Source: an uncultured Actinomycetes bacterium (GTDB lineage: Bacteria > Actinomycetota > UBA4738 > JACQTL01). From it: a DNA stretch of 64,000 bases. The stretch is from contig CAVYXG010000007.1 of assembly GCA_963772375.1 (NCBI GenBank), forward strand, positions 187,926-251,925, read 5' to 3'. The position numbers were made by a program, and so were the translations under genes. The notes beneath the pieces are model-generated. The model was not told the origin of the DNA and searched no databases. It saw only the letters and a program-made list of their open reading frames with translations. This document shows, in pieces, positions 1-64,000 of this stretch (positions within the stretch are counted from its first letter, which is position 1; every line of letters begins with the position of its first letter).

Positions 1-863
1 CCGACGACAGCGGTTCTGCGCACGGCGTACGCCGCCGCCGGAAGCTGCGCGAACAGGGCCACGCGGGCCAGCGACGAGGCGGCCGCGTAGGCACCCAGCC
101 GCGGCCCCCCGGCCACCCGGACGGCCACCACGTCCACGAACTGCACGAGCCCGACGAACGCGAGCCCGACGATCGAGATCCAGACCTCGGTGGGCACTGC
201 GCGCGCCGTGCCCAGTCGCTGCCGCGGCAGCAGGGCCTTGGTGAGAAGGAGGCCCGCAGCGACTCCCATCGCGAGGCCCGCCGATGCCCCCGTGAGGTGG
301 AGGCCCGCCGAGAGCAGCAGGGCTGCGAACCCGATACGCGCGACGCCCTCGAACAGCATCGTCGCGCCGGAGGTCCCGAGTTTCCCGAGCCCGATCAGCA
401 GGCCTCGTGCCCAGGCGACGAGCATGAGCATCGAGGCGGCCGACAGGAACCAACCGGCCGACCGGAGTGTGGCGCTCACGGGCGCGAGCCCCACGGCTGC
501 TCCGGCGATCGCACAGGTGATGAGCGCGCCCCGCCACGGCGTCCTCGGCACCTCTCCACTCCGGGCCGAGGCCATCGCGCCGCCGCCGAACAGGGCCGAG
601 CTGGGGCCGTTCACCGCCAGCAGGACCCCGAGGAGTGCTGCGAACGTGGCGAAGTCGGTCGGGGACAGCCGTCGCCCGAGCATCGCGTTGAACAGGTAGG
701 TGAGGAGCGCCGCGCCAGCGAACCCGGCTGCGAACACCAACGCCCCACGGAAGTCGCCGTCCCGGCGATCGGCGGGGCGCACCGCCGACCCAGCGTGGTC
801 GTCCGGACCGGCGCCGCCGGTGGCAACGGTGGGCCCTTCGATCGAACCTCCCCCGGTGTTCAC
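1..863 (-). CDS. polytopic membrane protein, N-terminal part only (Wzx/MOP-flippase-like by resemblance); gene runs off the left edge
   Basis: Own minus-strand translation from GTG at 863 (VNTGGGSIEGP...FRGALVFAAGFAGAALLTYLFNAMLGRRLSPTDFATFAALLGVLLAV...) stays open to base 1 and shows successive hydrophobic helices. It is absent from the ORF track because there is no stop in the window. Confidence 0.4.
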   Translation of the reverse strand, partial: MNTGGGSIEGPTVATGGAGPDDHAGSAVRPADRRDGDFRGALVFAAGFAGAALLTYLFNAMLGRRLSPTDFATFAALLGVLLAVNGPSSALFGGGAMASARSGEVPRTPWRGALITCAIAGAAVGLAPVSATLRSAGWFLSAASMLMLVAWARGLLIGLGKLGTSGATMLFEGVARIGFAALLLSAGLHLTGASAGLAMGVAAGLLLTKALLPRQRLGTARAVPTEVWISIVGLAFVGLVQFVDVVAVRVAGGPRLGAYAAASSLARVALFAQLPAAAYAVRRTAVV

Positions 864-959
864 GCCGACCCTGCCTCCTCACCGTCGATTATGGGGGGAT
901 GCCCCTTCCGGAGCCACCCGGCGGCGCCCCGCCGGAGGTCGTCTCGTAGACTCGCGCGG

Positions 960-1253
960 ATGCAGATCGGCGATCTCCAGGACATGCTGCGCCGGACCTA
1001 CGTCGACCGCGACCGCGCGCGGGGTGCGGACGGCGTGTTCCGGTGGATGGTCGAGGAGGTCGGCGAGGTCGCCCGCGCCATGCGCACGCCCCACGACCGG
1101 GAGCACCTCGAGCACGAGTTCTCCGACGTCCTCGCATGGCTCGGCTCGCTGGCGAATCTCCTCGACGTCGACCTCGAGCGCGCGGCCGCCCGCTACGCGA
1201 ACGGCTGCCCGAAGTGCGGGGCGATCCCGTGCGCGTGCGAGGCCGTGCGGTGA
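960..1253 (+). CDS. MazG-like nucleoside triphosphate pyrophosphohydrolase (small, with C-terminal CPKCG..CAC cysteine cluster)
   Basis: ATG at 960 within the 297..1253 ORF. The product MQIGDLQDMLRRTYVDRDRARGADGVFRWMVEEVGEVARAM...EHEFSDVLAWLGSLANLLDVDLE matches the MazG/NTP-PPase helix pattern (EExxE, DxL). Confidence 0.7.
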   Translation: MQIGDLQDMLRRTYVDRDRARGADGVFRWMVEEVGEVARAMRTPHDREHLEHEFSDVLAWLGSLANLLDVDLERAAARYANGCPKCGAIPCACEAVR

Positions 1254-2449
1254 GCGGGATCGAGCTCCGGCCCCCAGGCGAGGACGACCGCGAGCGCATC
1301 CTCGACGTGCAGCAGTCGGCGTTCGGCATCGTGCCCTCGTGGCGGGAACGGGTCGGACCGAACCTCCGCCTCGACCGCTACCTCTGCGCCTACGACGGCG
1401 ACCGCCTGATCGCCACCTCGCTCTCCCATCCCCTCACCCAGTTCTTCGGCGGGAACGACATCGCCTGCGCCGGCGTCGCCGCCGTCGCGGCCATGCCCGA
1501 CACCCGTGGGAGGGGCATCGGCGGGACGCTGGTCGCGGAGCTGATCCGGCGGCAGCGGGACGCCGGGGACGTGTTCAGCACGCTGTACCCCGCCACCGTC
1601 GCCGTGTACCGGAAGCTCGGGTACGAGCTCGCCGGTTCGTACCTCGAGCTCTCGGTCCCGCTCCGCGCGCTCCCCCGGTCCGGCGGCGACGGGATCGAGC
1701 TGCAGACGATCCGCGACGACTCCGCGCTGCCCGAGATGCAGGCCTGCTTCCGGGCGTGGGCGCCCGGCCACAACGGGCCCCTGTGGTTCGGCGACGAGTT
1801 CTGGTGGCGCACGCGGATCATGCGGCTCACCGAACCCGACGTGGTGCCCCACGTGGTGCTCGCCCGGGACGCCGCGTCGGGCCGGCTCGAGGGCTACGCC
1901 TGCTACCAGCGCGGCCCCCGCGAGGGGTTCGGCATGGATCCGGCCTGCACCCACCTGATCGCCCGCACGCGCCGCGCCGCCGAGGCGCTGTTCGGCTACT
2001 TCGGCGGGTACCACAGCATCGGCGCCAAGCTGACCTGGCACGGCCCGCCCGGCGAGCCCCTCGCGATGCTGCTGGCGGAATCACGCTCGGTCACGCAGGC
2101 GTCGGAGTTCCCCTGGATGTCGCGCCTGCTGGACGTCCCGGCGGCTGTCGAGGCGCGCGGCTACGCCGAGGTCGACGGCGAGTGCGCGATCGCGGTCGAC
2201 GACCCGCTGTTCGCTGAGAACCGCGGCCCGTTCCTGATCACGGCGGACGGGGGGAAGGTCACAGTGGAAGGGACCGACCGGGCTTCCGGCGGCCCCATCC
2301 CGATCGGCCTCCTGAGCTCGCTGTTCACGGGGTACCTGTCGACTGCCGACGTGGTCCGGCTGGGCGGCGCGGCGCCGGACGACCCCGCGCTGCGGGTGCT
2401 GTCGCGGCTGTTCGCCGGGCCGGCGCCGTGGAGCCCCGACTTCTTCTGA
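1250..2449 (+). CDS. Eis-like GNAT acetyltransferase with C-terminal SCP2-like domain
   Basis: GTG at 1250 overlaps the MazG stop (GTGA). The product VSGIELRPPGEDDRERILDVQQSAFG...VAAVAAMPDTRGRGIGGTLV...YPATVAVYRKLGYE has the length and architecture typical of the Eis family. Confidence 0.7.
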   Translation: MSGIELRPPGEDDRERILDVQQSAFGIVPSWRERVGPNLRLDRYLCAYDGDRLIATSLSHPLTQFFGGNDIACAGVAAVAAMPDTRGRGIGGTLVAELIRRQRDAGDVFSTLYPATVAVYRKLGYELAGSYLELSVPLRALPRSGGDGIELQTIRDDSALPEMQACFRAWAPGHNGPLWFGDEFWWRTRIMRLTEPDVVPHVVLARDAASGRLEGYACYQRGPREGFGMDPACTHLIARTRRAAEALFGYFGGYHSIGAKLTWHGPPGEPLAMLLAESRSVTQASEFPWMSRLLDVPAAVEARGYAEVDGECAIAVDDPLFAENRGPFLITADGGKVTVEGTDRASGGPIPIGLLSSLFTGYLSTADVVRLGGAAPDDPALRVLSRLFAGPAPWSPDFF

Positions 2450-2465
2450 TGGGTACCGGGTCCTG

Positions 2466-2942
2466 ATGCCCACCGTCCGAAACGCCACCGAGGACGACTG
2501 GCCCGCCGTCGAGGGGCTCCTCGCCGAGCTGGGCCGGCCGGACGTCCGCGGGGCGCCCGAGGAGGACACGGCGCGCCGGATCTACCTCGGATACCTGGAG
2601 CGGGACGACGCAGAGGCCCTGGTCGCCGAGGAGGACGGCCGGGTCGTCGGGTTCGTCGACATGGAGTACCGGGTCCGGCTGAACTTCACGACGCCCCAGG
2701 CGTGGATCCCCGACCTCGTCGTCGCCGAGGACGGCCGCGGCCGGGGCGTCGGCGCCGCTCTGCTGACGCGATGCCTGGAGCGGGCCCGGGAACGTGACTG
2801 CTGGAGCCTCAGCCTGGAGTCGTCGAACTGGCGCGAGCGGGCCCACGCGTTCTACCTCCGGGAGGGCCTCGTCGACGGGGCGAAGTCGTTCTCCGTGGCC
2901 CTGTCGGAGGCCGGGGCGAACTGGCCGCCGAAGCCACGGTGA
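2466..2942 (+). CDS. GNAT family N-acetyltransferase
   Basis: 158-aa ORF with the acetyl-CoA motif VAEDGRGRGVGAALL and C-terminal NWRERAHAFYLREG. Confidence 0.75.
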   Translation: MPTVRNATEDDWPAVEGLLAELGRPDVRGAPEEDTARRIYLGYLERDDAEALVAEEDGRVVGFVDMEYRVRLNFTTPQAWIPDLVVAEDGRGRGVGAALLTRCLERARERDCWSLSLESSNWRERAHAFYLREGLVDGAKSFSVALSEAGANWPPKPR

Positions 2943-3004
2943 TCACGGGCCCGGCCGCCGGTTCACTGGCCCAAGCGCCCGCCCACTGGTAGAACCTGCC
3001 AACG

Positions 3005-4834
3005 ATGTCGTCGTCTCCCTCGCATCTCGGCCCCGGAACGCTCCTGCGCGACTACCGCATCGAGTCGGAGCTCGGCCGCGGTGGCCAGGGCGTCGTCTAT
3101 CTCGCGGAGCACGTCCACCTCCGACGGCGGGTCGCGCTGAAGGTCCTGCCGCCCGAGCTCGCCGCCGACTCGGACTTCCGCGAGCGGTTCCTCCGCGAGG
3201 CCCGGATCGCGGCCGCCCTCGAGCACCCCAACATCCTGCCGATCTACGACGCCAGCGAGGCGGACGGCGTCCTGTTCCTGGCCATGCGCCTGGTGCAGGG
3301 GGAGGACCTCGGGATCGTCCTCCAGCGCGACGGCGCGATCGACCCGGTCCGTGCGCTGGGCGTCCTGGCCAAGGTGGCCGGCGCCCTGGACGAGGCGCAC
3401 TCGAAGGGCTTGGTGCACCGCGACGTGAAGCCCAGCAACATCCTGCTCGAGGCTCCGGACCGGGTGTTCCTGTCGGACTTCGGGCTGGGGAAGGTGTTCG
3501 GCGACTCCACCGGACAGCCCGGGCAGCCGTCCTCGGCGCCGGGGATCTCCGGCGAGTCGCGGGCCCTCACCCGGGCCGGGTACTTCGTCGGAACGCCGCA
3601 CTACGCCGCGCCCGAGCAGATCCAGGGCGGCCCCATCGGGCCGTGGACCGACGAGTACGCGCTGGCGGCGGTGCTGTTCGAGAGCGTCACCGGACGCGTG
3701 CCGTTCCCCCGCGACGTCGAGACCGCCACGCTCGTCGCGCACGTGACCGAACGCGTCCCCGCGCCGTCCAGCTTGCGGCCGAACCTGCCCTCGGCGCTCG
3801 ATCGCGTGATCACCTCGGGGATGGCGAAGCGGCCGGAGGAGCGCTACCGGACGTGCTCCGACCTCGTCGTGGCGGCCCGGTCGGCCGTGGCCGGGGGCGC
3901 AACGATCGCCGCGCCGGCCCCCGCGATCCCGGCGGGCTCCGGCGTGTTCTCCTCGTCCGGAACGTCGGCACCCGGCTTCTCCACATCGGGCGTCTCGGCG
4001 CCCGGCGTCACCCCGCCCCCCGCGCCGCCCATCCGGTTCGGTGGCGGACGCCCGCCGTCCGGCCCCCGGCGGCGGTTCGGCCCCTGGATGATCGGCGCCG
4101 CGGCCGGCGTGGCCGTCGCGATCGTCGCCGGGATCGTGTTCCTCGCCGGGGGCTCCCCGTCGCCCCGGCCCTCGCCCAGCCTGAGCGGCCTCCCGACGCC
4201 GACGGTCGGCCCCACCACCGCGTCGACGACGGCCCCCACCACCGCGCCGCCCACCTCCGGCCCGAAACCGACCACCGGGCCGCCCCCGCTCACCGAGACG
4301 ACGGCCACGAGGGTCGAGCCGTTCGACGGCGCCGGGAACATCCAGCCGCCGTTCACCCAGACGGAGGAGCACAGGGGCACCTGCTTCACCGGTTCGCTGG
4401 TGAACAACCGTCCGGACGCCTGGCGATGCTTCGCCAACGGCAACAGCCAGATCTTCGACCCGTGCTTCGAGAACTTCCCCGGGAACGCCACCCGCGTCGG
4501 CTGTCTGGCGAACCCGAACGACCACGGCGTGGTGCTGATCAACCTGACGCAGCCGCTCGACCCCGCGGGCGCGAATCCCGGGGGCGGCCCGCCGGGCGAC
4601 TGGGCGGTCGTCCTCGCCGACGACGGGACCACCTGCCTTCGGTTCGGCGGCGCGAGCGACCAGAAGATCGGGGGCAAGCCGGTGGAGTTCTTCTGTCAGG
4701 ACGGCCGGGCGATCGGCGGCGGGATCGATCGGAAGCAGGCCCTCTGGCGCGCCCTGGTGGGGGAGCTGAAGCCGAAGAAGGGCCAGCCGCCCAAGAGCCC
4801 GGACATCGTGAACATCACCCAGGCGTTCAGCTAG
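3005..4834 (+). CDS. Ser/Thr protein kinase: Hanks kinase domain, Pro/Thr-rich linker, one TM helix, Cys-rich extracellular domain of unknown family
   Basis: GRGGQGVVYLA (P-loop), VALKVL, HRDVKPSNILL, DFGLGK, GTPHYAAPE. TM helix WMIGAAAGVAVAIVAGIVFLAGG. The C-terminal approx 170 aa carry 6 Cys. Confidence 0.9.
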   Translation: MSSSPSHLGPGTLLRDYRIESELGRGGQGVVYLAEHVHLRRRVALKVLPPELAADSDFRERFLREARIAAALEHPNILPIYDASEADGVLFLAMRLVQGEDLGIVLQRDGAIDPVRALGVLAKVAGALDEAHSKGLVHRDVKPSNILLEAPDRVFLSDFGLGKVFGDSTGQPGQPSSAPGISGESRALTRAGYFVGTPHYAAPEQIQGGPIGPWTDEYALAAVLFESVTGRVPFPRDVETATLVAHVTERVPAPSSLRPNLPSALDRVITSGMAKRPEERYRTCSDLVVAARSAVAGGATIAAPAPAIPAGSGVFSSSGTSAPGFSTSGVSAPGVTPPPAPPIRFGGGRPPSGPRRRFGPWMIGAAAGVAVAIVAGIVFLAGGSPSPRPSPSLSGLPTPTVGPTTASTTAPTTAPPTSGPKPTTGPPPLTETTATRVEPFDGAGNIQPPFTQTEEHRGTCFTGSLVNNRPDAWRCFANGNSQIFDPCFENFPGNATRVGCLANPNDHGVVLINLTQPLDPAGANPGGGPPGDWAVVLADDGTTCLRFGGASDQKIGGKPVEFFCQDGRAIGGGIDRKQALWRALVGELKPKKGQPPKSPDIVNITQAFS

Positions 4835-4858
4835 CAACCGGGTCGCGACGGCCCGGCG

Positions 4859-5890
4859 TCAGCGGCCGGTGGCGAACAGCGTCTCAGCGATCTGCACGGA
4901 GTTGAGCGCGGCGCCCTTGCGGAGGTTGTCGCCGCTCGCGAACAGCAGCAGCCCGTCGTCGCGGCCGGCGGCCCGGCGGATCCGCCCGACCAGCACGTCG
5001 TCGATGCCGGCGGCGTCGAGCGGCGTGGGGTACTCGCCCCGGGACGGGTCGTCCACCACCCGCACCCCGGGCGAGCGCCGGAGCACCCCGCGCGCCTCGT
5101 CGGGGGTGGTCGCACGCGAGAAGGTCGCCGAGATGGCCACCGAGTGCCCCGTGACCACCGGCACGCGGACCACCGTGGCCTGGACCTCCAGGTTGGGCAG
5201 CTCGAGGATCTTCCGCGACTCGTGGAGCAGCTTGCGCTCCTCGCCGGTCCAGTCGTCCTCGTCCATGCCCCCCTGCAGGGCCAGCACGTTGAACGCGATC
5301 GTCCTGCCGTAGATCTCGCCGACCGGCAGCGCGTCGTGGTCGGGCGACACGAGCGACTCCACGTCACCGGCCATCTTGCCGACCTGGTCCGCCAGCTCGC
5401 GGATCCCCTTCATACCGCTGCCCGACACCGACTGGTATGAGGCCACCACCATCCTCCGCAGACCGATCGCGCGGTGGAGCGGCCCGATCGCCATCACCGT
5501 GGTGATCGCCGTGCAGTTCGGGTTGGCGATGATGCCGGCATGGCCGGTCAGTGCGTGGGCATTGACCTCGGGGACCACCAGCGGAACGTCCGGCGCCATC
5601 CGCCACGCGCTCGAGTTGTCGACGCACACGACGCCCATCGATGCGGCATCCCGGCAGATCGAGCGCGACACGGTGGCCCCCGCGGACAGCAGGGCGAGGT
5701 CGCACCCCTTCAGCGCGTCGAGCGACAGCTCGCGGACGGTGACCTCCTCGCCCCGGAACGGCACCCGGGTCCCGGCCGTCCTCGCGCTGGCCAGCGGCAC
5801 GAGCTCGTCGACGGGGAACGCCCGCTGTTCCAGCGTCCCGGTCATCTCCCGTCCGACGGCGCCGGTCGCGCCGATCACCGCGACCCGCAT
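4859..5890 (-). CDS. asd: aspartate-semialdehyde dehydrogenase
   Basis: ATG at 5890 ([16 protein letters not shown]...), active-site region IIANPNCTAI, SYQSVSGSG. The start overlaps the ask stop by ATGA. Confidence 0.95.
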   Translation of the reverse strand: MRVAVIGATGAVGREMTGTLEQRAFPVDELVPLASARTAGTRVPFRGEEVTVRELSLDALKGCDLALLSAGATVSRSICRDAASMGVVCVDNSSAWRMAPDVPLVVPEVNAHALTGHAGIIANPNCTAITTVMAIGPLHRAIGLRRMVVASYQSVSGSGMKGIRELADQVGKMAGDVESLVSPDHDALPVGEIYGRTIAFNVLALQGGMDEDDWTGEERKLLHESRKILELPNLEVQATVVRVPVVTGHSVAISATFSRATTPDEARGVLRRSPGVRVVDDPSRGEYPTPLDAAGIDDVLVGRIRRAAGRDDGLLLFASGDNLRKGAALNSVQIAETLFATGR

Positions 5891-6390
5891 CAGCGGTCCT
5901 CGCGCTTCTCGGCCTCGTTCCCGAGATCGAACTTCGCGTGCACCGCCCGTACGGCCCGATCGGCGTCGGCCGCGCGCACGACGCACGACACGCGGATCGA
6001 CGACGTCGAGATCATCTCGATGTTGATCCGCTCGTCGGCGAGCGCGGCGAACATGTCGGCCGCCACGCCGGGGTGGCTCTTCATGCCGGCGCCCACCAGC
6101 GAGACCTTCGCCACGCCGTCGTCCATCTCGAACCCGAACGCCCCCACCTCCTGGATCACGGCGTCCATGACGGCCTTCAGGCGCGGGAGGTCGGCCTTCG
6201 GCGCCGTGAACGACACGTCGGTACGCCCGTCGTGGGAGACGTTCTGCACGATCATGTCGATGTTCACGCCCTCGTCGGCCACCGCGCGGAAGATCGCCGC
6301 CGCCACGCCGGGCCGGTCGGGGACGTTCTGCAGCGTGACCTTCGCCTCGGTGTCGTCGCTCGCCACCCCCGAGATCAGGGCCTGTTCCAT
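5890..6390 (-). CDS. putative aspartate kinase beta subunit from an in-frame internal start
   Basis: GGAGGAAG lies 8-9 nt upstream of the in-frame ATG at 6390. The product starts [20 protein letters not shown], i.e. only the ACT domains. By analogy with Corynebacterium and Mycobacterium lysC. Confidence 0.45.
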
Positions 6391-7128
6391 GCGTTCGTCT
6401 TCCTCCGTCACCCACGTGCCGTCGTCGTCGGTGAACGACGAGCGCACGTGGAGCAGCACGTTGTTGCGCCGAGCGTACTCGACTGCCCTGCCCTGGAGGA
6501 CCTGCGCACCGGCGGCCGCGAGCTCGAGCATCTCCTCGAACGACACGGCGTGCAGCTGGCGCGCGTCCGGCTCCACGCGGGGGTCGGCGGTGAACACGCC
6601 CGGCACGTCGGTGTAGATCTCGCAGAACTCCGCATCCAGCGCGGCCGCGAGGGCAACGGCCGTCGTGTCGCTGCCGCCCCGGCCGAGCGTCGTCACGTCG
6701 GCGGTCGCGGAGACCCCCTGGAACCCGGCCACGATCACGATCGCGCCCTCGGCCACGGCCTGCAGGATCCGCCCGGGGCGGACGTCGATGATCTTGGCGT
6801 TGCCGTGGCGGGTGTCGGTGATGATCCCGGCCTGGGAGCCCGTGTACGAGGCCGCGCGGTGGCCGCGGTCGTTGATCGCGATGGCGAGGAGCGACATCGC
6901 GATGCGCTCGCCGGCCGTGAGCAGCATGTCGAGCTCGCGGGGGTTGGGGATCGGCGCGATGTCGTGCGCCATCTGCATGAGCTCGTCGGTGGAGTGGCCC
7001 ATGGCGGACACGACCACCACGACGTCGTAGCCGGACTCGCGGGCCTTGACGACGCGATCGGCGACGGCCCGGATGCGCCCGGCGTCGCCGACGGACGTCC
7101 CGCCGTACTTCTGCACGATCACCGGCAT
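5890..7128 (-). CDS. lysC: aspartate kinase (alpha subunit reading frame)
   Basis: [26 protein letters not shown]...[14 protein letters not shown], two C-terminal ACT domains. Classic ask-asd operon order. Confidence 0.95.
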
Positions 7129-7211
7129 GCCGACGAGCCTCCTGGAGGGGCCGGAGCGTTCAGGGTAACAGCCGGTCCGCGCCGTCCCGGGGAGGCCCTA
7201 CAGTCGCCGGT

Positions 7212-7649
7212 GTGCGACCGATGTGGGTGTGCCCCGCCTGCGGCAGGAGCTTCGCGAACCGCAACCAGACGCACACGTGCCGGGCCCTGGGATCGGTCGA
7301 GGACCACCTGCGGGGCAAGCCCGCCGAGGTGGTGGCGACCTACCGCGCCCTGGAGGCGGCCGTGCTCGCGCTCGGCCCGGTCGAGGTCCTCGCCGAGCGG
7401 TCCCGCATTGCGTTTCATGTGCGGCTGAGCTTTGCCGGGTGCGTCGTTCGGAGGCGGTGGGTGGATGCGACGGTGCTCCTCGCCCGGCGGCTGGAGAGCC
7501 CCCGGTTCGCGAAGGTCGTGACCTATTCGCCGCGGAACCACGGCCTCACGTTCCGGCTGACCTCGCCGGGCGAGGTCGATGACGAGGTGGCGCGGTGGCT
7601 GGCCGAGGCGTACGAGGTCGGCCTCCAGCGCCACCTCGGCCACCGATAG
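7212..7649 (+). CDS. DUF5655-like small protein with N-terminal CxxC..HxC zinc-ribbon-like motif
   Basis: 145-aa ORF MWVCPACGRSFANRNQTHTC...IAFHVRLSFAG...FRLTSPGEVDDEVARWLAEAY. Family assignment from memory. Confidence 0.55.
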   Translation: MRPMWVCPACGRSFANRNQTHTCRALGSVEDHLRGKPAEVVATYRALEAAVLALGPVEVLAERSRIAFHVRLSFAGCVVRRRWVDATVLLARRLESPRFAKVVTYSPRNHGLTFRLTSPGEVDDEVARWLAEAYEVGLQRHLGHR

Positions 7650-7659
7650 CGTCCCGCGT

Positions 7660-8325
7660 TCAGGCCCGGACCCGGGCCCTGCGGATCGGGCGGTCGGCGT
7701 CGAACACCAGACGCCTCGCCAACGAGCGGATCCAGCCGTCCTCGCGGGCCACCGGGCCCACCCCGACCAGGCGGCGGGCGAGGATCACCCCGAGCACCCC
7801 GGCCCCCATCGCGACCATCCCGCGGGGCCGCCCGGTGGCCGCGGCGACCACCGGCACGGCGGTGAAGCCAGCCGTGCTTCCTGCGCCGGTGTGCCCGAGC
7901 GCCTTGCCGGCCAGCAGGACCGACCCTGCGACGACCATCTCCAGCGGAAGGTTGACGAGGGTCACGCCGGCCGCGGCCGCCAGGCCGCGGCCGGCGAAGG
8001 GCCGGGCGAACGGCGGGAAGGCGTGGCCGGCCACGACGGCCACGCCGGTCGCGGCCCGCCACCCGGTCGTGAGCCCCGCCCGTCGCGCGGCGGCCGCCAC
8101 CACCACTGCCTTGGCAACGTCCCCGCCTATCGCGACGGCGGTGGCGGCGGGGCCGGCGTGCTCGGCGAGCAGGAGGTGCGCGTCGGCGACGGAGGAGTCT
8201 GCGGACGCCAGTTCGACGACTGCCCGCGCGCCCGTCGCCCGCGCGACCAGGTAGGCCGCCGGGATCGAGCCGACGAGATAGCCACCGACGACCCAGAGGG
8301 CGCCTCGGGGCCGGCCGGCGCTCAT
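7660..8325 (-). CDS. PlsY-family (glycerol-3-phosphate acyltransferase-like) membrane protein, divergent
   Basis: ATG at 8325 overlaps the degV stop. YLVGSIPAAYLVA and VAGHAFPPF..FAGRGLAAAAG resemble PlsY motifs. The GSGNxGATN motif is not recognisable. Confidence 0.55.
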   Translation of the reverse strand: MSAGRPRGALWVVGGYLVGSIPAAYLVARATGARAVVELASADSSVADAHLLLAEHAGPAATAVAIGGDVAKAVVVAAAARRAGLTTGWRAATGVAVVAGHAFPPFARPFAGRGLAAAAGVTLVNLPLEMVVAGSVLLAGKALGHTGAGSTAGFTAVPVVAAATGRPRGMVAMGAGVLGVILARRLVGVGPVAREDGWIRSLARRLVFDADRPIRRARVRA

Positions 8326-9140
8326 TCGCGCCACCAGGCCGCGCCGACCAGCCCCGGCCCGGCGCTCGCCCCGATGACCGGTGTGACCGGCACCAGGAAC
8401 TCCTCGGCGACCTCGGCTCGGGCGCGGACGAGCTCTAGCAGCGTGCGGGCGTCGTCCTCGGCCGCCGCGTGCAGGGCCGCGACGTGCAGCGGTCCGCGCG
8501 CCATCCCGTCCACCGCGGCGTCCGCCAGCATCGCGAGCGCCCGGGACCGGGTCCGGGCCCGCCCGGCCGGTTCGATCTCGCCGCCCTGCAGCCGGAAGAG
8601 CGGCCGGATCGAGAGCGCCGTGGCCGCATACGCCTGGAAGCGGGTCACGCGCCCGGTTCGCCGGAGATGGTCGAACGACTCGATCGCGCCCTGCAGGTGC
8701 ACCCGGTCGGCCACCGCTCGCCCTCGCGCGACGACGTCGGCGACCGTGGCGCCGTTCCGGGCCGCCCTCGCCGCCTCGACGGCCACGAAGCCCTCGGCCA
8801 TGCTCGCGGTCCTCGAGTCGACCACCTCCACCCGAACCGCGCTGCGCTCGGCGGCGAGCACGGCCTCGTGGTGGGTCGACGAGAGTGCGGCCGCGAGCGT
8901 CACGCAAACGACCTCGTCAGAACCGGCGCCCTCGAACCCCTCCTGCCACTCCCCCACCGACGGCGCCGCGGTGGACGCGACCTCGCCTCCGGCCAGCCGC
9001 CGGTAGACCTCCGCCGAATCCTCGCCGTCGACGACGACCTCCTCGCCGAATCGCACCTGGAGGGGCACGACGCTGATCCCGAGTTCGCGGGCGAGCTCCG
9101 GCGGCACGTTCGCCGCGCTGTCCGTGACCACCGCCACCAT
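8322..9140 (-). CDS. DegV family fatty-acid-binding protein
   Basis: ATG at 9140. MVAVVTDSAANVPPELARELGISVVPLQV...SSTHHEA...ASMAEGF...PVIGASAGPGLVG is typical DegV. Confidence 0.85.
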   Translation of the reverse strand: MVAVVTDSAANVPPELARELGISVVPLQVRFGEEVVVDGEDSAEVYRRLAGGEVASTAAPSVGEWQEGFEGAGSDEVVCVTLAAALSSTHHEAVLAAERSAVRVEVVDSRTASMAEGFVAVEAARAARNGATVADVVARGRAVADRVHLQGAIESFDHLRRTGRVTRFQAYAATALSIRPLFRLQGGEIEPAGRARTRSRALAMLADAAVDGMARGPLHVAALHAAAEDDARTLLELVRARAEVAEEFLVPVTPVIGASAGPGLVGAAWWRE

Positions 9141-9215
9141 CGGCTTTTCGTCCTCCCGCAGCCGCCGGGCACGCTCCCGGCGCCGACACAAGTGCCTCGT
9201 AGGATTGAACACGGG

Positions 9216-10547
9216 ATGGCGAACGACGGCCAAGGAGGTCTCCGCGGCCTCTTCCGCGTCCGGGGGTTCCGGCGGCTGTTCGCCGGGCAGGCGGTCTCCG
9301 GGCTCGGCGACTGGGTGGCGACGCTCGCGTTCATCGCGCTGGCGTACGGCATCACCGGGAACCAGACCGCCGTCGCCGTCGTGCTGATCCTGCGGCTGGT
9401 CCCGCCGATCTTCGCCGCGCCGGTGGGGGGCGTGCTGGCCGACCGGCTCGACCGCCGCCTGCTGATGGTCACGTGCGACCTGGCGCGGGCGGCGCTGATC
9501 GTGCTGGTGCCGTTCTTCGGGATCGCCGGGCTCTACGTGATCGCGTTCGTGCACGAATGCCTGTCGCTGGTGTTCCTGCCGGCGCGCGACGCGAGCGTGC
9601 CGCTGCTCGTGGACGACGAGGAACAGCTCCCGCTCGCGAACGGGCTGATCCTCGCCTCGTCGTTCGGGGCGATCCCGTTCGCGGCGGCGGTGTTCGGGGC
9701 CCTCCGGCTGGCGGCATCGCACATCCCGGGCTGGGTCCCGTTCGGGAACGCGATGCGCTCGCACCCCACCTCCATGGCGTTCTTCTTCGACTCGGCGACG
9801 TTCCTGTTCTCGGCCCTGATGGTCGTCCGGATCCACCGAATCCCCTCCGGCGGACGGGCGGCCGACCAGTCGGCGTTCAAGGGGCTGGCGGAGGCGTTCC
9901 GGTACATCCTGCGGACGCCGATCCTGCGGTCGCTCTCGGTCGGGCTCGTGGTGTCGATGTTCGGCGGCGGGGTGCTGTTCGCGGTCGGCATCGCGTACAT
10001 CCACCAGACGCTGCAGGGAACGGACGTCGACTTCGGGTGGCTGGCCGCGCTGTGGGGCTCGGGGATGGCGATCGGGCTCGGCGTGGTGCGGTTCCTGGTG
10101 CGCGAGCGCGGCGAGCCGTGGGTGTTCCTCGCGGCCGTGACGATGTGCGGCGGGATCCTGATCGTGATGGCGCTGCTGCCGTACCTGTGGCTGGCGTTCG
10201 CGATCGCGGTGGTGTTCGGGGCGTCGTTCTCCGTCGCGATCATGGTCGCGTTGTCGATGACGCAGCGGGTGACCGAGGACCGCATCCGGGGGCGGATCAT
10301 GGGCGGGGTGCAGATGCTGTTCCGGGTCGGCCTCGGCGTGGGGGCGCTCGGGATCGGCGCGCTCGCCTACTCGATCGGCGACGTGCACCTGGTGATCTCG
10401 CTCGACGGCAACCAGATCGGACTGCTGGCGGGCGGGGTGCTGATCCTGCTCGGTGCGGCCGCCAGCGCCGGGGTGCTCCGCCACGCGAAGGCGGCGCAGG
10501 AGCCGATCGACGACCGCATGGTGGAACCGGCCGAGTCCTCAGCCTGA
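9216..10547 (+). CDS. MFS transporter (EntS/MFS_3-like)
   Basis: ATG at 9216. FRRLFAGQAVSGLGDWVATLAFIALAY...VLADRLDRR, about 12 hydrophobic helices. Confidence 0.85.
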   Translation: MANDGQGGLRGLFRVRGFRRLFAGQAVSGLGDWVATLAFIALAYGITGNQTAVAVVLILRLVPPIFAAPVGGVLADRLDRRLLMVTCDLARAALIVLVPFFGIAGLYVIAFVHECLSLVFLPARDASVPLLVDDEEQLPLANGLILASSFGAIPFAAAVFGALRLAASHIPGWVPFGNAMRSHPTSMAFFFDSATFLFSALMVVRIHRIPSGGRAADQSAFKGLAEAFRYILRTPILRSLSVGLVVSMFGGGVLFAVGIAYIHQTLQGTDVDFGWLAALWGSGMAIGLGVVRFLVRERGEPWVFLAAVTMCGGILIVMALLPYLWLAFAIAVVFGASFSVAIMVALSMTQRVTEDRIRGRIMGGVQMLFRVGLGVGALGIGALAYSIGDVHLVISLDGNQIGLLAGGVLILLGAAASAGVLRHAKAAQEPIDDRMVEPAESSA

Positions 10548-11423
10548 GGTCGGCGCCTGCGTCGGCGGGTAGGGCGGCGGCCGGTGGATCCCCTCGGCGT
10601 TCAGCTTCCCGGTGATCGCCTGCCGCATGGCCCGCTCGACCTCGACGCGCTTGGAGGGCTCCGTCTCGGCCGTGACCCGGATGACCTGTGCGTTCTCGGT
10701 GAGCTGCGTGACGCCCAGCACCTTCGGCTCCTCCCGGAGGCCCGACGCGTACGGCTCGACGTCCGCTACATCCTGGAGCAGCGCTTCGATCAGGTCCTGC
10801 ACCTTCTCGGCGTCCTCGTCCAGGGCGATCCGCAGGTCGACGATGGCGCGGCCCCACCCTCGCGTCTTGTTCCGCGTGATCTGGATCAGGCCGTTGGCCA
10901 CGGTCGACAGCGTCCCGTCGAACTCCCGGACCGAGGTCGCGCGCAGCGACAGGCGTTCGACGGTACCGGCGATCACGCCGCCGTCGGTCTCCAGCTGCAC
11001 GGCGTCGCCCACGTCGAACTGCCCTTCGAGCACGAGGAACAGGCCGCTGATCGTGTCGGCGACCAGCTGCTGCGCCCCGAACCCGATCGCGAGTCCGGCA
11101 ATGCCGGCGCTCGCGATCAACGGCCCGAGGGCGACGCCGAAGAACGAGACGAGGCTGAACACCACCACGGACCAGGCGATCACGATGATCACCCCGCCGG
11201 CCAGGCCCACCGCGGTGGCCAGGCGCCGGCGCCGGCGGCCGGCGGGATCGTCCCCGGAAGTCGCCGCACGACGCCGGTAGCGCCGAACGTAGTGATGGAC
11301 GATCCACGAGGCGATGACCGCGATCGCCAGCGCGATCCCAACGCCCAGCGCGAACCGCAACCACCACTCGCCCGAGAAGATCTTGAGGTTGTCGGCCGCC
11401 GCCAGCGACGCGAGGTTGGTCAC
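10539..11423 (-). CDS. small-conductance mechanosensitive channel (MscS family)
   Basis: 294 aa with 3 N-terminal TM helices, GFGAQQLVADTISGLFLVLEGQFDVGD and a beta-domain. Confidence 0.85.
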   Translation of the reverse strand: MTNLASLAAADNLKIFSGEWWLRFALGVGIALAIAVIASWIVHHYVRRYRRRAATSGDDPAGRRRRRLATAVGLAGGVIIVIAWSVVVFSLVSFFGVALGPLIASAGIAGLAIGFGAQQLVADTISGLFLVLEGQFDVGDAVQLETDGGVIAGTVERLSLRATSVREFDGTLSTVANGLIQITRNKTRGWGRAIVDLRIALDEDAEKVQDLIEALLQDVADVEPYASGLREEPKVLGVTQLTENAQVIRVTAETEPSKRVEVERAMRQAITGKLNAEGIHRPPPYPPTQAPTSG

Positions 11424-11604
11424 GCGCGGACGATACTCCCGGTTCGGCGCCCGGCACCCGGATCGGCGGTCGGGCCCGCGCTTTGCCGCCCGGGGGCGAC
11501 GCCGGACCGCAGGCCAGCGTGCCGCGAGTCATCCGAGATGGCCACCCTCACGACGACACTGATCCGATTCCAGGACACCCGGTCCGTGCAATGATCGGCG
11601 CCGA

Positions 11605-11990
11605 GTGGACGAGCATCCGAACGCAGCAGCGTACCGACGGACGGCGGACGCCTTCCGGGCCGCCGACATGGACTCGCTGCGAAGCCTGATCGACGACGAC
11701 TGGTCTGGCACGTCCCCGGCAGGAACCGCCTTTCGGGCGAGGTGGTGGGTCGAGCCCTCTTCGAATGGTTCGACCGGCTGCGAGGCGTCACCGGCGGGTC
11801 GTTCCTGCTCGAGGAGCACGACGTCATGGCCAACGACGAGCACGTGGTGGCACTGGGCCGGATGTCGGCGGTGCGGGAGACGCCGTTGAGCGTCGAGGTC
11901 GTGAGCGTCTTCCACTACCGAGACGGCCGGCAGTCCGAACGCTGGTTCCTGCCGGCCGATCCCGATGCCTGGGATCGCATGTTCTCGTAA
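11605..11990 (+). pseudogene. SnoaL/NTF2-like protein interrupted by a 1-nt frameshift near 11700-11706
   Basis: N-terminus MDEHPNAAAYRRTADAFRAADMDSLRSLIDDD is in the frame of 11605. The C-terminus WHVPGRNRLSGEVVGRALFEWFDRL...VFHYRDGRQSERWF is in the frame of 11742. Together they form one NTF2-like domain. Confidence 0.7.
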
Positions 11991-12373
11991 GCACCCCCCT
12001 CAGCCGCGGTGCCGTCAAGGGGCCGGCGAGTCGGAACTCCCGTCGTGAGGATCACCGACCCGGTGGCCTCGCACCGACCGAGGCACCGACGGGCCCCGCA
12101 CGCCGGCGTTATGACACCTGGCCGGGCGACGCTGGAACGGCGAGGTGTCGAACACCCTTCGCCGTCAGATTCCGGAACCAGAGCGGTTCGAAATCACGTC
12201 GCCGTCCACCTGGCCCCCTCGATTCGCTCGGCCGCATTCTCCTTCGCCACGGAACGGCGTGCGGATGTCCGCCGGCGATCCGACGAGCGCTGTGCCGCGA
12301 ACACCCGGCAGGCCTGGCCGAGCGCGGCCTCCGCCGCTACCATCGCGCCCGTCCGGGGGGGAGCCGCACCCAC

Positions 12374-13246
12374 ATGAGTCCGAACCGCACCGACATCGAG
12401 CACGCCGCCCTCACGACGCGGTGGGTTCGGGCGATGGACGTCTCCACGCCCGTCTCCGAGGCCGGCGCGCTCGACGCGCGGGAGGCCGTCGTCTACGTCC
12501 ACGGGAACCCCGGGTCGCGCAGGGATTTCGGGATGCTGGTCGCGAGCACGGGGACGTTCGTCCGTTCGATCGCGTTCGACATGCCGGGGTTCGGCGAGGC
12601 CGACAAACCGCGGGATTTCGAGTACTCGGTCGAGGGGTTCGGGCGGTTCATCGACGAGGTGCTGGGCCGGCTCGGGATCGAACGCGTCCACCTGGTCGTG
12701 CACGACTTCGGCACGGCGTACGGACTGCACTGGGCCGTCACGTACCCGAACGCGTTCGCCAGCGTGGTCGTGATCAACGGGCCGCCGGTGAGCGACTACC
12801 GGTGGTACGCGCTGGCGCGCGTGTGGCGGACGCCCGTCGCCGGCGAGGTGCTCCACGGCACGCTCACCCGGCCGTTCTTCGAGCTGAACGTCCGCCGCGG
12901 GAACCCCAAGCGGCTGCCCGACGAGTTCGTCGGACGGATGTGGCGCGAGTACGACCGGGGAACACGCCGCGCGGTGCTCGGCCTGTATCGGGCGACGCCG
13001 GCCAATCGCATGGTGCCGGCCGGGCCGGCGGAGTTCGCCGCTCTGGGCCGCCCCGCCCTCGTCGTGTGGGGATCGAACGACGCCTACATCCCGCGGCGGT
13101 TCGCCGAACAGCACCGCGAGGCGTTCCCCGGCGTGGAGATCGTCGACATCCCGCACGCCAGCCACTGGCCGATGGTCGACCAGCCGCGGGCGGTCGGTGA
13201 CGCCGTGGTGCCGTTCCTGCGCGGACAGGTCGAGGGCGGCGCATGA
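12374..13246 (+). CDS. alpha/beta hydrolase
   Basis: ATG at 12374. VYVHGNPGSRRDF, nucleophile elbow VVHDFGTAYG, C-terminal HASHWPMVDQP. Confidence 0.85.
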   Translation: MSPNRTDIEHAALTTRWVRAMDVSTPVSEAGALDAREAVVYVHGNPGSRRDFGMLVASTGTFVRSIAFDMPGFGEADKPRDFEYSVEGFGRFIDEVLGRLGIERVHLVVHDFGTAYGLHWAVTYPNAFASVVVINGPPVSDYRWYALARVWRTPVAGEVLHGTLTRPFFELNVRRGNPKRLPDEFVGRMWREYDRGTRRAVLGLYRATPANRMVPAGPAEFAALGRPALVVWGSNDAYIPRRFAEQHREAFPGVEIVDIPHASHWPMVDQPRAVGDAVVPFLRGQVEGGA

Positions 13247-14601
13247 CCGACGCGCCGGCCGACGGTCGAGCGAGCCCGATCTTCGAGCCGTTCACCATCA
13301 ACGGGGTCGAGTTCCGCAACCGCATCCTGCGTTCGTCGATCGGCGGCCGGTACGCCTACTACGACGGCACGGTGAACCCGGTGTGGGCTCGGTTCGAGCG
13401 GCGGTTCGCCGAGGGCGGCGTTGGCGGGCTGATCTCCGCGACCATCACGGTCGACGACCACCGGTGGGCGCCGATGGAGTACCCCAAGATCAGTCAGGAC
13501 AAGTTCATCGGGCCCATCGCGGAGGGCGTCCGCAAGGTCCAGGCGCTCGGATGCCGGTACGTGATGCAGATCGGCGACCCCGGCTACCACACGCAGGCCG
13601 GGCTGTTCACCGAGGCCACCGACGAGCGGTCGTCATCCGGCGGGTTCGACCTGCTGTACGGCTACCGGTCGACCAGGCGCGCGATGACCGTGGGCGAGAT
13701 CGAACGAACCGTCCAGAACTTCGCCGACGCCGCGAGACGCGTCCGTGAGGCCGGGTGCGACGGCCTCGAGGTCACCGCGTCCAAGGGCTACCTGATCCAC
13801 CAGTTCCTGAACCCGGCGATCAACCGACGCACCGACCGCTACGGCGGCAGCGTCCGCAATCGCTTCCGGTTCCTCGAGGAGGTCGTCGGGGCGATCCGCG
13901 ACGAGGTCGGGCGCGACTTCCTGTTCGGCGTCCGCCTGAGTGCGGCCGACTACAACTACCTCCCGGTGAACGTCCGGTGGCCGCCCGTGCGCCCGCTGCG
14001 GAACTGGTGGTTCGGCAACGGCCTGCACGAGACGCTGCAGTTCGGCCGGTGGCTCCGCGACCTCGACATCGACTACCTGCACATCTCCAACGGGTTCGGG
14101 TTCATCAACCCCAAGGAGAACCCCGGCGACTTCCCGACCAGGGAGCTCCGGGTCTTCTACAGCTCGGTGCGCCACCTGTCGGGGAAGGCGTCGGCGCGCT
14201 CGGCCCTGATGAACTCCGTGCCGTTCCCGCTGCTCCACCGCGTCGGAAGCGCGGGCTGGCACGCGAAGCGCGGCGCGAACCTCGACGACGCGCGACGGTT
14301 CCGCGAGGTCGTCGGCCTGCCGGTCATCGCGAACGGCGGCTTCCAGCAGCGTTCGTTCATCGAACACGCCATCGAGACCGGCGGCTGCGACATGGTCTCG
14401 ATGGCGAGGCCGCTGCTGGCCAACCCCGACCTCCCCGAGCAGTTCCGCGCCGGCGTCGACGTCCCCGACCGGCCGTGCACCTTCTGCAACCGGTGCACGA
14501 TCCGCACGACCACCGGCCCGCTCGGCTGCTACGAGCCGAAGCGCTTCGGGAGTGTCGAGGCGATGGAACGCCAGATCCTCGACTGGGCCTCGCCCGACTG
14601 A
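13243..14601 (+). CDS. NADH:flavin oxidoreductase (Old Yellow Enzyme / 2,4-dienoyl-CoA reductase-like TIM barrel)
   Basis: FEPFTINGVEFRNRILRSS...GCDGLEVTASKGYLIHQFLNPAINRRTDRYGGS. The start overlaps the upstream stop (ATGA). Confidence 0.85.
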   Translation: MTDAPADGRASPIFEPFTINGVEFRNRILRSSIGGRYAYYDGTVNPVWARFERRFAEGGVGGLISATITVDDHRWAPMEYPKISQDKFIGPIAEGVRKVQALGCRYVMQIGDPGYHTQAGLFTEATDERSSSGGFDLLYGYRSTRRAMTVGEIERTVQNFADAARRVREAGCDGLEVTASKGYLIHQFLNPAINRRTDRYGGSVRNRFRFLEEVVGAIRDEVGRDFLFGVRLSAADYNYLPVNVRWPPVRPLRNWWFGNGLHETLQFGRWLRDLDIDYLHISNGFGFINPKENPGDFPTRELRVFYSSVRHLSGKASARSALMNSVPFPLLHRVGSAGWHAKRGANLDDARRFREVVGLPVIANGGFQQRSFIEHAIETGGCDMVSMARPLLANPDLPEQFRAGVDVPDRPCTFCNRCTIRTTTGPLGCYEPKRFGSVEAMERQILDWASPD

Positions 14602-14632
14602 GGCGACCGACTGACCCGCGAGAGAGCCGGGC

Positions 14633-15226
14633 TCACATCTCGCGGCGGCCCTCGAGGGCCTGGCCCAGCGTGATCTCGTCCGCGTACTCGAGGTCGCCTC
14701 CGACGGGGAGGCCGCTCGCCAGGCGCGTCACCCTGATGCCGGACGGTCGCAGCAGCGCGGCGATGTACATCGCGGTGGCGTTCCCCTCCAGGTTGGGATT
14801 GGTCGCGAGGATGACCTCGACCACGCCGTCGCGCTGGACCCGGTCGAGCAGCTCCTGCACACGGAGGTCCTCCGGCCCGATGCCGTCGAGCGGGCTGATC
14901 GCGCCGCCGAGCACATGGTACCGGCCCTTCATCACGCCGGCCTTCTCGAGCGACGCGACGTCCTTGGGCTCCTCCACGACGCAGATCATCGTGACGTCCC
15001 GCCCCGCGTCGCGGCAGATCCGGCAGCGGTCGCCCTCGGCGACGTTGCCGCATTCGTCGCAGAACCGCATGAGCTCCTTGGCCCGGACGATCGCGGTCGA
15101 CAGCCGCCTGGCCTCGTCCTCGGACGCCTTCACGATGTGGAACGCCAGCCGTTGCGCCGACTTCGGCCCGATGCCGGGAAGCCGGGCGAGCTCGTCGATC
15201 AGCTCCTGGATCGGTCCCTCGTACAC
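14633..15226 (-). CDS. recR: recombination protein RecR
   Basis: GTG start at 15226. [19 protein letters not shown]4 zinc finger CDECGNV..CRIC, Toprim VVEEPKD. Confidence 0.95.
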
Positions 15227-15230
15227 GCGG

Positions 15231-17003
15231 TCACCAGCCCTCGGGCTCGGGGGCCTCGGTGGCGTCGAACTCGGCCTTCAACCGCGCCAGCACGGCCTCC
15301 TCGCCGAGCGGCGGGGCCTCCTCGACGACCTCCACGGCAGGCCCGGCCCCGCTGCCACCGCCCGCCTCGCGGACGACGCACTTGATGCGCGGCGAGACCC
15401 CGAACATCTGCTGGAGCGCGTCGCGGAGCTCCTGCTCGCGCTCCCCCACCTTCGTCACCGCGAACGAACGCTTGGGTGGGAACGCCAGCTGGAGCGTGAC
15501 GCCGTCGTAGGCGACGGGTGTGGCCAGGTCGAGCTGCGCCCGCAGGACCGGACCGAGGTGCTCCGTCACGTCCGACCACGAGCGCCGCAGGAGCTCGACG
15601 TCGACGGCGGCAGGGGTCGACGGCGCCCCCGCAAGGATCGACGGCGCCTCGGCCGGAGCCGACGGTGGAGCGGCCGGTTCGGCCTCCTCCGCCGTGCCGG
15701 CGACCTCGGCCGGAGGTGGTTCGTTCCGCTCCGGAGCCGGAGTCGTCTCCGAAGGCTTCTCCTGGGGCGACGGGGACGGCGTCGGAGCGGAGGCATTCGG
15801 TTCGGCTTCGGGGACCCGGACCGGAGCGTCGCCGGCGGTGGGGTCGTGCACGCCCGCGAGGCGTTCGAGGCGCTCCATGCGGGCGATCAGCGCCTCCGGC
15901 GCGGGATCGGTCTCCGGCATCGTCGCGCGGACCAGGGCGAGCTCCAGCGTCAGCCGCGGCGAGGTCGTCCACCGCATGTCCGTCTGGGCGGCCAGCAGCA
16001 GCGCGATCACCCGCGACAGCTCGGCGGCCGTGAGCTTCGCCGCCTGCGCCCGGAGGCGTTCGTACTCGTCGGCCGTGACGTCGACGAGGTCGGCCTGCCC
16101 GGGGGCGGTGTTCGCCAGCAGGAGGTTCCGGAAGTGCTGGAGCAGCTCGCTCGTGACGTGGCGGACGTCCTGACCCTCCTGGACCAGCGCGTCGATCCGT
16201 GAGAACACCCCGCTCGTGTCCCCCACGGCGACCGCGTCGGCGATCGCGTACTGGACCTCCTGCCGGGGCGAACCCAGCAGCGCCTCCAGCACGTCCTCGC
16301 CGATCTCGGCGCCGCCGAGCACGGTGGCCTGGTCGAGCAGCGAGAGCGCGTCGCGGGCCGAGCCCTCCGACTGCCGCGCGATCGCCTCGGCGGCCGGCCT
16401 CGACAGGATCACGCCCTCGCTCTGCGCCACCGAGATCAGGTGCGAGGCCAGCACGTCCCCGCCGATCCGCCGGAAGTCGAACCGCTGGCACCGCCCCACG
16501 ATCGTCGCCGGCATCTTGTGCGGCTCGGTGGTGCACAGCACGAACCGAACCCCCTGCGGCGGTTCCTCGAACAGCTTCAACAGCGCGTCGAACGCCTCCC
16601 GGGACAGCCGCTGGGCCTCGTCGAGGATGTAGACCTTCTCGCGGCCGAGCGCGGGCGCGGTGGGCGCGCGTTCGCGGAGCTCCCTGGCGTCGTCCACCCC
16701 GCCGTGCGACGCCGCGTCGATCTCCACGACGTCGAGGTGCGAACCGGCCGCGATCCGCAAGCACTGTTCGCACGTGCCGCACGGCTCGGCCGTGGGCCCG
16801 TTCACGCAGTTCACCATCTTGGCGAGGATCCGGGCGGTGGAGGTCTTGCCGGTCCCCCTCGGCCCGCAGAACAGGTACGCGTGCGCCATGCGGCCCTCGC
16901 GCACGGCACCCACGAGCGCGCGCACGACGTGCTCCTGCCCGCGGACCTCGCCGGGAGTCTGCGGTCGGTACTTCCGGTACAGCGACTGGTACTCGTCGGC
17001 CAC
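15231..17003 (-). CDS. dnaX: DNA polymerase III subunits gamma/tau
   Basis: The start is placed at GTG 17003 ([15 protein letters not shown]), with GGGAGG about 10 nt upstream. The longer ORF up to 17234 would overlap the SRP RNA. Walker A is GPRGTGKTS. Confidence 0.9.
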
Positions 17004-17108
17004 GGCCTCAGGGCCTCCCTCGGGGAAGGGTCGCACAACAAAGGTGGTGACCGCGCAACCGCCGTCGACCCCACAGAGGACTCGGGCGCTCACCGGGCCG
17101 GCGGCTCC

Positions 17109-17205
17109 GGCCAGGCATCCCTGCGGCACCCGCCAGCGCCTGCTTACCGCTGCTTCCTTCCGGACCTGACGGGATTCGCAAGTTGGCGTCGCGCAGGACC
17201 CAGCC
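17109..17205 (-). ncRNA. ffs: signal recognition particle RNA (small bacterial 4.5S type)
   Basis: The minus strand contains the conserved domain IV motif GUCAGGUCCGGAAGGAAGCAGC, flanked by 5' GGCUGGGUCCUGCGC and 3' GCCGCAGGGAUGCCUGGCC that can pair. It lies immediately upstream of dnaX, as in many Gram-positives. The ends are approximate. Confidence 0.8.
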
Positions 17206-17522
17206 ATCGACGCCCCGGTACCCAGGGCGGCCACGGACCCTCCGGGCCTCGGACGGTATTCAGCCCCGCTAGAGCGGATTGCGGGTTCAGGGCACCGCTA
17301 GCTCCCCGCCTAGCGCGGTCACCACGGTCGAGTATACGCGGGACCCGGACACCTCTCCGGGAGACGGCCCGCACGTGCCTTGCGTCCTTCGCGCGGAGAG
17401 TGCTGAAATGCCCGCGGATCGTTCTGTCGGCAGGCGGGGTCGTCTGGCCCAAGAGGTCCTGGCCGGACCCACATCCGCGAGGCGATTCGTTCTCCACCCA
17501 GGGAGGGGAAAATGCGGCACAG

Positions 17523-18518
17523 GTGGCCGGCTCCGGCCTTGTCACCTTGCTCACGCTTGCCGCGGCGGGGTGGGTGACGCCGGCGGCCGCGTCGCACCGG
17601 GTGGCGGCAAGTGCCGGTACGGCGGCTGCGGCTAACCCCGTCTCGATGACCACCGACAGCTCCGCCTTCATCAGCGCGAACGCGGATGCCAACTTGGGCG
17701 ATCCCGACGTGGACGAGGCGACGAAGAATGGGAGATTTGGCGCGTTCCACCCATCTCCGGTGAGCGCGAGTCAGCACAACGACGCCCCAACGCTGCCCGA
17801 GGACGCTTCCGCGTCGGCGAGCCAGAGCTCGACCATCACACCCACGCCGGGGAACATGACGGACATCCACACGGAAGGTGGCGCGGAGGCGAGGACGGCG
17901 GGAACGACCCACAACTTCGCCGTGGCGCAAGCTGCCACCGAACTGCAACTCGTGATCAAGGTCACCCAAACCGTCGACATGGGCGTGACGGGGTCGCTCG
18001 ATGTCACAGGCAACGTCCCGAACGATGGGTGCGCGGTCGCCGAGATCGAGGGGCCACCGGCATTCGGCAGCCCGGCGGCGCGGCTGGGAGCTTGCACGTC
18101 CGCCCCGACCCCGCACGTGACGATCGACGACCATGTGACGTTGCATCCCGGCATGTATTCCATACGCGTCTACGCGAACGTCGACCAGCACGGGGCCGGC
18201 GATCAACCCGGAACGTTCACCGCGCGGTCGCAGTTCGACCTGGACATCGAATTCGCGACGTGCCCCGGCGCCGCGACGGCCTCCGGTGGGACGACCACCA
18301 CGCGCGCCGAGCCGGATCAGTGCGACGCGATCGGGCACGTCGTCTTCGACCGACATGCCCTCGGGAAGAAGCCCGACGCGTTTGTGCTGGACGGAGCCGG
18401 GGAGAATCCCGCCCTTCCCCTCAACCTGTCGCTGACGCGCGACACGGCGGAGACGGACCTGACGTTGTCGCCCGACGGAACGCGCATCGCATTCTCCCGC
18501 GGGGAGAGATCTTCGTGA
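17523..18518 (+). CDS. secreted protein of unknown function; probably the 5' part of a frameshifted PD40/RTX gene
   Basis: GTG at 17523 follows GGGAGGGG. Signal-like VAGSGLVTLLTLAAAGWVTPAAA. The ORF ends ...LSPDGTRIAFSRGERSS*, in the middle of a PD40 repeat. Confidence 0.55.
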   Translation: MAGSGLVTLLTLAAAGWVTPAAASHRVAASAGTAAAANPVSMTTDSSAFISANADANLGDPDVDEATKNGRFGAFHPSPVSASQHNDAPTLPEDASASASQSSTITPTPGNMTDIHTEGGAEARTAGTTHNFAVAQAATELQLVIKVTQTVDMGVTGSLDVTGNVPNDGCAVAEIEGPPAFGSPAARLGACTSAPTPHVTIDDHVTLHPGMYSIRVYANVDQHGAGDQPGTFTARSQFDLDIEFATCPGAATASGGTTTTRAEPDQCDAIGHVVFDRHALGKKPDAFVLDGAGENPALPLNLSLTRDTAETDLTLSPDGTRIAFSRGERSS

Positions 18519-19663
18519 TGACCGCCGGAGGGTCGAACGTGACCCAGCTGACGAACAGTCCCACCGGAGAGAACCGCCACCCGGCCTGGTTCCCGGACGG
18601 GTCGTTCATCGCGTTCGACTCGACACGAGACGGGGACGCCGAGATCTTCGTCATGGACTCCGACGGATCCCACGAGCACGCCCGCACGAACAACACCGCG
18701 CGCGATGCCGATCCGTCGTGGACCCCCGGCGGCGACATCGTGTTCGAGTCCAGCCGGCGCGGCGGGAACCTCGACATCTACTCGATGGCTGCTGCCGGAT
18801 CGGCACCCCCCGTCCGGCTGACGAACGACGCCGCCGCCGACTTCGACCCGGATGTCGGGCCGGCAGGACAGATCGTGTTCGTGTCCACGCGTGACGGCAA
18901 CCGCGAGATCTATCTCATGCAGCCGGGACAGGAGGTGCAGCCGCTGACGACGGATCCCGCCGCCGACGAAGCGCCCTCCATCTCCCCGAACGGCCGGGTC
19001 GTCGCATTCGAGACGGACCGCGACGGCAACGCGGAGATCTACTCGGTCCCCGTCGAAGGGGGCGATCCCACCAACCCGACCCACAGCCCCCTCCAGGACG
19101 AGCGCCCGGAATGGGGAGGGAGTGCGTGCACCCGGTACGGGACGAACGGGATCGACACGTTGACCGCGCCACCGGGGGGCATCCTGTGCGGCGGGGCTGG
19201 ACCGGACCATCTCACCGGGACGGCCATGGGCGACATCCTGGACGGCGGGCCCGGCCGTGACGTGTTGAAGGGCATGGGTGGAGAGGACTTCATCGTCGGG
19301 GGAGAGGAGCCGAACGACCAGCTCGGCGACGCAATCGACGGTGGTGAGGGTTCCGACGAGCTCTTCGGCGGCGAAGGCCGCGACACGATCAACGGCGGCG
19401 GGGCCGGGGACGACATCTTCGGCGGGGCCGGCGACGACGACATCGACGGTGACCTGCACACGCAGAACCCGCTGGGTGACTCCATCGACGGGGGGCCGGG
19501 CAACGATTCGATGGCCGGAGGTCCTGGGAACGACGACTTCACCGCGTGCGATGGCGTCCGCGACGAGATCGACGGCCAAGGTGGGCAGAGCGACGAGGCC
19601 ACGTTCGACAAGGGAGTCGACGTGCTCGACCCCACCGTCGAGGTTCGGCATCCGTGCCCTTGA
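18518..19663 (+). CDS. PD40 (TolB-like) beta-propeller repeats followed by RTX-type GGxGxD calcium-binding repeats; probably the 3' part of the gene above
   Basis: Repeats such as FIAFDSTRDGDAEIFVMDSDGS and VVAFETDRDGNAEIYSV, then DGGPGRDVLKGMGGEDFIVGG..DGGEGSDELFGGEGRDTINGGGAGDDIFGGAGDDDIDG. There is no signal peptide if it starts at ATG 18518. Confidence 0.6.
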   Translation: MTAGGSNVTQLTNSPTGENRHPAWFPDGSFIAFDSTRDGDAEIFVMDSDGSHEHARTNNTARDADPSWTPGGDIVFESSRRGGNLDIYSMAAAGSAPPVRLTNDAAADFDPDVGPAGQIVFVSTRDGNREIYLMQPGQEVQPLTTDPAADEAPSISPNGRVVAFETDRDGNAEIYSVPVEGGDPTNPTHSPLQDERPEWGGSACTRYGTNGIDTLTAPPGGILCGGAGPDHLTGTAMGDILDGGPGRDVLKGMGGEDFIVGGEEPNDQLGDAIDGGEGSDELFGGEGRDTINGGGAGDDIFGGAGDDDIDGDLHTQNPLGDSIDGGPGNDSMAGGPGNDDFTACDGVRDEIDGQGGQSDEATFDKGVDVLDPTVEVRHPCP

Positions 19664-19780
19664 GCATCTCGGGCGGACCCGACCATGACGACGCGACCGT
19701 GGACCAGGGCATCGACTCCGTGGACGCGACCGTCGAGGACTCTGCACGCCTGCCACTGAGCGCCGGGAATGGGCCCCGGA

Positions 19781-21718
19781 TCACACCGACCGGCGGAACA
19801 CTCCCCGCGCGGTCGCGGCGTACAGCGTGTGGCCGTTCGAGCTCACGGCGATGCCCTGGACCCTCCGCGACTGGCCGTCCGGCGGGATGGCCGTGTTGAA
19901 GTCCGACCAGTTGTCCGACCCGTCCGTCGACCGGAACACGCCGAAGCCGAACAGCCCCGCGTACACGGTCGCGGGCTGGTGCGGGTCGAACTCCAGGGAA
20001 AGCACGTCGGGGGTGCCGGTGAAGCCGGCGTCCTTGGGCGACCACGACCCGCCCCCGTTGGTGGTCTCGAACACCCCGCCCTGGGTCCCCACCAGGACGT
20101 GGGTGGGGTCGGCGGGATCGATGGCCAGCGCGTTCGCGTGGAGGTCGGTCATACCGGTGTGCGCGGGGTTCCACGATCCCCCGCCGTTCGAGGTCTTGAA
20201 GACGCCGTTCCCGTTGACATCGGCCGCGTAGGCCACCTTCGCGTTGGAGGGGCTGACCGCGACGTCGACCACGATCGTGCCGGTGAGGCCGTTGCTGCGG
20301 TGGTTCCAGTGGGCACCGCCGTCGATGGTCCGCCACACGCCGTCCGACGACCCGCACGCCCAGACGACCTTCGAGTTCGATAGGGAGACCTCGATCTCGG
20401 TCACGTTCAACAGCTTGGCCGACGGCTGGAAGTGGAAGGTGATGCCGCCGTCGGTGGACTTCGCGACCGAGTGGTCGAGCAGTCCGGCCATGTACACCGT
20501 ATGCGGGTGGTGTGGGTCGACTGCGATCTCCCTGACCAGCGCGCCGCCGGGGTCGAGCGGGTTGTGCGGCGTCCAGTGCTTCCCGCCGTCGACGGTCTTC
20601 AGGAATCCCCCGCCCTCGGCCCCCTCGTAGGCGATCGACGCGTTCGTCGGATCCACGGCGACCACGTTGGCATCGGTTCCACGGAGTCCCGACTTGTCGG
20701 CCTTCCAGGAAAGCGCGTGGTTCGTGGAGCGGTACACGCCGCCCAACGTCCCGGCGAACACGACGGCCGGGTTGGTCGGGTCGAGGGCGAGCGTGAGCGG
20801 CTGCAGGTAGGCGAGCCCCGAGTTCCTGGCCACCCAGCTCCCGCCGGAGTTGGTCGACGCGAACACGCCGCCGCCGTCCGAGCCCGCATACACCCTGGCC
20901 GCATGGTGGGGATCGACGAGGAGCGCGGTCACGTCCCGGTCCCCCGCGGGGATGCCCGAGCTCGACGCGGCCCAGTGGCCCCCGCCGTTCGTGGTGTGGA
21001 ACACGCCGGTGTCGGTCCCCGCGAACGCCCTGTGGGGGTGCGTCGGATCGATCGCGAGCGCGAAGGCGGTTCCGGGGAGCCCGCCGTTCATCTTCGTCCA
21101 CGATGCCGCGGCATCCGTCGACGTGTAGACGCCCGCATCGGTGGCCGCGTACAGGACGTGGGGGTTCGAGGCGCTGATCGCGATGGTGCGCACGATGGAC
21201 GCCGGGAGCCCCGACGACTTGTGCTTCCAGGACGTCGCGCCGTCGGTGCTCTTCCAGACACCGTCGTTCTGCGTGGCCGCGTACAGGACGTCGGCGTCTC
21301 CGGGATCGATCGCCATGCCCGTGACCACCGTGCCGTTCAGGTCGGTGCTGGGGAGCGTCCACATCCCACCGCCGTTGGTCGTCCGGTGCACCCCGTCGAT
21401 CGAAGCCAGGAAGACCCGATCAGGATTCGCCGGGTCCACGGCGAGTCCGGCGATATCGAACGTCATCAGGCCGTTGCCGGCGTCCGACCAGTGCAGACCG
21501 CCGTCGGTGGACTTGCTGACGCTCTCGTCGCCCACCCGGTCGTCGAGGGTGGCGTAGACCGTGGACGGGTTCGAGGGGGCGACGGCGATGGCCTCGACGC
21601 TCCCGCCGGGTGGCCCGGTGAACTTCCAGGGCGTGGCCGCGCGGGCCGGTCCGGCGACCACCACCGTGAGCGATACGGCGACGAGCGCCGTCGCCAACAA
21701 CCCTCCCGAGCGTCGCAT
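19781..21718 (-). CDS. secreted BNR/Asp-box repeat protein (sialidase-like or Ycf48-like beta-propellers)
   Basis: ATG at 21718 follows GGGGAGGAG. Signal peptide MRRSGGLLATALVAVSLTVVVAGPARA. More than 10 S/TxDGGxxW Asp-boxes (KSTDGGLHW, TTNGGGMW, KSTDGATSW, TSNGGGSW...). Confidence 0.85.
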   Translation of the reverse strand: MRRSGGLLATALVAVSLTVVVAGPARAATPWKFTGPPGGSVEAIAVAPSNPSTVYATLDDRVGDESVSKSTDGGLHWSDAGNGLMTFDIAGLAVDPANPDRVFLASIDGVHRTTNGGGMWTLPSTDLNGTVVTGMAIDPGDADVLYAATQNDGVWKSTDGATSWKHKSSGLPASIVRTIAISASNPHVLYAATDAGVYTSTDAAASWTKMNGGLPGTAFALAIDPTHPHRAFAGTDTGVFHTTNGGGHWAASSSGIPAGDRDVTALLVDPHHAARVYAGSDGGGVFASTNSGGSWVARNSGLAYLQPLTLALDPTNPAVVFAGTLGGVYRSTNHALSWKADKSGLRGTDANVVAVDPTNASIAYEGAEGGGFLKTVDGGKHWTPHNPLDPGGALVREIAVDPHHPHTVYMAGLLDHSVAKSTDGGITFHFQPSAKLLNVTEIEVSLSNSKVVWACGSSDGVWRTIDGGAHWNHRSNGLTGTIVVDVAVSPSNAKVAYAADVNGNGVFKTSNGGGSWNPAHTGMTDLHANALAIDPADPTHVLVGTQGGVFETTNGGGSWSPKDAGFTGTPDVLSLEFDPHQPATVYAGLFGFGVFRSTDGSDNWSDFNTAIPPDGQSRRVQGIAVSSNGHTLYAATARGVFRRSV

Positions 21719-21900
21719 CGAGCTCCTCCCCATCTCCCACGGTCGAGCGCAGATTAGCCCGGTCGATCGGTCTCGGGACGCGGCGGCGGCTTCGGAACGG
21801 CCCCTCGCTACCGAGACGGTGCTGATCCAGCCGGACTCCGAGGTTCGCCCGGCTCTGCGACCGCACACCCATCCGGGCAGGAACCCGGGGGCCGCGCCGA

Positions 21901-22062
21901 TCACCAACGATCGGGAATGGAGTAGCGGGCTGGCTCGTGGAGCGCGCAGTACCGGCGCGAGGGGTTGTATCGGCTGAGGAACGCGCCGCACTCGACGCAA
22001 CGCCTCCGCCCCTCTTCCGGTACCGGTTCCGCCCTGGCAAGCGCGGATCGCAGCGCCTGCAT
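21901..22062 (-). CDS. hypothetical small protein with CxxC ... CxxH motif
   Basis: 53-aa ORF MQALRSALARAEPVPEEGRRRCVECGAFLSRYNPSRRYCALHEPARYSIPDRW. No clear RBS and start uncertain. Confidence 0.25.
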   Translation of the reverse strand: MQALRSALARAEPVPEEGRRRCVECGAFLSRYNPSRRYCALHEPARYSIPDRW

Positions 22063-22631
22063 CTGAGCCAGGACGAGGGGGTCAGCTGCGCTGGAGGGTG
22101 CGATGCGAATGGCCGGGGGGTGGCTCACGACTCGAGCATGACGACGCAGAAGGCCGGCGCCAACGGGCGGAGGGCCATTTCCGTTGAGCCCAAGGTCGGT
22201 TCGTTCCGCTTCCGGCTTCGGCCGAAGGTCGTGAGGCTCCTGGCGGAGTCGTGCCTCGAACGTCCTGGCGCCGGTCGGCCCGGAGCGGTCGCGCTTCGTC
22301 ACGAGAACCCGGGTCGTCACCACCGACGCGGAGGCCAGGAGGAAGTTCCGCGCTGCTGGGCGCCGATGTCCGCCGGGATCATCCTGATCCGCTACTTCAG
22401 CCTTCCCATGGTGAAACGGGCCGCCGAGTCTGAGGTCCGATGGTCGTCGCGCGAGGCGCGTCGCATTCGAGCGGGACGTCGAAGCGGCGTGATCGGCGGG
22501 ACGCGACGGCCGATTCCTCGCTCGATTCCGGGGCACGTCCGCCCCATCCAGGGGCCAACGGTCCCCGGACCGGGTGATCCCGGGACCTACGGTGGATCGA
22601 AGCGACGACGATCCAGAAGGAAGGGAACCCC

Positions 22632-24863
22632 ATGGGTGATGGACGGGTTCAGAGGTCGGCGGGGCGGTCCCCCGATGGGCGTGAATCCCGAGGCCCGAGG
22701 CGTGTATCGACCCTCGCAGGGATCCTCCTCGTGGGAGCGTCCGTGCTGGTGGCAACCGGGACCACCCCCGCGCGAGCGGCCGTCTACGGCCCTCAGCAAA
22801 CCCTCATCGGCGCCGCGCTGAACAACCCGACCGGTGTCGCCACAGATGCCGCCGGAGACCTGTTCGTCGCCGACACCAACAACGACCGGATCATGGAACT
22901 GCCCCATGGCTCGACCAACTGGGCCGAGGTTCCCTTCACCGACATCGCCGAGCCGTCGTCCGTGGCGGTCGACGCGGCCGGGGACGTGTTCGTGACGAGC
23001 GACTGGGACAGCCGGGTGGTGGAGCTCGTCCACGGCTCGAATACCCAGGTCGACCTCCCGTTCTCGGGGTTCCCGATCGGCGGCCTGGCTGCCAACGGCG
23101 CCGGGGACGTCTTCGTCACCGACGCCGGGAGCTCCCGGGTCCTGGAGCTGGTGCACGGCTCGGACACGCCGACGGTCCTCCCGTTCGGGGACTGGTACCT
23201 CCAGGACCCGATGGGCGTCACGGTCGACGGTTCCGGGGACGTGTTCGTGGCCGACATGGGGAACGACCGCGTGGTCAAGCTCGCCGACGGCTCGAGCACC
23301 CCCACCGTCCTGCCTTTCGGCGACCTCAGCGAGCCCACGGCCGTCGCGGTCGACGGGGTGGGGAACGTGTTCGCCACGCCCTACGGCGGCTGCCAGGTGG
23401 TCGAGCTCGTCCACACCACGAATACCCAGGTGACGCTGCCGTTCGACGGGACCATCGAGGTCCGTGGCGTGGCCGCGGACGGCTCCGGGAATGTGTTCGT
23501 GTCCGACATCAGCGCGAACGCCACGAGAGCGGCGGCAGACCCGGGGCCGACGAGACGCATCAGCGAGGTTGGAGGTCGGATCATGGAGCTGGCGCACGGC
23601 TCCGACACGCCGACCGTCCTGCCGGTCAGCGGGCTCCGCACCCCCTATGGGGTGGCGGCCAACACCGCCGGTGACCTGGTCGTGGCCGATACGGACAATG
23701 CGCGCGTGATCGAGCGACGACACGGCTCGTCCACGTGGACCCGGCTGCCGTTCACCGGGCTCAATGCCCCGACCGGCGCGGCGATCGATGAAGCCGGGAA
23801 CGTGTACGTGGTCGACGGGACCCGTGTGCTGGAGCTGCCGCGCGGCTCGAGCAGCCAGAAGTTGCTGCCCTTCAGTGGCCTTCGGCACCCGAACTGCGTG
23901 GCGGTGGACGGCGCGGGCAATGTGTTCGTCGCCGACGGCGGGAACGACCGGGTGGTGGAGCTCACCCACGGGTCCTGGACACAGGCGACGCTCCCGTTCA
24001 CCGGGCTCTACGAGCCCCAGGGCGTGGCCGTCGACGCAGCGGGGGATGTGTTCGTCAGCGACTGGGGGCACAGCCGCGTGCTGGAGCTCCCCGGCGGCTC
24101 GCCTCCCCAGCTCCAGATCGGACCACTGAACGGGGTGCTGGGTTGGGCGCTCGCGGTCGACGCCTCCGGGGACTTGATCGTCGCCGACAAGCTCGGGGGT
24201 GACGTCCTGGAGCTGGACCTGTGGTCGAGCTCCGCAACCGCGGTGCCCTTCGACATCGTGTTTCCGTACGGCGTGACCGTGGACGGCTCCGGGAACGTGT
24301 ACGCGATCGACGGGTACTGGTCCCGGCTCGTAGAGGTGCCCAACACGGCGGGGCCGCCTCCCATCACCACCATCGTCTCCGGGCCATCCGGAACGGTGCG
24401 GAGCACGCTGGCGAGGTTCGCGTTCTCGTCGACGCAGGGCGGCTCCACCTACCACTGCGCCCTCGACGCCGGAGCGTGGAAGGCCTGCACGTCGCCCAGG
24501 ACCTACACGGGGCTCGGCCAGGGCCCCCATACGTTCCGGGTGGTGGCCACCAACCACGCCCACGAGACCGACCCGACGCCGACCTCCCGGAGCTGGAAGG
24601 TCGACACGATCCGGCCGCAGACCACGATCACGCATCACCCGGCGGCGACGGTCCACCTGTCGACCGCGGTGTTCTCGTTCATGTCCTCCCAGCGGGGGTC
24701 CACGTTCCTCTGCTCGGTCGACCGCAAACCCCTCGCCACGTGCACGTCGCCGAAGCGCTACCAGGGGCTGCGAGCCGGCCGGCACGTGTTCGTAGTGAGG
24801 GCCGAGGACCCGGCCGGGAATGTCGACCCGACGCCCGCCGCGTGGCACTGGAAGGTTGCCTAG
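22632..24863 (+). CDS. secreted NHL-repeat beta-propeller protein with two C-terminal Ig-like repeat modules
   Basis: RBS GAAGGAAGGG, TM/signal VSTLAGILLVGASVLVATG. About 12 NHL-type repeats (P.GVAVD.AGDVFVAD..N.RVVEL). The C-terminus holds two copies of F.F.S....STF.C..D...W..CTSP..Y.GL..G.H.F.V.A. Confidence 0.85.
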   Translation: MGDGRVQRSAGRSPDGRESRGPRRVSTLAGILLVGASVLVATGTTPARAAVYGPQQTLIGAALNNPTGVATDAAGDLFVADTNNDRIMELPHGSTNWAEVPFTDIAEPSSVAVDAAGDVFVTSDWDSRVVELVHGSNTQVDLPFSGFPIGGLAANGAGDVFVTDAGSSRVLELVHGSDTPTVLPFGDWYLQDPMGVTVDGSGDVFVADMGNDRVVKLADGSSTPTVLPFGDLSEPTAVAVDGVGNVFATPYGGCQVVELVHTTNTQVTLPFDGTIEVRGVAADGSGNVFVSDISANATRAAADPGPTRRISEVGGRIMELAHGSDTPTVLPVSGLRTPYGVAANTAGDLVVADTDNARVIERRHGSSTWTRLPFTGLNAPTGAAIDEAGNVYVVDGTRVLELPRGSSSQKLLPFSGLRHPNCVAVDGAGNVFVADGGNDRVVELTHGSWTQATLPFTGLYEPQGVAVDAAGDVFVSDWGHSRVLELPGGSPPQLQIGPLNGVLGWALAVDASGDLIVADKLGGDVLELDLWSSSATAVPFDIVFPYGVTVDGSGNVYAIDGYWSRLVEVPNTAGPPPITTIVSGPSGTVRSTLARFAFSSTQGGSTYHCALDAGAWKACTSPRTYTGLGQGPHTFRVVATNHAHETDPTPTSRSWKVDTIRPQTTITHHPAATVHLSTAVFSFMSSQRGSTFLCSVDRKPLATCTSPKRYQGLRAGRHVFVVRAEDPAGNVDPTPAAWHWKVA

Positions 24864-25277
24864 CCGACCCGTCGAACGGCCCCGCCACGACGAGACGAAT
24901 GGCGCCGCTCCGGACCGCATCAGGTCACGGCCGGCGGGGTGGCGGGCACGTTCACGTTCGCGAACGTCGCACCGGGCACGCGCAAGACGCTCACGCTGAA
25001 GGTCACCATCGGGAACCGCGTGCACGCGGGGACGGCCCGTTCCTGGCTCGTGACCGCCTCGTCGCAGGGGGCCAATCCGCCGGCGAAGGACGCGGTGAAA
25101 GCGACCGTCACCGCGAAGTAGCCCGGCCTCACCGGCGGCCGATAGACCTTCGGCGGCTCCGCGACGCTGTTGGCGTGCGAGCCCGATGGTACGGTTGGCG
25201 AACGGCGATAAACCATGACAAACCGACTCGCCCCCCGGTAGGGCCGGGCGCTCGTCCATCGAGCCGGGAGTGATCCG

Positions 25278-26366
25278 GTGCCGATCGGCTACCTGATCAC
25301 CTCCGGGCTCGTGGCGACGGGCGTGCCGCTCGTGCTGGTGCGATTCCGCCCGCGCCATTCGCGGCCGATCAGCGTGACCCACGTGCTCGGCTGGGTGGTC
25401 GGCGAGTCACCGTTGCTCGCCTTCGGCCTGCTCGTCGCCTCGACGGCGTTGGCGGTCGGTCAGAGCGGGATCGACTCGCCGTTCTTCTGGATCGGGTTCG
25501 GATCGGCGGTCCTGGCGTCCGCCGGGCTCATCATCGTCGCCCTCCGTGCGGAGCGGACGGGACCCGCGCTCGATCGTGCCCTGAGCGAGGGCCTTGGCCC
25601 CGGATGGGGCGGCACCGTCGATCCCGAGCTCGCCGCTCGGCTCCGCCGTCGGCCTCGCCTCGCCCGCGCCCTGTACGCGCCGTTCCCCCTGCGCCATCCC
25701 GATGTCGAGCGAGTGGCGAACATCAGCTACGGTGGCGAGGGCAGGGCCAATCGGCTCGACCTGTACCGGCACCGCTCCCGCCCCGCCACGGGCCCCACGT
25801 TGATCCACTTCCATGGGGGAGGGTTCGTGTTCGGCCGGAAGAGCCGCGAGGCTCGACCGCTCTTCGCCCGTCTGGCCAGACAGGGCTGGACCTGCATCAG
25901 CGCGAACTACCGCCTCGGTCGGGCCGCCCGATTCCCCGATCCCCTGATCGACGTCAAGCGGACCCTCGCATGGGTGCGCGACCACGGCCCCGAGCACGGC
26001 GCGGACCCCGAGATGGTGTTCGTGGCGGGCAGCTCCGCCGGCGCTCACCTGGCGACGTTGGCCGCACTCACACCCAACGAGGCCCTGTTCCAGCCCGGCT
26101 TCGAGCATGCGGACACCTCGGTCAGCGCCGCGATCTGCCTCTACGGCTACTTCGGCCCGATCGACGGGGGCGGGCGCGAACCGTCATCGCCGGCGGCGTA
26201 CCTCGGAGTGATCATGGCGCTTGCGCGCCACCCGCATCCGATGAAAATGGGCGGGTCGTCCGGCGACGTCGGGCTGGCTTGGTGCTACGAGCCCGTCTCT
26301 GAGTGGGACGCGGGAGCCTCGGGAACCCACAACTGTTGCCTCGAGCACGAACCACAGACTCCGTGA
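25278..26366 (+). pseudogene. membrane-anchored alpha/beta-hydrolase (esterase/lipase), C-terminus replaced at the IS110 junction
   Basis: HFHGGGFVFG oxyanion motif and GSSAGAHLA nucleophile elbow are present. After ...EPSSPAAYLG (about 26205) the sequence loses family resemblance, and the Asp/His part of the triad is missing. Confidence 0.55.
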
Positions 26367-27670
26367 GATGAGGCTCCTCCGGGCGGCATGGCGCTGCCCG
26401 CCCGAGGGAAGGAGGAGCAGTTGGACGTCCTCATCGAACGGTGCGCGGGCCTCGACGTCCACAAGGACACCGTGATGGCCTGCGTCAGGTACCCGGGGCC
26501 TGGCCGGGAACGCCTCCAGGAGGTCCACGAGTTCGGCACCACCACGCACGCGCTGCTCGCTCTCGCCGACTGGCTCGCGTCCTACGGCGTCACGGTGGTG
26601 GGGATGGAGTCCACCGGGGTGTACTGGAAGCCGGTGTACTACGTGCTGGAGGATGCCTTCGACACCCAGGTGCTGAACGCCAGGCACCTCAAGGCCGTCC
26701 CGGGGCGCAAGACCGACGTCCGCGACTCGGAGTGGATCGCCCAGCTCGTGGAGCACGGTCTGGTCCGACCGTCGTTCGTGCCGCCGAAGCCCATCCGGGA
26801 GCTCCGCAACCTCACCCGGTACCGCAAGGCTCAGATCGAGGAGCGGACCCGGGAGGCCCAGCGCCTGGACAAGATCCTGCAGGACGCCGGGGTCAAGCTG
26901 TCATCGGTGGCCTCGGACATCCTGGGGGTGTCCGGCCGGGCCATGCTCACCGCGCTGGTCGAGGGGACCCGCGACCCCGAGGTGCTGGCCGAGCTCGCCA
27001 GAGGACAGCTCCGCAAGAAGATCCCCGCCCTGAAGGAGGCCCTCACGGGGCGGTTCGGGTCACACCACGCCCTCATCGTGGGGACCATCCTGTCCAAGCT
27101 CGAGTTCCTGGAGGAGGTCATCGCTCACCTCTCGGCGGAGATCGAGGAGGCGATCGCCCCTTTCGCCCTCGCCGTTGAGGTGCTCCGGACGATCCCCGGG
27201 GTGGACCGGCGAACGGCCGAGACCATGGTGGCCGAGATTGGGGTGGACATGGACCAGTTCGGCTCGGCCGGGAGGTTGGCCTCGTGGGCCGGGATGTGTC
27301 CGGGCAACGACGAGTCGGCCGGCAAACACCGGTCGGGGAAGACCCGCAAGGGCTCGAAGTGGCTCCGGACCGCCCTGGTGGAGGCGGCAAAGGGCGCGGC
27401 CCGATCGAAGGGCACGTACCTGGCTGCCCAGCACGCCCGGTTGAGGGGCCGTCGCGGTTCACGCAAGGCCACCATCGCCGTGGGCCACTCGATCCTGGTC
27501 GCCGCCTACCACATGCTCGACAAAGGAGTTCCCTACCAGGACCTTGGCGCCGACCACTTCGTCCGTCACGACCCGAAGCTCCACACCGCGCGGCTCGTCC
27601 GGCAGTTGCAGGCGATCGGCTACCGCGTCACCCTCGAGGAGGTGGAGGCCGCGTAGCCAACCGAGGGCAT
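26205..27670 (+). mobile_element. IS110-family insertion sequence (boundaries approximate)
   Basis: Single transposase ORF. The left limit is where the esterase similarity ends. The right limit is where the delta-60 remnant on the opposite strand ends. No inverted repeats are expected for IS110. Confidence 0.6.
26388..27656 (+). CDS. IS110 family transposase
   Basis: LDVLIERCAGLDVHKDTVMACV...VVGMESTGVYWKPVYYVLED (DEDD N-domain) and C-terminal PGVDRRTAETMVAEIG...SAGKHRSGKTRKGSKWLRTALVEAA. Confidence 0.95.
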   Translation: MALPARGKEEQLDVLIERCAGLDVHKDTVMACVRYPGPGRERLQEVHEFGTTTHALLALADWLASYGVTVVGMESTGVYWKPVYYVLEDAFDTQVLNARHLKAVPGRKTDVRDSEWIAQLVEHGLVRPSFVPPKPIRELRNLTRYRKAQIEERTREAQRLDKILQDAGVKLSSVASDILGVSGRAMLTALVEGTRDPEVLAELARGQLRKKIPALKEALTGRFGSHHALIVGTILSKLEFLEEVIAHLSAEIEEAIAPFALAVEVLRTIPGVDRRTAETMVAEIGVDMDQFGSAGRLASWAGMCPGNDESAGKHRSGKTRKGSKWLRTALVEAAKGAARSKGTYLAAQHARLRGRRGSRKATIAVGHSILVAAYHMLDKGVPYQDLGADHFVRHDPKLHTARLVRQLQAIGYRVTLEEVEAA

Positions 27671-27671
27671 T

Positions 27672-27990
27672 TTCACCACAGCCAATGTCGAGCCGATAGT
27701 TCCGCTCACCACGATCCGGTTGTCCGCGTCGACTGCCAGGTCGTCCAGCTCCTTGGGGTCCGTGCCGTTCCGGGTGATGACCGTGTAGTCGCCGCCGCCG
27801 AAGGTCGCGTCCGGTTGCCCGTTCGGCAGCCGGCGGATCATGGCGATCCGGTTGTTCCCGTCCCTGCTCCCTGCGTGTCGACCGCAACGACGATCTTCCC
27901 GCTCGGCAGCACCGCGTGGGCCTCAACATGGAGGCCAACGCCGACCAGAACAAGCCGGCCCACCGCCCGACCCGCGACCGACCCCACCAG
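27672..27990 (-). pseudogene. remnant of a delta-60-repeat protein gene (no start, internal frameshift near 27840, 3' end cut by IS110)
   Basis: Fragments AHAVLPSGKIVVAVDT and IRRLPNGQPDATFGGGDYTVITRNG...LAVDADNRIVVSGT lie in two frames. Same repeat type as 32788..34005 and 44756..47505. Confidence 0.45.
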
Positions 27991-28095
27991 GCCACTCAGA
28001 GGAGGGGACGTGGCCGGATTGAGGCTGTTCTGGGGTAGCCTCCCGACCGCCTCCTCGTCGATGATTGCCCTGTTCCCTCCCCCGGAGGCTTCCCC

Positions 28096-28350
28096 TTGGT
28101 TCGTTGTCCGAGTTGCGAGTCCACCCGCGTTCTCCTCGTTCTGCGCGATCCCGTGGGAAGGGCCCTGTGCTTGAAGTGCCAGACGGAGTGGGTCCAGGAC
28201 GGCATCAACCAACGCGGCGTTCATCCACATTCTGCGCCCGCCTTCACGCCGTCTCAGCCCCGTTCGTCATCGGCGTCCACGACGCCGACGGTGTCCGCGT
28301 TCAGGAACGTCCTTCCGGGTTCCGCTGAGGTAGGCGACGCAACGCGATGA
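28096..28350 (+). CDS. hypothetical small zinc-ribbon protein
   Basis: TTG start 8 nt after GGAGG. VRCPSCESTRVLLVLRDPVGRALCLKCQTEW has a CxxC...CxxC pattern. The C-terminal half is low complexity. Confidence 0.3.
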   Translation: MVRCPSCESTRVLLVLRDPVGRALCLKCQTEWVQDGINQRGVHPHSAPAFTPSQPRSSSASTTPTVSAFRNVLPGSAEVGDATR

Positions 28351-28485
28351 TGAGGACCCCGAGGTCCAGCGCGACCACGCCGTGCACTAGCCCCGGCCCG
28401 CGCACGTTCCGGGGGAAGGCGAGCCAGTCCGCGAACGCGGTGGACCATCGTCTTTGTGGCCAGGGTCAGATCGGAGGAGTTGCGG

Positions 28486-28875
28486 ATGTTGGGGTCGGCC
28501 AGCACGCACGCAATGATTGCCGTCAGTGATCTCGACACCGCTAGGGAGTTCTACAGCGGCAAGCTCGGGCTCACGGCAAGGATTGATCGGCCGGGGCTCA
28601 TTCAGTACGAGACTGCAGCTCGGACATGGTTCTTGGTCTACCAGTCTGGGTTTGCCGGGACTGCGAAGAGCACCTCCATGAGGTTCGTCGTCGAGGATGT
28701 TCGAGCCACGGTCGCAGAACTCCGTGGTCGTGGAGTCGTGTTCGAAGAGTATGACCTACCCGGCGTGAAGACCGTCGACGGCATCGCCGAGCACGAAAGC
28801 GGGGTACTCGGTGCGTGGTTCAAGGATCCTGATGGCAACATCCTCGGGATCGGCCAAAGCCCGTCACCGACCTGA
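28486..28875 (+). CDS. VOC (glyoxalase/bleomycin-resistance/dioxygenase) family protein
   Basis: ATG at 28486 follows GGAGGAG. MLGSASTHAMIAVSDLDTAREFYSGKLGL...GAWFKDPDGNILGI. Confidence 0.8.
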   Translation: MLGSASTHAMIAVSDLDTAREFYSGKLGLTARIDRPGLIQYETAARTWFLVYQSGFAGTAKSTSMRFVVEDVRATVAELRGRGVVFEEYDLPGVKTVDGIAEHESGVLGAWFKDPDGNILGIGQSPSPT

Positions 28876-29288
28876 GCCCTGAGAACGCTCGCAGGGGCCG
28901 GTCAAAGGCTGCGAGCTCGGCCACTGGCTCACGCCGACCCAGCGCCGGACGATCACGGTGCGGTGTTGCGGTGGTAGCGGAGCGGATCAGGACGAGATTC
29001 GGAGTGAACGAGCTCGAGGATATTGAGCCGCAGTCCCTGAAGACGGCGGCCCGGGCCACGGCCATGGCGGCCTTCTTGGAGGAGCCCGCCGCTCCCTTGC
29101 ATCCGGTGTCGGGGAGTTCGGTGATCATGGTCCGGAAGGGGTGGCCTGAAGCCGAGACCACCAGGTGGACGTCGTGGTCGGACTCGATGGTGGCCTTCAT
29201 GAGGTCGACCTTGATCTTGTAGGTCCGGACCTCAGGCGAGTCCAAGTACCGGGGAGTGTCCGAGCTCACCATCTGGGGGGCGTCCAAG
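28820..29288 (-). pseudogene. 3' fragment of a secreted-protein gene split by the transposon
   Basis: Reads ...DAPQMVSSDTPRYLDSPEVRTYKIKVDLMKATIESDHDVHLVVSASGHPFRTMITELPDTGCKGAAGSSKKAAMAVARAAVF. It joins in frame with 32346..32558 once the element is removed. The true 3' end is uncertain. Confidence 0.7.
29284..29288. repeat. target-site duplication CCAAG (left copy)
   Basis: CCAAG lies immediately outside TGTTGCGCGAC at 29289 and is identical to 32346..32350. Confidence 0.8.
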
Positions 29289-29343
29289 TGTTGCGCGACA
29301 CGCTCGATGATCGCGTTGGCGACAGCCCTAGTGATCATGAACC
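29289..29343. repeat. terminal inverted repeat (ATPase-proximal end)
   Basis: See the element entry. Starts with TGT. Confidence 0.7.
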
Positions 29344-29364
29344 TGCCCGCGTCGGCGGTTGGCT

Positions 29365-30181
29365 TCACTCTGATGTCACCTCCGTGACCGCGGCCTGGGC
29401 CGAGGACTGATCGACGATGCCTTTTGGACTCGGCGAAGGCGGCGACCAGGGCCTGCACGGCGAGGTTGTTCACCGCGCGGGGGATGCCGCGAGCGGTCTG
29501 GTGGACGAGAGCCACGGCGTCATCGGAGAACAGCGGATCGGATCTGCCCGCCAGCTTGAGGTGATGGGCTAGGTACCCGGCGGTCTCGGAGAGGTCCATG
29601 CCGTCCAGGTGGTAGCGCAGGGCGACCCGCTGGTCCAGCGCGGCGAAGGCCCCCAGCCGCAGTCGCCGGCGCAGTGTGGGCTGCCCCAGCAGGACGAGGG
29701 CCAGGGGTGACCGGGAGTCCATGTCGGCGTTGGTCAGCATCCTGAGCTCCTCGAGCTGCTCGGCCGACAGCAGGTGGGCCTCGTCCACTGCCACCACCAC
29801 CCGCTTGTGCCGCTCGGCGTGCTCGGTGGCCAGGAGGTCCTGGGTCTGCGGGATGAGGAAGGCGTTGTAGAACCGCGGCGTCCCACCGAGGGCGGAGACG
29901 ATCTCGGTGTAGATGCCGCGGGTCCCCACCGCGGGGTTCGACAGGTAGATGACCGTGTGCCGCGAGGCGTCGAGGGCGTCGAGGGCGGCCCGGGCGGCCA
30001 CGGTCTTGCCCGCCCCGACCTCCCCGGTGACGACCCCGATGGTGGACTCCCCGACCAGCCACCGGATGCGGGCGACCGCCTCGGCGTGGGCCGTGGATGC
30101 GAACAGGGCCTGCGGCGCGATGTCCTTGCCGAACGGCATGCGGGTGAACCCGTAGTGGGCCTGGAGGCGCTCGATGGTCAT
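29365..30181 (-). CDS. TniB/ExeA-like AAA+ ATPase (transposition helper), with a +1 frameshift in an A4 run (plus-strand T4 at 29422-29425)
   Basis: ATG at 30181 overlaps the transposase stop (ATGA). Walker A is TGEVGAGKT, Walker B is VVAVDEAHLL. Removing one A restores ...ESKGIVDQSSAQAAVTEVTSE* with a stop at 29365-29367. As sequenced, the ORF runs on to 28820. Confidence 0.75.
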
Positions 30182-31497
30182 GGCGTGTGGTCTCCTTCCT
30201 CGGTCGCGGTTTCCTCGAGCGAGGCGTAGGTGATGCGTCGGCGGGTCGCCTCGTCGTGCTCGGCCTCGACGAGGCCCAGGTAGTCGATGCCGGTGCGCGG
30301 CGGGGCCGGGGGGTCCTGCAAACGGGCCCGGGGATGGACGTGGCGCCCCACGACGTGCGCCATGGCCTTGCCCATGGACCGGCCCTGGTAGCGGACCTCG
30401 ATGTCGGTGAGATCGAACGGGTCGAACACGAGCTCCACCGTCCGCCCGGCGAGCGCCGGGTCGCACTCATAGCGGTTGCCGTACAGGGAGAACGTCGCCG
30501 TCTTCGCGACCCGGCGGTGCTCCGACCACAAGAAGGCCTCTCGGAGCTCGGCTGGGGTGGGCAGGCGAGGAGGGCCGGGACGCAGGAACCGCTCGAGGGG
30601 CGGCTCGTTCGTCTCGGCGTGGATCCTCAGGTGGTAGACCTGCTCCACCCACGCGGCGAACAGCCGGTTCAGCTCCTCCAGCGAGCCCACGCCGCGGTGG
30701 GTCACCTCCACCAGGAACTGCCCGCGCACGGTGCGGAACACCCGCTCGATCTTGCCCCGCCCGGCCGGCTCCCCCGGAGCGGAGTGCACCAGGCGGATGC
30801 CGAGGACCGCGCAGGCCCGTAGGAGCCACCCGGAGGAGAACGCCGATCCATTGTCGACGTAGCAGGCCTTCGGTACGCCCCGGGCCGCGAGCGCCGTGCG
30901 CAGCGCCGCCTCCAGCCGCAGGGTGTCCTCCGCCTCGCCCCACCGGTAGCCCACCAGCGCCCGGGAGTGGTCGTCGATGAAGGCGAACAGGTAGGTCTTG
31001 CGACCGGCCACGACGGGGCCGTGCAGCGCGTCGCCGGTCCACAGCTCGTTAGGGGCCGAGGCCTCGAAGCGCCCGTAGATGCGGGGAGCACCGGCCTTCG
31101 GGCGAAGATCCCGCCGGACGAAGTGCCGTTGCAGGGTTCGTTCGCTGGGGGCCGGGTGGCCGGAGCGCACCATGATCTCCCGGACCTGGGCGGCGGTTCG
31201 GGCGGGAACCTCCCGCTTCAGGGCCTCCGCGATCTGCAGCACCTCGGCGGGCGTCCGGGGCTGGGATGACCGGGGCGCCGGGTACAGGGCCTCGAACCCT
31301 CCATCCCTCCAGACCCGGACCCACCGCCGGAGTGTGGGGGCCGACACCCGGACGCGCTCCCCATCCGGGCCGATGTGGTCGCGCGATGCCAGGAAGTTGA
31401 GCATCTGCCCCCGCTGCCGGGGAGCGAGCGCAGGGTCGGCCGCCTCCCGGATGAGGGAGTACCGAAACAGCGCCACGTCTCGTCGTCGATCGTCCAT
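30178..31497 (-). CDS. DDE (rve) transposase with Mu-transposase-like C-terminal domain
   Basis: N-terminal HTH; WTGDALH...LFAFIDDHSRALVGY...CYVDNGSAFSS...PGEPAGRGKIERVF (D, D, E triad region); C-terminal LYGNRYE...VELVFDPFD. Confidence 0.9.
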   Translation of the reverse strand: MDDRRRDVALFRYSLIREAADPALAPRQRGQMLNFLASRDHIGPDGERVRVSAPTLRRWVRVWRDGGFEALYPAPRSSQPRTPAEVLQIAEALKREVPARTAAQVREIMVRSGHPAPSERTLQRHFVRRDLRPKAGAPRIYGRFEASAPNELWTGDALHGPVVAGRKTYLFAFIDDHSRALVGYRWGEAEDTLRLEAALRTALAARGVPKACYVDNGSAFSSGWLLRACAVLGIRLVHSAPGEPAGRGKIERVFRTVRGQFLVEVTHRGVGSLEELNRLFAAWVEQVYHLRIHAETNEPPLERFLRPGPPRLPTPAELREAFLWSEHRRVAKTATFSLYGNRYECDPALAGRTVELVFDPFDLTDIEVRYQGRSMGKAMAHVVGRHVHPRARLQDPPAPPRTGIDYLGLVEAEHDEATRRRITYASLEETATEEGDHTP

Positions 31498-31558
31498 GAG
31501 CCCTCCCGTTGGCCGCGTCGGGCAGTCCTTTTGGGGAAGCGGTGGCCATCGTTCCGGC

Positions 31559-32143
31559 TCACCACGGCGCCGGGAAGGGCGAGGTGGTGTTGGCGAGCAG
31601 CAGTCCGGCCGTGGCCCCCGAGCAGAACGCCCACACCGGGGAGGGACCGAGCCTCGTCACCGCCGCCCGGTGGGCCACCGCGATGGCCTCCACCGCGTCG
31701 GCCGTGGGCGACGCTCGCGGCGCGATGTCACCGAGGGAGGGGTCCAACCGGTAGGCCAGGGCGGTGAAGTGGGCCCGGATGGCCTCGGCCCGGCGGGCGA
31801 AGCGGCGGAGCCACTCCCGCACGGTGGTAGGGGGTCGGCCGTAGCGGGCGGCGATCCGGCGGTGGCCCCACCCCCGGGCCCCCAGGACGAGGGCCCGGCC
31901 GATCGCTTGGGCCACGTCCATCCGTCGAAGGAGCGTGCTCACCGGGAGCAGGACGTGGGTCCTCGAGCAGGCCCGGCACCGCGACCGCCGGGGGCGCACC
32001 GTCGTGGTGCCGGCCAGGCGCCGGAGCGTGCGCGCTCGGGCGAACCCCCACGGCCGGAGCTCGCCGGAGCAGGATGGGCACTCGAGCTCGCCGCCGCGCA
32101 GCCGGGCGTCGACGCCGCGGATGTGGGGCTCTACCATCAACAC
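31559..32143 (-). CDS. DUF6431-like zinc-ribbon + HTH protein (first gene of the transposon)
   Basis: ECPSCSGELRPWGFARARTLR...RRSRCRACSRTHVLLP...GHRRIAARYGRPPTTVREWLRRF. This gene type recurrently precedes such transposases in actinobacteria (from memory). Confidence 0.65.
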   Translation of the reverse strand: MLMVEPHIRGVDARLRGGELECPSCSGELRPWGFARARTLRRLAGTTTVRPRRSRCRACSRTHVLLPVSTLLRRMDVAQAIGRALVLGARGWGHRRIAARYGRPPTTVREWLRRFARRAEAIRAHFTALAYRLDPSLGDIAPRASPTADAVEAIAVAHRAAVTRLGPSPVWAFCSGATAGLLLANTTSPFPAPW

Positions 32144-32284
32144 CGGTGCGGGTACCTCCGCACTCTGCGTCGGGGGGCCCTTCCGGGTTCTTGCCGAAGA
32201 AGGCGGGAGGGCCCCTGTCGCTTCCTACTGACGCTTCAGGATCGGGCAAGCCGAGCGGGCCGCCAACCTCAAGGAGTCATCCCA

Positions 32285-32345
32285 TGTGATCACCGTGGGT
32301 GTCGTCTCAACCCATGTTCCTGATCAATGGAAGAGTCGTTCTACA
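32285..32345. repeat. terminal inverted repeat (HTH-gene-proximal end)
   Basis: The reverse complement starts TGTAGAACGAC. See the element entry. Confidence 0.7.
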
Positions 32346-32350
32346 CCAAG
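32346..32350. repeat. target-site duplication CCAAG (right copy)
   Basis: Immediately outside the element end at 32345. Confidence 0.8.
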
Positions 32351-32558
32351 CCGCGGAGGAACCCCACGCTCGAGTTGATGGGGTGGTAGTTCACTCGCTT
32401 GGCCCGCCGGTCGGACAGGGTCTTCACCGGCCACCGGAACACACCGCATGCGACGGCCTTTGCCTCGGGCGCCGTGTCCGGAAAGAGGGGTGCGAGGCTG
32501 CCACCGATGCGAGCGCAGGCGCTGCGGCGGCGAAGATAGGGATGAATCTGCGGGACAT
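32346..32558 (-). pseudogene. 5' fragment of the secreted-protein gene split by the transposon (also frameshifted near 32487-32490)
   Basis: ATG at 32558 follows GAAGAAGGG and gives a signal peptide MSRRFIPIFAAAAPALASVAAS. After a C4 run (plus-strand G4) the family-like sequence LFPDTAPEAKAVACGVFRWPVKTLSDRRAKRVNYHPINSSVGFLRGL continues in another frame. Confidence 0.65.
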
Positions 32559-32787
32559 GGCGACCCTTCTTCGGTACGGAACACGCCGCAGTGTGGGTCA
32601 TGCGGATGCTCGGATCAAAAGGCTGATGAGGACGCTCGATACCGTCGTCGATCGCCGGTTGATCTGGTCTTCTCCTCCCCCGTGGAGTACAACCTGCCGG
32701 AGATCCGGGCGACCAGCTTCTTGGCCGTGGTGGTGACCAATGGCGGTCGGTGGCCCGGCATGGCGCCCGGGGGGAGGGAGGAGCGCG

Positions 32788-34005
32788 ATGGACGGGCCGA
32801 CCAGGCGGTTGATGGCGTTGCTCGGAGCGCTGGCGGTGGTCGCAGGGGTGGCCGGGCCCGCGAACGCCTCGGCGGGCTCGCTGGACCCGACGTTCGCGGG
32901 CGACGGGATCCGCAACTCGATCCCTCGCTTTGGGGCCGGAGCGGACCTGCTGGTCCAGTGGAACGACCGCATTCTGGTTGCGGACACCCGGTTTGACGTG
33001 GCGCGGCTGCGAGTGAACGGCCGGGTGGACGATACTTGGGGCTCGGGTGGCGTCGCCAAAAGCCCGCTCGGGCGCGTCAGCTCGGAGGCGGCGTCGGAGA
33101 TGGTCCGCGATCGTGACGGACGGGTCGTGGTCGTCGGCACGGTCTCGGACGAGTTCGTCGTGGTCCGGTTCACGCTCCACGGGCGGCCCGACACCACGTT
33201 CTCGGGCGACGGCGCGTTGCGGATGTCCTGCGGGCCCCGTCCATTCTGTGGCCCGCCGGGGGTGGCGATCCAGCCGGACGGCAGGATCGTGATCGCCACG
33301 TGGGAGGGGGGGTTCGTCCTCCAGCGACTGAACACCGACGGGACTCCGGACTCGACGTTCGGCCGGAACGGCGTCGTGAGCATCCGCGAGGGACAGTGCT
33401 GCCCGATCGTGCGTTCGTCCGTGCTGGTGGACCGCGACGGCACGATCCTTGCGGCGGGCGGTGGCGAGCTGGCGCGGTTCACCGCGCACGGGCGTCTGGT
33501 CAGCACGTTCGGGAACCACGGGATCGCGAGGCTGTCGAGCGACCTGAACCCCCTCGAGGTCTCCGGGCTCAACATCGACGAGGCTGGCCGGATCCTGGTG
33601 GTGGGCGACGACGACGACTGGTTCGTCGAGCGCTTCAGGCCTGCCGGGCGGCTGGACCGTTCGTTCGGAATGAACGGCGTCCGTCGCGTGAACCTGCTGG
33701 GGCAGGACGCCACCGACGGCATGGCCGTCCAGAGCGGCGGGCGGATCATCGTGGCCGGGGGGACGTACGACCAGTCGGAGTCGGGGCAGTTCCACCCGGC
33801 GCTGGTCCGGCTCCTTCCTTCGGGCGGCATCGACCGGTCGTTCGGGAGCGCCGGGAAGATCGTGATGGGTCGCTTCGTCGGGTTCTGCGACGGCGTCGAC
33901 ATCCAGGCGGTGAGCCACCCGCGCATCGTGATCGCGGGCGGTCAAGGCGGATACGCAGGCGGCGGCTCGTCCCCCTTCGCCGCTGCCGCGTTCCGCACGA
34001 CCTGA
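32788..34005 (+). CDS. secreted delta-60-repeat protein
   Basis: ATG at 32788 follows GGGAGGGAGGAG. Signal MDGPTRRLMALLGALAVVAGVAGPANA. Repeats of L.PDG..D.SFG.DG......AV.QPDGRIVVAG type. Confidence 0.8.
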   Translation: MDGPTRRLMALLGALAVVAGVAGPANASAGSLDPTFAGDGIRNSIPRFGAGADLLVQWNDRILVADTRFDVARLRVNGRVDDTWGSGGVAKSPLGRVSSEAASEMVRDRDGRVVVVGTVSDEFVVVRFTLHGRPDTTFSGDGALRMSCGPRPFCGPPGVAIQPDGRIVIATWEGGFVLQRLNTDGTPDSTFGRNGVVSIREGQCCPIVRSSVLVDRDGTILAAGGGELARFTAHGRLVSTFGNHGIARLSSDLNPLEVSGLNIDEAGRILVVGDDDDWFVERFRPAGRLDRSFGMNGVRRVNLLGQDATDGMAVQSGGRIIVAGGTYDQSESGQFHPALVRLLPSGGIDRSFGSAGKIVMGRFVGFCDGVDIQAVSHPRIVIAGGQGGYAGGGSSPFAAAAFRTT

Positions 34006-34255
34006 ACGGGCCCTTCCAGCCGAGCCGGCCGACCCACGAAGCACGCGGGCCCTCTTGTCACTGCGGCTTCTAGAGAGTCTCCATGGAGCCAGGCGGCGGC
34101 TACACGCGGCTCGGGGGAGACCGCATAGCTACAAGCTGTTCCGATCAGAACGGTCGTCCGAAGAGCACCCTTGCGAGGCAGTGCTCGAAGGCTGGGCCAA
34201 GCCCCGCCGGCTGTCACAAGACGCCGGCATTGGGCAGAGAAGACGTGTGGAGACT

Positions 34256-34828
34256 ATGGATGGCTACGGGTCCGACGATGAGGTGCTGATCGACTCCATC
34301 GAGCATCCCGAGCTTTTCACGGTCCTCTACGACCGTCACGCGCGAATGATCCTGACGTACTTCGCCCGACGGACCCTCGACGCGGACACCGCATCCGAAC
34401 TCACGGCGGAGACGTTCGCTGAGGCCTTTACATCGCGACATCGCTTTCGGAGGCGCTCTACTCCAGCGGCCGCCTGGCTCGCCACGATCGCGCGGCGGCA
34501 ACTCGCCCATTACTGGAGGCAAATGCGGGTGGCCGATCGGGCACGCCGGCGACTCGGCGTCCCACCGATCGCCCTGGAGGACGAGGACCTCGACCGGATC
34601 GAGGCGCTCATCGACTTCGAAGCCATCGGGCGAGCGGTGGCCGCTGCGTTTTCCGAACTCACCCCCGACCAACGTGCTGCCCTCACCCTGCGGGTGATCG
34701 ACGGTCGCTCGTACGCCGAAGCGGCCGCCATGCTCTCGTGCTCTGAGCAGGTCGTTCGAGCCCGGGTCAGCCGTGGCCTTCGACGCCTTGCGGCCAGGCT
34801 GGACCTCGAAGGAGGCACAAGTGCCTGA
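34256..34828 (+). CDS. ECF-type RNA polymerase sigma factor
   Basis: Region 2 (LFTVLYDRHARMILTYF..ASELTAETFAEAF) and region 4 HTH (LTPDQRAALTLRVIDGRSYAEAAAMLSCSEQVVRARVSRGLRRL). Confidence 0.85.
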   Translation: MDGYGSDDEVLIDSIEHPELFTVLYDRHARMILTYFARRTLDADTASELTAETFAEAFTSRHRFRRRSTPAAAWLATIARRQLAHYWRQMRVADRARRRLGVPPIALEDEDLDRIEALIDFEAIGRAVAAAFSELTPDQRAALTLRVIDGRSYAEAAAMLSCSEQVVRARVSRGLRRLAARLDLEGGTSA

Positions 34829-36248
34829 TCCCGATATCCCGTTTCTCCACCAACTCCGCGCTCACCTCGACCGGGTCGCCCGGGCCCAGCCGCATCGCTC
34901 ACGCCTCAGGCGGCACGCTGCCACCGCTGCCGTGGCAGTCGGCGTTGGCGCCGCCATGGTGGCGTCGTCCATCCTCCTGTGGCAGGGGTTCGGTCCGGGA
35001 CGCCACACCCCGAGAGCCGCCACCGTCATCTCGCCGTCTGCGCCTTCAAACAGGGGGCCCAGCCCTGCGCCTCATCCCTCCACCAGCCCTTCACCCCTCG
35101 TCCTCCACGGTGGTCCGGGCTCGGAGCCTCTTGGCGATCAGCTCCAGAGCGTTGCCGCGATCAACCCGAACGACGTATGGGCGGTGGGGGTGCGCTTCCC
35201 CGGAGCCCCGACGTACCGCCCGCAGTCACTCGCGGAGCACTGGGACGGAACGTCCTGGTCCACTGTTGCGGTGCCGGACATCGGGCAGCTCAGCTCGGTG
35301 GCCGCCGGTGGGCCCGACGACATCTGGGTGCTGGGAGGCAGCCCGACCATGCTCCATTTCGACGGGGCGAACTGGACCAAGGTGCCGACTGCCGATGCAC
35401 ACGATCCCCAACTCCGGGATCTCATCTCCTTCGGTCCGAACGACGCATGGGTCGTGGGAACTGAGCGCACCGAGTCCTATGCGGGTCACTGCGGCGAGGT
35501 CAGCTCGGGTTCGCGCCCCTTGGTGGAGCACTGGGACGGGACCATGTGGCGGGTAGTGGCCACGCCGAGCCCTCCGGTCCACGAATCGGAGATCTGGTCC
35601 GTGGGTGGAAGTTCCTCTGACGATCTATGGGCGGTCGGGTACTACCAGACCGACACCCCGCCAACGAAGGCCGGGAGCGGCTGCGCAAACAAGTCCTTCT
35701 CCCACGCCCGAACGCTGGCGATGCACTGGGACGGCTCCTCGTGGTCGATCTCACCGACTCCCAACCCCGGCAATGAAGACGATGTTCTGTCCGGGATCAC
35801 GTCGCTTGGACCGAACGATGCCTGGACCACCGGATGGTGGATCCCGGGACAAGGACCGGGATGGCCCCTGTTCCTGCACTGGGATGGATCGTCGTGGAAG
35901 GTCGATCCCGGCTTGGAGGGAACCGGCCCGCAGAGGGATCGGCAACCGTGGGTCGCCCTCGCACTCGGGTCCCACGACGTCTGGACTGCCGGCGGCTATC
36001 CGAACGCGCCGTCCATCGAGCACTGGAACGGTTCGGCGTGGAGGATCTTCGAGGACGCACACCTCAACATCGATCCGCACCGCGAGTACGGTCAGTTCAA
36101 CGACATCTCAGCCACGGCGCCGGACGACGTGTGGGCGGTCGGGGGGACGACCCTGTACGGGAGCGGACAGCAGAGAGCTTTCGCCTTGATCATGCGCTGG
36201 GACGGATCACGGTGGACCCGGATGGCCCCGGCCCCCTCCCCCGGTTGA
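34821..36248 (+). CDS. single-pass membrane protein with extracytoplasmic repeat domain (HWDG..W ... D.WAVG blades); anti-sigma-like by position
   Basis: GTG at 34821 lies 6 nt after GAAGGAGG and overlaps the sigma gene by 8 nt. TM helix AAVAVGVGAAMVASSILLW. About 7 repeats (EHWDGTSWSTV, LHFDGANWTKV, EHWDGTMWRVV, MHWDGSSWSIS, LHWDGSSWKVD, EHWNGSAWRIF, MRWDGSRWTRM). Confidence 0.8.
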   Translation: MPDPDIPFLHQLRAHLDRVARAQPHRSRLRRHAATAAVAVGVGAAMVASSILLWQGFGPGRHTPRAATVISPSAPSNRGPSPAPHPSTSPSPLVLHGGPGSEPLGDQLQSVAAINPNDVWAVGVRFPGAPTYRPQSLAEHWDGTSWSTVAVPDIGQLSSVAAGGPDDIWVLGGSPTMLHFDGANWTKVPTADAHDPQLRDLISFGPNDAWVVGTERTESYAGHCGEVSSGSRPLVEHWDGTMWRVVATPSPPVHESEIWSVGGSSSDDLWAVGYYQTDTPPTKAGSGCANKSFSHARTLAMHWDGSSWSISPTPNPGNEDDVLSGITSLGPNDAWTTGWWIPGQGPGWPLFLHWDGSSWKVDPGLEGTGPQRDRQPWVALALGSHDVWTAGGYPNAPSIEHWNGSAWRIFEDAHLNIDPHREYGQFNDISATAPDDVWAVGGTTLYGSGQQRAFALIMRWDGSRWTRMAPAPSPG

Positions 36249-36391
36249 CGTTCAACTCATGGCGCAAACCTACTGCGGTGCCCCAGCTCGCATCCAACGC
36301 CCGGCACCGCAGTGGACCCGCCGGGCAGGTCCGTCCTTCAGCCAGCGCCCGAACGTGCCGCCTTCCACTGCGAGATGATCGATCCGGCCAC

Positions 36392-36505
36392 TGTCGGCGG
36401 CCGTGAGAATCTCCCCACCGGCGGCCACGAAACTCCCCACGTACGGCCACGAGAATTCCCCACCGGCGGCCGGGAGAACTCCCCGGCCTGAGGCCAACTG
36501 ACCGT
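36392..36505. repeat. IS21 left terminal multi-repeat region (4 x about 23 bp)
   Basis: GGCCGTGAGAATCTCCCC, GGCCACGAAACTCCCC, GGCCACGAGAATTCCCC, GGCCGGGAGAACTCCCC. Confidence 0.75.
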
Positions 36506-36586
36506 TCCTGCTCCCAGGAGGACCTCCCTCCCCGGGTTTGACTGCGCACGTCCACGTTCGCGGTCGGCCCCTGGAGAGGGAGGCAG

Positions 36587-38071
36587 ATGAAGTCTTTCGA
36601 GGAGATCATGAACATGTTGGAGGCTTACGACCTGACGGGCTCGTACCGCGCCGCTGCGGAGCTCGCCGGCGTCGACCATCACACCGTCGAACGCTATGTG
36701 GCGATGCGCGACGGGGGGCTGGCGCCCTCGGCCGGGATCGACCGCCCGATGCTCATCGACGCGTTCCTGACGAAGATCGAGGAGTGGGTGGACCGCTCCC
36801 ACGGCCGCATCCGGGCCGACCGTTGTCACGACAAGCTCTTGGCCCTCGGCTACCAGGGCTCGGAGCGGACGACGCGTCGGGCCGTGGCCGAGGCCAAGCA
36901 GCGGTGGCGGGACGGGCGTCTGCGGGTGTACCGCCCGTGGATCCCCGAGCCCGGGATGTGGTTCCAGTGGGACTAGGGGACGGGACCTGAGGTCCCCGAG
37001 GGACCGACGCAGCTGTGGTGCGCGTGGCTCGCGTGGTCGCGGTACCGCGTGGTGTTCCCGATCCTCGACAAGACCCTGCCGACGGTCGTGGCCTCGGTGG
37101 ACCGGACGGTGCGCGCGTTCGGGGGCGTCCCCACCTACGGGCTGACCGACAATGAGAAGACCGTCACGACCGGCCACATCGCCATGATCCCCGTCCGCCA
37201 CCCGGTGATCGTCGCCGCGGCACGACACTACGGGCTGACCATCGCGACGTGCGTGCCGGCGGACCCCGAGTCCAAGGGCGGATCGGAGGCCACCGTGCGC
37301 ATCGCCAAGGCCGACCTCGTCCCCACCGAGGCGAACCTGCTGCCCGCCTACGGCTCCTTCGCCGAGCTCGGGGCGGCATGCGAGGCGTTCTGCGAGCGGG
37401 TCAACGCCCGGCCCCACCGGGCCACGGGCCGACCTCCGGTCGAGCTGCTCGCCGAGGAACGCCGGCACCTGCACCCGGTGCCCGCCGAGCCGTACACCAC
37501 TGCGTTCGGCGAGACCCGGACCGTGGCGTCGAACGCGACGGTGTTGTTCCACAGCGTCCTGTACTCGGTGCCGTACTCGCTCATCGGCCGAAGGGTGTGG
37601 GTCCGCACCGAGGGCGACGAGGTCGTCGTGGTCGCCGTCGATGCGTCGCAAGGAGCACGCGAGGTCGCCCGCCACCGCCGCTCCACCCCGGGCCGGCCCA
37701 TGATCGACGACCGCCACTACCCCGAACGCTCGGCCGACCCGCTCGGGAGGACCCCGCGGCCTCGCACGCCCGAGGAGCAGGCCTTCCTCGCTCTCGGCGA
37801 CGGTGCCACCCAATGGCTCATCGAGGCGGCGTCGGTGGGGGCCTCCCGCATCCGGCACAAGATGGCCGAGGCTCTCGAGCTCGCCAAGCTGTACGGGCCC
37901 GCCGAGGTGGACCGCGCCCTGGGGGTGGCCGCGACGTGCGGACGGTTCTCAGACGGCGCCCTCGCCGCGATCCTGTCTCACGGTGGCGATGGGCAGGAGC
38001 CACGGTCGCAGGCCACCGACGCCCACAGCCTGCAGCGGGGCACGGGAGCGTGGGAGGGGTTCGGACGATGA
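36587..38071 (+). pseudogene. istA: IS21 transposase IstA with an in-frame TAG at 36974-36976
   Basis: ORFs 36587..36976 and 37049..38071 share a frame. Together they read ...PGMWFQWD*GTGPEVPEGPTQLWCAWLAWSRYRVVFP..., colinear with IstA, where the stop replaces an aromatic residue. Confidence 0.85.
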
Positions 38072-38953
38072 CCACCACCATGGACCCCTCGCCGCTCGAC
38101 GAAGTCGACGCCCATCTGCGGCGCCTGCGGCTGCCGTATCTCCGTCAGGCGGCCCGGGACGTCCTGGCCACGGCCAAGGCCCAGCGGTGGGACCCGGCCG
38201 AAGCCCTGCGGGTCCTGCTGGCAGAGGAGGTGGCCGGCCGGGACCGGGCCACGGTGGCCAACCACCGGCGGAGCGCGGGGTTCCCCTCCGGCAAGACGTT
38301 CGAGGCGTGGGACGAGCGAGCCTCCTCGATCCCGCTGCCGACGCAGCGCGCCCTGCGCACCCTCGAGTGGGTCGAGCGTCGGGAGAACCTCGCGCTGTGC
38401 GGTCCCTCGGGAACGGGCAAGTCGCACTTCCTGGAGGCGCTCGGCGGCTCCGCCGTGGAGCGGGGGATGCGGGTCAGCTGGTTCTCCCTGGAGACCCTCG
38501 CAGCCATCATCCGCCGCCACCGCGTCGACGACTCCGTCGCCAAGGCCGTCGCCCGGATCTGCCGGGCCGACCTCATCGTGGTGGACGACATCGGGATGCT
38601 CAGCGGAGGCAGCGGAGGCAGCGGAGGCAGCGGAGGCAGCGGAGGCAGCGGAGGCAGCGGAGGCAGCGGAGGCAGCGGAGGCAGCGGAGGCAGCGGAGGC
38701 AGCGGAGGCAGCGGAGGCAGCGGAGGCAGCGGAGGCGTTCTACCGCGTCGTGGACGCCGCGTACGAGCGGCGCTCGGTGGCAGTGTCGTCGAACCTGCAC
38801 CCCGCCGGCTTCGACGAGCTCATGCCCAAGACGCTGGCGACCGCCACGGTCGACCGACTCCTGCACCACGCCCACGCCGTGGTGACCGAGGGCGAGAAGA
38901 GCTTCCGCCTGGCAGAGGCGACGTCAGGCAAGGGGGTGGTGCCCCTGGGCTGA
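38068..38953 (+). pseudogene. istB: IS21 helper ATPase IstB, disrupted by a 9-bp repeat expansion and frame change
   Basis: ATG at 38068 overlaps the istA stop. Walker A is GPSGTGKSH, Walker B is LIVVDDIGML, followed by (SGG)15. The conserved C-terminus AEAFYRVVDAAYERRSVAVSSNLHPAGFDE...GKGVVPLG is in another frame and ends at 38953. Confidence 0.85.
38601..38735. repeat. perfect tandem repeat, 15 x CAGCGGAGG
   Basis: Counted directly from the sequence. No variant units. Confidence 0.95.
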
Positions 38954-38961
38954 GCAAGGCA

Positions 38962-39058
38962 AGTGGGGACTTTTCTTGGCCATCAGTGGGGAGAGATGCT
39001 GGCCATCAGCGGGGAGATTTCGTGGCCGCGTACGGGGAGTTTCCCGTGGCCCTTGACA
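38962..39058. repeat. IS21 right terminal multi-repeat region
   Basis: GTGGGGACTTTTCTTGGCC, GTGGGGAGAGATGCTGGCC, GCGGGGAGATTTCGTGGCC, GGGGAGTTTCCCGTGGCC: an inverted version of the left-end repeats. Confidence 0.75.
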
Positions 39059-39152
39059 CCCTTCTTCTTGCGCGCCCTCCACTCGACGCAGCAAGACGTG
39101 ACTCCGGCGCGTCCTTCATGTGTTGACCCGAGGGTGATGATTGGAAGCTCAG

Positions 39153-39656
39153 ATGAGTACCGACGTGGCGCATGGTCGCCTGGGCGAGCTGTACGTTCGC
39201 CACGGGCCCGACGCCGTGCGCCTCGCCTACCTGCTCGTCGGGGACCGAGCGGCGGCAGAAGACCTCGTACATGACGCATTCGTGCGGGTGATCCGAAGGC
39301 TCGGCCATATCCGCGAACCCGACGCCTTCGGCGCCTACCTGCGCCGAACCGTCGTGAACCTGTCCAAGAGCTACTTCCGCCACCAGGCCGTAGAGAGGGC
39401 GGCGCAGCGTTGGACGTCGCATGAGGTCGAGCCCGATCCCGGATCAACACTTGAACGTCGGGACATGCTGTGGACTGGGCTGCTGTCTCTTCCGGAGCGG
39501 CAGCGAACTGCCCTGGTCCTGCGGTTCTACGAGGATCTTCCTGAGTCGCAAATTGCGGAAGTGATGGGGTGCCGTCCAGGGACGGCTCGATCGCTCGTAT
39601 CCAGAGGTCTGGGAACGCTTCGACAGCGACTGCGAGGTGAACTGGGTGTCCACTGA
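39153..39656 (+). CDS. ECF-type RNA polymerase sigma factor
   Basis: Region 2 (LYVRHGPDAVRLAYLLVGDRAAAEDLVHDAFVRV) and region 4 (LPERQRTALVLRFYEDLPESQIAEVMGCRPGTARSLVSRGL). The start could also be TTG at 39141. Confidence 0.85.
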   Translation: MSTDVAHGRLGELYVRHGPDAVRLAYLLVGDRAAAEDLVHDAFVRVIRRLGHIREPDAFGAYLRRTVVNLSKSYFRHQAVERAAQRWTSHEVEPDPGSTLERRDMLWTGLLSLPERQRTALVLRFYEDLPESQIAEVMGCRPGTARSLVSRGLGTLRQRLRGELGVH

Positions 39657-39657
39657 C

Positions 39658-40287
39658 ATGGACGATCTCGAACAAGAGATTCGCGATCTCCTCGATCAGC
39701 GCTCCTCGGCCTTGCCGGTCGGGCTCGACACCGAACGAACGGTCCGCCGGGCGCGTCGCGGGCTCATGGCGACCGCGGCTGGAGGCGTCCTCGTCGTGGT
39801 CGTGCTCCTGTTCGGGGCAATCGCAGCCTTCCAGAGCTTGAACGATCGACCGGCACCCGTGCCGGTGCACACGCCGACCGGCCACGGCCGAGTCCCAGAT
39901 GCACTCGGACTAACGCTCGACCGGGCACTCGAAGCAATTGAGGCGAACGGATTCACGGCCATCATCGATGGTCGGGTCAACTCAACGTTGCCTGCCAACG
40001 ACGTGGCCGAACAGAGTCCGGCACCGAGCTCGACGGCCAAGTTGGGCACGATGATCCACCTGTACCTGTCGACGGGGACTACATCCCTATTCGTTGTCCC
40101 CAATGTCGTCGATCTCACTGAAGCCGCCGCAGTCAGGAAGCTTGCCACCGCGGGATTCCCACAAGTCCATCTGGTCGGACCAGCTCAGGCGGCCCATTCT
40201 GGCCGTGGGGTGATAGTCGTCGCACAGTCGCCCAAGGGGCGGGCGCCCTTGGGCTCAGTGATCACACTTCGGCTTCGCCGCCGGTGA
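39658..40287 (+). CDS. single-pass membrane protein with two extracytoplasmic PASTA domains; anti-sigma-like by position
   Basis: ATG lies 1 nt after the sigma stop. TM helix AAGGVLVVVVLLFGAIAAF. PASTA-like units VPDALGLTLDRALEAIEANGFTAIIDGRV...VAEQSPAPSSTAKLGTMIHLYLS and VPNVVDLTEAAAVRKLATAGF...VVAQSPKGRAPLGSVITLRL. Confidence 0.75.
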   Translation: MDDLEQEIRDLLDQRSSALPVGLDTERTVRRARRGLMATAAGGVLVVVVLLFGAIAAFQSLNDRPAPVPVHTPTGHGRVPDALGLTLDRALEAIEANGFTAIIDGRVNSTLPANDVAEQSPAPSSTAKLGTMIHLYLSTGTTSLFVVPNVVDLTEAAAVRKLATAGFPQVHLVGPAQAAHSGRGVIVVAQSPKGRAPLGSVITLRLRRR

Positions 40288-40698
40288 GCGGACAGGTTCC
40301 GATTCGCCTCGCCGCTTCGGTCCTTCAATCCGGTAAGGCGGAGGGAGAAAGGGGATAGGGCCGCGGGAACGTCACCCCCCGGCAGCGAGGACAGCTGAAA
40401 TCCAGGGTTTCCTCAGGTTCGCCGAGAGACCTCGAAGATCAGAATGCGCTCATCTTGCAGACGGCGATTGCGCAGAAGGAGTCATCATGCGAGCCACAGA
40501 CCCTCACAGGGCCGCAGGGGCGGCTCTGGCTGACCCCTCCTTCCCGCATTCGCCTGGTGCTTTTCGAAGCGCGGTGGTTGACTCCCACAATGTGGAGGCT
40601 GCAGCACTTCCGGCGGTCAAGGTGAAGCCATCGCCAGGTCGGGACGAGCCGCACTGCGCCGACTGGCCCCGGTTTGGGTTTGTTGGGGGCCGTCTGAT

Positions 40699-42669
40699 AT
40701 GAGGCGCACAGGCTTGGCCATCGCCACCGTAGCGGTCCTGGCCGCTGCATGCACATCCGGCGGGCCAGAGTCGTCGAGTCCATCCTCGACAGTCTCGAGT
40801 CCGCGCGAACTTGGCGGAACGCTGCGGACGGCGATCCTGACGAGGCTACCCACAACGCTCGATCCCCAACTCTTCGCTACTCCGATCGCAGGCGAGCTGT
40901 TTCGGTGCTGTCTGCTGCGTACGCTCATGTCATTCAACGGCCGACCCACGGACGAGGGGGGATCGCAGATCCGGCCGGACCTCGCCGTCGGGCCGCCCAA
41001 GGTCTCCAGCGACGGGATGACGTGGATCTTCCAGCTCAAGCGAGGGATCCACTACGGGCCACCCCTAAATAACGTCGAGGTCACCACGCGGGACATCGTT
41101 CGGGCGCTCGAGCGGGAGGGGAGGGTGAAGGGCTCATACTGGGTCCTCTACTTCTCGGTGATCCAGGGATTCGACGCTTTCGCCGCCGGGCGCGCCGAGA
41201 ACATCTCGGGCTTGCAGACGCCAGATCGCCACACGCTGATCGTCCAAACCACAACGCCAACCGGCGACCTCGGGTACCGCTTGGCCCTCCCCCCGGCCGC
41301 GCCCATCCCGCCGAATCCTTTCCATCCGGACGCTCGATTGGGGGTTGCGCAAAGTCACCAAGACGATGGACCGTTTTTGGTCTCCACCGGGCCGTACATG
41401 CTCAAGGGCTCGGGACAACTCGATTTCTCCAAGGCGGCCGACCAGCAATCGCCCGCCGCGGGCTTCGTTCCCTTTAGGCAAACCGCGACGCGGTTCTTCC
41501 AGGGAAGGATCACGCTTGTGCGGAACCCTTCCTGGGATCGCTCGACCGATCAGCTTCGAGCAGCCTACGCCGATCAGATCGACGTTTCGGTGGGTGGGTA
41601 CAACAACACGAGCCCCAGTTATGCCGATTTCGTCTCGCACTATCCGGCCGAGAAGCGCCGTTTGTTCGAGGAAGTGGCTCGGGGGAAGCTCGATCTGATC
41701 CTCGATGCCAGCCCTTCGTTCAGACAGCAAGCGCAATTCAAGAAGGACGCTCGGCTCGCCAAGCAACTTTCGGGGGGGAACGACTACTCCCTCGTCGACT
41801 ACATCGAGCTGAACCTCGCCGTGCCACCGTTCGACGACGTCCACGTGCGAAGGGCCGTCAACCTGGCCGTCGACCGGACCACGATCCGGAACCGGTGGGT
41901 GAGTGAGACAACGGACCAACCCATCGTCGAGGGGTCCGGAGGGGCACGGGTGGCCACCCATCTCGCCCCGGACGCCGCCGAGGACAACCTCCTCATCAAC
42001 TACCAGCCGAGCTGGATGCCGTCCGCCTCCGGATTCGACCTTGCCGCGGCGAAGGCACAGATGCGGATGTCGAAGTACGACTCCAACCGTGACGGCATCT
42101 GTGATGCGCGAGTTTGCAAGCACGTGAGCTTGATCGAGACCGATCAGTGGCCCACCTCGTTCGACCCCGTCGTGATCGGCGACCTGCGCAGGCTCGGGAT
42201 CGAGGTCCAATCGCATCGACTCGACCCTTCCCACTTGGCCGCCGCAAGCAGCCCCGACGCCAGATCGGCCATGTTCGCGATCAACTGGTTCATCGACTAC
42301 CCGAACGGTTCGGGCTTCTTCCCCGACCTGTTCGCCTCGAAGAACCTCGGGTCCTTTGACTTCTCGATGCTCGGGGCGACTCCCCGGCAGCTCCGCGGGT
42401 GGGGGTACTCGGTGAGGGAGGTCCGGAACGCCGATAGTCGAATCACCGACTGCGCAGCACGAACTGGGAGCGACCAGATCGACTGCTGGGCGACCGTGGA
42501 CCGCTACCTGATGGAGCAGGTCGTGCCCTGGATTCCGATCATGTCCCAGACCGCGACCAGGCTGACGTCACCGCGAGTCGCGAGTTTCTCGTGGGATCAA
42601 GCCAATGCGTCACCTGCGCTCGACCGAATCGCCCTGACGCCGGCAGCGATCAGGGCCGACAGATCGTAG
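40699..42669 (+). CDS. ABC transporter substrate-binding lipoprotein, family 5 (peptide/nickel type), orphan
   Basis: Lipobox VAVLAAAC. 656 aa with family-5 features (IRPDLAVGPPKVSSDGMTWIFQLKRGIHY, NLAVPPFDDVHVRRAVNLAVDR). No permease or ATPase genes nearby. Confidence 0.75.
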   Translation: MRRTGLAIATVAVLAAACTSGGPESSSPSSTVSSPRELGGTLRTAILTRLPTTLDPQLFATPIAGELFRCCLLRTLMSFNGRPTDEGGSQIRPDLAVGPPKVSSDGMTWIFQLKRGIHYGPPLNNVEVTTRDIVRALEREGRVKGSYWVLYFSVIQGFDAFAAGRAENISGLQTPDRHTLIVQTTTPTGDLGYRLALPPAAPIPPNPFHPDARLGVAQSHQDDGPFLVSTGPYMLKGSGQLDFSKAADQQSPAAGFVPFRQTATRFFQGRITLVRNPSWDRSTDQLRAAYADQIDVSVGGYNNTSPSYADFVSHYPAEKRRLFEEVARGKLDLILDASPSFRQQAQFKKDARLAKQLSGGNDYSLVDYIELNLAVPPFDDVHVRRAVNLAVDRTTIRNRWVSETTDQPIVEGSGGARVATHLAPDAAEDNLLINYQPSWMPSASGFDLAAAKAQMRMSKYDSNRDGICDARVCKHVSLIETDQWPTSFDPVVIGDLRRLGIEVQSHRLDPSHLAAASSPDARSAMFAINWFIDYPNGSGFFPDLFASKNLGSFDFSMLGATPRQLRGWGYSVREVRNADSRITDCAARTGSDQIDCWATVDRYLMEQVVPWIPIMSQTATRLTSPRVASFSWDQANASPALDRIALTPAAIRADRS

Positions 42670-42720
42670 CGCCTCAGCGTCAGGTCTCGCCCACCAGCTT
42701 GCCCGGGTCCGTCTGGCGGC

Positions 42721-44586
42721 TCACTCCGGCGAGACCGTGACCCAGATCCTCCCGTCGACGAGGGCCAAGCCCTGGGGACTGCCATGCACGTTGATCTTGG
42801 ACACGGGCTCGTGAGTTTCGGGCTCGATGCGCCACACCTGGCCGGCCCGGCTGCACGCCACCCACACGCCGGAGGCCGTGGCCAGGATCGCGGTGGGGCC
42901 GGCTCCGACCTGGAAGCTCCGGGTGACCCCGTTCGTGCTCGGGTCGATCTCGGTGACAGTGCTTGCCTGCTGGCTGGTCACCCACACCGCGCCTGCGCCA
43001 ACCGCGATCGCGGTCGGCTGATCGTTGCCGACCGGGATGTTGTTGGCTACCAGCTTGCCGGTGTGGGGGGCGATGCGGGCGACGTATGTGATGAGGCTCT
43101 CCGCAACCCAGATGCCGTCCTTGCTCCAGGCGATCCCTCCTGGTCCCGGATCGGAGGTTGACTTGCTCTTCAAGTTGATGGTGGCCTGCACCTGCTTTGT
43201 GGAAGGATCGATCTTGTACACAGCGCCGCTATCGTTGCCCGTGACCCACACGAAACCCGATCCGATGGCGATCCCCGATGGACCCGCGACGCCGGGCACC
43301 CTCGCCGTGATCTGGTGCTGCTTAGGATCGAACACCGACACCGTGTCGGTGCCCCCGAAACCATTGGCGATCCACACCGCTCCCTCACCGGCCGCGATCG
43401 CCGTTGGAGCCCCAGCACCGGCGCTGTAGCCGGGCGATGCGCGGCGAGTCACCGGGTCGATCCCGGTCACGGTGCGGAGGCCGAAGTTGGCCACCCACAC
43501 CTCTCCGGTTGTTGGATCGTAGGAGATGCCCTTGGGCTCGGCCCCCTGCCCGAGGCCCAGGCCGTCCACGATCGTGTTGGTGGCCGGGTCGATCACGGCC
43601 ACGGTGTTCGGGCCCGGTACGAAGGGGGGGTTCGAGGGGCTCCCGCCCGCGAACAGGATCACCAACGCCACCGCGATGGCCATCGCCGCTACCGCGCCTG
43701 CGACCCACGGCCAGACTCGGCGACGAGGGCGGGTCAGCGCCACCTCGCCGGTGGCCGGACCCAGTTCCCGGCGGAGCGCAGCGGCCAGTTCCCCAGCGCT
43801 CGCATAGCGACGGTCCGCCCGTTTGGCCATGGCTTTGGCCAGGACCTCGTCGACCGCTGCGGGCAGGTCCGGCCGCGCTGCCCTGGCCTTCGGCGGGGGG
43901 TCCTGTACGTGGGCGTACAGCACGGCCACCTCAGCTTCCCGGTGGAACGGCGGCCCCCCGGTCAGGCATTCGTAGGTCACGCACCCCAGGGAGTAGACGT
44001 CGGCCCGGCCGTCGACCGGTTCGCCTTTGATCTGCTCCGGGGCCGCGTAGTCCACCGTGCCGAGGAAGTCCCCGGTCTTGGTGAACTCAGTGCCGGCCTC
44101 CCTACGCTTCGTGATCCCGAAGTCGGTGAGATAGGCGTGGTCAGACTTGGTCAGCAGGACGTTGCCAGGCTTCACATCACGGTGGACCAGTCCGATCTCA
44201 TGGGCGGCGTCCAACGCGGAGGCCACCTGTTCGATGATGTGAACCGTTCTGTCAGCCGCCAGGGCACCGAACTCCTGAACGAGGTGGGCGAGGTCGGTTC
44301 CATCCACGTACCTCATGGCTATCCACAGGACCCCATCGGACTCCCCCGCCCCGTAGATGGGGATAACGTTGGGGTGGTCGAGGGACGCAGCCGCGTTGGA
44401 CTCCCGGATGAACCGTTCCCGGAACCCTGGCTCGTCCACGAGCTCGGGAGCCAGGAGCTTGAAAGCCACCTTCCGAGCAGGGAAGGCCTGGGTGGCCAGG
44501 TACACCACACTCATGCCGCCCCGGCCGAGCAGGGACTCGATGGTGAAGCCGGCGATCTCCTGACCGATGCGGCTGTCCTGGCTCAT
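42721..44586 (-). CDS. Ser/Thr protein kinase with extracellular YVTN/YncE-like beta-propeller
   Basis: ATG at 44586. GRGGMSVVYLA, VAFKLL, HRDVKPGNVLL, DFGITK, GTVDYAAPE. TM helix WVAGAVAAMAIAVALVILFAGG. Repeats P.GIA...G.VWV.....V..IDP.T..V. Confidence 0.9.
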   Translation of the reverse strand: MSQDSRIGQEIAGFTIESLLGRGGMSVVYLATQAFPARKVAFKLLAPELVDEPGFRERFIRESNAAASLDHPNVIPIYGAGESDGVLWIAMRYVDGTDLAHLVQEFGALAADRTVHIIEQVASALDAAHEIGLVHRDVKPGNVLLTKSDHAYLTDFGITKRREAGTEFTKTGDFLGTVDYAAPEQIKGEPVDGRADVYSLGCVTYECLTGGPPFHREAEVAVLYAHVQDPPPKARAARPDLPAAVDEVLAKAMAKRADRRYASAGELAAALRRELGPATGEVALTRPRRRVWPWVAGAVAAMAIAVALVILFAGGSPSNPPFVPGPNTVAVIDPATNTIVDGLGLGQGAEPKGISYDPTTGEVWVANFGLRTVTGIDPVTRRASPGYSAGAGAPTAIAAGEGAVWIANGFGGTDTVSVFDPKQHQITARVPGVAGPSGIAIGSGFVWVTGNDSGAVYKIDPSTKQVQATINLKSKSTSDPGPGGIAWSKDGIWVAESLITYVARIAPHTGKLVANNIPVGNDQPTAIAVGAGAVWVTSQQASTVTEIDPSTNGVTRSFQVGAGPTAILATASGVWVACSRAGQVWRIEPETHEPVSKINVHGSPQGLALVDGRIWVTVSPE

Positions 44587-44755
44587 GTCCCTCCGTCCCG
44601 GAGCGCTTGTACTCCCCAGCGGAGAGGGACGCAAGATCAAAGCAGAGCGCGAATCAGGCCTCCATCGAGCCCGCGGGCCGATCCTATGTACCGGTCTTCT
44701 CTTGGAGAGTTGAGTCAACCGGACACAGGCGCGGACATGTTGAGTGCGCGAGGAA

Positions 44756-46147
44756 CTACTTGTAGCGGGCGACGGCGAACAGTCCTTCCCACCTTCGGAT
44801 GATCGAGCCTCCAACAACGATCCTGCCGTCTGACTGCATCGCGACGGCATCGGCGATGCCTCGCCAAGGGGTGAAGAAGCCGGTTTCACCACGGGTGCCG
44901 AAAGCAGGATCAAGCCTGCCGTCGGCGAGATAGCGCCCCGCATACCCCTCCGACGCCACCACGATCTTCCCGTCGGGCTGGATGACGAGGTCGGCGCCAT
45001 ACGCATCACCCCCGAGGTCGCCGGCGACCTTGCCCCTGCGCCCGAAGGTTCGATCGAGTGATCCGTTGGGGTGGTATCGAACGAGACCGAGCGTGGTGTC
45101 CTCGAGGTCACCCATCTTGTAGGTGCCGGCGACCACGATCTTGCCGTCGGGCTGGACGGCCACCGCGTCCCCGTTGCCTTCACCGGTGCCCCCGATGTGC
45201 GGAATCACCCCGGAGCGGGTGATGACCCACCCGTCCGTGCCGAACGATCGATCCAGCCGGCCGTGAGGCAGGTATCGGGCCACCCACATCGCGGAGGTGT
45301 GCCCCCGAAAGACGGTTCCCACGACCAAGATCCTTCCGTCGGGCTGGATGGTCACCCCGCCGGATTCGTCGGATGCGGTGCCCACATGGGTGATCACCTT
45401 CCCGTCGCCGCCGAAGGAGCGATCGAGCCCCCCGTGGGAGAGATAGCGAACGACGGCGATCACCGAGCGTCCATGGCGCGGCTGAACGGTCCCCGCGACG
45501 ACGATCCTGCCATCGGGGTCGATGGCAACGCCGCTCCCCGAAGAAATGCCGGAACCGACGCGCGTCACGGCTCTGCCGTCCGCGCTGAACGTGGGATCGA
45601 GCGCTCCGTTGTCCAGGTACCGCGCCACGGCGAACCCGCTTGGCCCACCCGGCGTCGCCGCTCCGCCGGCGACCACGATTCTGCCGTCGCGCTGGATGGC
45701 GAGGCCGCCACCGAAGCCGCCGCCCCTGATCCAGAGGCGGGTGCTCACTCGTCCGTCTCCGCCGAACGACGGGTCCAGGTGCCCGTCGGGGAGGTAGCGG
45801 GCCAGGGCCGCCCTGGGTGAGCGATCGCCGTGCCATGAGGTCCCCAGCACGACGATCCTCCCGTCGGCCTGGATCGCGAGGTCCGCACCGGCTGCGGATC
45901 TCGACGGGAACCCCGTGGTCACCCGCCCGTCGCCTCCGAAGCTGGGGTCGAGCACTCCATCCCTCATCCGCAAGGCTGCCTTCCGGGCGGCGCGGAAGTC
46001 TTGGGCGGCGGCGGTGTTCATGCCCGCCCTGGCGGACGCTCGATGGAAGGAGGCGGGGAGACCACATCCAACCGCGGGAATGGCCGTCATCGAAAGCAGG
46101 ACCGAGGCGAAGGGAATCCACAGCCACTTCGATCGACCCGATCCCAT
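44756..46147 (-). CDS. secreted delta-60-repeat protein
   Basis: Signal-like KWLWIPFASVLLSMTAIPAVG. About 8 repeats (LDPSFGGDGRVTT...AIQADGRIVVLG etc.). Confidence 0.85.
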   Translation of the reverse strand: MGSGRSKWLWIPFASVLLSMTAIPAVGCGLPASFHRASARAGMNTAAAQDFRAARKAALRMRDGVLDPSFGGDGRVTTGFPSRSAAGADLAIQADGRIVVLGTSWHGDRSPRAALARYLPDGHLDPSFGGDGRVSTRLWIRGGGFGGGLAIQRDGRIVVAGGAATPGGPSGFAVARYLDNGALDPTFSADGRAVTRVGSGISSGSGVAIDPDGRIVVAGTVQPRHGRSVIAVVRYLSHGGLDRSFGGDGKVITHVGTASDESGGVTIQPDGRILVVGTVFRGHTSAMWVARYLPHGRLDRSFGTDGWVITRSGVIPHIGGTGEGNGDAVAVQPDGKIVVAGTYKMGDLEDTTLGLVRYHPNGSLDRTFGRRGKVAGDLGGDAYGADLVIQPDGKIVVASEGYAGRYLADGRLDPAFGTRGETGFFTPWRGIADAVAMQSDGRIVVGGSIIRRWEGLFAVARYK

Positions 46148-46162
46148 GAGATCCTCCTCGAC

Positions 46163-47505
46163 TCAGGTGTCGAGATACCGGGCCAATGCGAACTGCTTCG
46201 TGCCCCCGACGGTCGCATCACCAGCAACGACGATCCGGTCGTCGGGCTGCATTGCGATCCCGGCCCCTTCCGCGCTCGTTCCGATGCGCGTGGTCACCTT
46301 GCCGCCGCCGCCGAAGGTGCGATCGAGGGTGCCATTGGGCTTGTACCGGGCCAGGGCGAACCGACCGGAATTCTCGGAAGACGCCTCCCCCGCCACGACG
46401 ATAAGTCCATCGGTCTGGATGGCGACGTCAGCGCCGAACGCTCTCGTTCCGATCGGCGTCGTCACCTTGCCGTCGCCGCCGAAGGTCTTGTCGAGGGCCC
46501 CATCGTGTTTGTACCGGGCCAGGGCGAACCGGTCCGACTCCCCGACGAGGGCGTCCCCCGCAACGACAATCCGAGCATCGGGCTGGATGGCGACGGCCGC
46601 ACTCGCCGCCATGACTCCGACCGGCGTGATCAGCTTGCCGTGGTCGCCGAAGGTCGAGTCGAGGGTCCCATTGGGCTTGTATCTGGCCAAGGCGAACCAA
46701 GATTCATTTCCCACGAGCGTCCCCGCCACGCCCGCTACGACGATCCGACCATCGGGCTGGATGGCGATGGCATCGCCATAGGCGCTCGTGCCGATCGGCC
46801 ACGCCGTTGTCACCTTGCCGTCGCCGCCTCCAAAGGACGTGTCGAGGGTCCCATCGGGCTTGTACCTGGATAGGGCGAACCGCGTGTAACGCCCGACCGC
46901 CGCATCCCCCGCCACGAGGATCCGACCATTTGGCTGGATGGCGACGGCAGTGCCATACGCCCACGTTCCGATTGCGGTGGTCACTTTGCCATCGCCGCCG
47001 AGGGTGTGATCGAGGATCCCGTCCGGCATGTACCGGGCCAGCGCGAACTGATTCGAACCGGCGAGGGTCGCATCCCCCGCAAGGACGATCCGACCATCGG
47101 ACTGGACGCGACAGCGGCACCCTCCGCCTTCGTTCCGATCCGGGTGGTCACCTTGCCGTCGCCCCCGAAGGTGTGATCGAGCGTCCCACCGGACTCGTAC
47201 CGGGCCAGGGCGAACTGCTTGGAACCCCCCACGGTCGCGTCACCCGCAACGACGATCCGACCATCGGACTGGACGGCGACAGCGGCACCCTCCGCCTTCG
47301 TTCCGATCGGCGTGGTCACCTTGCCGTCGCCACCGAAGGTGCGATCGAGAGCGCCAGGCGTCGCAAACGCGGGAACGGAGGTGGTCACGAGGATCGCGGC
47401 TGCCATGATCAGTGCCATCCCCCAGGTCCGCCTGGACCTGCCCCTCCCTTCGGTGCCGAGGGCCTGGTGTCTCGACCTCCGGTCACGAACGCCGCTCCGC
47501 CGCAT
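46163..47505 (-). pseudogene. secreted delta-60-repeat protein, frameshifted at about 47108
   Basis: The 5' part (frame of ORF 46981..48333) has signal MALIMAAAILVTTSVPAFA and repeats up to ...GTKAEGAAVA. The 3' part is ORF 46163..47029. A sister repeat reads CTGGACGGCGAC where this copy reads CTGGACGCGAC. The start is uncertain (47418, 47505 or 47523). Confidence 0.7.
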
Positions 47506-47709
47506 GTCGACGAGTCCCTTCATCCGCTTCTCGTTTTCACGGTAGGGCCGGTCATCGGGCGGGGCAACCGGGGGAAACCCGGGAAGTTTGCCGTCAACCT
47601 CGTCACTAGCGTCTACCCCCGAACCCGACGCGCTAAGGCGGCATTCTGTCGACTGCCGTGCTACTCGCAAGGGGCACGAGCTCAGGCTTGCTGGCGGCGG
47701 CTGGCTGGC

Positions 47710-47799
47710 TGGCGGTGGCTCCGGGATTCGAACCCGGGAGGGAGTTGCCCCCCTACACGCTCTCCAGGCGTGCCCCTTCGTCCGCTCGGGCAAGCCACC
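47710..47799 (-). tRNA. tRNA-Ser (anticodon GGA), CCA encoded
   Basis: Folded by hand: acceptor GGTGGCT/AGCCACC, anticodon stem CACGC/GCGTG with loop CTGGAGA, long variable arm, T-arm CCGGG-TTCGAAT-CCCGG. Confidence 0.9.
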
Positions 47800-47830
47800 G
47801 GGCCGATTGTACGGAACGGGCAGCGCCCGC

Positions 47831-48793
47831 TCAGTCCCATCCGGTGCGCCGGCGGAGCCACGCGAGCGCCTCCACGCCCTGCGCGGACTGGAAGGCGCGG
47901 AGCGTCGGCAGCCCGGGCGGCGGGGGGAGCAGCCCGCGCACGTGGAAGTACCCGGCCAGCGCGGCCAACACCGCATCGACGGCCTCGGCCGGGGCGCCGA
48001 GAGCCGATGGATGTCCGTCGAATACCGCGTCCGGCGCGGGTCCGCCCTGCATGGCGACGCTCGGCAGCAGGAACACGAGGTCGACCCAGGGCGCTCCCAC
48101 CGACGCGTGCGGCCAGTCGACGAAGACCACCCGGTCCGGCGTGAGCAGGAGGTTGTCGGCCCGGAGGTCGCCGTGGAGCAGGGTGCCCCCGGCCGAGGCG
48201 AGCTCCCAGCGGGACTCCAGCCCGGCCAGCCGCTCGAGGTTCCGCAGCCCCCACGGATCCATCCCCTCGACCGGTGCGAACCGTCCCGACGCCAGGTCTC
48301 TCCAGTTCCGGAACAGCGGCCCCAGCCGCTCACCGACCGCCGGCGCGGCGACGGGCGGCGGCGTCAACGCGACGTGCAGGTCAGCCACCGCGGCCAGCAC
48401 GCGGGCGAGCTCGTCCGCGATCCACGGGACCGCCGGCTCGCGCCCGTGGACGTCCGCGAACCCGAGCGCCACCCATTGGCCGTCGTCGTGGACGAACAGG
48501 AGCTCGGGAGCCGGCGCACCGGCCGGCAACGCCGAGGTGATCCGCGCCTCCGCCCGGTGCATGGCCGGCGAGTGTGGATTCTGCTCCGCCGAGACGGCCT
48601 TGACGAACGCCGTCCGCCCGTCCGCCAACCGGAGGCGCGCCGACGCCCCGGGCGAGAACCCTCCCGGCCGGTCATCCACGTCCGCGATGCGGGACCCGAG
48701 CCGTTCCTCGACCGCCGCGGCCACGCGGGCCGGGACGCGCGACCAGGCCAGGTGCACACCGGCGCCGGAAGGAACCTCCGCCCCGCCGTCCAT
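47831..48793 (-). CDS. aminoglycoside-phosphotransferase-like (APH/choline kinase family) kinase
   Basis: ATG at 48793. Catalytic loop LLHGDLRADNLLL and VFVDWPHA. Confidence 0.75.
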   Translation of the reverse strand: MDGGAEVPSGAGVHLAWSRVPARVAAAVEERLGSRIADVDDRPGGFSPGASARLRLADGRTAFVKAVSAEQNPHSPAMHRAEARITSALPAGAPAPELLFVHDDGQWVALGFADVHGREPAVPWIADELARVLAAVADLHVALTPPPVAAPAVGERLGPLFRNWRDLASGRFAPVEGMDPWGLRNLERLAGLESRWELASAGGTLLHGDLRADNLLLTPDRVVFVDWPHASVGAPWVDLVFLLPSVAMQGGPAPDAVFDGHPSALGAPAEAVDAVLAALAGYFHVRGLLPPPPGLPTLRAFQSAQGVEALAWLRRRTGWD

Positions 48794-49105
48794 CCGATGA
48801 TTGTGGTGCCCGGCCGCGAGGACGCGCGTAGCATCCGCGCCGTGGGCAGCTGGCGACGGCCGGGTGGCGGGGCCGGCGGCGATCCGAGGAACCTCCGCCC
48901 CGAGGCCATGCACGAGCAGCAGGAATCGATCGAGCGTGCCGCCCGCGAGGCCCGGCGGCGGAAGGAGGCGGAGTCGGCCGCCGGCCGCTCGTGGTGGCAG
49001 CGGCTGCGGTTCTGGTTCCGGCCCTGACCGAGAGCGTCCGACGTGAAGATGGGCCGCCGTCCCGGGGGGGGTTGGGACGGCGGCCCGGCGGGCCGTCAAT
49101 GCCGG

Positions 49106-49194
49106 CGGAGGCGGCGTGATTCGAACACGCGAGGGGCGGTCAAGCCCCTAACCGCTTTCGAGGCGGTCCCGTTCGTCCGCTCCGGCACGCCTCC
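49106..49194 (-). tRNA. tRNA-Ser (anticodon CGA), CCA not encoded
   Basis: Acceptor GGAGGCG/CGCCTCC, anticodon stem ACCGC/GCGGT with loop CTCGAAA, long variable arm, T-loop TTCGAAT. Confidence 0.9.
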
Positions 49195-49247
49195 GCGGGC
49201 GAGTCTAGCAGCGGTCGCCGGCCGGCCTTTCGAGAGCGCGGGCGCGG

Positions 49248-49721
49248 TCAGACCGGGGTTCGGCGGTCGCGGAAGAACGCCCGCAGCAGGTCGCCGCACT
49301 CGGAGGCCAGGACGCCCCCCGAGACCTCGGCGCGGTGGTTCAGCCGGGGGTCGCGAAGCAGGTCGCCGAGCGATCCGGCGAACCCCGCCTTGGGGTCGGG
49401 AGCCCCGAACACCACCCGCGGGACGCGGGCCAGGACGATCGCGCCGGCGCACATCGCGCACGGCTCCAGCGTGACGACCAGCGTGCACCCGTCCAGGCGC
49501 CATCCGCCGACGGCGGCGGCCGCCTGCCGGATGGCCAGCACCTCTGCGTGGGCGGTGGGGTCGCCGAGCCGCTCCCGTTGGTTGCCCGCCGCGCCCACGA
49601 CCGAGCCGTCGCGGACCACCACCGCCCCGATCGGCACGTCGTGCCACCCAAGGCAGGCCCGGGCCTCGTCGAGGGCGAGCCCCATCCAGGCCTCCTCGAC
49701 GGACGGAGCGCCGTCAGCCAC
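49248..49721 (-). CDS. tadA: tRNA adenosine(34) deaminase
   Basis: HAEVLAIRQA and TLEPCAMCAGAI zinc-binding motifs. 157 aa. Confidence 0.9.
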   Translation of the reverse strand: MADGAPSVEEAWMGLALDEARACLGWHDVPIGAVVVRDGSVVGAAGNQRERLGDPTAHAEVLAIRQAAAAVGGWRLDGCTLVVTLEPCAMCAGAIVLARVPRVVFGAPDPKAGFAGSLGDLLRDPRLNHRAEVSGGVLASECGDLLRAFFRDRRTPV

Positions 49722-49724
49722 GGG

Positions 49725-51668
49725 TCACGGGACCAGGAAGAACCACCGGACCGTCAACACGTCCCCCCCGAGCCCCGACTGCAGGATGGTCGCCTTGACC
49801 GGGCGGAGGTTCGCGGTGACCTGCTGGAACCCGGCCAGGTCGCCCGACGGCATCTGCTGCTCGACGGCGTCCAGGATCTTCGAGACGTCCGCGTAGAACA
49901 GCGAGCCGTTGTTCAGGTCGATCCGTGCCGCGGCCTCCTTGAACGTCGACGACGACGTGATGTCGTCACCGGCATGCGCGTCGATGGCCGCCTTGACGTC
50001 GTCCGGCGTGGTCCCGACGATCGCGACCCCATCGGTCACCGCCCAGGACGGGGCGATGCCCGAGTCGGACGGCGTCGAACTCTGCAGCGACTTGATCGTG
50101 ACGCCCTTGTACGACTCCGATACGAACCTGGCCGGTCCGTGACCGGCGAGCTTGCCGGCGAGCGCGTCGAGCGCCGACCGCATCTTGGCCTCGTCCTTCA
50201 CGGCCGCCACCAGGGCGCCGCCGGGGCGCCCCTGCGCGCCGGGCCCGACCGAGACCGCCATGTCGCCGGACAGGTTCGACAGGACGTCCTTGATCCCCAG
50301 CTGGTCGATTCGCCGCCGGATCTCCGGCTGGCACTTCGCGAGCCCCGAGAGTTCGGTGTTCACCAAACCTGCCCCCTCGAACGCCAGCACCCCGTACGAG
50401 TCCTGCGGGACGAACGACAGCGCGGCGTTCTGGTGACCGGAGGCCACCGCTGTTGCCGCGCCCGAGGGCAGCTTCGACCGGTCGAGGGCGAGCCCCGCGT
50501 CGAGCTGCAGCCCGTCCGTCTGCGCGGTCGCCGAGAACGCCAGCCCCCGGAACGCCCGCAGCGAGTCGAGGCTCGTGTTCAGCTGGTCCCCGCCGCAGCC
50601 GGGAGGCAGAGCGGCGAACCCCGCCCCCGCCTCGAGCTGGGGCAGGACCCGGTCGACGACGTCGCCGACGTTCAGGTACGCCATCCCCAGGACCTCGTCC
50701 GGCAGGGCGTCGCGTGCCTTCTGGAAGCTCGCGTCGTCGGACAGCGCGCCTCCACGCCCCTGGTCGGCGTCGATGACCCCCTTCAGCGCGGCCGGATTGG
50801 TGGCGACGACCAGCGTGTGGTCGACGACCGCGTAGGCAGGGTTGCCGGCGAACCCGCTGAGCGGCCCCCCCGAGACGCCCTCCTGGGGGCCCTGTCCCAC
50901 ACGGATGGCGACGCCCTGGTACGTCTGGGAGCTCCAGGTGACGTTCGCGTTCGAGGACAGCCCCTCGAGCCGCTTCATGGTATTGAGGGCCTTCTGGTCG
51001 TCCTTCGTCGCGATCATCACGGCGACGTCGGGCTGCCCCTGGTCGTCGATGGTCCCCGCCGCGCCGATCTGCGAGCCGAGCCATGGCTTCACGTCATCGG
51101 CGAAGGAGAGGCCGGTTGGCTTGAGGGCCTGTTCCAGCGTCTCATCGAGCTTCTGCGCCGGGTCCTTGCCCTGCATCGCGGGGAACCGCTCGAGCAGGTC
51201 GCGGAGGTTGAGCTTCTGGTCCGCGCCGGGATCGAGGTAGGCGGTGACGTACAGCTGGTCCGACGCCGGGACCATCTTCGCCATGGCGTCCGGCGCGGCC
51301 GAGGTCGTGTTCACGAGCATGACGCCGGCGAACGCCACCCCGCCGAGGAGCAGCACGGCGAGCGCGACGAGGGCGACGAGCTTGACGGGGTTGCGCCGCT
51401 TGGGCCGCTCCGGCTCCTGCGGACCGAACGTGGACCCACCGCCACCGCCGGCCGGCGTCACCGGCGGCGGGGGCGTCGCGTAGCCGTGGTCCGCCGCCGG
51501 CGGGAACTGCTCGGTGGGGGCCGGGACGTGCTCGGGCGGTGGGGCGGTGTGCTCACCCGACGGTGAGCCCGCAGGCGACCCCGCGATGGGGTGCTCCACG
51601 GTCGGGCGCTGCGATTCGTCGTCGCCGGGAGGTGTGCCGCCGGCGGGCGTGTCGTCGTCGTGGTCCAT
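49725..51668 (-). CDS. membrane-anchored protein, DUF3352-like, with Pro-rich cytoplasmic N-terminus
   Basis: 647 aa. TM helix LVALVALAVLLLGGVAFAGVMLV. Large extracytoplasmic domain. Family name from memory. Confidence 0.6.
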   Translation of the reverse strand: MDHDDDTPAGGTPPGDDESQRPTVEHPIAGSPAGSPSGEHTAPPPEHVPAPTEQFPPAADHGYATPPPPVTPAGGGGGSTFGPQEPERPKRRNPVKLVALVALAVLLLGGVAFAGVMLVNTTSAAPDAMAKMVPASDQLYVTAYLDPGADQKLNLRDLLERFPAMQGKDPAQKLDETLEQALKPTGLSFADDVKPWLGSQIGAAGTIDDQGQPDVAVMIATKDDQKALNTMKRLEGLSSNANVTWSSQTYQGVAIRVGQGPQEGVSGGPLSGFAGNPAYAVVDHTLVVATNPAALKGVIDADQGRGGALSDDASFQKARDALPDEVLGMAYLNVGDVVDRVLPQLEAGAGFAALPPGCGGDQLNTSLDSLRAFRGLAFSATAQTDGLQLDAGLALDRSKLPSGAATAVASGHQNAALSFVPQDSYGVLAFEGAGLVNTELSGLAKCQPEIRRRIDQLGIKDVLSNLSGDMAVSVGPGAQGRPGGALVAAVKDEAKMRSALDALAGKLAGHGPARFVSESYKGVTIKSLQSSTPSDSGIAPSWAVTDGVAIVGTTPDDVKAAIDAHAGDDITSSSTFKEAAARIDLNNGSLFYADVSKILDAVEQQMPSGDLAGFQQVTANLRPVKATILQSGLGGDVLTVRWFFLVP

Positions 51669-51746
51669 CGGTTCTTCCTCTCACTTGGGTTGCGGGCGCG
51701 CGTGGCCATCCCATTGTCGCCGACCGAAACCGGCCGCGGCACCCAA

Positions 51747-53021
51747 CTACGCCGGTTCCACGGAAACCGAACGAACCCCCCACGTGCTCCAGTGCGGGGC
51801 GTTCCCGGCGGCGACGAACGAGATGAGATTGGTGGATCCTGCGTGCAGCACGGAGGCCGGGATCACGCGCCGGCGCATCCCGCTCCACGCGCCATCCGGT
51901 CCCCGCCAGACGGAGCCGACCATCCGCCGGTTGACGTCGATCTCGATCTCCCCGGCCCCCGCGTCGAACGCCTCGAACTCCAGCCGGACCGGACCGGCCT
52001 CGGGGCCCGCTCGGAAGAACGCCTCCTTTGGATGGCGCGTGTCGCCGCCGGGCAGGTTGCCCGCCTCGCCCGTCGACGGCAGCGGGGCCGGCGAGGCAGT
52101 TCTCACCCCCGGCTGCACGGGCATCTCGCGGAGCGCCGCCCACTGCGCCGGAGTCATGTCGCCGTACTCGTACAGGCTCACGCCGGTCACGCCCCGTTCC
52201 CTCGCCGCCTCCACAACGGCGCGGGCCTCGTACGGCGAGGTGTCGGCCGTGAGCCCGCCGATCGGGTGGATCGGGATGTCCACGCGGCCGGTCCGCTGCC
52301 GGATGATCGAGATGTTGTCGCTGATGTAGCCGCGCGCCGCCTTCGCGCCCTCGTAGTGGAACGTGTAATACGACATCGGCAGGATCACGTCGTAGTACGA
52401 CGGCAGCTCCGCGTACGGGAAGTTCGGCCAGTAGTCCGGCACCCGGATCATGCCCCGCGGCGACGGGATGATCGCGCCCAGCGCGTACCCGGATCCGACG
52501 CCGGAACGGATCCGCGCCGACAACGCCAGCAGGTTCTGGATCCTGGTCGTGGGCTCGACCTCGGGCGCCTCGATGTCCAGTCCGAACGAATCCGCCCGCT
52601 GCCCATGGCGCGTCGTGAACCTGATCGAGTGCATCACGCGGCGGAAGTCGGTGTCCACGTCGGCGAACTCCGGCAGGTACCAGGTCACCACCCGCATGCC
52701 GCGGGCGTGCGCGGCCTCGATGAGCTCCCCATCCTGGCGGGGGTGGACGACCGCGTGGGGATGGCGCCAGTTCCCGGTCTCGAGGTACAGCGTGCGGATG
52801 CCGTTCGCGGCCATGGTGGTCACCGCGCGGGCGGGGTCCGAAAGCGCCGTGGTGTCGAAGATGTCGACCCACATGCCGGGTCCGGCGTACGGCCGGAGGT
52901 TGGGCGAGCCGGTCATCGCGGGCGTGGCCGGCGGCTGCGGCACACGGTCGCGCCTGGTCGCACCGGCGGTGGCGACCAGCAGGACGACGAGGGCGAGCGG
53001 GGCGATGCGACGTACGAACAT
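51747..53021 (-). CDS. secreted putative glycoside-hydrolase-like TIM-barrel protein (GHL/DUF4015-like)
   Basis: Signal MFVRRIAPLALVVLLVATAGA. GMWVDIFD..., GIRTLYLETG, VVTWYLPEF, DSFGLDIE. Confidence 0.5.
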   Translation of the reverse strand: MFVRRIAPLALVVLLVATAGATRRDRVPQPPATPAMTGSPNLRPYAGPGMWVDIFDTTALSDPARAVTTMAANGIRTLYLETGNWRHPHAVVHPRQDGELIEAAHARGMRVVTWYLPEFADVDTDFRRVMHSIRFTTRHGQRADSFGLDIEAPEVEPTTRIQNLLALSARIRSGVGSGYALGAIIPSPRGMIRVPDYWPNFPYAELPSYYDVILPMSYYTFHYEGAKAARGYISDNISIIRQRTGRVDIPIHPIGGLTADTSPYEARAVVEAARERGVTGVSLYEYGDMTPAQWAALREMPVQPGVRTASPAPLPSTGEAGNLPGGDTRHPKEAFFRAGPEAGPVRLEFEAFDAGAGEIEIDVNRRMVGSVWRGPDGAWSGMRRRVIPASVLHAGSTNLISFVAAGNAPHWSTWGVRSVSVEPA

Positions 53022-53170
53022 GGGCGCTTCCCGGGTCGGGCGGAGGCCTCGATGCTAGGCGGTCCGCTTCCGCGGGTCCACCCCTTTGGACCGATTCGCA
53101 CCGTGCCCGGGATTTGTGCTCCGACGGCTGGGTACAGGGTGAGGACGGAAGTCCGAGCGAAGGGAGCCAC

Positions 53171-53740
53171 ATGGACGCCATCACGCTGTTGAAGGAGGAC
53201 CACCGGACGGTCAAGGGGCTGTTCCGGAAGTTCGAACAGGCCGGCGACCGCGCGTACGCCACCAAGAAGAAGCTCGTCGACCAGATCACCGAGGAGCTCT
53301 CGGTCCACGCGGCGATCGAGGAACAGGTCTTCTACCCGTCGGTCCGCCACGCGATCGAGGAGACCGAGGACGACGTCCTCGAGTCCCTCGAGGAACACCA
53401 CATCGTCAAGTGGACCCTCTCCGAGCTGGAGGGGATGGACCCGAAGGACGAGCGCTACGACGCCAAGGTCACCGTCCTCATCGAGTCGGTGCGCCACCAC
53501 ATCGACGAGGAGGAGGGGGACATGTTCCCCAAGGTCCGCAAGGCGCTGTCGCGGACACAGCTGGCGGAGCTCGGCGACCTCATGGAGCGAGCCAAGCCCG
53601 CGGCGCCCAAGCGCCCGCACCCGCGCGCTCCCGACGAGCCGCCGGGCAACGTGATCGGCGGGCCGATCCTCGCGATCCTCGACGCGGGCAAGGAGGCCGT
53701 GAAGAAGGTGACCGGCCGGGGCCGTGCCAAGGCCTCCTGA
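53171..53740 (+). CDS. hemerythrin-domain protein
   Basis: ATG at 53171 follows GAAGGGAG. MDAITLLKEDHRTVKGLF...HAAIEEQVFYP...EEHH...HHIDEEEGDMFP. Confidence 0.85.
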   Translation: MDAITLLKEDHRTVKGLFRKFEQAGDRAYATKKKLVDQITEELSVHAAIEEQVFYPSVRHAIEETEDDVLESLEEHHIVKWTLSELEGMDPKDERYDAKVTVLIESVRHHIDEEEGDMFPKVRKALSRTQLAELGDLMERAKPAAPKRPHPRAPDEPPGNVIGGPILAILDAGKEAVKKVTGRGRAKAS

Positions 53741-53784
53741 GGCCGGAAGCCCGGGTTCAACTGCAACTGCGCGCGCGGCCGGCG

Positions 53785-54918
53785 TCAGTGCCCGGGACGC
53801 CAGGCCGCGCAGCAGTCGTTCGCTGTCCCCTCGACGCCGGCGAGGAGCCGCTCGCCGGTGCCGTCCGGCCGGATCGTGAGGATCTCGGCGTGGTCGGTTC
53901 GCCGGGTGAACGCGAGGAGCGTCCCGTCGGGCGACCACGCCGGGTCGCCCTCCCAGTCCGGCGAACGGGTCACGTCGAACCGTCCGCTCCCATCGGCGTT
54001 CGCGATCACGACCTCCGCGTCGCCGATCCCGATCGAGTGCGGGTCCGCCCCATTCCGGTACCGCACGAAGGCCAGGCGGCGGCCGTCGGGCGACCAGGCG
54101 ACGCCCTCGTCGGGATCGTCGTCCCGAGAGACGTCGATCTGGCGCATCCCGTCGGCGTCCATGACCCAGACGTCCTCGTCGCCGTCGCGCTTCGACACGA
54201 AGGCGATGCGGTGGCCGTCCGGCGACCAGGCGGGGGACACGTCGTCACCCCGAGCGCTCGTCAGCCGCTCGACACGGCCCGACCCGAGATCGAGCACGAA
54301 CACGTCGTCTCCGCCGTCGATCCGCCGGAAGAACGCCAACCGCATGCCGTCGGGCGACCAGGCCGGTCCTGCCCCCGAGGTCAGCCGGCTGGGCCGGCTG
54401 CCGCGTCCGAGGCCGACCACGTAGATCGCGCGCCGCGCTTCGGACTCGAACGCGATGCGGCCGCCGTCCGGCGACCACGCAGGCGAGCTCGCCCCGGGCA
54501 CGGAGCCGGACACCGTCCGCAGGCCGGTGCCGTCGGCGTTCGCCACCATCACCCGGTCCTGGGAGAACGAGCAGCACTCCATGGCCAGACGCTCGCCGGC
54601 CGGCGACCAGGCCGGCTGCCCGACCGTCTCGACGCGGAACGTCACCGGCTCGGCGTGGGTGCCGTCCGCACGCATCACGTACGTGTCGTCGTTGCCGCCG
54701 GGATCGGAATGGAACGCGATCTCCCCGCCCGGCGGCGCCGGCGCGGGGCCTCCACTCGACGGCGAGGGCGGCGACGCTGACGATGGCGGTGACACCACGA
54801 TGGTCGCGCCGGAGGCTGTCGCCGACCGCTCGGGCGGCGGAGCGCCCGCCGTGCACGACGCCCAGAGGCCGGCGCACATGGCGACGCCAACCAATCGTCC
54901 CCACCGTCGTGAACGCAT
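53785..54918 (-). CDS. PD40 (TolB-like) beta-propeller lipoprotein
   Basis: ATG at 54918. Lipobox GLWASC. Repeats PAWSPDGGRIAF, PAWSPDGMRLAF, PAWSPDGHRIAFVSKRDGDEDVWVMDADG, VAWSPDGRRLAF, PAWSPDGTLLAF. Confidence 0.85.
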   Translation of the reverse strand: MRSRRWGRLVGVAMCAGLWASCTAGAPPPERSATASGATIVVSPPSSASPPSPSSGGPAPAPPGGEIAFHSDPGGNDDTYVMRADGTHAEPVTFRVETVGQPAWSPAGERLAMECCSFSQDRVMVANADGTGLRTVSGSVPGASSPAWSPDGGRIAFESEARRAIYVVGLGRGSRPSRLTSGAGPAWSPDGMRLAFFRRIDGGDDVFVLDLGSGRVERLTSARGDDVSPAWSPDGHRIAFVSKRDGDEDVWVMDADGMRQIDVSRDDDPDEGVAWSPDGRRLAFVRYRNGADPHSIGIGDAEVVIANADGSGRFDVTRSPDWEGDPAWSPDGTLLAFTRRTDHAEILTIRPDGTGERLLAGVEGTANDCCAAWRPGH

Positions 54919-55147
54919 CGCTGCATGTACGACGACTCTGCCCCCTCCGGTTCCGGATCGGTCCTGTGATCCGAGGTGGTGACGCTCCGCCAGTGGACGG
55001 TCAACAGCGTCAGGGTCCAGCTCGCGGTGCACTCGAGCGAGCGGACCACGTCCCCGGAGATCGTCGCGCTCCCCTGACGCTCCGCCATTCGATTGACTCG
55101 CCCGGCGGGGCCCGGGAGACTGCGGCTTCCTCGAAGGGAGGCGCGGC

Positions 55148-56362
55148 ATGGCGGGAGGGTGGTCGTTCGGGCGGGCCGGCCGGAGCGGGGGTGCGCGAGG
55201 TCGACGGGCGGAAGGCGCGCGCAGGGGCCGGTGGCGGGTCGTGACGGTGGTCGCCGCCGTCGCCGTGTGCGGGGCGCTGGTCACGCCCGGCGCGGTGCTC
55301 GCGGCGCCAAGGGTGTGCCACAGCTGGAACCCGACGGGCACGCCCGACCAGCAGGCGCTGAGCTATGCGCTACGCGACGTGACCATGACGTCGACGTGCA
55401 ACGGGTGGGCGGTCGGCCAGTTCGACGACACGCTCGTCCGGCACCCGCTGATCGAGCGGTGGAACGGCACCGCGTGGGTGCAGCAGCAGGCCGCGGACCC
55501 GGCTGGTTCGGACGGCGATCTCAGGGCGGTCGCGGCGTCCTCCGCCACGAACGCCTGGGCGGTCGGCGAGTTCAACGACGGCTCACGTGAGGCCACGCTG
55601 ATCGAGCGGTGGAACGGCGCGGCCTGGAAGATCGTCCCCAGCCCGACCATCGGGACCGGCGACAACTCCCTGAACGGAGTGACCGTCCGGTCGGCCACGG
55701 ATGCCTGGGCGGTCGGCAGCTACGGGGCGCACTCGATCTCGAGGACGCTGATCCTGCACTGGAACGGCCACACGTGGACCCGGAAGCCCAGCCCGAACGG
55801 CGGGACCAACAATGCCAGCCTGTTTGCGGTGGCCGCCACGTCGGCGACCAACGCCTGGGCGGCCGGGTTCAGCTCGGACGTCGGCTCGTCCAAGCCGCTC
55901 GTCGAGCGGTGGAACGGCACGGCGTGGAAGGTACAGACGACGCCGAGCATCCCAGGCAACGACGAGATCAACGGGCTCGTCGTCCTGTCGCCAACCAACG
56001 TCTGGGCGGTCGGTGACGCGTTCCGGAGCCCGTACGTCACGCTCACCCTGCACTGGAACGGAACGGCCTGGAGGGTCGTCCCCAGCCCCGAGGTCGGGTC
56101 GGACAGCACGCAGCTGGCCGACGTGGGTGCGTTCTCCCCGACCGACATCTGGGCCGTGGGCCTGCACGCCGCGGCCGGCGGCAACAACCGGACGCTCCTC
56201 GAACACTGGAACGGGTCGCACTGGACGATCATGACCAGCCCGAACACGGGCAACGACGACAACGAGCTGTCGGGGATCGCGACGACCGGAGGAACCGCGT
56301 TCGCGGTCGGCGACTACCGCGACGGCCCCCGGACGCACTCGCTCATCGAGCACTTCGGATAG
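55148..56362 (+). CDS. secreted repeat protein of the same WNG..W / WAVG family as 34821..36248
   Basis: RBS GGGAGG. Signal VVTVVAAVAVCGALVTPGAVLA. 7 repeats (IERWNGTAWVQQ, IERWNGAAWKIV, ILHWNGHTWTRK, VERWNGTAWKVQ, TLHWNGTAWRVV, LEHWNGSHWTIM...) each followed by ..N.WAVG. Confidence 0.8.
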   Translation: MAGGWSFGRAGRSGGARGRRAEGARRGRWRVVTVVAAVAVCGALVTPGAVLAAPRVCHSWNPTGTPDQQALSYALRDVTMTSTCNGWAVGQFDDTLVRHPLIERWNGTAWVQQQAADPAGSDGDLRAVAASSATNAWAVGEFNDGSREATLIERWNGAAWKIVPSPTIGTGDNSLNGVTVRSATDAWAVGSYGAHSISRTLILHWNGHTWTRKPSPNGGTNNASLFAVAATSATNAWAAGFSSDVGSSKPLVERWNGTAWKVQTTPSIPGNDEINGLVVLSPTNVWAVGDAFRSPYVTLTLHWNGTAWRVVPSPEVGSDSTQLADVGAFSPTDIWAVGLHAAAGGNNRTLLEHWNGSHWTIMTSPNTGNDDNELSGIATTGGTAFAVGDYRDGPRTHSLIEHFG

Positions 56363-56370
56363 GGGGACGC

Positions 56371-56661
56371 ATGGGTGAGGGCAAGCCGCTGATCCGGGTC
56401 GAGGTGGTGGCGGACGACGAGGGGCTGAAGGTGCAGATGGCGATCGCGCCGTCGGTGCTGACCGAGGTCTACGCGCGCGACGGGCTGGGGCTGTTCGACC
56501 GCGACCGGGCCAACCTCGTGGTGGACCTCCGCGACCGGCGAACGGGCCGGTCGCTCGAACGCCGCCCGTTGGTGGTCGAGTTCTCGCCGGCGTCCGAGGA
56601 CGCGGAGGAGTACGCGCCGAAGTTCCGGCCGGGGAGCCCGTTCGAGCTCTCCGACGGCTGA
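56371..56661 (+). CDS. hypothetical protein
   Basis: 96-aa ORF 9 nt after the previous stop, G-rich RBS. No family recognised. Confidence 0.45.
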   Translation: MGEGKPLIRVEVVADDEGLKVQMAIAPSVLTEVYARDGLGLFDRDRANLVVDLRDRRTGRSLERRPLVVEFSPASEDAEEYAPKFRPGSPFELSDG

Positions 56662-56745
56662 ACGAGCGGTGCTCCGCGTTTGGCCGTGGCCGAAGCGGGG
56701 CAAGGACGGTTGTGCCCCGCTCGGGCGGGCCACGAGGAGGTGCCG

Positions 56746-56946
56746 GTGTTCACGAACGCCATCAGCGACCAGCTCTCCGGATCGTTCGAGGAGCTGATGG
56801 AGGAGATCCGCGCGATGCGGAAGGAGCTCGAACGCATGCGTGTGGCGCTGGAGGCGCAGGACGCGGCTCCGAGGCCGGCCCGACCGAACGCCGTGCGGGT
56901 CGCCCGCAGGCCGGCGACGGCCCGGAAGGCCTCCACTGCGGCGTAG
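56746..56946 (+). CDS. hypothetical small coiled-coil protein
   Basis: GTG 5 nt after GAGGAGG. FTNAISDQLSGSFEELMEEIRAMRKELERMRVALEAQ, then a basic tail. Confidence 0.35.
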   Translation: MFTNAISDQLSGSFEELMEEIRAMRKELERMRVALEAQDAAPRPARPNAVRVARRPATARKASTAA

Positions 56947-56970
56947 GCCGCACCGCGCCGCGGCCGCCGG

Positions 56971-58422
56971 TCAGTCCGACAGGTTCACGTAGATGTGCTT
57001 GGCCTCGAGGTAGTCCTCGATGCCGTGCGACCCCAGCTCCCGCCCGACGCCCGACTGCTTGAACCCGCCCCACGGCGCCTCGGTCGGGGCCGGCTGCGAG
57101 TCGTTGATCCACACCGTGCCGGCCCGGAGCGCCCGGGCCACACGGAACGCCTTCTTGACGTCGCGGGTCCACACCGCCGCGGCGAGGCCGTAGTCGGTGT
57201 CGTTCGCCAGGTCCACGACCTCGTCCACGTCGGAGAACGGCATCACGGCCATGACCGGGCCGAAGATCTCCTCGCGGGCGATCCGCATCCGGTTGTCCAC
57301 GTCGTACAGGATGGTGGGCGGGACGAAGAACCCCCCGGCGAGGGGGCCGTCGGACGGCGGTGCCTCGGCCAGGGCCACGCGCGCGCCCTCCCTGCGGCCG
57401 TGTTCGATGTAGGAGACGACGCGGTCCCGCTGCTCGCCGGAGACGAGCGGCCCCATGGTGGTCTCCGGATCCAGCCCGTCGCCCAGCTTCACCTCGCGCC
57501 CCCGGTCGACCATGGCCTGCAGCGCGTCGTCGTAGATCGACCGTTCGACGAACACCCGGCTCCCCGCGGAGCAGATCTCGCCCTGGTTCCAGAAGATGCC
57601 GTTGCAGGTGCCCTCGATGGCCTCGTCGAACGACGAGTCGGCGAACACGATGTTCGGCGACTTCCCGCCGAGCTCGAGCGTGACCCGCTTCAATGTGTCC
57701 GCGCCCTCCCGCATCACGGTCTTCCCCACCTCGAGCGAGCCGGTGAACCCGACCTTGTCGACCAGGGGGCTCCGGACGAGCGGCGCGCCGGCCGTCTCGC
57801 CGAACCCGGTGATCACGTTGCACACTCCCGCCGGGACGCCCGCCTCCTCGAGGAACCGCGGCAGCTCGAGCGCCGTCATGGGGGTCTGCTCGGCCGGCTT
57901 CAGGACGACCGTGCACCCGGCGGCGAGCGCGGGCGCGACCTTCTGCACGGCCATCACGAGCGGGTAGTTCCACGGCGTGATGCAGGCCGCGACGCCGACG
58001 GGCTCCTTCACGACGAGGCTGATGGCACCACGGCCGACCGGCGGGATCTCGCCGCTGACCTTCGTGGCCCAGCCCGCGTAGTACTCGAAGATGAACGCGG
58101 CCTCGTCGATGTCCTCGCGGGCCTCGCCGATGGGCTTGCCGCAGTCCCGGACCTCGAGCTCCGCCAGGCGGTCCCGTTCCCGGCGGATGGCCTCGGCGAC
58201 CAGGAACAGCGCCCGGCCGCGTTCGCGTTCGCTCGTCGCGATCGACCACCGGCCGTCGTCGAACGCCGCGCGGGCCGCCCCGACGGCGCGCTCCGCGTCG
58301 GCCGGCTGCGCGTCGGGGACCGACGCGAACGCCGCCCCGGTCGCGGGGTTCACGACGTCGAACCGCTTGCCATCCAGGGCGTCGCACCAGGCCCCGTCGA
58401 CGTACATCCGGCCCTCGATCAT
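56971..58422 (-). CDS. NAD(P)-dependent aldehyde dehydrogenase
   Basis: ITPWNYPL, VVLKPAEQTP, FTGSLEVG, VTLELGGKSP, catalytic Cys region NQGEICSAGSR, EEIFGPV. Confidence 0.95.
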   Translation of the reverse strand: MIEGRMYVDGAWCDALDGKRFDVVNPATGAAFASVPDAQPADAERAVGAARAAFDDGRWSIATSERERGRALFLVAEAIRRERDRLAELEVRDCGKPIGEAREDIDEAAFIFEYYAGWATKVSGEIPPVGRGAISLVVKEPVGVAACITPWNYPLVMAVQKVAPALAAGCTVVLKPAEQTPMTALELPRFLEEAGVPAGVCNVITGFGETAGAPLVRSPLVDKVGFTGSLEVGKTVMREGADTLKRVTLELGGKSPNIVFADSSFDEAIEGTCNGIFWNQGEICSAGSRVFVERSIYDDALQAMVDRGREVKLGDGLDPETTMGPLVSGEQRDRVVSYIEHGRREGARVALAEAPPSDGPLAGGFFVPPTILYDVDNRMRIAREEIFGPVMAVMPFSDVDEVVDLANDTDYGLAAAVWTRDVKKAFRVARALRAGTVWINDSQPAPTEAPWGGFKQSGVGRELGSHGIEDYLEAKHIYVNLSD

Positions 58423-58671
58423 TCCGCCCTCCCCCCAGTCCTCGTGCCGTGAAGCACGATCACCGCGCCGTCGAGGTCCGCCACGCCGGCGAGACTAGCG
58501 CCGATCGATGTGCGGCGCCGCATCGAGTACGCATGCGGGGTCGCAGGACATGACCTCAGGCCGGCCGAGTAGCGCGACATCATGCCCGGCCCCCACCGCC
58601 ACGTCTGCCCGCCGTGACTGCGGTCTCCAGCCCGAAGCCGTCGGCTGCGACCTGCCCCTGACCGGCCGGCG

Positions 58672-59862
58672 TCAGCGAACGAGCTGCGCCAGGTCCTCCG
58701 CCAGCGGTGGGACCGGCTGTCCGGAGAGGTACGCCCGCGCCATCAGCACGTCGAACAGCCGGACACACCCCTCGCGCTCCGAGAGCGGGCCGGGAACGAA
58801 CCCCCGGGATCCCATTCCCCGGTACACCGACTCGATGGCGTGCCAGTCCTGGCGGTTGGTGATGTCCCAGAACTCCACGGCGAACGCCGGGTCGAACCCG
58901 TGCGACGAGACGTCCTCCGGCGAGAACAGCCACTGGCACTCGATCTCCGTACGACCGGCGGCGAGCGGCGTCATCCGATGGGTGAGGACGTAGTCAGGGT
59001 GGAGGCTGATCAGCAAGTTGGGGACGAGCCCCATGTACAGGACCTGCCGGCGCTGCTTCGGGGCCAGCCCCCGCAGGGGCGTCGCACCGGATTCGCCGGT
59101 GAGCGACATGGTGACGGCGCCCGGGCGCAGGTCCATGAACCCGCCCGACCACACGCCGGCCGGCCGCAGGTCGCGGCCGCTCTCGGGCGGCGTCACCGCA
59201 CACAGCTCGGGGTGGATGTTCGAGCAGTGGTAGCACTCGTGGTAGTTCTCGTGGGCGATCTTCCAGTTCGACTCGACGACGTAGCGGTGCTCCGCGCCCA
59301 CGAGGAGCCGCTCGGGCTCGTGGTCGCGGACGTGGTTCCCGAGGTCCCCCAGGTGCTCGGCGAGCGGCGGCGCACCGCCGGACGCATTGACGAACGCCCA
59401 GCCGTGCCACTCCTCCACCCGCGCGGCGTGCAGCCCGAACTCGTCCCGGTCCAGGCCCGCGAACCCCGGCGCCCCGCGCATCCGGCCGTCGAGGTCGTAG
59501 ACCCACGCGTGATACGGGCACATGACCGTGGACCGGCACACGCGTTCGCCGGCTTCGAGGAGCTCGTGGCCCCGGTGCCGGCAGGTGTTGAAGAACGCCC
59601 GCAGGATCCCGTCACCGCCGCGTACCAGCAAGATGGTCTCCGACCCCACGCGCGCACCGATCTGGTCACCCGGCTCCGGGAGGTCGGCCGCGCGCCCCAC
59701 ACAGACCCACGACGCGTCGAAGAGTCGCTCGATCTCCCAATCGAAGACCTCGTCGGACCGGTACGCCCGCGCTGGCAGGCCGGTGCTCGTTCCGAGCGGG
59801 AGGAACACCGATGCCAGCTCGTCCGGTGCGAACGGCCCGCGCTGTCCGGTTCCGTCCATCAC
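58672..59862 (-). CDS. Rieske [2Fe-2S] non-haem-iron oxygenase, alpha/oxygenase component
   Basis: Rieske motif CRHRGHEL...CPYHAWVY. Mononuclear iron region NYHECYHCSNIHPEL. No reductase partner in the window. Confidence 0.85.
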   Translation of the reverse strand: MMDGTGQRGPFAPDELASVFLPLGTSTGLPARAYRSDEVFDWEIERLFDASWVCVGRAADLPEPGDQIGARVGSETILLVRGGDGILRAFFNTCRHRGHELLEAGERVCRSTVMCPYHAWVYDLDGRMRGAPGFAGLDRDEFGLHAARVEEWHGWAFVNASGGAPPLAEHLGDLGNHVRDHEPERLLVGAEHRYVVESNWKIAHENYHECYHCSNIHPELCAVTPPESGRDLRPAGVWSGGFMDLRPGAVTMSLTGESGATPLRGLAPKQRRQVLYMGLVPNLLISLHPDYVLTHRMTPLAAGRTEIECQWLFSPEDVSSHGFDPAFAVEFWDITNRQDWHAIESVYRGMGSRGFVPGPLSEREGCVRLFDVLMARAYLSGQPVPPLAEDLAQLVR

Positions 59863-59994
59863 GTCCTCCCCGTTTCCCGGGCATCATGCCAGACCGACTC
59901 GCCGGTCACCGCCACACCGGCACATGTTCCGTCCGGCCCTCGTCCACGATCGCCCCCTCGATGCGATTCGCGTGCGCTCGAGTTCCCAAGATAA

Positions 59995-60008
59995 ACTGAA
60001 CGTTCAGT
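59995..60008. promoter_or_regulatory. perfect 14-bp palindrome ACTGAACGTTCAGT in a divergent intergenic region (candidate operator)
   Basis: Read directly. An A/T-rich dyad in an otherwise G+C-rich spacer between the Rieske oxygenase and acyl-CoA dehydrogenase genes. Confidence 0.35.
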
Positions 60009-60076
60009 CAATGCTTGGGCCGGCTCTCTCGACCGGTTCGAGCGGGGAGCCACGGGAGGCTCGTCTGCCGTACCCG

Positions 60077-61240
60077 ATGACGGAGGAGGACCGGGAGCTC
60101 CAGCGGCGGGCTCGAGAGTTCGTCGACCGTGAGCTCATCCCCCACGAGGTCGAGGCGGAGCTCAACGACGGTCGGCTCCCAGACGACGTCGTAGAGCGCC
60201 ACCGGAAGCTCGCCCGCGAGCTCGGGTTCGGCGCGATCTCGATGCCGAAGGAACTCGGCGGCGACGGGCTGTCGACGTTCCAGCAGTCGCTCGTCCAGGA
60301 GCAGATCGGCCGGGTCACCAACGGCCTGGGGTGGGTCGTCCACACGCCGCCGGCCTGGCTGGCGGGCGTGGCCACGCCGCACCAGCTGGCCACATGGGTC
60401 CAGCCGTCGATCCGTGGCGAGCGCATGGAGTGCTACGCGATCACGGAGGAGGGAGCCGGTTCCGACGTCGGCGCGATCACCGCGAGGGTGAGCCGGGAGG
60501 GAGACGAGTACGTCCTCCAGGGCGAGAAGTGGCACGTCACTTCGGCCAACCTCGCCGATCACGTCTTCTTCCAGGGGGTGCTGACCGAGGGCGAGCACGC
60601 CGGCTCGCAGGCGCTGTTGGTCGTCGACATGGACACCCCCGGACTCCGCGTGGTCCGAACCCCCAAGTACTCGCACACACTCGCGGACGAGCACCCCATC
60701 CTGGCGTTCGAGGGCGTGCGTGTCCCCGAGGCGAACCGCATCGGCGCCGAGGGCGACGGGATGCGGTTCGTGTACGAGTGGTTCCGGTACGAGCGGCTGA
60801 TGATCGCCGCGCGGTGCTGCGGCGCGGCCGAGCGGCTGATCGACGAGACGACCGAGTTCGCGAAGGGGCGCGTGGCGTTCGGACGCCCGATCGCGGAGTA
60901 CCAGGCGGTGCAGTTCATGCTCGCGGATTCGCTCGCCGAGCTGTGGGCCGCCCGGCTGATGACGTACGAGACGGCGCGCGAGATGGACGGCGGCGCGGAC
61001 GAGAAGACCCAGCACGCGCAGTGCTCGCTCGCCAAGCTGTACGCCAGCGAGATGGCCAACCGCGTGGCCGACCGGGCCGTGCAGATCTTCGGGGGGCGCG
61101 GCTACATGCGGGAGAACGTCGCGGAGCGATTCTTCCGCGAGCTCCGCGTCGAACGGATCTGGGAAGGGACCTCCGAGATCCAGCGTCTCATCGTCGCGGA
61201 CCAGCTGCGCAAGCGGGGAAGCAGGCCCATCGTCGGATAG
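60077..61240 (+). CDS. acyl-CoA dehydrogenase family protein
   Basis: MTEEDRELQRRAREFVDRELIP...YAITEEGAGSD...catalytic-base region IWEGTSEIQRLIVA. An alternative start is ATG 60011. Confidence 0.85.
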   Translation: MTEEDRELQRRAREFVDRELIPHEVEAELNDGRLPDDVVERHRKLARELGFGAISMPKELGGDGLSTFQQSLVQEQIGRVTNGLGWVVHTPPAWLAGVATPHQLATWVQPSIRGERMECYAITEEGAGSDVGAITARVSREGDEYVLQGEKWHVTSANLADHVFFQGVLTEGEHAGSQALLVVDMDTPGLRVVRTPKYSHTLADEHPILAFEGVRVPEANRIGAEGDGMRFVYEWFRYERLMIAARCCGAAERLIDETTEFAKGRVAFGRPIAEYQAVQFMLADSLAELWAARLMTYETAREMDGGADEKTQHAQCSLAKLYASEMANRVADRAVQIFGGRGYMRENVAERFFRELRVERIWEGTSEIQRLIVADQLRKRGSRPIVG

Positions 61241-61253
61241 AAGGACGGAACTC

Positions 61254-62642
61254 GTGGCGACCACAGGAACGGACCGGAGCACTGGGATCGACGCGCTCAT
61301 CGAGCGAGAGGAACGGCGGTTCGTGGAGCGTCAGCCGCGCTCCGGCGAGCTGTCGGAGCAGGCAAGGAGAACCCTCGCGGGCGGCGTCACCTCGAACTGG
61401 CAGATCCACCGCCCCCAGGCCGTGTGGATCTCGCATGGGCAGGGATCTCACGTCTGGGACGTGGACGGGAACGAATTCGTCGACCTCCACGGGGGCTACG
61501 GCGTGAACGCGGTGGGCCACGCCCACCCAGCCGTGGTCGCCGCGGTGTCCGAACGGGTCCGGCGCGGGACGCACTTCGCGCAGCCGACAGAGGACGCTAT
61601 CGCCGTCGCCGAGGACCTCTCTCGGCGGTTCGGACTGCCCAAGTGGCGGTTCGGCAACTCCGGGACCGAGGCGACGATGGACGCCGTCCACCTGATGCGG
61701 GCGATCACCGGACGCGACCTCATCGTCAAGGTGGAGGGGACGTACCACGGCCATCACGACTCGGTGCAGGTGTCCGTGTACCAGCTGATCGAGGAGCTCG
61801 GACCGAGCAAGCGGCCGTGGAGCGCGCCCGCCTCGAGCGGGATCCCGCGGGCCATCGTCGAGCTGACGTTGGTCGTGCCGTTCAACGATCCCGAGGCGCT
61901 CCGGGACCTGTTCGACGAACGGGGGCGTGAGATCGCCGGGATGATCATGGAGCCGGTGATGATGAACGCGGGCATCATCCCGCCGGTCCCCGGCTGGCTG
62001 GAGTGCGCGCGAGACGTCACCGGAAGCCACGGCGCGCTACTCGCGTTCGATGAGGTCAAGACGGGCTGCACGATCCACCCCGGGGGCGCCACCGCGAGGT
62101 TCGGCGTGACCCCCGACATCGTCTGCCTGGCAAAGGCCATGGGCGGCGGCATCTCGACCGCGGCCATCGGCGGCACCGCGGAGGTCATGTCGTTCGTCGC
62201 CGAGGGCGCATACGAGCAGGTCGGGACGTTCAACGGGAACCCCCTGGCGATGGCCGCCGCGCGGGCGGCCCTGACCGAGGTCCTCACGCCGGCGGCGTAT
62301 ACACATTTCGACCGGCTTCGGGAGACGATGGTCGCCGGATGTGAGGAGATCATCGCGGAGCATGGCCTCGCCGCCCACGTGGTCGCGCTCGGGGCGAAGG
62401 GATGCATCGTGTTCTCGGGCCAACCGATCCGCAACTACCGGCAGTTCCTGGAGATCGACGACCGATTCAGCCATCTCCACTGGCTGATGCAGCACGGCGG
62501 CGGGGTGTTCCTCCCGCCGTGGGGGAAGGCCGAACAGTGGATGCTCTCCGTCCAGCACACGGACGACGACGTGGCGACATTCCTCGACAACTTCCGCCGG
62601 TTCGCGGAAACGATCGGAGGTGGGAGCAGTGCATCCTCGTGA
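61254..62642 (+). CDS. class III (PLP) aminotransferase, glutamate-1-semialdehyde-aminomutase-like
   Basis: FGNSGTEATMDA, LLAFDEVKTG (PLP lysine), LAKAMGGG. Confidence 0.85.
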   Translation: MATTGTDRSTGIDALIEREERRFVERQPRSGELSEQARRTLAGGVTSNWQIHRPQAVWISHGQGSHVWDVDGNEFVDLHGGYGVNAVGHAHPAVVAAVSERVRRGTHFAQPTEDAIAVAEDLSRRFGLPKWRFGNSGTEATMDAVHLMRAITGRDLIVKVEGTYHGHHDSVQVSVYQLIEELGPSKRPWSAPASSGIPRAIVELTLVVPFNDPEALRDLFDERGREIAGMIMEPVMMNAGIIPPVPGWLECARDVTGSHGALLAFDEVKTGCTIHPGGATARFGVTPDIVCLAKAMGGGISTAAIGGTAEVMSFVAEGAYEQVGTFNGNPLAMAAARAALTEVLTPAAYTHFDRLRETMVAGCEEIIAEHGLAAHVVALGAKGCIVFSGQPIRNYRQFLEIDDRFSHLHWLMQHGGGVFLPPWGKAEQWMLSVQHTDDDVATFLDNFRRFAETIGGGSSASS

Positions 62643-63891
62643 ACGACGCCCGCCCAAAGGCGCGCTCTCGCGCCGGGACTTCCTGAAGCGGGCAGGCGGA
62701 TCGGCCGTCGCGCTGGCCACGCTCCCGGCGCTCCTCGAGGCGTGCGGCAAGGGGACACCGCCGTCCGCCTCGGCCTCCACGCTCCCATTGGCCCGGCCCG
62801 GCGAACCGGTGACGTGGCCGATCGACCCCGGCAACAAGCCGATCGCGAGCGGCCTCCAGCCGGAGCAGAACGCGACGCTCAAGATCTACAACTGGGAGGA
62901 GTACATCTACAAGAAGTCGCTGAAGGACTTCGAGAAGCAGTACGCCAGCGCCAACGTCACCGTCGAGCTGTCCACCTTCGCCACCATGGACGAGGCGCTG
63001 TCCAAGATCCGGTCGGGCCAGGTGGACTTCGACGTGCTGGTTCCGACCATCGACGTGCTCGGCAAGCTGATCACACGAGGCTATCTCCGGCCGCTGACCC
63101 ACAGCTACCTGACCAACCTCTCCAACGTCTGGACCGAGCTCCAGGACCCGTACTATGACCGCGGCGCCCGGTACACGGTCCCGTACGTCACGTACACGAC
63201 CGGTGTCGCATGGCGCACGGACATGGTGAGCGAGGACATCTCGAAGCGGCCGAACCCCTACGACGTGTTCTGGGACAGCAAGTACAAGAACCAGACCGAG
63301 GTCCTGGACGACTACCGCGAGACCATCGGCATGTCGCTCCTCCGCCACGGGATCTACGACCTCAACTCCGGGAACGCGAAGAACCTGGCGACGGCGAAGC
63401 ATGATCTGCTCGACCTGACCCAGGCCACCAACCCGTTGGTGAACGTGGACGACTACATCGACCTTCCTGAGGGCAAGGTGTCGATCTGCGAGGCCTGGTC
63501 CGGGGACATGGTGAACGCGCAGTACTACGGTCCGAAGGGATTCGACACGAGCGTCCTGCGGTACTGGGCGCTGCCGACCCACGCTCCGGTGAACAACGAC
63601 CTGCTCGTGCTCCTTCGCGCCGGCAGCAACCCGGTGCTGGCGCACCTGTTCCTCAACTACCTGCTCGACTTCGACAACGCCATGGAGAACTTCAGCTGGC
63701 TCGGATACCAGCCCCCGCAGCAGAAGGTCAACGCCGAACTGCTCGTGAAGCAGCAGTACATCCCGCAGAACCTGGCGACCACCGTCGTGCCGGAGTCGAT
63801 CTGGAAGACCGGATCACGTGAGCTCGAGCTCAGCCCCGCGGTCGACGCTGCCTGGCACGACGTCTGGAGCGAGTTCAAGGCCGGTGCCTAG
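62629..63891 (+). CDS. polyamine-type (PotD/PotF-like) ABC substrate-binding protein with Tat-like signal
   Basis: GTG 8 nt after GGAGG. SRRDFLKRAGGSAVALATLPALLEAC. LKIYNWEEYI, DVLVPT, typical PotD/F features. Confidence 0.8.
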   Translation: MHPRERRPPKGALSRRDFLKRAGGSAVALATLPALLEACGKGTPPSASASTLPLARPGEPVTWPIDPGNKPIASGLQPEQNATLKIYNWEEYIYKKSLKDFEKQYASANVTVELSTFATMDEALSKIRSGQVDFDVLVPTIDVLGKLITRGYLRPLTHSYLTNLSNVWTELQDPYYDRGARYTVPYVTYTTGVAWRTDMVSEDISKRPNPYDVFWDSKYKNQTEVLDDYRETIGMSLLRHGIYDLNSGNAKNLATAKHDLLDLTQATNPLVNVDDYIDLPEGKVSICEAWSGDMVNAQYYGPKGFDTSVLRYWALPTHAPVNNDLLVLLRAGSNPVLAHLFLNYLLDFDNAMENFSWLGYQPPQQKVNAELLVKQQYIPQNLATTVVPESIWKTGSRELELSPAVDAAWHDVWSEFKAGA

Positions 63892-64000
63892 CGCACGGGC
63901 CCGGCGCCGGGCCGACGCGGAGCGCCACGGGGCCTGGTATCCCCGGTGGTTCTGGCCGTCGTTCACCACGCCCGGTGTCCTGTGGCTGATCCTGCTGTTC
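63884..64000 (+). CDS. ABC transporter permease, 5' end only (runs off the right edge)
   Basis: GTG at 63884 overlaps the SBP stop. Own translation VPSARARRRADAERHGAWYPRWFWPSFTTPGVLWLILLF stays open to the window end. Confidence 0.5.
   Translation, partial: MPSARARRRADAERHGAWYPRWFWPSFTTPGVLWLILLF

Follow-up and report, generated by a model that had tools for sequence, protein, structure and literature searches.

A compact three-gene DDE transposon with a 5-bp target duplication in a secreted-type protein gene of an uncultured actinobacterium

The element and the gene that it interrupts

The 64,000-nucleotide stretch analysed here (the window) comes from an uncultured Actinomycetes bacterium and contains a transposon of 3,057 bp at positions 29289–32345, with its genes on the minus strand. 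The element runs from TGTAG... to ...CAACA in gene orientation, and CCAAG (CTTGG in gene orientation) stands directly outside both termini, at 29284–29288 on the ATPase-proximal side and at 32346–32350 on the orf1-proximal side. A sequence-only reading of this DNA had proposed this length, these terminal sequences and this target-site duplication, and direct reading bears them out; it had also reported a match between the two ends, which exists but covers 15 of the 24 positions instead of 14 (a match at 15 or more has a probability of ~7e-4 given the base composition). When the element and one CCAAG are removed in silico, ...SSVGFLRGL is fused to DAPQMVSS... in a single frame, so that the predicted restoration of the host reading frame holds. 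Homologues of the host gene, suggested earlier as a check, span the junction colinearly and without a gap: P0001 reads ...INSSVGFLRGLDAPQIVSSDTPRYL... across it, and a tblastn search with P0002 aligns 139 aa ungapped at 67% identity. The insertion of a transposon, with exact boundaries and a 5-bp duplication, within a secreted-type protein gene is supported.

To judge from its sequence, the host gene is not merely split; its signal peptide lies out of frame and a C-terminal motif is missing. The 5’ fragment (32346–32558, minus strand) has a signal-peptide-like start, MSRRFIPIFAAAAPALASVAAS, in a frame that differs from that of the mature part, and residues 1–21 of P0002 accordingly align in frame -1 and residues 26–164 in frame -3. 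In the 3’ fragment (28820–29288, minus strand), homology to relatives extends only to about 29003, and no trace was detected of GVGF.D..HGQ.G..PNGIELHPVL, the conserved C-terminal motif.

Elsewhere in the window, at a distance of 4 kb, lies a genuine but degenerate IS21-family element with a frame break in its IstA.

Proteins encoded by the element

The first gene, orf1 (31559–32143, minus strand), codes for a DUF6431-like protein of 194 aa in which four cysteines (C22, C25, C56, C59) make up a zinc ribbon ahead of an HTH. Profile searches find HTH_23, while DUF6431 (PF20020) scores 25.0 bits, just below its 26.6 cut-off; many homologues at 52–68% identity carry a precomputed PF20020 match. 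A structural search of the PDB with the AF2 model (pLDDT 90.3) returned no whole-protein match. DUF6431 is scarcely mentioned in the literature searched, and never in a title or abstract, which agrees with the earlier suggestion that this type of element is poorly characterised.

The second gene (30178–31497, minus strand) codes for a DDE transposase of 439 aa that consists of an HTH_28/HTH_32 region, an rve domain and a Mu-transpos_C barrel. Both of the domains already named from the letters were found by profile search, rve at 71.7 bits and Mu-transpos_C (PF09299, residues 321–372) at 34.3 bits, above its cut-off of 21.7. Residues D156, D215 and E251 are invariant among 22 relatives, including the transposase of Tn6049. 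The best curated match is the IS481 model NF033577 (164.1 bits, E 4.8e-48, residues 47–304), whose cut-off of 224 is not reached; the IS21 IstA model NF033546 scores 52.3 bits, also below its cut-off of 160, and the match to the IstA structure 8q4d is weak (E 1.4e-4). A TnsB chain from the PDB aligns with residues 203–375 of the transposase (E 4.9e-6).

The third gene (29365–30181, minus strand) codes for an ExeA-type AAA+ ATPase (AAA_22, 86.6 bits). Its ATG (30181–30179) overlaps the transposase TGA (30180–30178) as ATGA, an overlap noted previously and read here directly. The best structural matches of the ATPase model are Cdc6/Orc1 (Cdc6, E 2.8e-6) and MuB (8xvc, E 2.9e-6, 22% identity), and it also matches TnsC (7mbw). 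The predicted fold thus resembles Cdc6/Orc1 and MuB, the likeness to MuB being structural and modest (model pLDDT 68): MuB appears in the sequence search at an E of only 0.09, a TnsC sequence model gives no match, and neither Pfam TniB nor IstB (PF01695) matches even at E<=10. Of the label “TniB/ExeA-like”, the ExeA part stands and the TniB part applies only loosely. The domain calls for the three-protein cargo otherwise hold, with DUF6431 just under its cut-off.

Paired repeats in the ends

The ATPase-proximal end (29289–29338, plus strand) starts with TGTTG and contains two inward-facing CGAC-N8-TGATC sites, at 29296–29312 and 29320–29336. The orf1-proximal end (32286–32345, minus strand) starts with TGTAG and likewise contains two, at 32322–32338 and 32288–32304. 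Six such sites occur in the window where 1.07 are expected, and four of them form these inward-facing pairs. Relatives also have two sites per end, with co-varying sequences. The paired repeats resemble binding sites and are putative sites for the transposase.

Other copies and the frameshifted ATPase gene

At least four copies of the element are present, and its ends recur in other copies. A second complete copy, of 3,056 bp, lies on another contig (L001, 5153–8208) between the same termini, TGTAGAAC...GCGCAACA, and is flanked by a different 5-bp duplication, CTCGG, at a place matching CTTGG of the window copy. The two copies differ by a single extra A in the window copy, and their transposase proteins are identical. 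A third copy (L006) has the same 3’ terminus in another context; against the window copy and L001 it shows 3 substitutions and 4 single-base indels, 7 differing positions in all. Similarity of the window element to L001 and L006 ends at these termini, and the first base of a Logan contig (L007) falls exactly at TGTAGAAC, marking the 5’ end (the orf1-proximal terminus).

The extra A disrupts the ATPase gene. The window copy has AAAA (a T-run at 29422–29425 on the plus strand) where both other copies covering the position have AAA; the frame is shifted after K253 and the last 18 codons are changed, so that the normal stop at 29365–29367 is bypassed and the frame continues into the host gene to 28820. 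The resulting ATPase–host fusion ORF codes for 453 aa (28820–30181), and the lost ATPase tail holds the invariant residues D257 and E267. This fusion and an intact ATPase of 271 aa both have records on one contig of 277,674 bp, in keeping with several recent copies. Since its ATPase gene is frameshifted, the window copy, described at first as intact-looking, is not intact as assembled. It is probably non-autonomous, but the same assembly includes intact copies, which could mobilise it in trans.

The frameshift may instead be an assembly error, as it amounts to a difference in homopolymer length and the metagenome was probably assembled from long reads. The element would then be fully intact and the description “intact-looking” correct, which we consider a credible reading although not the favoured one. 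AAAA versus AAA is only a homopolymer difference; the contig_N naming, together with the finding that the closest relatives are in Microflora Danica MAGs, suggests long-read assembly; and two more nearby genes have frame breaks, the host gene at its N-terminus and the IS21 istA. Against this, the three indels that separate L006 from L001 all fall in the ~9% of the element that is non-coding, a pattern expected of real variation filtered by selection and not of random errors, and no other copy contains a coding indel. The frame-broken genes are, moreover, all mobile-element genes or already disrupted, where real decay is expected.

Related elements and the length of the duplication

The gene trio is conserved across 65–72 related actinobacterial loci, with the ATPase gene downstream of the transposase gene in 65 of 65 and orf1 upstream of it in 72 of 75. 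The transposase family comprises 752 clusters at 50% identity (E<=1e-30) and is present on plasmids of Mycobacterium, Rhodococcus and Streptomyces. Both complete copies of the window element are flanked by 5-bp duplications, and a duplication of this length had been read as a hallmark of Mu/Tn7/Tn552-type transposition. The relatives suggest that it is no fixed hallmark: 12 of their loci have duplications of 5 bp, another 6 have 6 bp and 3 have 8 bp, and even identical copies differ, with 8 bp at one locus (L020) and 5 bp at another (L079). Tn552 itself produces 6-bp repeats (PMC3276174). Roughly one in three of the related copies whose ends can be recognised lacks a duplication at its flanks, which could reflect a replicative or recombinational history instead of simple insertion.

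Proposed mechanism

The locus is very probably the site at which a multi-copy, recently active three-gene DDE transposon inserted in an already damaged secreted-type protein gene and duplicated 5 bp. From its features we infer the following biochemical steps, by a mode that could be either cut-and-paste or replicative. First, the 439-aa transposase, with its RNase-H/rve fold and D156-D215-E251 triad, would bind the two CGAC-N8-TGATC sites of each end, pair the ends and expose the 3’-OH at the terminal ...ACA-3’. Second, it would join both ends to the target with a stagger of 5 bp, or of 6 and 8 bp in relatives. Third, the translationally coupled ExeA-type ATPase would work as MuB, TnsC or IstB do, its ATP-bound form binding target DNA and delivering or activating the transposase through the Mu-type beta-barrel or C-terminal tail of the latter; it may also discourage insertion beside an existing copy. 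The orf1 protein would be a third DNA-binding component, possibly a regulator or an accessory factor that binds the ends or the target, although any role given to it is a guess.

It is improbable that the element is instead an IS481-family insertion sequence in which orf1 and the ATPase gene are mere passengers with no part in transposition. Among curated models the transposase matches IS481 best, the PGAP annotation of Tn6049 calls its transposase an “IS481 family transposase”, and IS481-like elements typically vary in the length of their duplications; yet the score stays below the IS481 cut-off and the extra Mu-type barrel lies outside the IS481 models. The ATPase gene is also translationally coupled, and passengers are not usually so constant as it and orf1 are across transposases that are only 53–66% identical. 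The distant Tn6049 (32% identity between the transposases) has its genes in a similar order, and the predicted fold of the ATPase is like that of MuB.

Tn7 generates a 5-bp target duplication, and TniQ-family proteins combine a zinc ribbon with an HTH. Repeats of 5 bp are also documented for Tn402-type elements, in one example (PMC4739549). A minimal Tn5053/Tn7-type element, with orf1 as a TniQ/TnsD equivalent that selects specific target sites, would accordingly suit the three genes, the zinc ribbon and HTH of orf1, the 5-bp duplication in both complete copies and the likeness of those two duplications (CTTGG and CTCGG), but it is very unlikely, because orf1 has no TniQ Pfam match (E<=10) and the top 50 Foldseek matches of its model include no TniQ structure, TnsA and a resolvase are absent from the element, the genes in which this element and its relatives have inserted are unrelated, with no consensus in the duplications beyond G+C richness, and duplication length varies among relatives, unlike in Tn402-type elements and Tn7.

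Significance

For this genome, the insertion of a three-gene DDE transposon is a routine event, a mobile element interrupting an already damaged gene. Its wider value is that the ends, paired repeats and duplication spectrum are now defined for an actinobacterial family that is large and hardly studied, and whose proteins receive only generic labels from annotation pipelines (“DDE-type integrase/transposase/recombinase”, “ExeA family protein” and “DUF6431”). ExeA-like ATPases of Actinomycetota annotated as “type II secretory pathway” are probably transposition proteins in this three-gene context, and their reassignment would be a useful annotation correction.

More tentatively, the actinobacterial trio elements and Tn6049 may together form an unrecognised, abundant AAA+-dependent family between the single-protein IS481/IS3 elements and Mu/Tn7/IS21. 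Its members would combine an ExeA-type ATPase with an IS481-like core to which a Mu-type barrel had been added. They would also depend on a zinc-ribbon/HTH protein as an obligatory third component, one for which the PDB offers no structural counterpart to the whole protein. The strand-transfer stagger would be flexible, giving 5, 6 or 8 bp from identical copies, and would imply that the target is captured in a geometry different from that of Mu or Tn7. With three proteins in 3 kb, an AAA+-assisted transposon of this kind would make a compact model system for the control of DDE transposases by helper ATPases.

Comparison with known systems

The nearest named relative, and a distant one, is Tn6049 of Cupriavidus; the type is little characterised, as first supposed, but an element with similar gene order does have a name. 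In Cupriavidus metallidurans CH34, Tn6049 is 3.5 kb long and present in 12 copies (PMC2864759, PMC4739549). Its duplications vary: the copy in pHS87a has one of 4 bp (PMC4739549), and that in pMOL30 one of 6 bp (CTATCG). Both elements are compact and multi-copy, with TGT...ACA termini and short duplications. The gene order of Tn6049, compared in locus L088, is alike (a small cysteine-rich protein, an IS481-like rve transposase and an ExeA/GspA-like AAA_22 ATPase), and its ATPase gene also overlaps the transposase gene by 4 bp. Identity between the two elements is 32% for the transposases (235 aa aligned, E 2e-25) and 25% for the ATPases (262 aa aligned, E 2e-13). Pfam Mu-transpos_C was not found in the Tn6049 transposase, and the small protein of Tn6049 matches neither DUF6431 nor HTH_23 and is not detectably similar to orf1. 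By sequence comparison, then, the transposases and ATPases are homologous; the small proteins are alike in gene position and in being cysteine-rich. Tn6049 is proteobacterial and has a fourth gene, of 90 aa, whereas the window element is actinobacterial with three; Tn6049 itself has been described by annotation only.

IS481 elements have a single transposase gene and are about 1 kb long. The catalytic core and N-terminal HTH of the window transposase match IS481 best, and the ends of both start with TGT, but the window element has three conserved genes in ~3 kb, and both its Mu-type barrel and its dedicated ATPase are additional.

Mu (A/B), Tn7 (TnsB/TnsC) and Tn5053/Tn402 (TniA/TniB) share with the element a DDE transposase with a Mu-type C-terminal barrel, an adjoining AAA+ ATPase, several putative transposase-site repeats per end and TG...CA termini, along with the 5-bp duplication of the window element. 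Sequence similarity to these systems is no better than to retroviral integrases, and no TniB, TniQ, TnsA or resolvase gene is among the three genes of the element. It differs further in having no evident target specificity, and its relatives duplicate 5, 6 or 8 bp.

In the make-up of its transposition module, Tn552 likewise combines a DDE transposase (p480) with an ATP-binding protein (p271) in Gram-positive hosts. Its inverted repeats of ~120 bp, 6-bp duplications, resolvase (bin) and preference for res sites (PMC3276174) are not seen in the window element. IS21 is also compact, with repeated end sites and a transposase gene (istA) followed by a coupled gene for a helper AAA+ ATPase (istB); here the ATPase is not IstB/DnaC-like (no NF038214 or PF01695 match) and orf1 is additional.

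Dedicated AAA+ ATPases have a general role in transposition and are stimulated by the transposase beta-barrel, which in IS21 communicates with the ATPase (PMC11208146). The window element shares with AAA+-assisted DDE transposons an intact catalytic triad, an adjoining, co-inherited AAA+ ATPase gene (here frameshifted) and TG...CA termini with multiple putative transposase-binding repeats per end, and it is an ordinary, well-resolved addition to them.

Boundaries, copies and end sites of the element

The insertion of the three-gene transposon at 29289–32345 is real and cleanly resolved. From 29289 onward the plus strand reads TGTTGCGCGACACGCTCGATGATC (the ATPase-proximal end), the reverse complement from 32345 reads TGTAGAACGACTCTTCCATTGATC (the orf1-proximal end), and the target duplication CCAAG is read directly outside the two ends (29284–29288 and 32346–32350). 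Both terminal sequences and their CCAAG flanks are found in the window as the sequence-only reading had given them, except that the two ends agree, counted without gaps, at 15 of 24 positions and not 14 (chance of at least 15, ~7e-4 at this base composition). The terminal inverted repeat is absent among the 25 listed of 360 inverted-repeat pairs and is weak by itself, so the element ends rest on copy-to-copy comparison. Deletion of 29289–32350 in silico generates the unbroken minus-strand frame ...NYHPINSSVGFLRGLDAPQMVSSDTPRYLDSPEVRTYKIKV..., reproducing the earlier claim that excision restores a single reading frame.

Copies on other contigs support these boundaries. First, an exact transposase look-up identifies a second copy in a public metagenome assembly (ERZ25039533 contig_25990; locus L001, 5153–8208) that is 3,056 bp long and differs by one base from the window copy; similarity ends at the identical two termini, and the flanks are unrelated except for alike 5-bp duplications, CTCGG in L001 and CTTGG in the window. 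The termini and 5-bp duplication proposed from the window thus recur in a further copy that has a duplication of its own. Second, a third copy (L006, contig_36396) ends in ...GCGCAACA, as do the other copies, with unrelated DNA beyond; at the orf1-proximal end it lacks the outermost 5 bp, where the contig breaks off. Third, a contig from an independent assembly (L007, run ERR11718635) has its first base exactly at TGTAGAAC. Fourth, an intact 271-residue ATPase (P0130) and the 453-residue ATPase fusion of the window copy (P0400) are both recorded on a 277,674-bp contig, equal in length to the contig that bears the orf1 of the window; another, intact copy is therefore probably present there, outside the window. 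A look-up of the fusion protein, made for the window's own contig, returned no record, which leaves this copy inferred; counted with it, the copy number is at least four, and the near identity of the copies to each other indicates recent activity. An exact scan of JGI metagenomes for the 24-nt end returned zero matches, and the element seems to be absent from that collection. Searches of all fetched loci for circle junctions or tandem dimers with abutted ends gave chance matches only. A second, different transposase gene with rve and Mu-transpos_C domains lies 3.7 kb from the third copy, beside a phage-type integrase (contig_36396; L090 6701–7472).

Each element end contains two inward-facing CGAC-N8-TGATC sites, at 29296–29312 and 29320–29336 on the plus strand (ATPase-proximal) and at 32322–32338 and 32288–32304 on the minus strand (orf1-proximal). 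This pattern replaces the gapped subterminal motif of the sequence-only reading; a search for that motif as written found no match, since its parts are spaced differently at each end. The window contains six such sites versus 1.07 expected and L001 four, each within an element end, versus 0.17 expected, counts that are partly circular because the pattern was derived from these very sites. The ends of relatives also have a terminal and a subterminal site whose sequences vary among elements and agree inside any one element, the pattern expected of transposase-binding sites; judged from sequence, the pairs behave as such sites would. Promoter and terminator scans across the element found nothing, and an Rfam scan of 26–40 kb of the window at gathering scores found no structured RNA.

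Encoded proteins

The proposed cargo of a DUF6431-like HTH protein, a transposase with rve and Mu-type domains and an AAA+ ATPase is borne out, with the label 'TniB' being too loose. The first gene, orf1 (31559–32143, minus strand), codes for 194 residues that match HTH_23 (27.9 bits) and just miss the DUF6431 cut-off (25.0 versus 26.6 bits). Cysteines C22, C25, C56 and C59 are invariant among 42 homologues, and the AlphaFold model (pLDDT 90.3) has a beta-rich ribbon at approximately residues 20–67 followed by helices. Foldseek against the PDB gives only local matches to this model, to a zinc-ribbon module and HTH proteins, with no whole-protein match and no TniQ among the 50 best matches. The 439-residue transposase (30178–31497, minus strand) contains HTH_28/HTH_32, rve (71.7 bits) and Mu-transpos_C (34.3 bits, cut-off 21.7) domains, and D156, D215 and E251 are invariant in 22 relatives with identities as low as 26%. 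Among curated IS models it scores highest with IS481 (164 bits, under the cut-off of 224) and lower still with IS3, ISNCY_2 and IS21; among PDB sequences, retroviral integrases, TnsB (residues 203–375) and the IS21-family IS5376 IstA are about equally weak matches. The ATPase gene begins on the minus strand with an ATG at 30181 that overlaps the transposase stop as ATGA. Its product matches AAA_22 (86.6 bits) and is similar to ATPases of the ExeA type, with a TIGR03015 score below the cut-off and no match to Pfam TniB or IstB even at E<=10. The best structural matches of its model (pLDDT 68, with a better core) are Cdc6/Orc1 and MuB (8xvc, E 2.9e-6), with TnsC lower.

A frameshifted ATPase in the window copy

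The element had been described as intact-looking, yet its ATPase gene is frameshifted: the window copy has AAAA (the T-run at 29422–29425 of the plus strand) where both other copies covering the site have AAA. The extra A shifts the frame after K253 and replaces the last 18 residues, with loss of the nearly invariant I255 and A264 and of D257 and E267, which do not vary among 35 homologues. The normal stop at 29365–29367 is bypassed, and the frame continues past the element end into the host gene, coincidentally in the host frame, to give a 453-residue ORF (28820–30181). A homopolymer error is one explanation, and a real mutation is the likelier one. The latter is supported by the three indels that distinguish L006 from L001, all of which fall in non-coding sequence, ~9% of the element, a distribution expected if the variation is real and filtered by selection but not if it came from random errors. 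The GC3 frame signal across the window is too noisy for an estimate of the assembly frameshift rate.

The interrupted gene and its surroundings

Searches with the restored ORF identify nine homologues, all annotated as hypothetical; their N-termini resemble signal peptides, and they belong to no Pfam family. The sequence-only reading had staked the insertion on colinear alignment of homologues across the junction, and they do cross it in this way: P0001 reads ...INSSVGFLRGLDAPQIVSSDTPRYLNSPEVRTYKIKVDL..., and P0002 aligns by tblastn to the excised sequence in a single ungapped 139-residue segment at 67% identity. The signal peptide, MSRRFIPIFAAAAPALASVAAS, is out of frame with the mature part, and the conserved C-terminal motif GVGF.D..HGQ.G..PNGIELHPVL was found in no frame after ...CGSISSSSFT (~29003). 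Thus, the host gene is damaged beyond the insertion. Its family (P0001–P0009) is small, secreted-type and without a Pfam or NCBIfam model; conserved motifs are CGVWRWPVKTLSD, DHDVHLVV and HGQTG.APNGIELHPVL.

Adjoining the insertion is a delta-60-repeat protein gene (32740–34005, plus strand; TIGR02608, 145.6 bits), and a gene for an ECF-type sigma factor is nearby (34055–34828, plus strand). An apparently intact gene for an IS110-family (RNA-guided) transposase is located 1.6 kb from the insertion (26388–27656, plus strand; NF033542, 269.6 bits, cut-off 140), and a degenerate IS21-family element is present at 36587–38900 (plus strand); with these two, the 12-kb region is dense in mobile elements. 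The IstA of the IS21 remnant is split between two frames (36587–36976, profile positions 5–121; 37049–38071, positions 156–294), and its IstB is broken directly after the Walker B motif, DDIGML. Within the IstB gene, 38601–38736 repeats the 9-bp unit CAGCGGAGG perfectly in tandem (15.1 copies, 100% matches); the array encodes an in-frame (GGS)n and may be a genuine expansion or an assembly artefact.

Distribution and variable target duplication

Transposase relatives of ~60% identity are present on plasmids of Mycobacterium, Streptomyces, Kitasatospora, Rhodococcus and Pseudonocardia, where PGAP labels the transposase 'DDE-type integrase/transposase/recombinase' and the product of the next gene 'ExeA family protein' or 'AAA family ATPase'; in the one Streptomyces example examined, a 'DUF6431 domain-containing protein' precedes the transposase. 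In one-genome-per-species data, 118 candidate stretches encode relatives, the best of which are 62–66% identical and mostly from MAGs of Solirubrobacterales and other Actinomycetota, and a full HMMER scan with the transposase yields 752 clusters (50% identity) at E<=1e-30. The taxonomic placement of the host draws on its 70% G+C and on these relatives of the element in Solirubrobacterales and other Actinomycetota. Upstream of the transposase, an orf1 homologue is present in 72 of the 75 loci with sufficient flanking sequence; downstream, the ATPase is present in all 65 of 65. Many relatives are ~4.5 kb long and include a fourth gene of 427 codons without a Pfam match, located in Solirubrobacterales MAGs downstream of the ATPase (e.g. 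L013, 6201–7484), which might act in transposition as a fourth component or simply be a passenger. A literature search found no paper on this three-gene family.

Within-genome copy comparison places the ends of relatives at TGTTGA...TCAACA. Of the loci with an exact flanking duplication, 12 have 5 bp, six have 6 bp and three have 8 bp; about one third of the copies with good ends have none. Identical copies can differ in duplication length, 8 bp in L020 versus 5 bp in L079 and 8 bp in L038 versus 5 bp in L041. The 5-bp length proposed as a hallmark is therefore the mode rather than a fixed rule, and it does not apply to Tn552, which makes 6-bp repeats. Two more relatives, L084 and L068, have flanking repeats of 8–9 bp that are unequal only in G-run length, AGCGGGGG(G) and CATCGGG(G)T. 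These differences are probably homopolymer miscalls of long-read MAGs, and single-base indels in such assemblies thus need read-level support.

Proposed transposition and comparison with known systems

The proposed pathway takes its steps for the transposase, the ATPase and the absent nuclease and resolvase from established knowledge of DDE/AAA+ systems (for IS21, PMC11208146). By analogy, the transposase would bind the paired end sites and synapse the ends, and the terminal 3'-OH would attack target DNA with a short stagger. The ATPase would capture or shape the target and activate the transposase, probably through the transposase barrel or tail, and orf1 may be an extra DNA-binding factor, which is our guess. 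No TnsA-like second nuclease and no resolvase appear to be encoded. The element may move by cut-and-paste, by copy-out or replicatively; the many relatives that lack duplications point weakly to a past that was in part replicative or recombinational. The sequence-only interpretation is largely right and needs correction for the ATPase frameshift, the further host-gene damage, the variable duplication, 'TniB' as too loose a label and Tn6049 as an existing relative.

Tn6049 was reached through the ATPase search, which led to Cupriavidus metallidurans plasmids with an adjoining gene annotated 'IS481 family transposase'. It is 3.5 kb long, has 12 copies in strain CH34 and is noted to carry a 'gspA' ATPase gene in every case (PMC2864759); the copy in plasmid pHS87a is bounded by TGTGCATAAGCA ends with a 4-bp repeat (PMC4739549), and in pMOL30 (L088, 1774–5290) it is flanked by a 6-bp duplication, CTATCG. 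Its genes code for a cysteine-rich 181-residue protein, a 479-residue transposase, a 277-residue AAA_22 ATPase and a 90-residue protein. The transposase is 32% identical to that of the window over 235 residues (E 2e-25) and the ATPase 25% over 262 residues (E 2e-13); no similarity was detected between its cysteine-rich protein and orf1. Homology of both transposase and ATPase makes Tn6049, which is described by annotation only, the closest named relative of the element.

In outline the element resembles the Mu, Tn7, Tn5053, Tn552 and IS21 systems, with a DDE transposase, a dedicated AAA+ ATPase and multi-site ends. By sequence model or gene content it falls outside the IS481, IS21 and Mu/Tn7/Tn5053 groups. 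Tn552, with 6-bp repeats, ~120-bp inverted repeats and a resolvase (PMC3276174), is set beside it by description. The element belongs to a kind already known and is ordinary in terms of genome biology; a large, unstudied family of AAA+-assisted transposons gains in it a defined example of some use.
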